This document shows positions 1-20,000 of a DNA stretch of 20,000 bases, one piece after another. The translations under genes and the position numbers were made by a program. Location: the IMG/VR virus record IMGVR_UViG_3300030329_003631, positions 51,047 to 71,046 of that record. One strand, written 5' to 3'. Positions within the stretch are counted from its first letter, which is position 1. Every line of letters begins with the position of its first letter. The notes below the pieces were generated by a model that was not told the DNA's origin, did no database searches, and saw only the letters and a list, made by a program, of their open reading frames with translations. The stretch comes from an uncultured virus (IMG/VR IMGVR_UViG_3300030329_003631) (lineage: Duplodnaviria > Heunggongvirae > Uroviricota > Caudoviricetes).

Positions 1-2
1 CA

Positions 3-353
3 GTTTTTTATTTATATATAGAAAAAACAGATGCTGATGGAACTTTAAGAACTCACAGAATCATGGATGCTATGAAAGTACCAAATGACGTTGCTTTTTC
101 TATGATGCAAGGCGGTCAATTACTTTTAGGTGGAGGTCAACCTCTTCGTCTATACGCTAAGGTTGATTCTGGAGAAACAGATCTCATTATTAATTACTGT
201 GATTTACTTGATTACCCAGAAGGGTACGGAAAAAATATGGATGAAGACACTCCAGTTGTTGAAAAACGATGTATTTTCAATAGAGGAGGTAAACTAGTTG
301 CAACTAAAGAGGTTCTAGGAACTCAAGCATCTGAAGGATCAGGATCTTACTAA
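3..353 (+). CDS. Hypothetical protein, 5'-truncated at window edge
   Basis: Frame is open from base 3 (VFYLYIEKTDADGTLRTHRI) into the tracked ORF 63-353, so the true start probably lies upstream of the window. Confidence 0.7.
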   Translation, partial: VFYLYIEKTDADGTLRTHRIMDAMKVPNDVAFSMMQGGQLLLGGGQPLRLYAKVDSGETDLIINYCDLLDYPEGYGKNMDEDTPVVEKRCIFNRGGKLVATKEVLGTQASEGSGSY

Positions 354-366
354 GCTCTTACTTAAT

Positions 367-408
367 ACTTATATACTAAGTATATATATATATACTAAGA
401 ACTTAGTA
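367..408. repeat. AT-rich intergenic TA microsatellite with short inverted repeats
   Basis: atactta-tatac-taagtat and tactaag-aa-cttagta, plus two copies of tatatactaag around a (TA)n run. Confidence 0.5.
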
Positions 409-425
409 AAAATAAATAGATATTC

Positions 426-457
426 TTTGTGTATTTGATAAAAATAATTTATCTTTG
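426..457 (+). promoter_or_regulatory. Bacteroidota-type primary sigma promoter
   Basis: TTTG (426-429), 20-nt spacer, TATCTTTG (450-457) matches the -33 TTTG / -7 TAnnTTTG consensus; 41 nt upstream of ATG 499. Confidence 0.75.
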
Positions 458-498
458 CATCCAAAGAATTAATTTTTAACTTAAAAACATTGTAAAAA

Positions 499-858
499 AT
501 GGCTATGCGAATTCAAAACGGACCAGTAGTAAATGGAGCTTGGACTAACTCTATAGCTATATCTCCTAATGGTTCTGATTGGGAACATATAAATAAAGAC
601 TCTATAGCTAAAGTTCATAAGGTATTTATGTTAACTAATAACGAGAGTAAAAAATGGAATAAAAATAGAGACCAAAGAGCTCAGGTTCATATAATGGGCA
701 ATGATGGTAGGTTAATATTCTCATTTGATACTCAGGATATTGATAATCAGTTGACCTGGTTTCCTAGTAGTGTAGTAACTGCTACAGGGACAGGTACTGC
801 AGCTAATTTTCAAGCAGGACTTGCTACAGCTGTTGAAGACATAATGAGCTGGTTGTAA
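499..858 (+). CDS. Hypothetical phage protein
   Basis: 119-aa ORF with A-rich leader; its TAA overlaps the next ATG (TAATG). Confidence 0.75.
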   Translation: MAMRIQNGPVVNGAWTNSIAISPNGSDWEHINKDSIAKVHKVFMLTNNESKKWNKNRDQRAQVHIMGNDGRLIFSFDTQDIDNQLTWFPSSVVTATGTGTAANFQAGLATAVEDIMSWL

Positions 859-1052
859 TGCCTGAGGTTAACGGACAAAATTTTCCTTATACTAAAGAAG
901 GTATTGAGCAGGCTGAAAGAACTGCAAAAGGAACAGGAACTAAGGTCAAATACAGATTTAGGAGAGTAATGAGTAGTGCAGTTAAAAGTACACAAGATAA
1001 ATCGAAATCTCACTATTGTGGTTGTGAAGCGATGGGGGGATGGAGCTTTTAA
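858..1052 (+). CDS. Small basic hypothetical phage protein
   Basis: 64 aa, translationally coupled to the upstream ORF. Confidence 0.65.
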   Translation: MPEVNGQNFPYTKEGIEQAERTAKGTGTKVKYRFRRVMSSAVKSTQDKSKSHYCGCEAMGGWSF

Positions 1053-1080
1053 ATAAATAATAAATAAAAAGAATAAAAAA

Positions 1081-1449
1081 ATGGCTACATTAACACCAAC
1101 TTTAACATTAGTAAGCGACGCTTTGTCAGATGCATTGAGTTTATCAGTAACTGATACTTTAACTGTATCAGGTCAAGTTACTCAAAAAACTGTAGTTACT
1201 TCGACTACTGCAGCACAATTTTTAGCAGCAGCTACCTATACAGACGCTTATGTATTTTTGTATAATAAAAGTACTACAGCAGCTGAAATAATACATATAA
1301 GATCTGGAGGAACTGGAGACGCTGACGTAATGTCTATAGGCGCAGGAGAATGGGCTTTCTTCCCATGGAGTTCAGATGAAGATTTAAACTACGATGCAGC
1401 TAGTGGAACACCTGTATTGGAGGTATATGTATTCCAGGCAGCAGCTTAA
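1081..1449 (+). CDS. Thr/Ala-rich, probably beta-rich protein, possible virion component (paralog A)
   Basis: MATLTPTLTLVSD...YVFLYN...GAGEWAFF; aligns by eye with 1474-1848. Confidence 0.7.
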   Translation: MATLTPTLTLVSDALSDALSLSVTDTLTVSGQVTQKTVVTSTTAAQFLAAATYTDAYVFLYNKSTTAAEIIHIRSGGTGDADVMSIGAGEWAFFPWSSDEDLNYDAASGTPVLEVYVFQAAA

Positions 1450-1473
1450 TAATAATAAAATAAAAATAAGAAC

Positions 1474-1848
1474 ATGAGCAAATCATTAACACCAACATTG
1501 ACATTAACTAGCTCTACAGCTTCAACAGATCCTGTAAGTATAAGTCTTACAGATACTTTAACGATTACAGATCCTATAGAAACAGGTAAAGTAAATATTA
1601 CTACTGGGGCAGGAACTGTAGGTAGAAATACGTTAATTCCATCCTCTGATTCAAATACGTATTATGTATTCCTACAAAATACAGACAGTACTAACTTTGT
1701 ATTAGTACGAAGAGATAATGGAAGTAATATGATGAAATTACATGCAGGAGAATTTGCATACTTTACTTTAGCAGACGGGATAGGGCTTGAAATGCAGGCA
1801 GACACTGACACTGTAAAGGTGCAGTACGGATTCTGGAAAAAAGGATAG
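1474..1848 (+). CDS. Thr-rich, probably beta-rich protein, possible virion component (paralog B)
   Basis: MSKSLTPTLTLTSS...YVFLQN...HAGEFAYF. Confidence 0.7.
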   Translation: MSKSLTPTLTLTSSTASTDPVSISLTDTLTITDPIETGKVNITTGAGTVGRNTLIPSSDSNTYYVFLQNTDSTNFVLVRRDNGSNMMKLHAGEFAYFTLADGIGLEMQADTDTVKVQYGFWKKG

Positions 1849-1923
1849 CAGAATGATTACAATTAAATGGATGTTACCCGTTGTAAGACATTGTAGTACA
1901 GGCTGTTGACGTAAAACTTATAT

Positions 1924-2178
1924 ATGACAGAATATGATATGCCAATCTATTTATCAGATTGGATCTTACAAGTTAGAAGAAGCGTTACAATGCAATCTAG
2001 ACAGGTTGTTGTAAAAGATATAATAGTAAAAGGTTACTCAAAAGAAGATATAATGAGTGACCTTTCTCTATTTAATAAGGCTTTATCTAGAAGCGGTATA
2101 CCGAAGAGAGATCAAAAGAAAAGCAAAGTTATGAACGTAGTACTAAAACAACAATTAGGATATGGAATCAGAGAATAA
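1924..2178 (+). CDS. Hypothetical protein
   Basis: 84-aa ORF overlapping the start of the phosphoesterase gene. Confidence 0.65.
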   Translation: MTEYDMPIYLSDWILQVRRSVTMQSRQVVVKDIIVKGYSKEDIMSDLSLFNKALSRSGIPKRDQKKSKVMNVVLKQQLGYGIRE

Positions 2179-3469
2179 ACCAAATGTAGAAGGTTTAAAG
2201 TCTTACTTATTAGAGAATGGTAGAGATAAGACTTATTCAGAATTAGCCTTGATGTTTAACATAAGAGGCAAAGATGGCTTACACTCTCCAGAAAAAGCGA
2301 GAGGTTACTGGAGAAGATTAAAAACAAAAAGAATTGAAAACCCAATGGACACAGAGAGTCCTTTGAAAGTTACAAATGATAATGGTAAAAAGACATTAGA
2401 CTACTCAGGAGAGAATATATCTTCATTAGAAGACTTAATACAAGCTTCGGGAATTAACTTAGACTTATGGGATGTATCAACCTATAAAGTTAGTTCTTGG
2501 CAAGACTTTAAAGATGACACTAAATACGCTGTCAAAGCAACATTTAATCAGACTAAAGAGATCAGAGAGGCTGCTCGTCAGGAGTTTATAAAAGCTTGTC
2601 AACAACACAGCCCTGTATATACTGCTAAAAAATACCTAAAAGCTCCAAAAGGAAAAGAAAGTGTAATGTACACTGTAGAAGCTCCAGATTTGCATATGGG
2701 TAAGCTTGGTTGGGGCAAGGAAGTCGGTCAAAACTATAATATAGAAATTGCTAGAGAAATATTCAAAAAGACTGTAAAGCAGCTTTTAAGCTATTCTAAG
2801 CTATTTCATGTCGAAAAGATACTATTCCCTATAGGAAACGACTTATTAAACTCAGAAGGCCTTAAAATGGCTACAACGAGAGGTACCCCTCAACATGATG
2901 ACGTTAGGTGGCAAAAGTCTTATATGGCTTGTAGAGAAGTTTTAGTGGAAATGATAGACACTCTAAGAGAGCTAGCTCCTGTCGAAGTTGTTGTAGTTCC
3001 AGGTAATCATGACTACGAAAGAATGTTTTATATAGGAGACGCTATATACGCTTGGTACAATAATTGCAAAGAAGTGATAGTGAATAATGATCCATCTCCT
3101 AGGAAGTATGTTACTTATGGTAAAACAATGATAGGATTTACTCATGGTAGTGCAGAAAAGGTAGATAACTTACCTCTTATTATGGCTACAGAAAAGAGTA
3201 AGGAATGGTCTAACGTGATACACACAGAGTGGCACATAGGACATGTTCATAAATCTAAGCATGTAAAGTGGTTAGATGTGGATGAGAGATTTGGAACTGT
3301 GATCAGAGTATTACCTTCCTTATCAGGAACTGATGCTTGGCATCATGAACATGGGTATGTAGGTAACACAAGGTCTGCTCAAAGCTATATATATAGTAAA
3401 GAAAGTGGGTACAGAGGACACTTTCAAGTGTCTGTATCTGAATTAGATATAAATTACTCTGTTAAGTAG
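2162..3469 (+). CDS. Calcineurin-like metallophosphoesterase with N-terminal extension (possible HTH)
   Basis: Motifs in order: DLHMG, GNDLLN, GNHD, THG, GHVH. N-terminal KTYSELALMFNI...PEKARGYWRR is HTH-like. Confidence 0.85.
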   Translation: MESENKPNVEGLKSYLLENGRDKTYSELALMFNIRGKDGLHSPEKARGYWRRLKTKRIENPMDTESPLKVTNDNGKKTLDYSGENISSLEDLIQASGINLDLWDVSTYKVSSWQDFKDDTKYAVKATFNQTKEIREAARQEFIKACQQHSPVYTAKKYLKAPKGKESVMYTVEAPDLHMGKLGWGKEVGQNYNIEIAREIFKKTVKQLLSYSKLFHVEKILFPIGNDLLNSEGLKMATTRGTPQHDDVRWQKSYMACREVLVEMIDTLRELAPVEVVVVPGNHDYERMFYIGDAIYAWYNNCKEVIVNNDPSPRKYVTYGKTMIGFTHGSAEKVDNLPLIMATEKSKEWSNVIHTEWHIGHVHKSKHVKWLDVDERFGTVIRVLPSLSGTDAWHHEHGYVGNTRSAQSYIYSKESGYRGHFQVSVSELDINYSVK

Positions 3470-3659
3470 ATTTTCTTTTCTCTCTCTCATCTTGTAGAAT
3501 ATCGATGAGCTGGGTTTGATTCAGTAGTCTATCTTTCTCGTATTCATTTGGAAAGTGAACTAACTTAACCTCTATTATATTATCTGTATTATCTCTGTTA
3601 ACTACCCATCTGCAAGAAGGACAGTGTTTTGTTCTTTTTAAGTGTGTTAAATAACTCAT
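3462..3659 (-). CDS. Small hypothetical protein with CxxC
   Basis: 65 aa, HCPSC; last gene of the minus-strand block, overlaps the convergent ORF by 8 nt. Confidence 0.65.
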   Translation of the reverse strand: MSYLTHLKRTKHCPSCRWVVNRDNTDNIIEVKLVHFPNEYEKDRLLNQTQLIDILQDEREKRKST

Positions 3660-3660
3660 T

Positions 3661-3816
3661 TTAAAATCTATGTTTGTCTTGGCAGTTATTAAGTCTTTTT
3701 CTTAGTTTCTTATTTTGTTCTTCAAGGTATCTATGATCCTTTGACGAAGCATATAAACCTGTAGCTAGCCCTATCGCATACGCAGAAAGGCAAACTATTG
3801 CGTAAATTATTTCCAT
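3661..3816 (-). CDS. Small membrane protein (51 aa), not in ORF track
   Basis: Manual translation MEIIYAIVCLSAYAIGLATGLYASSKDHRYLEEQNKKLRKRLNNCQDKHRF: TM helix then a coiled-coil-like tail. Confidence 0.6.
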   Translation of the reverse strand: MEIIYAIVCLSAYAIGLATGLYASSKDHRYLEEQNKKLRKRLNNCQDKHRF

Positions 3817-3956
3817 ATCTTTTTTCTTTTATATTTATTTCCAGTTATCAAGCATATATAAGTGTTATCTTCTGTGAAGAATCTCCTTCTACAAAATTTA
3901 TTATGAATACCTATATAATGAGGTAACCTTTTAAACCATGATTTTATTTTATTCAT
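3807..3956 (-). CDS. Small basic protein (49 aa), not in ORF track
   Basis: MNKIKSWFKRLPHYIGIHNKFCRRRFFTEDNTYICLITGNKYKRKKIWK; overlaps both neighbours. Confidence 0.55.
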   Translation of the reverse strand: MNKIKSWFKRLPHYIGIHNKFCRRRFFTEDNTYICLITGNKYKRKKIWK

Positions 3957-4039
3957 CTTGTTTTTTTATTGTGAGCCATCATAAATACAGCGAAAGCGTA
4001 TAAGCCCGTTATAATTAAAATTAATACCATACAGCCCAT
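3953..4039 (-). CDS. Micro membrane peptide (28 aa)
   Basis: MGCMVLILIITGLYAFAVFMMAHNKKTR; ATGA overlap with the next gene. Confidence 0.45.
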   Translation of the reverse strand: MGCMVLILIITGLYAFAVFMMAHNKKTR

Positions 4040-4152
4040 ATTTTAGCCCCAACAGGGGTATCGCATATTAATACTCTTTTCTTTACTACAGGCTCTTTAT
4101 CTTTATCCTTATTGTACTTAGGATTTTTACTGTTTAGTTTTCTTTTCTTCAT
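4021..4152 (-). CDS. Small basic protein (43 aa)
   Basis: MKKRKLNSKNPKYNKDKDKEPVVKKRVLICDTPVGAKIWAVWY. Confidence 0.55.
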   Translation of the reverse strand: MKKRKLNSKNPKYNKDKDKEPVVKKRVLICDTPVGAKIWAVWY

Positions 4153-4243
4153 TAGTAAAATCGTCTTTAAAATTTGGTGATGTTACAGCCTCTACAACAC
4201 AAGCTATTATTACCATTAAATATATTATTCCGAGTAATTCCAT
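4127..4243 (-). CDS. Micro membrane peptide (38 aa)
   Basis: MELLGIIYLMVIIACVVEAVTSPNFKDDFTNEEKKTKQ; TAATG coupling to the DUF3310 gene. Confidence 0.5.
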   Translation of the reverse strand: MELLGIIYLMVIIACVVEAVTSPNFKDDFTNEEKKTKQ

Positions 4244-4578
4244 TATTTTATTTTTTCTAATTCAAACTCTAAATGTGCTATTGCTTTCTTGATACACTCA
4301 ACAGGAGTGTTATGCTTTCTATTTGCTCTTAACAAATATGTTACTGCAGTACCTATGTTATAAGTTAATTCAAAATCTTCAATAACTTTTCTTGCCTCAT
4401 ATTTATGATACTTTCCAATATAATACTCTGGTATCCTACTGTCTTGTAATACCTCATCCACAACATCTTTTATATTGTTTGCTATTTCATTCATTTTATC
4501 TGAGGTTGTTGTTGCAACCCATCCGTTTCTGCCTACCTTATAGTAGTGCTCGCTGTGTTTTTCTTTTTTCTTTGTCAT
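4243..4578 (-). CDS. DUF3310-like protein (T7 gp1.7 nucleotide kinase-related)
   Basis: PEYY...EARKVIEDFELTYNIGTAVTYLLRANRK...ECIKKAIAHLE matches the family pattern P.hY..E..d.i....f..GnaiKY..Ra..K...ed.kKA..yl. Confidence 0.7.
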   Translation of the reverse strand: MTKKKEKHSEHYYKVGRNGWVATTTSDKMNEIANNIKDVVDEVLQDSRIPEYYIGKYHKYEARKVIEDFELTYNIGTAVTYLLRANRKHNTPVECIKKAIAHLEFELEKIK

Positions 4579-4769
4579 CAGTTTATATCTTCTTTTTTAA
4601 TTATTGTTTTATTTTCCTCATCAGCATCAATAACAAATGTTATCTCAGGAGCTAGGTTTCCATGCACCCAATCAAAACATAAGTTATACAGTTTTTCCGC
4701 AAGCAAATCTTTTGCTTTATGTCTATTAAATTTTGTTACATTTATTTTAACTTCTAGTTTAGCTTTCAT
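4578..4769 (-). CDS. Hypothetical protein (63 aa)
   Basis: Start moved to ATG 4769 (MKAKLEVK), which forms an ATGA overlap with the upstream stop. Confidence 0.6.
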   Translation of the reverse strand: MKAKLEVKINVTKFNRHKAKDLLAEKLYNLCFDWVHGNLAPEITFVIDADEENKTIIKKEDIN

Positions 4770-5266
4770 GGCATTAATGTTGGTAATCCTTCTATATTTC
4801 CTGAGAAATGAGGAAGGTATTCTAGCTGAGCTGGATCCCATTCTTCTCTAACACAATAAACTCTTATGTCTTTTCTTTTTCTATTCTTAGTTTCGAAATG
4901 CAAAATTAATAATTTTTCTGATCTCTCTTCTTCGTAAGAAACATTATTTCCAATTTTTTTCCCTTTAAGCATTCTACCTACTATAACTGAAGTTAAACAA
5001 ACACATATAGATTCTTGGTTTACCACATGATCCCTGATTGAAGGTATGACTAATTCTATTAAAGGGAAGTCATAACTTATCTCATTTTGTAAGTCTTTTT
5101 CTTCAGGGACAAAAAATCCTTCTTCGTTCTCACTCAGAGTGTGCAGAGTAGGGAATAAAAGCCCTTCTTTTAAAAACCTTTTTAAGGTAGTTTTAACTAC
5201 ATAAGGCTTCCACCTACTTACTGCACCTCTTTCTGAGTCGTTCAAATTAGAACGGGAGGTTGTCAC
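4766..5266 (-). CDS. Hypothetical protein
   Basis: Up to 166 aa; start uncertain (TTG at 5245, just after the SSB stop, is plausible). Confidence 0.65.
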   Translation of the reverse strand: MTTSRSNLNDSERGAVSRWKPYVVKTTLKRFLKEGLLFPTLHTLSENEEGFFVPEEKDLQNEISYDFPLIELVIPSIRDHVVNQESICVCLTSVIVGRMLKGKKIGNNVSYEEERSEKLLILHFETKNRKRKDIRVYCVREEWDPAQLEYLPHFSGNIEGLPTLMP

Positions 5267-5603
5267 CCTCAGAGTCTTTAGAAGAAACTTCAGGAGCCGC
5301 GCCTACAAAAACATCAAAGTCTTTATACATGCCTTGACCACTCTTATTTTTCTTCTTTCCTTTGTAAATTATCTTAACTCCAGATCCTATAGATACTTGA
5401 GAAAGATATTTTTTAAGAACAGTTGGACACCATACGTTTAACTCTATGCCATCTGAGTCTTTTACACAGCATAAAGTCTGATTGTAAGATCCAACATTGT
5501 CTTTTCTTTCAATTAGAGTTCCCTCTAATTCTGGTGAAGCTTCGGGGTCCCATTTTTCTCTCTCTTCGAACCCGCCGTCTTCGATTTTTTTCCATTCTGT
5601 CAT
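5247..5603 (-). CDS. Single-stranded DNA-binding protein (OB-fold-like)
   Basis: Beta-rich core (LEGTLIER...GVKIIYKGKK...YKDFDVF) and acidic C-terminal tail ending DNLPF, typical of SSBs; replication context. Confidence 0.7.
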   Translation of the reverse strand: MTEWKKIEDGGFEEREKWDPEASPELEGTLIERKDNVGSYNQTLCCVKDSDGIELNVWCPTVLKKYLSQVSIGSGVKIIYKGKKKNKSGQGMYKDFDVFVGAAPEVSSKDSEGDNLPF

Positions 5604-5631
5604 AATATGAAAATTTAGTTAATAAATAAAG

Positions 5632-5844
5632 TTAATTGTCTATACTTTTTCTTATGTCATCTATAGATTTCTTAAAAGGTTTATGATGCTCTCTTTCAAT
5701 ACTAAGCAAGACTCTTTTAACTCTAGAGACAGAAGATCTGTTGTTCTTCACCTCTAGTGTAGCTAAGTCTTTCTCCATACTAATAAGAGCTTTTATATAA
5801 TCCCTCAAAGGTTCTAATAGAATCCTATTTTTGTTACTACTCAT
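5632..5844 (-). CDS. Small basic helical protein, possibly like Bacteroidota histone H1-like proteins
   Basis: DLATLEVKNNRSSVSRVKRVLLSI resembles the helix-GNKAAxxRxRK-helix pattern; weak. Confidence 0.45.
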   Translation of the reverse strand: MSSNKNRILLEPLRDYIKALISMEKDLATLEVKNNRSSVSRVKRVLLSIEREHHKPFKKSIDDIRKSIDN

Positions 5845-6142
5845 TTTTAAATTTGTTTTTCAGTTCTTCTGTCAATTCATTCATTCTTATAGATATTCTG
5901 ACATCTATGCCCACTGACTTACAGAGTCTAAGAACCTGCATCTGTTTAACCCTAACGTTAGCATTCATAGGATCTTCAGCGTTCATAAAGTTAGAAAATT
6001 TCTTGTAGTCAAACTCTCCCAGTCTACACACATGGTAAAGAGTTGTATTAAGTTCTTTTATTCTTTTTCTAAGTAACTTCTTTAACTCTTTACTGCATAT
6101 AACTACATCTATCTTATCTCTCTTCTTCTTCAGCACGTTCAC
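5837..6142 (-). CDS. XRE/Cro-like helix-turn-helix protein
   Basis: LKKLLRKRIKELNTTLYHVCRLGEFDYKKFSNFMN...QVLRLCKSVGIDV follows the XRE helix layout. Confidence 0.55.
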   Translation of the reverse strand: MNVLKKKRDKIDVVICSKELKKLLRKRIKELNTTLYHVCRLGEFDYKKFSNFMNAEDPMNANVRVKQMQVLRLCKSVGIDVRISIRMNELTEELKNKFKNE

Positions 6143-6344
6143 CCAAGTACATAAATTGAACTAACTCCTCTATTGGTAAATCCACTATAACATCTTTGCC
6201 TCCAATTAAATACACAACAGATTTGTCTTTTCCATCAGGGTTTCTCCAACTCCTCATGTATAAAACACTACTCTCTCTTATGTATATATCTCCTATGGAT
6301 TCTCCTTTTTTACTAAGTGACGGTACTCTAATCATTTTCTTCAT
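6114..6344 (-). CDS. Small hypothetical phage protein
   Basis: 76 aa, downstream of the promoter at 6366-6394. Confidence 0.65.
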   Translation of the reverse strand: MKKMIRVPSLSKKGESIGDIYIRESSVLYMRSWRNPDGKDKSVVYLIGGKDVIVDLPIEELVQFMYLGERAEEEER

Positions 6345-6365
6345 TTTTTTTATTCATACAATCTG

Positions 6366-6394
6366 CAAATATAATAATTATTTTCCAATCCAAA
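6366..6394 (-). promoter_or_regulatory. Bacteroidota-type promoter
   Basis: Minus strand TTTG-N17-TATATTTG, about 20 nt upstream of ATG 6344. Confidence 0.6.
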
Positions 6395-6746
6395 TGTAAA
6401 CACCACAATTATTTTTGTCGTATTTATATCTATTAAATATAGGTATCATTTCGTCGCAATTATCATCTTCTATCCACCCATACTTTACCATTAAATCTTG
6501 TACTGTTTGACAAGGATTTATATAATCAAATCTATGTCTAGTACCTCTAATAAATTGAAAATATACTTTATACGGTTTCTTCTTACCTTTAAGCATTTTT
6601 CTAAACTTCATCTTATTTTTCATATACTCTCCTTTAGTCTCAGCTATATATCTTCTAGTAGCTTTTGAATTAATAAGCATTTTTCCTGTCCACTGCTTAG
6701 AATTCTTAGATGAAGGAACATTTCCTGGTATAAATATCTTAACCAT
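6378..6746 (-). CDS. RusA-like Holliday junction resolvase
   Basis: IPGNVPSSKN N-terminus; catalytic pattern D-x-x-N...D...IEDD (RFDYINPCQTVQDLMVKYGWIEDDN). Confidence 0.8.
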   Translation of the reverse strand: MVKIFIPGNVPSSKNSKQWTGKMLINSKATRRYIAETKGEYMKNKMKFRKMLKGKKKPYKVYFQFIRGTRHRFDYINPCQTVQDLMVKYGWIEDDNCDEMIPIFNRYKYDKNNCGVYIWIGK

Positions 6747-8566
6747 TTATCTCATAACTTTTAGGATCCTCATCTAATGGTGTGAAAGCTAAGTTATCTT
6801 CTAGCTCTAGGACTTTGTTAACAATATTACCTGTCATTCTTTTGTTTTTAAGTCTAAGATACACCTTATTAGCATGATATATAATATCATTCTCTAAGGA
6901 ATCAAAATTACTACTGTTTTTATCTATCGTTAAAGATACAGAGAAGTACGCATCTGAATTATCTAATATCTTTTCTCCCCCTCTAACATAGAGAGATGTG
7001 TCTCTCAGGTGTAAAGGACAGCCTTTGGTGACATGATTCACAGCCATAATTGCTACATTAGCTTCTTTAGCCAACTCCTTCAGTCTCTTGCTATTTTCAA
7101 AAGCAGTGAACACTTCATTATTTCCAAGTGTCTTCATCATATTCATACTATCTACCACCGCAAGCCTAACCTTTTTACCTGAGCTCTCTTCTAAATCTCT
7201 AACAACTGTTATAAAATCTTTTATTTCTAAGTCATAGTTATCTACGATATATAAATTGTTATTTAATTTGTCCTGTATTTTCATATTGATATTCTCCACG
7301 TCTTTCTCATCTAATGCTCCGAACTTTATCATATCTATAAAATCTCTATTGAACAATCTTTTATATAATCTTCTATACATTTCTAGTGTTGACATCTCCA
7401 TATTGAAATAGATACAAAGATTATCTTTTTCCATAGCGTTATAAACACAAAACTCTTGAGCCACTAAACTTTTCTTAGTACCTCCCTTTCCTATTATAGG
7501 ATATACATTACCCTGAACCAATCCACCACCCATATCTCCATCAAATTCAACTATACCTGTAGGAACATGATTTGCTTTCTTGACTAAATCAAAAACTCTC
7601 ATAGTTAAATCAGACATAGTATTAACATTCATCTTTTTAGATGAGTCACCTCTAACTCTACTATGAGCAGAGTTAATTAAAGTCCTAAACTCAAACTCTT
7701 TTATATCTGATCCAGTGTCTTGTATAGTTTTGTCTTTTATTATCCTCATTATATCAACGACCTCCTTATTCTTCATACCATCTAACGAAAATAATCTACA
7801 AGCTTGCTTAAACAGAGTGTTGTTTCTGTCGCCAATATTTGGAACAGAGAAAACGGAAGAGCTAGTGTTAGTGCTATTAACATTGACACTGCTCCCACTG
7901 TTGATAGAGCTAGCCTCCATGAAATAATCGTGTAGCGTATTAGATTGCTCATACTTTTTCTCTTTTCTGTTATACACTTTCAATTCTTTGCTTTCTATTG
8001 CAATCTCAGTCATACTTTTTGAACAGATTTCTTCCCAAGGGATAAAAATCTTGTAAAGCTTTGTTTTCTGGTGTAAAGAATAAGGTAGTCGTATTATTCT
8101 AGTTTTGTTATATATTTTTAAATCTATGCATTCAAAATTACTTATCTCCTCACAATGTGAGTTCATATCTTTAACTAAGTTGGTTACGAATGCTTTTATC
8201 ATATCAGGTAGATCTTTATCTATAAGGTCGTTAATTCCTATTACTTTCGTGTCTAACCCAACATGAAAACCCTTACCTCCTGAAAAATATATCTTCCATG
8301 AATCAGGTTCTATACCAAAAAACCTATCCATATAATTCACAAATCCTATAACTTCCTTTTTTGCTTTTTCTAAATCTTCTGAGTCAAAATCTATCCACAG
8401 CATTCTCATAGACACAATTCCGTTATATCCAGAGATACCTTTATTATCTTTAACATAAGAGTTAATATCATCTCCGAATTCATATAGACTTATGTAAGAC
8501 TCTGAAGTCCTTACTTTTCTTTCTATAGATTCTAATTCAATTATATTACCTCTATTAGATATAGAT
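6739..8566 (-). CDS. Primase-helicase: AEP (PrimPol) domain + PriCT-like domain + SF4/DnaB-like helicase; start probably in the N gap
   Basis: AEP motifs WIDFD, FSGGKGFH, IDLKIY..TRIIRLPYSLH; GDRNNTLFKQAC (PriCT); Walker A-like GKGGTKKS, YFNMEM, Walker B LAVVDS, LKELAKE, NHV. Confidence 0.85.
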
Positions 8567-8576
8567 NNNNNNNNNN
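8567..8576. other. Assembly/scaffold gap (10 N)
   Basis: Run of 10 n; true length unknown. Confidence 0.95.
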
Positions 8577-9012
8577 TTTTAATGTGTTGTAATTCGTTTT
8601 TATATTTATCTATCTCTTTTATAACATCTTCCATTCTTTTTACAAGGATAGATAATGTGTGAGGTGTCTTTCGTGATAGTGAATCTCTTAACTTGTTATA
8701 CTTATCTGTGTATTCTTTGTGAAAGTTAACCTCTTCGTCATGTTTTTTCATATAGTGGATTATAGCGCAATGAGAAACCCCCATATACCCACCTATCTCA
8801 GTAAGTGTGAATCTCTCTTTATCTAAACCTTCTATATTATACTCTCTAACAAGAGCAATTGATAATAGTTTTTTTGCATCTATAACATCTCTAATCTCTC
8901 TTCCTTGCTTTTTAGATAATATCCTATCCATAGGAACAGATGTTATCCCAGATACTATCTTAGCTACTAACTTAACTCTGTCAGATTTATTTAAAAATAT
9001 TTTTCTACTCAT
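8577..9012 (-). CDS. DnaA domain IV (C-terminal HTH)-like protein; stop probably in the N gap
   Basis: IVSGITSVPMDRILSKK...DVIDAKKL...FTLTEIGGYMGVSHCAIIHYMKK parallels the DnaA-C pattern SLxEIGxxFG-RDHTTVxHA; ATG 9012 follows the upstream stop directly. Confidence 0.7.
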
Positions 9013-9013
9013 A

Positions 9014-9445
9014 TTAAAATTCATTTGGATCAGGTATGTATATACCCATCTCAGCCCAGTACTTTTGTATTTTCTCTTTAAAATTATTAAACTCCTTAGT
9101 ATTCATCTTAGAAGTTCTTTTTTGTCTATATATTATTATTGTCTCTCCAAACATTTCTTTCACTTCTGTTTTTAATTTCACTGCTTTATTTAAATTCCAG
9201 TCATGTATATCTTCTTTGCTATATATTTCTCCTGACTGATTTTGTATATCTACCTGTATTGTTGGTATAGCAACCCCCCAATACCAGTCATTCTGCTTGT
9301 CACTTCTCTTCTTCTTCTCTTCCTTAAGAGATATAATAATATCCTTATCTTCAAACTGACTTATTAGTTCTGAAAAGAAACTTTCATTCTTTATCATAAC
9401 TCTTCCTTTGTTAACAGTACCTTTTAAATTAACTCTGTTGCTCAT
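9014..9445 (-). CDS. NinB/Orf-like recombination protein
   Basis: KRSDKQNDWYWG...RTSKMNTKEFNNFKEKI..YWAEMGIYIPDP matches the NinB/YbcN-like RSxxQN and STSkL..kEF motifs. Confidence 0.7.
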   Translation of the reverse strand: MSNRVNLKGTVNKGRVMIKNESFFSELISQFEDKDIIISLKEEKKKRSDKQNDWYWGVAIPTIQVDIQNQSGEIYSKEDIHDWNLNKAVKLKTEVKEMFGETIIIYRQKRTSKMNTKEFNNFKEKIQKYWAEMGIYIPDPNEF

Positions 9446-9686
9446 AATAATCTTTTAGTTCTTTATAGAATAGTTTTCTTGCAATCTCCCATTTCTTGTC
9501 GTGTGTAAACTCAGGGAAACATTTACACATAAAATCATACAAATCTTTTTTTCTAACCACTTTAAAACTAGCAAACATATCAGAGCCTGCCTTTCTTATA
9601 CCTACTTTTAAACCCATAGATACCTCTTCTTTATTCCATTCCTTATTAAACACTATATACCCATCTTTTAAGTCAATTTTTTTCAA
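9429..9686 (-). CDS. Hypothetical protein
   Basis: 85 aa, TTG start overlapping the upstream stop. Confidence 0.55.
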   Translation of the reverse strand: MKKIDLKDGYIVFNKEWNKEEVSMGLKVGIRKAGSDMFASFKVVRKKDLYDFMCKCFPEFTHDKKWEIARKLFYKELKDYYEQQS

Positions 9687-10087
9687 CTACCCTTATGATC
9701 TAATCCTTCTTCAATTCTTGTGCAATTATCGTAATACTCCTGGTAGTTACCAGAGTCATGAGTACCCTTCATTATATTTCTAAAGTCAATAATCTCTTGT
9801 CTCACCTCTCCTTCTAATTTATGTCTTTTATTGTATATTTTCCCACGTAGTTCAGGAAGTTCTTCCTGTAACTTACGTCTAACTCTTCTTATAGCTGAAG
9901 AAGAAGTTAAGTTTCCATCTGCAAATATATGTAAAAAATGTAAAGCTGTTATTGATTTAGCTTTAAATCCAGCATGAATTATATCTTCTTTCCATATTGT
10001 TGCTACTAACTTGTTATCATTATCTCTCAAGTGAGGATAATTCTCTAACAGATCTTTTACTCTGTCTCCTACTTTCTTACTTATCAT
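9683..10087 (-). CDS. Hypothetical phage protein, possibly DNA-binding
   Basis: 134 aa; LLENYPHLRDNDNKL...SAIRRVRRKLQE. Confidence 0.7.
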   Translation of the reverse strand: MISKKVGDRVKDLLENYPHLRDNDNKLVATIWKEDIIHAGFKAKSITALHFLHIFADGNLTSSSAIRRVRRKLQEELPELRGKIYNKRHKLEGEVRQEIIDFRNIMKGTHDSGNYQEYYDNCTRIEEGLDHKGS

Positions 10088-10101
10088 AGTTTTTTAATTT
10101 T

Positions 10102-10148
10102 AAAAAAGGAAGGGGAGGATTAGACTGCCTAGGCGAATTCTCTCCCCT
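10102..10148 (-). terminator. Intrinsic terminator-like hairpin with large loop
   Basis: aggggag (10111-10117)/ctcccct (10142-10148) stem, followed on the minus strand by TCC and a T run. Confidence 0.55.
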
Positions 10149-10160
10149 ACCTATTTTATA

Positions 10161-10445
10161 TTACTTATCTTTTTTCTCTTCTAACTCTTTTGCTTTAGCC
10201 ATTCTCTCTTCGTCATCAGCTAAAAGTTTAGTAGCCATGTCTTTGAGTTTTAATTCAGACCAATGAAGCTCTTTCTTTGCTTCTTCTGACTCAGCAAGAT
10301 AAGTATTTTTCCACTCTATGATAGTCGAAGCTAAAATATCTCTAACTTGCGTAGTTATACCTAACAAGTCTCTAACTTGAACAGGAATGTCATAAGGAGT
10401 TTGGTCAATTTTTATCTCAACCATTTCATTTTCTTTTTTTTCCAT
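10161..10445 (-). CDS. Hypothetical helical protein
   Basis: 94-aa ORF. Confidence 0.65.
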   Translation of the reverse strand: MEKKENEMVEIKIDQTPYDIPVQVRDLLGITTQVRDILASTIIEWKNTYLAESEEAKKELHWSELKLKDMATKLLADDEERMAKAKELEEKKDK

Positions 10446-10452
10446 AATGTTT

Positions 10453-10665
10453 TTATTTATTGTTATTAATTAATTGAGTTAATATTTTATCAAAATGCTT
10501 GTCTAACATTTTGTTTGCTCTAGGACTGATGTCTGTCAATCCATCTCTTCTTCTCTCTAGTAAATGAGTACCCACTCTTCTGCAGTCACTCTCCACTAAT
10601 TCCCAAGAAAGTAAAAGTGCTCTTTCATATAATTTTATATATTTATTCCACTCTCTCTTTTTCAT
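10453..10665 (-). CDS. Hypothetical protein
   Basis: 70-aa ORF overlapping the nuclease stop. Confidence 0.6.
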   Translation of the reverse strand: MKKREWNKYIKLYERALLLSWELVESDCRRVGTHLLERRRDGLTDISPRANKMLDKHFDKILTQLINNNK

Positions 10666-11542
10666 ATTTTTCTTTGTAATAAGAACAGAACTCTCTAACA
10701 GGGCAATATCTAGTACATCTTATATCTTCTCCTTCTCTAACCTCTATACTTAAAACTTCCCCTTCTGCTCCTTTTTCTTTAATCCATCTCTCTGCATCTT
10801 CCATTGTGTCTAACACTCTCAGTGCAGTTTTTCTCTTTGGTTTTTTGATCGCATACTTAGTTGGCTTAGCCCATCTCTCTTCCTCTGTGCATATCTCCAT
10901 TTCTTCTCCTATACTGTACAAATGCTCTGCAGACTTATGTTCAATAATTCTAGTTCTTATAAATTCCTCAACCTTCTCTAAATCTCCCATTCTTATAGGT
11001 ATTTCTTGAACGGCAGTACTAGGATACTCTGCATCTCTCCTTGACTGACTTTCTGTCCAGTCTTTTAAAAGAGTTAAAATACTTAGAGAATTGACTTCTA
11101 CTTCGGGGTGATTCTTATGCATTAAATATCTATATATATTAAGCTGTGCAGTCCAGTGAGGTATTCTATCTCCAAACACAATACTCCAAACGCTAGTAAC
11201 TTTAAAATCATGTAACCCTTTTGACTCTTTATCGTATAAGTCTAGAGTCCCTCCTAGCTTAACCCCGTCTATCTCATATTCTAAGCTAACTTCACTCCAG
11301 TATCTGTCGTTGTTTTCGCAAGCCCTCTCTAATACACTGTGTGTTGCAGTACCAAAGATACTCCATATAAGTTCTGAAGCATCTTCTTTATAATCATTAT
11401 TCATTTTTAACACTCTTATTCTAGGAGAGTCTATTAGACTTGTAACTCCTATCTCTCCAACTGGAGTGTAAGTGTCATTTTTTGCTACATCTACCATTAT
11501 CTGAGGTAGGTTTTTCTTGTTTGTAATTTCTACTACAGGCAT
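10643..11542 (-). CDS. PD-(D/E)XK exonuclease, Cas4/RecB-like
   Basis: GTATHSVLE, E...GTLD, HDFK, QLNIY and C-terminal CTRYCPVREFC. Start moved to ATG 11542 to avoid overlap with the upstream gene. Confidence 0.85.
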   Translation of the reverse strand: MPVVEITNKKNLPQIMVDVAKNDTYTPVGEIGVTSLIDSPRIRVLKMNNDYKEDASELIWSIFGTATHSVLERACENNDRYWSEVSLEYEIDGVKLGGTLDLYDKESKGLHDFKVTSVWSIVFGDRIPHWTAQLNIYRYLMHKNHPEVEVNSLSILTLLKDWTESQSRRDAEYPSTAVQEIPIRMGDLEKVEEFIRTRIIEHKSAEHLYSIGEEMEICTEEERWAKPTKYAIKKPKRKTALRVLDTMEDAERWIKEKGAEGEVLSIEVREGEDIRCTRYCPVREFCSYYKEKYEKERVE

Positions 11543-11558
11543 ATCATTTTTTTTTATA

Positions 11559-11813
11559 TTATCTTCCAGTTTTTTCTTCCCATTTAGCTTCCTCAGCGTT
11601 CTCTCTCGTACGATCTTCCCACTCATAGTCTACATCAGGCTCTGGGAACCATTCATTACACTCATCGCACACATACTCTACACTTATGTCAGCGTGCTCC
11701 TTACATCTCGAACAAATATCTGTTTCTTCAATAAAGACTGCACTACAGCAATTCGTGTAGGTATCCTCTTCATAATTTGCTCCACAGCAAGGACTAACTA
11801 AATAACTACTCAT
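11559..11813 (-). CDS. Cys-rich acidic Zn-finger-like protein
   Basis: SPCCGA, TNCCSA, CSRC, CDEC. Confidence 0.7.
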   Translation of the reverse strand: MSSYLVSPCCGANYEEDTYTNCCSAVFIEETDICSRCKEHADISVEYVCDECNEWFPEPDVDYEWEDRTRENAEEAKWEEKTGR

Positions 11814-12180
11814 CTTCAGTTGTCTCTACATCATACTTAGCTAAACTCTTAGCTCCAACTACAACACCTTTATCTCTTATTAATTCATCTACTATGAATA
11901 TATCATCTCTTTTACCTCTCAAAGAGTAGGCAGTTATACTAGAGACTATTATGATAGTGTTCTTCTCTTCTTTTGGAAGTCCTACAACATTACCAAATGT
12001 AGTTGAGTTGACAGGTATATGAACACCTCCGAATGTAATTTCTTTTAAGTATTTTCTCATAACACCTGCCCTTACTGTCCCATGTCTTGGGATCTCTACC
12101 ACTCCGTTACTTGTTATCATTCTTATAGAATGAGGAGTATAGTTTAATACTTTTGTTTCTTGTTTTTCTTTTTCTTTCAT
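11806..12180 (-). CDS. Hypothetical phage protein (NxTPH-type)
   Basis: LNYTPHSI...GLPKEEKNTIIIVSSI pattern, as seen in uncharacterised phage proteins. Confidence 0.7.
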   Translation of the reverse strand: MKEKEKQETKVLNYTPHSIRMITSNGVVEIPRHGTVRAGVMRKYLKEITFGGVHIPVNSTTFGNVVGLPKEEKNTIIIVSSITAYSLRGKRDDIFIVDELIRDKGVVVGAKSLAKYDVETTEDE

Positions 12181-12183
12181 AAT

Positions 12184-12810
12184 TTAAAATATTTGAAATC
12201 CTCCACAATCTCTAAGAAAGAGACAGAAGTCTCTTACATTATCTTTATCAAAAGGATAGTTGTTTTGCCAATTTTCTCTTTCTCCATGACCTTTACAAGT
12301 CCAACATTCTACCATCTCATCAGCCTCTTTAGTGTTATCAACTAATCTGTCTGACTCATCTCCTGTGATATGATGAAGCCCTGTAGAGTTATTCTTTTTT
12401 TCCCCTGTTCCTCCACAGGTAGTACATTCTTCGTTAGGAAGATTTTTTAAATTTTCATTATATTCTTTCTCTGCTTTATCAACTTCTCCTGCGTCTAAGA
12501 GTGTTTCTAATATTCTATACATCTTTCTTGATGTCTCCATATTTATCTTACCTCCAGAGTTGCTACATCCATGTTCCATTTGTTTTTGTGTCATAACTTC
12601 GTGACAAACAGAGCAAACATAATTCCATAACGGTCTCCAATACCATACATTATTTCTAAAATACACTCCTGGATTTCTATCTGAATGTTCTCTGTAAGCA
12701 TTCCAATATTCATTTACCTCATCTCCATTTAGTGTTGTCACACATCTAGATAAGATGTCAGGCTCTTCTGTTCTTTGCGTGGGCTTAAGCCCTGTTAAAT
12801 CAAATCCCAT
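12184..12810 (-). CDS. Phage protein with inserted DnaJ-type CxxCxGxG Zn finger
   Basis: MGFDL...YFRNNVWYWRPLW core; CTTCGGTG and CWTCKGHG; ends CGGFQIF. Confidence 0.75.
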   Translation of the reverse strand: MGFDLTGLKPTQRTEEPDILSRCVTTLNGDEVNEYWNAYREHSDRNPGVYFRNNVWYWRPLWNYVCSVCHEVMTQKQMEHGCSNSGGKINMETSRKMYRILETLLDAGEVDKAEKEYNENLKNLPNEECTTCGGTGEKKNNSTGLHHITGDESDRLVDNTKEADEMVECWTCKGHGERENWQNNYPFDKDNVRDFCLFLRDCGGFQIF

Positions 12811-12828
12811 ATTTTTATTTTTTATTAT

Positions 12829-13194
12829 TTATAATCCTGACCCACTGTCTGGAGGCAGAGCTCCTGATTGTGTGTCATCTTTTAAGTTCTCCTCTCCATC
12901 TGCGTAATCTTTCTCTTCCTCTTCTGTGTCGGAAGGATAGTAATGACCCTCACCGAAAACTTCGTCTATTTTCTTTGCTAAATTCTTGTCCTTAGAAGGT
13001 ATAACTCCTTGCACATCTTCCACCATTCTATGTGGTGATATCGCTGCTACATAGGGATATACTTGAAACGGTTCAACCATACCTTCTTTTAATAAAGTTA
13101 AAGCTTGTTTCTCATTAGATGCTTCGATCTCATAATACTCAAACCTGTAAGCGTCTATCTCTCTAGTTGCCACTATTTTAAATCTCTTTGCCAT
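12829..13194 (-). CDS. Hypothetical protein with acidic tail
   Basis: 121-aa ORF. Confidence 0.65.
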   Translation of the reverse strand: MAKRFKIVATREIDAYRFEYYEIEASNEKQALTLLKEGMVEPFQVYPYVAAISPHRMVEDVQGVIPSKDKNLAKKIDEVFGEGHYYPSDTEEEEKDYADGEENLKDDTQSGALPPDSGSGL

Positions 13195-13199
13195 TGTAT

Positions 13200-13643
13200 T
13201 TATTTTTTAATGTCTTCACTTAAAGTATACACATTTTCATCTGAAAACTGAAACACATCATCAGTTATTCCGTTCACAACTTGTAAGAAAGACTTTAACA
13301 TAGCTTCATTATAAGTACCCCATACCATCTCTAAAGAAGATAGTCTACCTTTCTCTAAGGAGAATAATTCAAACCAGTTATTTTTTTCTATAAAATCTAA
13401 GTCAAACATCTTATATAGATCTGAATCTAACATCTTTCTTTTTCTTATTTGTTTTAACACATCTTCATCGTAGTAAGTCTTACCTCTTTTTGAAAACTTT
13501 AACTTACTAGAACCTGTAGCTAGAAGAACTAAGTTCTTATCATAATAAGAGAACGTTGCTACAATACCATTCTCATAAAACAAGCTCTCTTGTCTTTCTT
13601 CTCCTAAGGTTGCTTGAGAAATATTCACGTTTATTTGTTCCAT
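13200..13643 (-). CDS. Hypothetical protein
   Basis: 147-aa ORF, first gene after the intergenic region. Confidence 0.7.
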   Translation of the reverse strand: MEQINVNISQATLGEERQESLFYENGIVATFSYYDKNLVLLATGSSKLKFSKRGKTYYDEDVLKQIRKRKMLDSDLYKMFDLDFIEKNNWFELFSLEKGRLSSLEMVWGTYNEAMLKSFLQVVNGITDDVFQFSDENVYTLSEDIKK

Positions 13644-13858
13644 ATACCTTTTTTTTAAATTCTATACAATAATACAAATAATATTTATTTTACTAACACG
13701 ATTACTTATTTTATTGTTCACAAAGTTATTAACAATATTGATTCCCTTTATCAATGCAATATACAAAAAAAACGAAACAATATAAAGCGATTAGCAATTT
13801 AATGTGAGCCGATTAATGTGGATTGGTTCATTCACTATCACGTTCAATATTAAAGAAT

Positions 13859-13890
13859 AAAAAAAAGGACTATTAAAAATTAATAGCCCT
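13859..13890 (-). terminator. Intrinsic terminator (second of a tandem pair)
   Basis: aggactatta/taatagccct stem, with an A.C mismatch on plus that is G.U on minus, then a poly-T on minus. Confidence 0.65.
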
Positions 13891-13895
13891 ATTGC

Positions 13896-13936
13896 AAAAA
13901 AAAAGGGAGTGCTAGACAATTTGTCTAACACCCCCT
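13896..13936 (-). terminator. Intrinsic terminator (first of a tandem pair)
   Basis: gggagtgctagacaa/ttgtctaacacccc stem, whose mismatches are G.U on minus, followed by a T9 run on minus. Confidence 0.8.
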
Positions 13937-13958
13937 ATCAACACTAACTAACTAAAAA

Positions 13959-14312
13959 TCAGTGGTTATGAATCATAAACCTCATAGAGTTATCGCTATA
14001 AGATACTGTAATTTTTGTATTTCCTACAACAATCTTAACCTCATCTTCTGTTTGAGTGATAGATTTAATATCAGTTACAACATTAGCAGATATATTATAA
14101 CCCTTATCAGAATAGTTTTCTTTTACCCAATTATAATTTGTGTCTGGAACAATTAACTGTTCTGCTTCAAGTTTTCTTTTCTTATAGTTTCTTCTATTAG
14201 CTTCTCTAAGTTTAGCTTTGTTACGCTTGTAATACTCACGAGCATACTCATTTTTCTTTTCTCTCCTCTTCTTCTTCATATAAGAAGTGAGAGGTTTTTT
14301 TGTTTTCTTCAT
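13959..14312 (-). CDS. Basic hypothetical protein, probably nucleic-acid-binding
   Basis: KKNEYAREYYKRNKAKLREANRRNYKKRK basic helix; ATG 14312 preferred over TTG 14366. Confidence 0.65.
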   Translation of the reverse strand: MKKTKKPLTSYMKKKRREKKNEYAREYYKRNKAKLREANRRNYKKRKLEAEQLIVPDTNYNWVKENYSDKGYNISANVVTDIKSITQTEDEVKIVVGNTKITVSYSDNSMRFMIHNH

Positions 14313-14371
14313 ACTTTTGTTTTTAATAATTAAAATTAGAGATTTCTTTGTAGGTATCTCTATCAACCTAT

Positions 14372-15607
14372 TTAATCTATGTTTTCATTCCATAACTTCT
14401 CTTGATTAGGATTGTGTATTACTTCGTGTCTTTCTCTTAACCCCATCAAGTCTTTATCTGAATGTACTACAACATCTGTCCAATGATATACCTCATCATC
14501 TTCATATGAGTAATAGTAATCAGTTACTTTCTCATCTCCATAGTAAGTACCCCATACGTAAGCTTTGTTATTTAACCTCACAACACTTGCACCTGTAGGA
14601 GAAAGAAGAGCTATATCACCATCTTCCCACTCTACATCACAGTAAGGACAGAACTCTAAGTCAATATCTTGTTTATTCATCTCAACAAATTTCACATCTG
14701 AATAGCAAGAGGTACATTGTTCGTTATTAGTATAGAAGTCACTCCTCTCTACATTGCCTACACTTGAGTAGGGAGATGAGTAATCTCTAACTGTATCTCT
14801 GCTATGCCAAGCTCCTCCATAAATGTTATAACTCTTTTCCATTTTATGTTCATATTTATTCATTCCTAGAGACTTTATTAAATCATCAACGAATGACAGA
14901 CAGTCTATAGAGTCTACTATACTTACTGTCTCCTGATCTGTGTGTGGCTGATAATAACCACAACTCATGTTTACCATAGAGACATTTATACTTTCTTTTA
15001 GTTTATAGACATCTGTTGTTGCCCCATCTGCTTCCTCATATCCATGTTTAGTCATAATAGGTAAAACAACATCTTTAAACTCTTGACTTACAAGAACATC
15101 TGAATAAATACTTGTTACAAAGTCTTTATTACCTCTCCTGTCACATTGAATACAATAACCTACATCAATAAAGAAACTCTCATCTGCTTCGGAAGAGCCT
15201 AGACAACCTATCTCCTCTCCCCAAAAGAAAACTCCTTTGATATTATCTTTCTTGAGTATCATTTCTAGAGCTATCCAGATACCTGACTTGTCATCTCCAC
15301 CAACACCCACTTGTTCTCTATCGTCTTGAGAGAAAGCGAAAAGACAATCTCCTGCCTGAAAAACAGAAAAGTCTTTGTGTATGTCGTGAACGGTATCTGT
15401 ATGAGCTACAACGCAGGGATAACTCTCTCCCTGTTTTAAATCTCCTTTACACACATATATGTTATTGTTAGAAACAACAACACTAGTGTTAGGAATAGAA
15501 GATAGAAAGTTCTCTATGTACTTTATCATCAAATCTTCCTCTCTTGAAGAAGTTTGAACAGATAGAGTACTTATTAATCTTTCTATCTCTTTTTTGTTTG
15601 TTTTCAT
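14372..15607 (-). CDS. M20/M28-family zinc peptidase/amidohydrolase with C-terminal Zn ribbon
   Basis: AHTDTV, GGDDKSG, EEIGCLGS, QCDRRG, GYYQPHT; C-terminal CTSC...CPYC. Confidence 0.85.
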   Translation of the reverse strand: MKTNKKEIERLISTLSVQTSSREEDLMIKYIENFLSSIPNTSVVVSNNNIYVCKGDLKQGESYPCVVAHTDTVHDIHKDFSVFQAGDCLFAFSQDDREQVGVGGDDKSGIWIALEMILKKDNIKGVFFWGEEIGCLGSSEADESFFIDVGYCIQCDRRGNKDFVTSIYSDVLVSQEFKDVVLPIMTKHGYEEADGATTDVYKLKESINVSMVNMSCGYYQPHTDQETVSIVDSIDCLSFVDDLIKSLGMNKYEHKMEKSYNIYGGAWHSRDTVRDYSSPYSSVGNVERSDFYTNNEQCTSCYSDVKFVEMNKQDIDLEFCPYCDVEWEDGDIALLSPTGASVVRLNNKAYVWGTYYGDEKVTDYYYSYEDDEVYHWTDVVVHSDKDLMGLRERHEVIHNPNQEKLWNENID

Positions 15608-15635
15608 ACATTTTGTTTTTAGTTAGTTAATTTAG

Positions 15636-17792
15636 TTAGTAATATTTTTTAGCAAGTTTTTTCATTGTATCATTCACTAGCTTTTCTATCTTTTCATAGC
15701 TAGTGGAATAATGTTTAAAAATATCTTCGTGTTCTTGCTTTCTTTCTTGTAATGAATCAGAGTCTTCTATGTATGTTTCTCCCATATATACTTCTGTCAT
15801 GTTACTATAAACATAGTCTGATTCCATGTAGTCCTCAGCACAGATTACTTCAACTGAGTCTTTTTTAGATATATAACTCTCCATATGTCTACTATAGACA
15901 GTATCCATGTAGTAACAGTTATCAGCATCACTCCATGTTGCTTCTTCTTCATGTACATCTGAGTCTATATCTTCACAGTAGACACACTCTTCTGAGAAAT
16001 AATAAGTGTCATGGTAGTCTGAATAGCAAGCGTCATCAGTGTGTATGTAACAGTCGTGATATTCACTCCAACAGCAGTCATCTGTGTGGTGTCTCTCTCC
16101 CAAGTATTCTAGATATACCGAATTCTCATCATCTTCCCAGCCACCACTTGTACATCTTAATTGCATACAGTCATAACTATCTACAATAGTAGATTCTCCT
16201 ATATATAAGGTATTGTCATATAAAAGGTAAAATGTGTCCATGTAAGGATAATAAGAGAAGCCAGTTTCTTGTAGTTTAATATACCACCTATCTGTTTTAG
16301 ATATGACATCATCTACTAATCTATCTCCAAATATATCTTTTGAGCCTTCAAATTTAGCGTGAAAGTAGTAATCATCATAACTTTGTCTGCCTTTTGTTGC
16401 ATACTTATTATCTACTGCCCAAGCAAGAAAAGCACTTCTTACATTCTCATAACAGTGATATATCCTATCCATTACATCTATCTCCCTGTCTAGTTCACTA
16501 TCATATACTTTCCATAGTATAGCTCTTCCCATTATTAGTTCTGTTTTAGTGTGTTTATATATTAACATCTTACAAACTTTTGGGTTTCGTGTATATATGT
16601 CAAAAAATTCTCCACAACTGTCATGTCTCATACAGCTTTCTGAAAGAGGTGAGCCATTTTCTGTTTCATAATAATTTTCTTTATGATAATACTCTCTTAT
16701 CTTATCTCCCTCTACAATTTCAAACTCTCCATCACAAGATTTATAGTAAGCGTGATAAAACTCTTCTATAGCATGATTCTGTATATGTACATTACAGAAC
16801 TCTGGTTTAAAAATCTTATTAAATAAAACAGAAGGCCTACACTTTAAGGCATATTTACTTCTGATTCTCTCATCAAAAGGACTAAATAATATGTCTCCTT
16901 CTGAGAGTGTTTCAAGTAACCTAGATAGTTTAAGTTGATCTGATAAGAGTTGTAAATCTAATGAGTAAAACATCACACTAAATAATTTACTTAGTCTCCA
17001 ATAACCTATTTTTCTATCTCCTTTAACAACATAGAAAAGATTAGCTCTTTCCTCTGCTCGTAGTAAATCCCAATGATTTATTAGAGTGTCATTAACCACT
17101 GCTCTTTCTCCCATTTGTTTTTTATGGTACTCTTTAAAAGGTTTTGAAGATAAGTATTCAACGTCTCCTGTCGCTCTTACAGTGTTTAGATAATGCACAG
17201 CATATATATTATACACATAAGTGTGTGAAGTATGTTCTTCTAGCTCTTTAGTTAAACCATAATCTACAATAGGTATATGAAATACAAGTTGTAAAGCATT
17301 AGCCGTACATAACTTATGTATATTTCTGTTTCTTTCATGACATCGAGATATCATACCTGTTAAGGAAGTACAGTCATCATAAGGAATATAATCACATAAA
17401 ACATCTACATCAATAGGTTGAGTGAGATACTTCTTAGTTATTCTACTAGGACTTATCACTTCTATTCCTGACTTCTCTTGCATACTTTTACTAAGATTTT
17501 TAACTGAATGAATAAAAAAGACAGCATATTGTAATGAGCTACATTGGTAGTCTGTCTCATCATAGGGAGTTACGTGTATAGCAAACACTCTGCCTCTCAT
17601 ATAATTATTATATATCCCTCTCTCTGTTTCATATTTGAATAACTCAGCTGGCTCATCATCTAGCTTATGTGCTGATTTTAAAACACTTATATCTTCTGAT
17701 ATATTCATTGAAAACTTTAAATAATTTGTAACTCTACTAAACTCTCCTGTAAATCTTATAATTTTAATATTTTTATTTAACACACTAATCAT
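15636..17792 (-). CDS. Large hypothetical phage protein with SCM/GRAxLW/DRIY/YPYMD domain and C-terminal 15-aa repeats
   Basis: SCMRH...GRAILW...MDRIY...YPYMDTF followed by about 6 Tyr/Cys/Asp-rich repeats. Confidence 0.75.
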   Translation of the reverse strand: MISVLNKNIKIIRFTGEFSRVTNYLKFSMNISEDISVLKSAHKLDDEPAELFKYETERGIYNNYMRGRVFAIHVTPYDETDYQCSSLQYAVFFIHSVKNLSKSMQEKSGIEVISPSRITKKYLTQPIDVDVLCDYIPYDDCTSLTGMISRCHERNRNIHKLCTANALQLVFHIPIVDYGLTKELEEHTSHTYVYNIYAVHYLNTVRATGDVEYLSSKPFKEYHKKQMGERAVVNDTLINHWDLLRAEERANLFYVVKGDRKIGYWRLSKLFSVMFYSLDLQLLSDQLKLSRLLETLSEGDILFSPFDERIRSKYALKCRPSVLFNKIFKPEFCNVHIQNHAIEEFYHAYYKSCDGEFEIVEGDKIREYYHKENYYETENGSPLSESCMRHDSCGEFFDIYTRNPKVCKMLIYKHTKTELIMGRAILWKVYDSELDREIDVMDRIYHCYENVRSAFLAWAVDNKYATKGRQSYDDYYFHAKFEGSKDIFGDRLVDDVISKTDRWYIKLQETGFSYYPYMDTFYLLYDNTLYIGESTIVDSYDCMQLRCTSGGWEDDENSVYLEYLGERHHTDDCCWSEYHDCYIHTDDACYSDYHDTYYFSEECVYCEDIDSDVHEEEATWSDADNCYYMDTVYSRHMESYISKKDSVEVICAEDYMESDYVYSNMTEVYMGETYIEDSDSLQERKQEHEDIFKHYSTSYEKIEKLVNDTMKKLAKKYY

Positions 17793-18349
17793 AACTCACC
17801 TTTTTCTTGTTTTGTGCATAAAGACTCCATAGCTTCATTGTTAAATAACCTTGCTTCTTGTAGTAGTAAATCAGTGAAGTCTGCTGTCATGTTACTATAT
17901 TTTGCTTTTAACTTCTCATAGCTGTCTTTACATACTAAATATGCACGCTTACCATTTATCACTTGGTCGTAAGGATAAGGATTGTCATCTGTTGGTGGTA
18001 ATACACATTTGTTTATGTCTTCTCTAAAATTATCTTTCATTTTTGATAATATTTTGTCTAAAACACCATTGTTATTTAATTCTACTAGACGTGCAGATAC
18101 CTCACTTAATGTAAGAGAGCATACTCTACTCCAAGCTACGCTATCCAAATAAACTCTAATTAAATTAGACAATTCAGATTCATGTTTACTTTTAATACTG
18201 TCTATCTCTTTCTTAACTTCTTCTGAAACATCTAATGCTTCTGTTAAGTCTAAGATAACTTGAAGAGAATCTTCAAATGTCCTGCTGATTCTGGTTGACT
18301 CCCACTTATCTTCAGGTGTAAATTCTTTTATTTCTGTTTTCATTTCCAT
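17789..18349 (-). CDS. Hypothetical helical protein
   Basis: 186 aa; ATGA overlap with the next gene. Confidence 0.7.
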   Translation of the reverse strand: MEMKTEIKEFTPEDKWESTRISRTFEDSLQVILDLTEALDVSEEVKKEIDSIKSKHESELSNLIRVYLDSVAWSRVCSLTLSEVSARLVELNNNGVLDKILSKMKDNFREDINKCVLPPTDDNPYPYDQVINGKRAYLVCKDSYEKLKAKYSNMTADFTDLLLQEARLFNNEAMESLCTKQEKGEL

Positions 18350-18367
18350 TGTTTTAATATGTTTTAG

Positions 18368-18454
18368 TTACAGCGTAAGAACTCTTAACACAAACAAGCC
18401 AACCAATAGTATAATTTTTACTATTGTTTCTACATCTTCAAACATCTCACGCAT
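18368..18454 (-). CDS. Micro membrane peptide (28 aa), not in ORF track
   Basis: MREMFEDVETIVKIILLVGLFVLRVLTL. Confidence 0.45.
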   Translation of the reverse strand: MREMFEDVETIVKIILLVGLFVLRVLTL

Positions 18455-18482
18455 AATTTATAATATATGTTAAACTACTCTA

Positions 18483-18692
18483 TCACTCACTATCACAAGT
18501 GAAATAAAGTGGAGAATTATCTCTATGATTGTAATAGTATGTTTTGTCATCTCTATTGAGAAGATACCTGTCTTTCCAATTCAGATATTCTTCCTTAACT
18601 TGTTTTGAGTGATGAGGACACAAGTATGTGATACCTTTCAAGAACGAAAGTGTTGTGTCTTTGTCGTTAGGATTACATTTAAAACATTTCAT
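18483..18692 (-). CDS. Small Zn-finger-like protein
   Basis: MKCFKC...LCPHH; start moved to ATG 18692. Confidence 0.55.
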   Translation of the reverse strand: MKCFKCNPNDKDTTLSFLKGITYLCPHHSKQVKEEYLNWKDRYLLNRDDKTYYYNHRDNSPLYFTCDSE

Positions 18693-18724
18693 AGTATTGT
18701 CATTCACTTTATCTAACACGAAAA

Positions 18725-19192
18725 GCAGATAGCTCATATGAGAGTATCTGCGTAGTAGTGAGATGAGAGAGAGTATAGGACAGGTGGAAGGTACAAGCGT
18801 TACGACTAAATAAAACAAGTATTAAGTCCTATATCTCTCTATCTCTTGTATTGCTTATTACGAAAAATAAGACAACAACAATAAGTGATTTAACTACTAA
18901 TGTTTCCATAACTTGTAGTGCAGGTAAGACTCGAACTTACATCTGGAGTGTTCACAGTTTTTTGTGATACCTAGTATCTCTCCCGTCCTAATTCCTTTAG
19001 ACGACTGCACCAAATAAGAGGGAGAAATATGATTCAGAGTTTTCAACGCGTGATATCTCCCTCTAATGTGATATGCTCTGGCTTCCCAGCCACTCATATC
19101 AAAATGCTAAAATATAATCATTAAGGCAAAAGAAAAATTAATGATTAGATAGTAGCATAAATAAAGAAAGCTAGACAATTTTGCCTAGCTTT
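18725..19192 (-). ncRNA. Cluster of structured non-coding stem-loops around the tRNA-like element
   Basis: Inverted repeats at 18725-18751, 18760-18845, 19017-19064, 19069-19101, 19104-19158 and 19167-19192. Confidence 0.55.
18916..19011 (-). tRNA. tRNA-like RNA / atypical or pseudo-tRNA, no assignable anticodon
   Basis: Acceptor GGTGCAG/CTGCACT, U8, D stem GTCT/GGAC with GG in the loop, T arm GTAAG-TTCGAGT-CTTAC, discriminator A then CAA. Anticodon stem GGAG/CTCC encloses 31 nt. Confidence 0.75.
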
Positions 19193-19244
19193 TAAAATAG
19201 TATGCTTTACGTTGCTAATTCAAAGAAATTAAAGAAACCAACTA

Positions 19245-19829
19245 TTAGAACAATTCATTTAATACATCTCTAGTATTTATAACTGAATCTTTGTTGTTTC
19301 CTTTCTCTCCAACTTCCTTAACCTTTGTAGGATTGAAATTTAAAATCAAATCTCTTAATTCTTCCCCCTTAACTTTTGCGTTAATCTTATCATTATCTGA
19401 ACAGATAATCAAACGCAAGTTTTCGGCTAAACCCTGAATAAGCATATTATTAGAATCTGACTTAATACCAATATAAGCCGAACTCTTTGCCCATTCTGAA
19501 CGTGGCGTTTCGTTCATAACCATTCTTCCATTATCTGATGGAACAAACTGCATAACTCCGTCATTCATTCCATACTCCTTTGTCCTTACTGATTGTATAA
19601 CTCCCTTTTCATTTCTGATAACTTCTTCTTTACACTTAACTCCCTTTGATGAGAAAGCAGGTATAAATGGAATAGTCATTTTGGCTATCTGCTTGTTATC
19701 ATTTTGAGGTGATGTTATACTAATTGATAATTGCAAAGGTATTGCTGTGACTTGTCTAACTGTGTCAAGTGTTTGCAATTCTTTGTTTGTTGTTGTTGTT
19801 GTTGCTTTGTCAATTACTTTCTTTTTCAT
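19245..19829 (-). CDS. Hypothetical protein
   Basis: Start moved to ATG 19829 (MKKKVIDKATTTTT), which has an A-rich leader. Confidence 0.7.
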   Translation of the reverse strand: MKKKVIDKATTTTTNKELQTLDTVRQVTAIPLQLSISITSPQNDNKQIAKMTIPFIPAFSSKGVKCKEEVIRNEKGVIQSVRTKEYGMNDGVMQFVPSDNGRMVMNETPRSEWAKSSAYIGIKSDSNNMLIQGLAENLRLIICSDNDKINAKVKGEELRDLILNFNPTKVKEVGEKGNNKDSVINTRDVLNELF

Positions 19830-19943
19830 AATAAAATACATATTAAAATTAAATAATAAGTGTTGTGTGTCTATCTTTTTATAAGACACTAACACCCTGT
19901 CTTGTGCAACGCAACGCATACCATTATTTCAATGAACTATGTT

Positions 19944-19984
19944 CAAATATAGGTATTTATAGCCGATTATACGCATTATCTTTG
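19944..19984. promoter_or_regulatory. Divergent Bacteroidota -7 boxes
   Basis: TATATTTG on minus (19944-19951) and TATCTTTG on plus (19977-19984); no clear -33 element. Confidence 0.4.
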
Positions 19985-20000
19985 CTTAATATACCCCTAG

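Follow-up and report, generated by a model that had tools for sequence, protein, structure and literature searches.

The phage studied here has a marine genome of 71,046 nt with 33% GC and looks lytic, and its host probably belongs to the phylum Bacteroidota. Under the standard code 94.7% of the genome is coding (the promoter-box scan used a non-coding share of 5.6%), and the minus strand carries every gene from 54,508 to 70,965 of the genome. The window analysed is the whole 20,000-nt stretch at positions 51,047 to 71,046 of the genome record, and the coordinates of features are given in its numbering. Within the replication module, one gene away from the divergent switch region, a gap of 552 nt (18693-19244) separates two minus-strand genes, gene A upstream and gene B downstream. 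Gene A (19245-19832) encodes 195 aa from the ATG common to its homologues, and its open frame extends to 19919. It has four homologues with 54-56% identity in the alignment (55-57% by BLASTP), all on contigs of at most 3,090 nt, and profile and structure searches gave no relative in Pfam, in PHROG or among solved structures. Gene B (18483-18692) encodes a 69-aa Cys-rich protein with no Pfam or PHROG match and an empty homologue search; its start at 18692 was picked by reading, and the open frame runs to 18818 from a TTG. A 66-aa frame (18897-19097) runs across a tRNA-shaped gene in the gap, and a 111-aa TTG frame covers the hairpins H1 and H2. The homologue searches with both frames were empty, and the coding reading of the gap was dropped for this reason.

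Six inverted repeats had been noted in the gap by the preliminary description, and a repeat search recovered each of them in place. As hairpins they span 275 of the 468 nt of 18725-19192 (59%), or 79% when the tRNA-shaped gene is included, and their single z-scores (-2.8 to -6.4) were computed on segments picked for containing a repeat. All are described here on the minus strand. H1 (18725-18751), just upstream of gene B, has a perfect 7-bp stem (18725-18731/18745-18751; z -3.4), and an alternative ATG lies in its loop at 18737. H2 (18760-18845) has a loop of 44 nt closed by a 20-bp stem, from which single bases bulge out at two places; its repeat (18765-18781/18826-18843) was found as three pairs, and as minus-strand RNA it folds at -26.8 kcal/mol (z -5.1). 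A spacer (18846-18914), on the 3' side of the tRNA-shaped gene, has no significant fold on either strand (z -0.46 minus, -0.93 plus). H3 (19017-19064) has a 9-bp G/A-rich stem and a 30-nt loop (z -2.8); its repeat (19011-19028/19053-19070) includes agagggaga/tctccctct, and its foot precedes the 5' end of the tRNA-shaped gene by 5 nt. H4 (19069-19101) is two-tiered, with 7 bp and 5 bp (repeat 19069-19075/19095-19101; -13.8 kcal/mol, z -3.8 on minus). H5 (19104-19158) is A/U-rich; outer pairs extend its perfect core of 10 bp, the loop has 13 nt (z -5.6 on minus and -6.4 on plus), and its repeat (19104-19124/19138-19158) is 21 nt long and 86% complementary. The sixth hairpin, H6 (19157-19192), is treated below together with transcription. 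RNase III acts on double-stranded RNA of roughly two turns, or some 20 bp; in the predicted folds H2 has 20 pairs, and H5, which is interrupted by internal loops, has 18. H2 may be cut by RNase III or may protect the 5' end of the message that follows it, and H5 is possibly a second weak terminator or processing site.

The hairpins resemble neither one another nor the remaining genome, in which none has a second copy or a family, and this counts against recurring binding sites for a protein and against a family of promoters. No small-RNA family of Rfam matches them, and in the scan no family of any kind came at or near its cut-off for any hairpin. A CRISPR-repeat mimic was rejected: the match of H6 to RF01379 (CRISPR-DR66) scores 18.4 bits, where the cut-off is 45 (E 0.76-3.4). 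The idea that H3 is a copy of the odd anticodon arm of the tRNA-shaped gene was rejected as well: the local score is 21 against 14.2 +/- 2.9 in shuffles, of which 3.4% reach 21, and many unrelated genome windows score higher (28-32).

An element acting as DNA, such as an origin of replication, a site for packaging or several palindromes that bind protein, would suit the location in the replication module so close to the divergent switch region, and most of the stems are equally stable on both strands. However, we found no iterons or common half-sites in the gap and its direct repeats are weak, its G+C content (34%) is like that of the genome (33%), the turning points of the cumulative GC skew (163 and 54,572) are away from it, and the obvious repeated-motif clusters of this phage (CTTAGTA type) are elsewhere. 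We consider such an element highly improbable.

How unusual is the folding? Against 100 dinucleotide shuffles the gap has a z-score of -4.95 as minus-strand RNA and -5.55 as plus, while 13 evenly spaced windows of 552 nt from the same genome have a mean of -0.39 (sd 1.0, minimum -2.3). Two further intergenic-rich windows also fold strongly (z -3.26 and -3.54), so strong folding is not peculiar to the gap; it is a property of the intergenic DNA of this phage and is strongest in the gap, whose folding exceeds that of the other 15 windows tested. When 1410 windows are ordered by how densely they carry perfect inverted repeats of at least 7 bp, the gap comes 37th.

The tRNA-like element that the preliminary description had placed among the hairpins is real according to both ARAGORN and the Rfam alignment. 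It occupies 18915-19011 on the minus strand and is the only one that ARAGORN finds in the genome. The RF00005 score of 27.1 bits is below the cut-off of 29, with an E-value of 0.00047 in a 151-nt search, and the match is unlisted at E<=10 in a larger search of 1101 nt. The acceptor stem has 7 bp with G1-U72 on top and no encoded CCA, the D stem has 4 bp with GG in the loop, and the T arm reads GTAAG-TTCGAGT-CTTAC; U8, A14, G18G19, G53, T54-T55-C56, A58 and C61 can all be read from the Rfam alignment. In place of a 5-bp anticodon stem and a 7-nt loop there is a 4-bp GGAG/CUCC stem closing a loop of 31 nt (18949-18979), where 7 to 9 nt would be expected ([9] in the Rfam model). The element cannot decode as it stands. 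We take it for a tRNA gene in decay or else for a tRNA carrying a short insertion of unexplained nature, as some tRNAs of the Lak megaphages do, and its intact acceptor, D and T arms are consistent with a predicted site for RNase P and 3' processing.

Could the insertion be removed? The default ARAGORN call is Ser(ACT) with only 3 Watson-Crick pairs of 5 in the anticodon stem, whereas the intron mode gives a 77-nt tRNA-His(GTG) with the loop CTGTGAA and a five-position stem with one A-A mismatch, after an 'intron' of 20 nt (18958-18977, coordinates derived by hand). Shifting the 20-nt excision by hand yields several loops that are all as legal, their anticodons being GTG or ATG for His, ACG for Arg and ACT for Ser, so the His call is not unique. 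Bacterial tRNA-His is identified by G-1 together with C73, and tRNA-Ser has a long variable arm. Here position -1 is U, the discriminator is A, and the variable region has 4-5 nt after the 20-nt excision; the identity elements of both are thus missing. The tRNA introns of the archaeal and eukaryal type have a bulge-helix-bulge with two 3-nt bulges 4 bp apart, and group I introns have a self-splicing ribozyme core of roughly 200 nt or more. No bulge-helix-bulge was seen when the minimum-energy fold was read, which has an internal loop of 9 nt and 1 nt followed by a 7-bp helix and a 6-nt loop; an alternative hairpin, GATAC-TAG-GTATC, would place a splice site in its 3-nt loop. A group I intron was rejected too, as the insertion is merely 20-31 nt long and the Rfam searches gave no intron family. 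Neither is there a tmRNA in the region or the genome (ARAGORN -m), nor an Rfam tmRNA match, and the insertion as a mobile piece was rejected since it has no second copy in the genome or in IMG/VR.

A working tRNA, either tRNA-His(GUG) or another decoder, from which the insertion is removed after transcription and for which the hairpins are mere flanks, would agree with the intron-mode call and with the absence of any indel in the insertion in three sequencing runs (see below). It would also have a parallel in the anticodon-loop insertions of Lak megaphage tRNAs (PMC6784885), and the best phage matches of the neighbouring 718-aa gene are Lak-sized records. Nevertheless, we know of no bacterial mechanism for removing a 20-nt insertion, the fold as read has no bulge-helix-bulge, the insertion is far too short for a group I intron, and the frame of excision is ambiguous between His, Arg and Ser, with the His product lacking G-1 and C73 and the Ser product the long variable arm. 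In addition, the PHROG scan of 72 proteins revealed no RNA ligase of the RtcB kind, although Cellulophaga phage phi38:1 encodes one. A functional decoder is therefore quite unlikely in our view.

Relatives of the region were sought widely. The blastn search of INPHARED was empty, IMG/VR gave nothing for either flanking protein, for the gene A alignment or for the peptidase, and a metagenome scan yielded only two pieces, both of the same phage; the virus searches gave no relative carrying the tRNA-shaped element. Of the 7 listed sequencing runs that contain this DNA, none is recorded as RNA. In contigs from three DNA runs of the same phage (X1, X3 and X5) the insertion is identical and has no indel. 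When contigs from four DNA runs were compared, a variant strain in X5 had 1 difference in the 377 non-coding nt covered and 17 in 1044 coding nt (Fisher one-sided p 0.028, from one variant at a depth of 4-6), which is a weak sign that the non-coding part may be under constraint. An exact 23-mer from the acceptor and T arms occurs in one unrelated viral contig, which has another odd tRNA-like element, and a looser pattern occurs at 4 viral and 26 bacterial loci. ARAGORN was run on 25 such loci (19 of the 26 bacterial and 3 of the 4 viral ones, and L002/L006) and called Glu, Cys, Asp, Ala and Tyr, giving no tRNA call for 12 of the 25; the acceptor and T arms are thus uninformative about isotype and host. 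The viral loci with the match have no protein in common with this phage genome. Among 301 genomes in the class of a Flavobacteriales MAG, four match over 27-29 nt only, three of them over the T arm and the 3' acceptor strand and one further 5', and one of the matches is in a tRNA-Met gene.

These data bear on the possibility that the gap is the decaying remnant of a former tRNA or small-gene region, with a pseudogene carrying a 20-nt insertion and with most hairpins functionless except H6. The disrupted anticodon arm and the Rfam score below cut-off would be expected from decay, the element was not found in relatives, the hairpins are unrelated and unique, and the spacer is unstructured. On the other hand, it is rare for such a densely coding genome to keep a useless 550 nt, the excess of folding is large, and the X5 variant differs less here than in the flanking genes. 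We regard decay of the whole region as distinctly improbable.

H6 resembles an intrinsic terminator or attenuator. Its hairpin (19167-19178/19181-19192) has 11 pairs, 4 of them G-C, a 4-nt loop and the tail CTTTATTTAT, and it is located 52 nt past the stop codon of gene A; it thus has the G+C-containing stem, the U-rich tail, the transcribed strand and the position after a gene that are typical of intrinsic terminators. No other site in 17500-20000 is terminator-like (mean 0.5 in shuffles). With one G-U pair on the minus strand, it folds at -13.3 kcal/mol as minus-strand RNA compared to -8.8 as plus, and H6 alone among the hairpins can be assigned to a strand in this way. Its U-tract is interrupted, in contrast to the terminators with 8-9 U at 13644-13958. 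Of the six hairpins on which the preliminary description based a small-RNA cassette, one is thus simply a terminator.

Promoters were sought with the host-type motif TAnnTTTG, the -7 promoter element of Bacteroidota, a scan that a phage-specific promoter would escape. Sense matches are enriched in the non-coding part of the genome, which has 11 of the 60 compared to 4 of the 57 antisense matches, and 9 of these 11 stand 15-78 nt before a start codon. The other two are more distant, one of them 463 nt upstream, near the genome start, where it reads as a terminal-overlap copy of the box at 19944. That box (19944-19951, minus strand), 25 nt ahead of the first ATG of gene A, is the closest one upstream of the gap; both strands of 18301-19300, and hence the gap, are without one. 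Matches of the sigma-70 type were not above shuffles (18 compared to 13.3 +/- 3.9). Hairpin promoters for a virion RNA polymerase were rejected, as the hairpins have no common motif, and the candidate for such a polymerase, a protein of 4602 aa, was rejected with no Pfam or PHROG match and no DFDxD motif. Because the neighbouring genes are all on the minus strand, H6 folds better on that strand and no internal host-type promoter box is present, the gap is probably transcribed from the minus strand within a longer RNA.

A longer minus-strand precursor had been part of the interpretation in the preliminary description, and to this extent it is consistent with the evidence; the further proposal, that the precursor releases antisense guides or decoys directed at translation starts, is unsupported. 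We compared the pairing of five minus-strand loops with 75 start regions of the phage's own genes, with 75 internal sites and with 30 shuffled loops, and the loops paired with the starts no better than with the internal sites or than shuffled loops did. For the H2 loop the best pairing was -19.2 kcal/mol at starts and -29.5 at internal sites, and 97% of the shuffled loops pair at least as well. The earlier impression that the loops read like gene starts gains nothing from this comparison. A plus-strand value of -36.1 for the H4 loop was discarded as an artefact, since the 'start region' of the spurious 66-aa frame overlaps H4.

It could still be argued that the gap is a cassette of non-coding RNA, either one abundant structured RNA or a precursor that is cut at the tRNA shape into stable small RNAs acting in trans. 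Such RNAs would regulate by antisense pairing, or they would work as decoys or sponges that bind, for instance, host defence nucleases directed at tRNAs or proteins with affinity for RNA. The first rank of the gap in folding and its conservation in one variant strain relative to the flanking genes agree with this, as does a tRNA body that does not decode but keeps, by our reading, every tertiary-contact nucleotide, the expected look of a mimic. The highly transcribed intergenic regions of phage phi14:2 would be a precedent (10.1101/2020.03.07.982082), but they have no sequence likeness to the gap. Against the cassette are also the Rfam result, the lack of excess pairing of the loops to phage start regions, the plain terminator among the units and the lack of a second copy or family for any hairpin. 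We regard it as unlikely.

It seems to us, with slightly better than even confidence, that the gap is the non-coding interior of a leftward operon, where an aberrant tRNA is surrounded by co-transcribed RNA structure that acts in cis. The hairpins look like cis-acting punctuation and stabilisers rather than sources of trans-acting guides. Transcripts would begin at the promoter box ahead of gene A and then meet the leaky terminator H6. The read-through RNA would consist of H5, H4, H3, the tRNA-shaped element, the spacer, H2, H1, gene B and the remaining replication module. Most likely, RNase P and 3'-end enzymes would excise the tRNA-shaped element, after which H3 and H2 would cap the new 3' and 5' mRNA ends; H2, with its 20 bp, could also be an RNase III site. 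Co-transcription, read-through at H6, processing and protection of RNA ends are all steps that we infer. A point against this operon reading is that five hairpins and a terminator in 550 nt exceed what end protection needs. Another is the strand, which a G-U pair settles for H6 alone; H2, H3 and H5 fold slightly better on plus.

If the operon reading is true, it adds one more phage operon with a terminator, processing hairpins and a tRNA-like element, which helps annotation but is unsurprising. The notable part is a tRNA shape in which 31 nt replace the anticodon loop. It may be speculated that this RNA is a selected, non-decoding mimic that forms one abundant early non-coding RNA unit with the flanking hairpins, similar to those observed in phi14:2 and the Lak phages, although we find this rather improbable. 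Such a mimic would keep the L-shape and would still be accepted by RNase P, the CCA-adding enzyme and tRNA-binding proteins, while the 31-nt module in place of the anticodon loop could, for example, soak up or evade host anticodon nucleases.

Parts of this arrangement have parallels in other phages. In T4, a tRNA cluster encodes eight working tRNAs and the species 1 and 2 RNAs, and these stable RNAs have been shown experimentally. Structured RNAs from one precursor, cut by RNase P and other host enzymes, are also the model of the preliminary description; unlike in T4, there is here one aberrant tRNA shape. In T7-like phages, hairpins between the early genes of a polycistronic transcript are cut by RNase III at biochemically mapped sites with a characteristic internal loop, leaving hairpins that stabilise the ends. 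H2, and perhaps H5, has the right size for such a site, an imperfect stem of about 20 bp between genes, but as a putative site H2 differs from those of T7 in its 44-nt terminal loop and its two 1-nt bulges. Another parallel is the Cellulophaga phage phi14:2, in which two intergenic regions at the early end are transcribed above most genes, their function being called undetermined there (10.1101/2020.03.07.982082). Both are phages of marine Bacteroidota (probably so for ours), and in both, non-coding gaps come after the first genes at the genome's early end; those of phi14:2 are transcribed in the direction of the neighbouring genes, as is probable for ours. The gaps of phi14:2 are far longer, about 1.7 kb without annotated genes, and one contains a tmRNA-like gene; we found no sequence likeness between them and the gap studied here.

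The nearest precedent for the tRNA shape is the 'enigmatic' tRNA introns of the Lak megaphages, which infect Prevotella, a member of Bacteroidota (Devoto et al. 2019, PMC6784885). That work lists predicted insertions in the anticodon-loop region of 23 to 141 nt in 15 entries (Table S6), mostly of 52-141 nt and with the shortest, of 23 nt, at positions 38-60, and it also describes sizeable intergenic regions with high expression. As in those phages, the tRNA body here is lengthened in the anticodon-loop region with no known splicing mechanism. An insertion in a good tRNA body is present also in our phage, whose Bacteroidota host is inferred, and its 20 nt are close to the shortest Lak insertion listed. 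In contrast, tRNAscan puts the Lak insertions at position 37/38 or close to it, whereas the excision point here is ambiguous, and they are conserved across cohorts in genomes with 30-35 tRNAs, while our 71-kb phage has a single tRNA-shaped gene. The reports of short unexplained insertions in phage tRNAs that we found in the literature are limited to the Lak megaphages, and a single such gene in a 71-kb marine phage would be a simpler system for asking whether such an RNA is spliced, a decoy or junk.

Between the minus-strand genes A and B lies a non-coding gap of 552 nt (18693-19244) whose structure is real and above chance. As minus-strand RNA the gap folds to -150.9 kcal/mol versus -117.5 +/- 6.8 for its shuffles (z -4.95), against a background of thirteen 552-nt windows spaced evenly along the genome, whose mean z is -0.39 (sd 1.0, minimum -2.3). 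Two further intergenic-rich windows of the phage reached -3.26 and -3.54, and of 1410 windows ranked by density of perfect inverted repeats of at least 7 bp the gap comes 37th; structure of this kind is general in the intergenic DNA of this phage and strongest here. A repeat search located every inverted repeat that the preliminary description had listed, each in its reported place, and the six hairpins (H1-H6) make up 59% of 18725-19192, or 79% with a tRNA-shaped gene added. The hairpins resemble neither one another nor anything else in the genome. The plus-strand RNA has a fold z of -5.55. That the gap acts as an element at the level of DNA seems most improbable to us. We lean slightly towards a cis-acting RNA structure inside an operon.

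Gene A, for which four homologues on small contigs have 55-57% identity by BLASTP and 54-56% by alignment and for which neither a family match nor a relative of solved structure was found, ends at 19245. On the minus strand H6 (19192-19167) follows 52 nt past its stop codon, with 11 pairs and the tail CTTTATTTAT. It is the sole terminator-like site within 17500-20000 and is more stable as minus-strand RNA (-13.3 kcal/mol versus -8.8 as plus) because of its single G-U pair. Then come the A/U-rich H5 (19158-19104), the two-tiered H4 (19101-19069) and H3 (19064-19017), whose 9-bp stem with a 30-nt loop ends 5 nt from the tRNA-shaped gene (19011-18915). An unstructured spacer (18914-18846, z -0.46) leads to H2 (18845-18760; 44-nt loop on a stem of 20 pairs with two 1-nt bulges), to H1 (18751-18725; perfect 7-bp stem) and to gene B, which starts at 18692, encodes a Cys-rich protein of 69 aa and has no homologues that we could find. 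TAnnTTTG, the consensus of the Bacteroidota -7 promoter box, is missing from both strands in 18301-19300, and the nearest upstream box is at 19944, before gene A. As a cis-acting structure the gap would contain a leaky terminator, with the genes around it presumably co-transcribed; the aberrant tRNA-shaped element would probably be at least a processing site, and the flanking hairpins may terminate, be cut or protect RNA ends.

The tRNA-shaped gene is the only ARAGORN match in the whole genome. Its acceptor, D and T arms align to the Rfam tRNA model (27.1 bits, where the cut-off is 29), and its GGAG/CUCC stem encloses 31 nt versus 9 in that model. By default ARAGORN reads a Ser(ACT) of 97 nt, with three of five Watson-Crick pairs in the anticodon stem and an unpaired 25-nt 'variable arm', and in intron mode His(GTG) once 20 nt are removed. 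Shifting the 20-nt excision by hand gives equally legal 7-nt loops with the anticodons GTG, ATG, ACG or ACT, and therefore the isotype is not fixed. The identity of tRNA-His lies in G-1 and C73 and that of tRNA-Ser in a long variable arm; the His product would lack the former and the Ser product the latter. No bulge-helix-bulge motif appeared in the minimum-energy fold and no RNA ligase among the 72 phage proteins scanned against PHROGs. That the gene gives a working tRNA by splicing is in our view unlikely. A group I intron was ruled out, the insertion being only 20 nt, and an assembly slip was excluded because contigs of the marine metagenome runs X1, X3 and X5 span the insertion without indels.

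Other odd tRNAs were met in IMG/VR. A 5,234-nt contig, an unrelated phage fragment, carries a second aberrant tRNA-like element (L002 1444-1525, the same as L006), which a gene and then a terminator hairpin immediately precede; it shares with the tRNA-shaped gene 23 nt of T arm plus 3' acceptor strand, scores 27 bits with Rfam tRNA with the D and anticodon regions unalignable, and is not found by ARAGORN. Locus L005 (1198-1282) has a GCA (Cys) anticodon on the long-variable-arm body of the tRNA-Tyr(GTA) of neighbouring loci, and at L008 (1104-1183) a tRNA with a four-base anticodon (aagc) is called next to a tRNA-Tyr.

The preliminary description had proposed a precursor that releases antisense guides or decoys against host or phage mRNAs, an idea that found no backing here in tests against Rfam and the phage's own frames. 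A permissive Rfam scan fitted no family to the flanking hairpins (best matches to eukaryotic snoRNA and miRNA families, E at least 0.26), and a CRISPR-repeat match was H6 itself at 18.4 bits versus a cut-off of 45. For both strands of five loops, duplex energies were calculated with the phage frames, taking 75 start regions (-30 to +20) and, for comparison, 75 internal sites. Start regions were on average poorer partners of the minus-strand loops than the internal sites were, and 13-97% of shuffled loops equalled the best start-region duplexes. The single outlier, the plus strand of the H4 loop, was a self-overlap artefact. A true non-coding-RNA cassette seems possible but improbable.

Searches of INPHARED, IMG/VR and a metagenome scan gave no relatives of the gap region. 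Around the gap, a variant strain in run X5 (depth 4-6) has 17 differences in 1044 covered coding positions and one in 377 non-coding ones (19162, between H5 and H6), H1 and H2 lying outside the cover (one-sided Fisher p 0.028). Coming from a single low-depth variant, this hints weakly at constraint. A decaying remnant appears quite unlikely.

The window forms the final 20 kb of a viral record of 71,046 nt (33% G+C). The 98 nt at the start of the record are repeated, by reading, at its end and an X1 contig runs from the last base of the window into the record start, so the genome is essentially complete and either circular or terminally redundant. Read with the standard code, 94.7% of it lies in 75 frames that start with ATG (stops TAA 52, TAG 14, TGA 9), with no sign of recoding across the genome. 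Rightward genes (genome 546-54,515) include the portal, an SU10-type capsid protein and a holin; a 1668-aa frame (15653-20659) stands a few genes upstream of a 4602-aa frame (24082-37890, plus) without Pfam or PHROG match or DFDxD motif. Leftward genes (54,508-70,965) encode a primase-helicase, PD-(D/E)XK exonuclease, RusA, NinB and a peptidase, and in this module two strong intrinsic terminators stand back to back (window 13644-13958, minus; G+C-rich stems, 8-9 U); with the TAnnTTTG box at 13721 that follows them they form a clear operon boundary. Direct and inverted CTTAGTA/TACTAAG-type motifs cluster at window 348-408 (four copies, in the intergenic gap 354-498) and genome 238-336 (about nine, in the divergent switch region), and the 7-mer is unenriched over the whole window (9 observed versus 6.3 expected); the clusters are candidate regulator-binding arrays or an origin.

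The phage DNA was seen in marine metagenomes only, in a TARA contig and, partly or wholly, in six runs of two studies; nearly none of its words occur in a seventh run on the list. The portal is 23% identical to those of crAss-like phages, and the peptidase 52% identical over 132 residues to gp038 of Cellulophaga phage phi38:1. The neighbouring 718-aa protein (15636-17792, minus; C-terminal part rich in Cys/His/Asp/Tyr, no family match) has distant matches (24-30% identity) in the Cellulophaga phages phi38:1, phi40:1 and Calle and also in five 'uncultured phage' records of 635-735 kb, at 7-13 places in each; from their size we take these records to be Lak-type megaphages. The TAnnTTTG box is enriched in sense orientation in the non-coding DNA (5.6% of the genome), with 11 of 60 sense versus 4 of 57 antisense matches there; of these 11, nine precede a start codon by 15-78 nt and two lie farther off. 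Together, these features make a host in Bacteroidota likely, not proven. In phi38:1 (NC_021796) the module with the peptidase and the distant homologue of the 718-aa protein also has two tRNA-Glu genes and an RtcB-type 'tRNA splicing ligase'.

Devoto et al. 2019 (PMC6784885) describe 'enigmatic' insertions, 23-141 nt long, in tRNAs of the Lak megaphages of Prevotella, and large intergenic regions with high expression. Nothing specific on phage tRNA insertions or decoys appeared in literature listings of later work. In the crAss-like Cellulophaga phage phi14:2, two early-end intergenic regions are transcribed above most genes, their function being called undetermined in that account (preprint 10.1101/2020.03.07.982082). 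In its long non-coding gap after g004 we found a tmRNA-like gene (NC_021806, 4031-4502, plus), which ARAGORN calls as a tmRNA whose tag peptide is GSSVQKLAMVA* and which reaches 46 bits (E 2.6e-16) with Rfam RF00023, against a cut-off of 47. The highly transcribed region of phi14:2, which bears this gene, has no sequence likeness to our gap. With its oversized anticodon loop, the tRNA shape belongs to a known, still unexplained kind, and the rest of the gap is ordinary.
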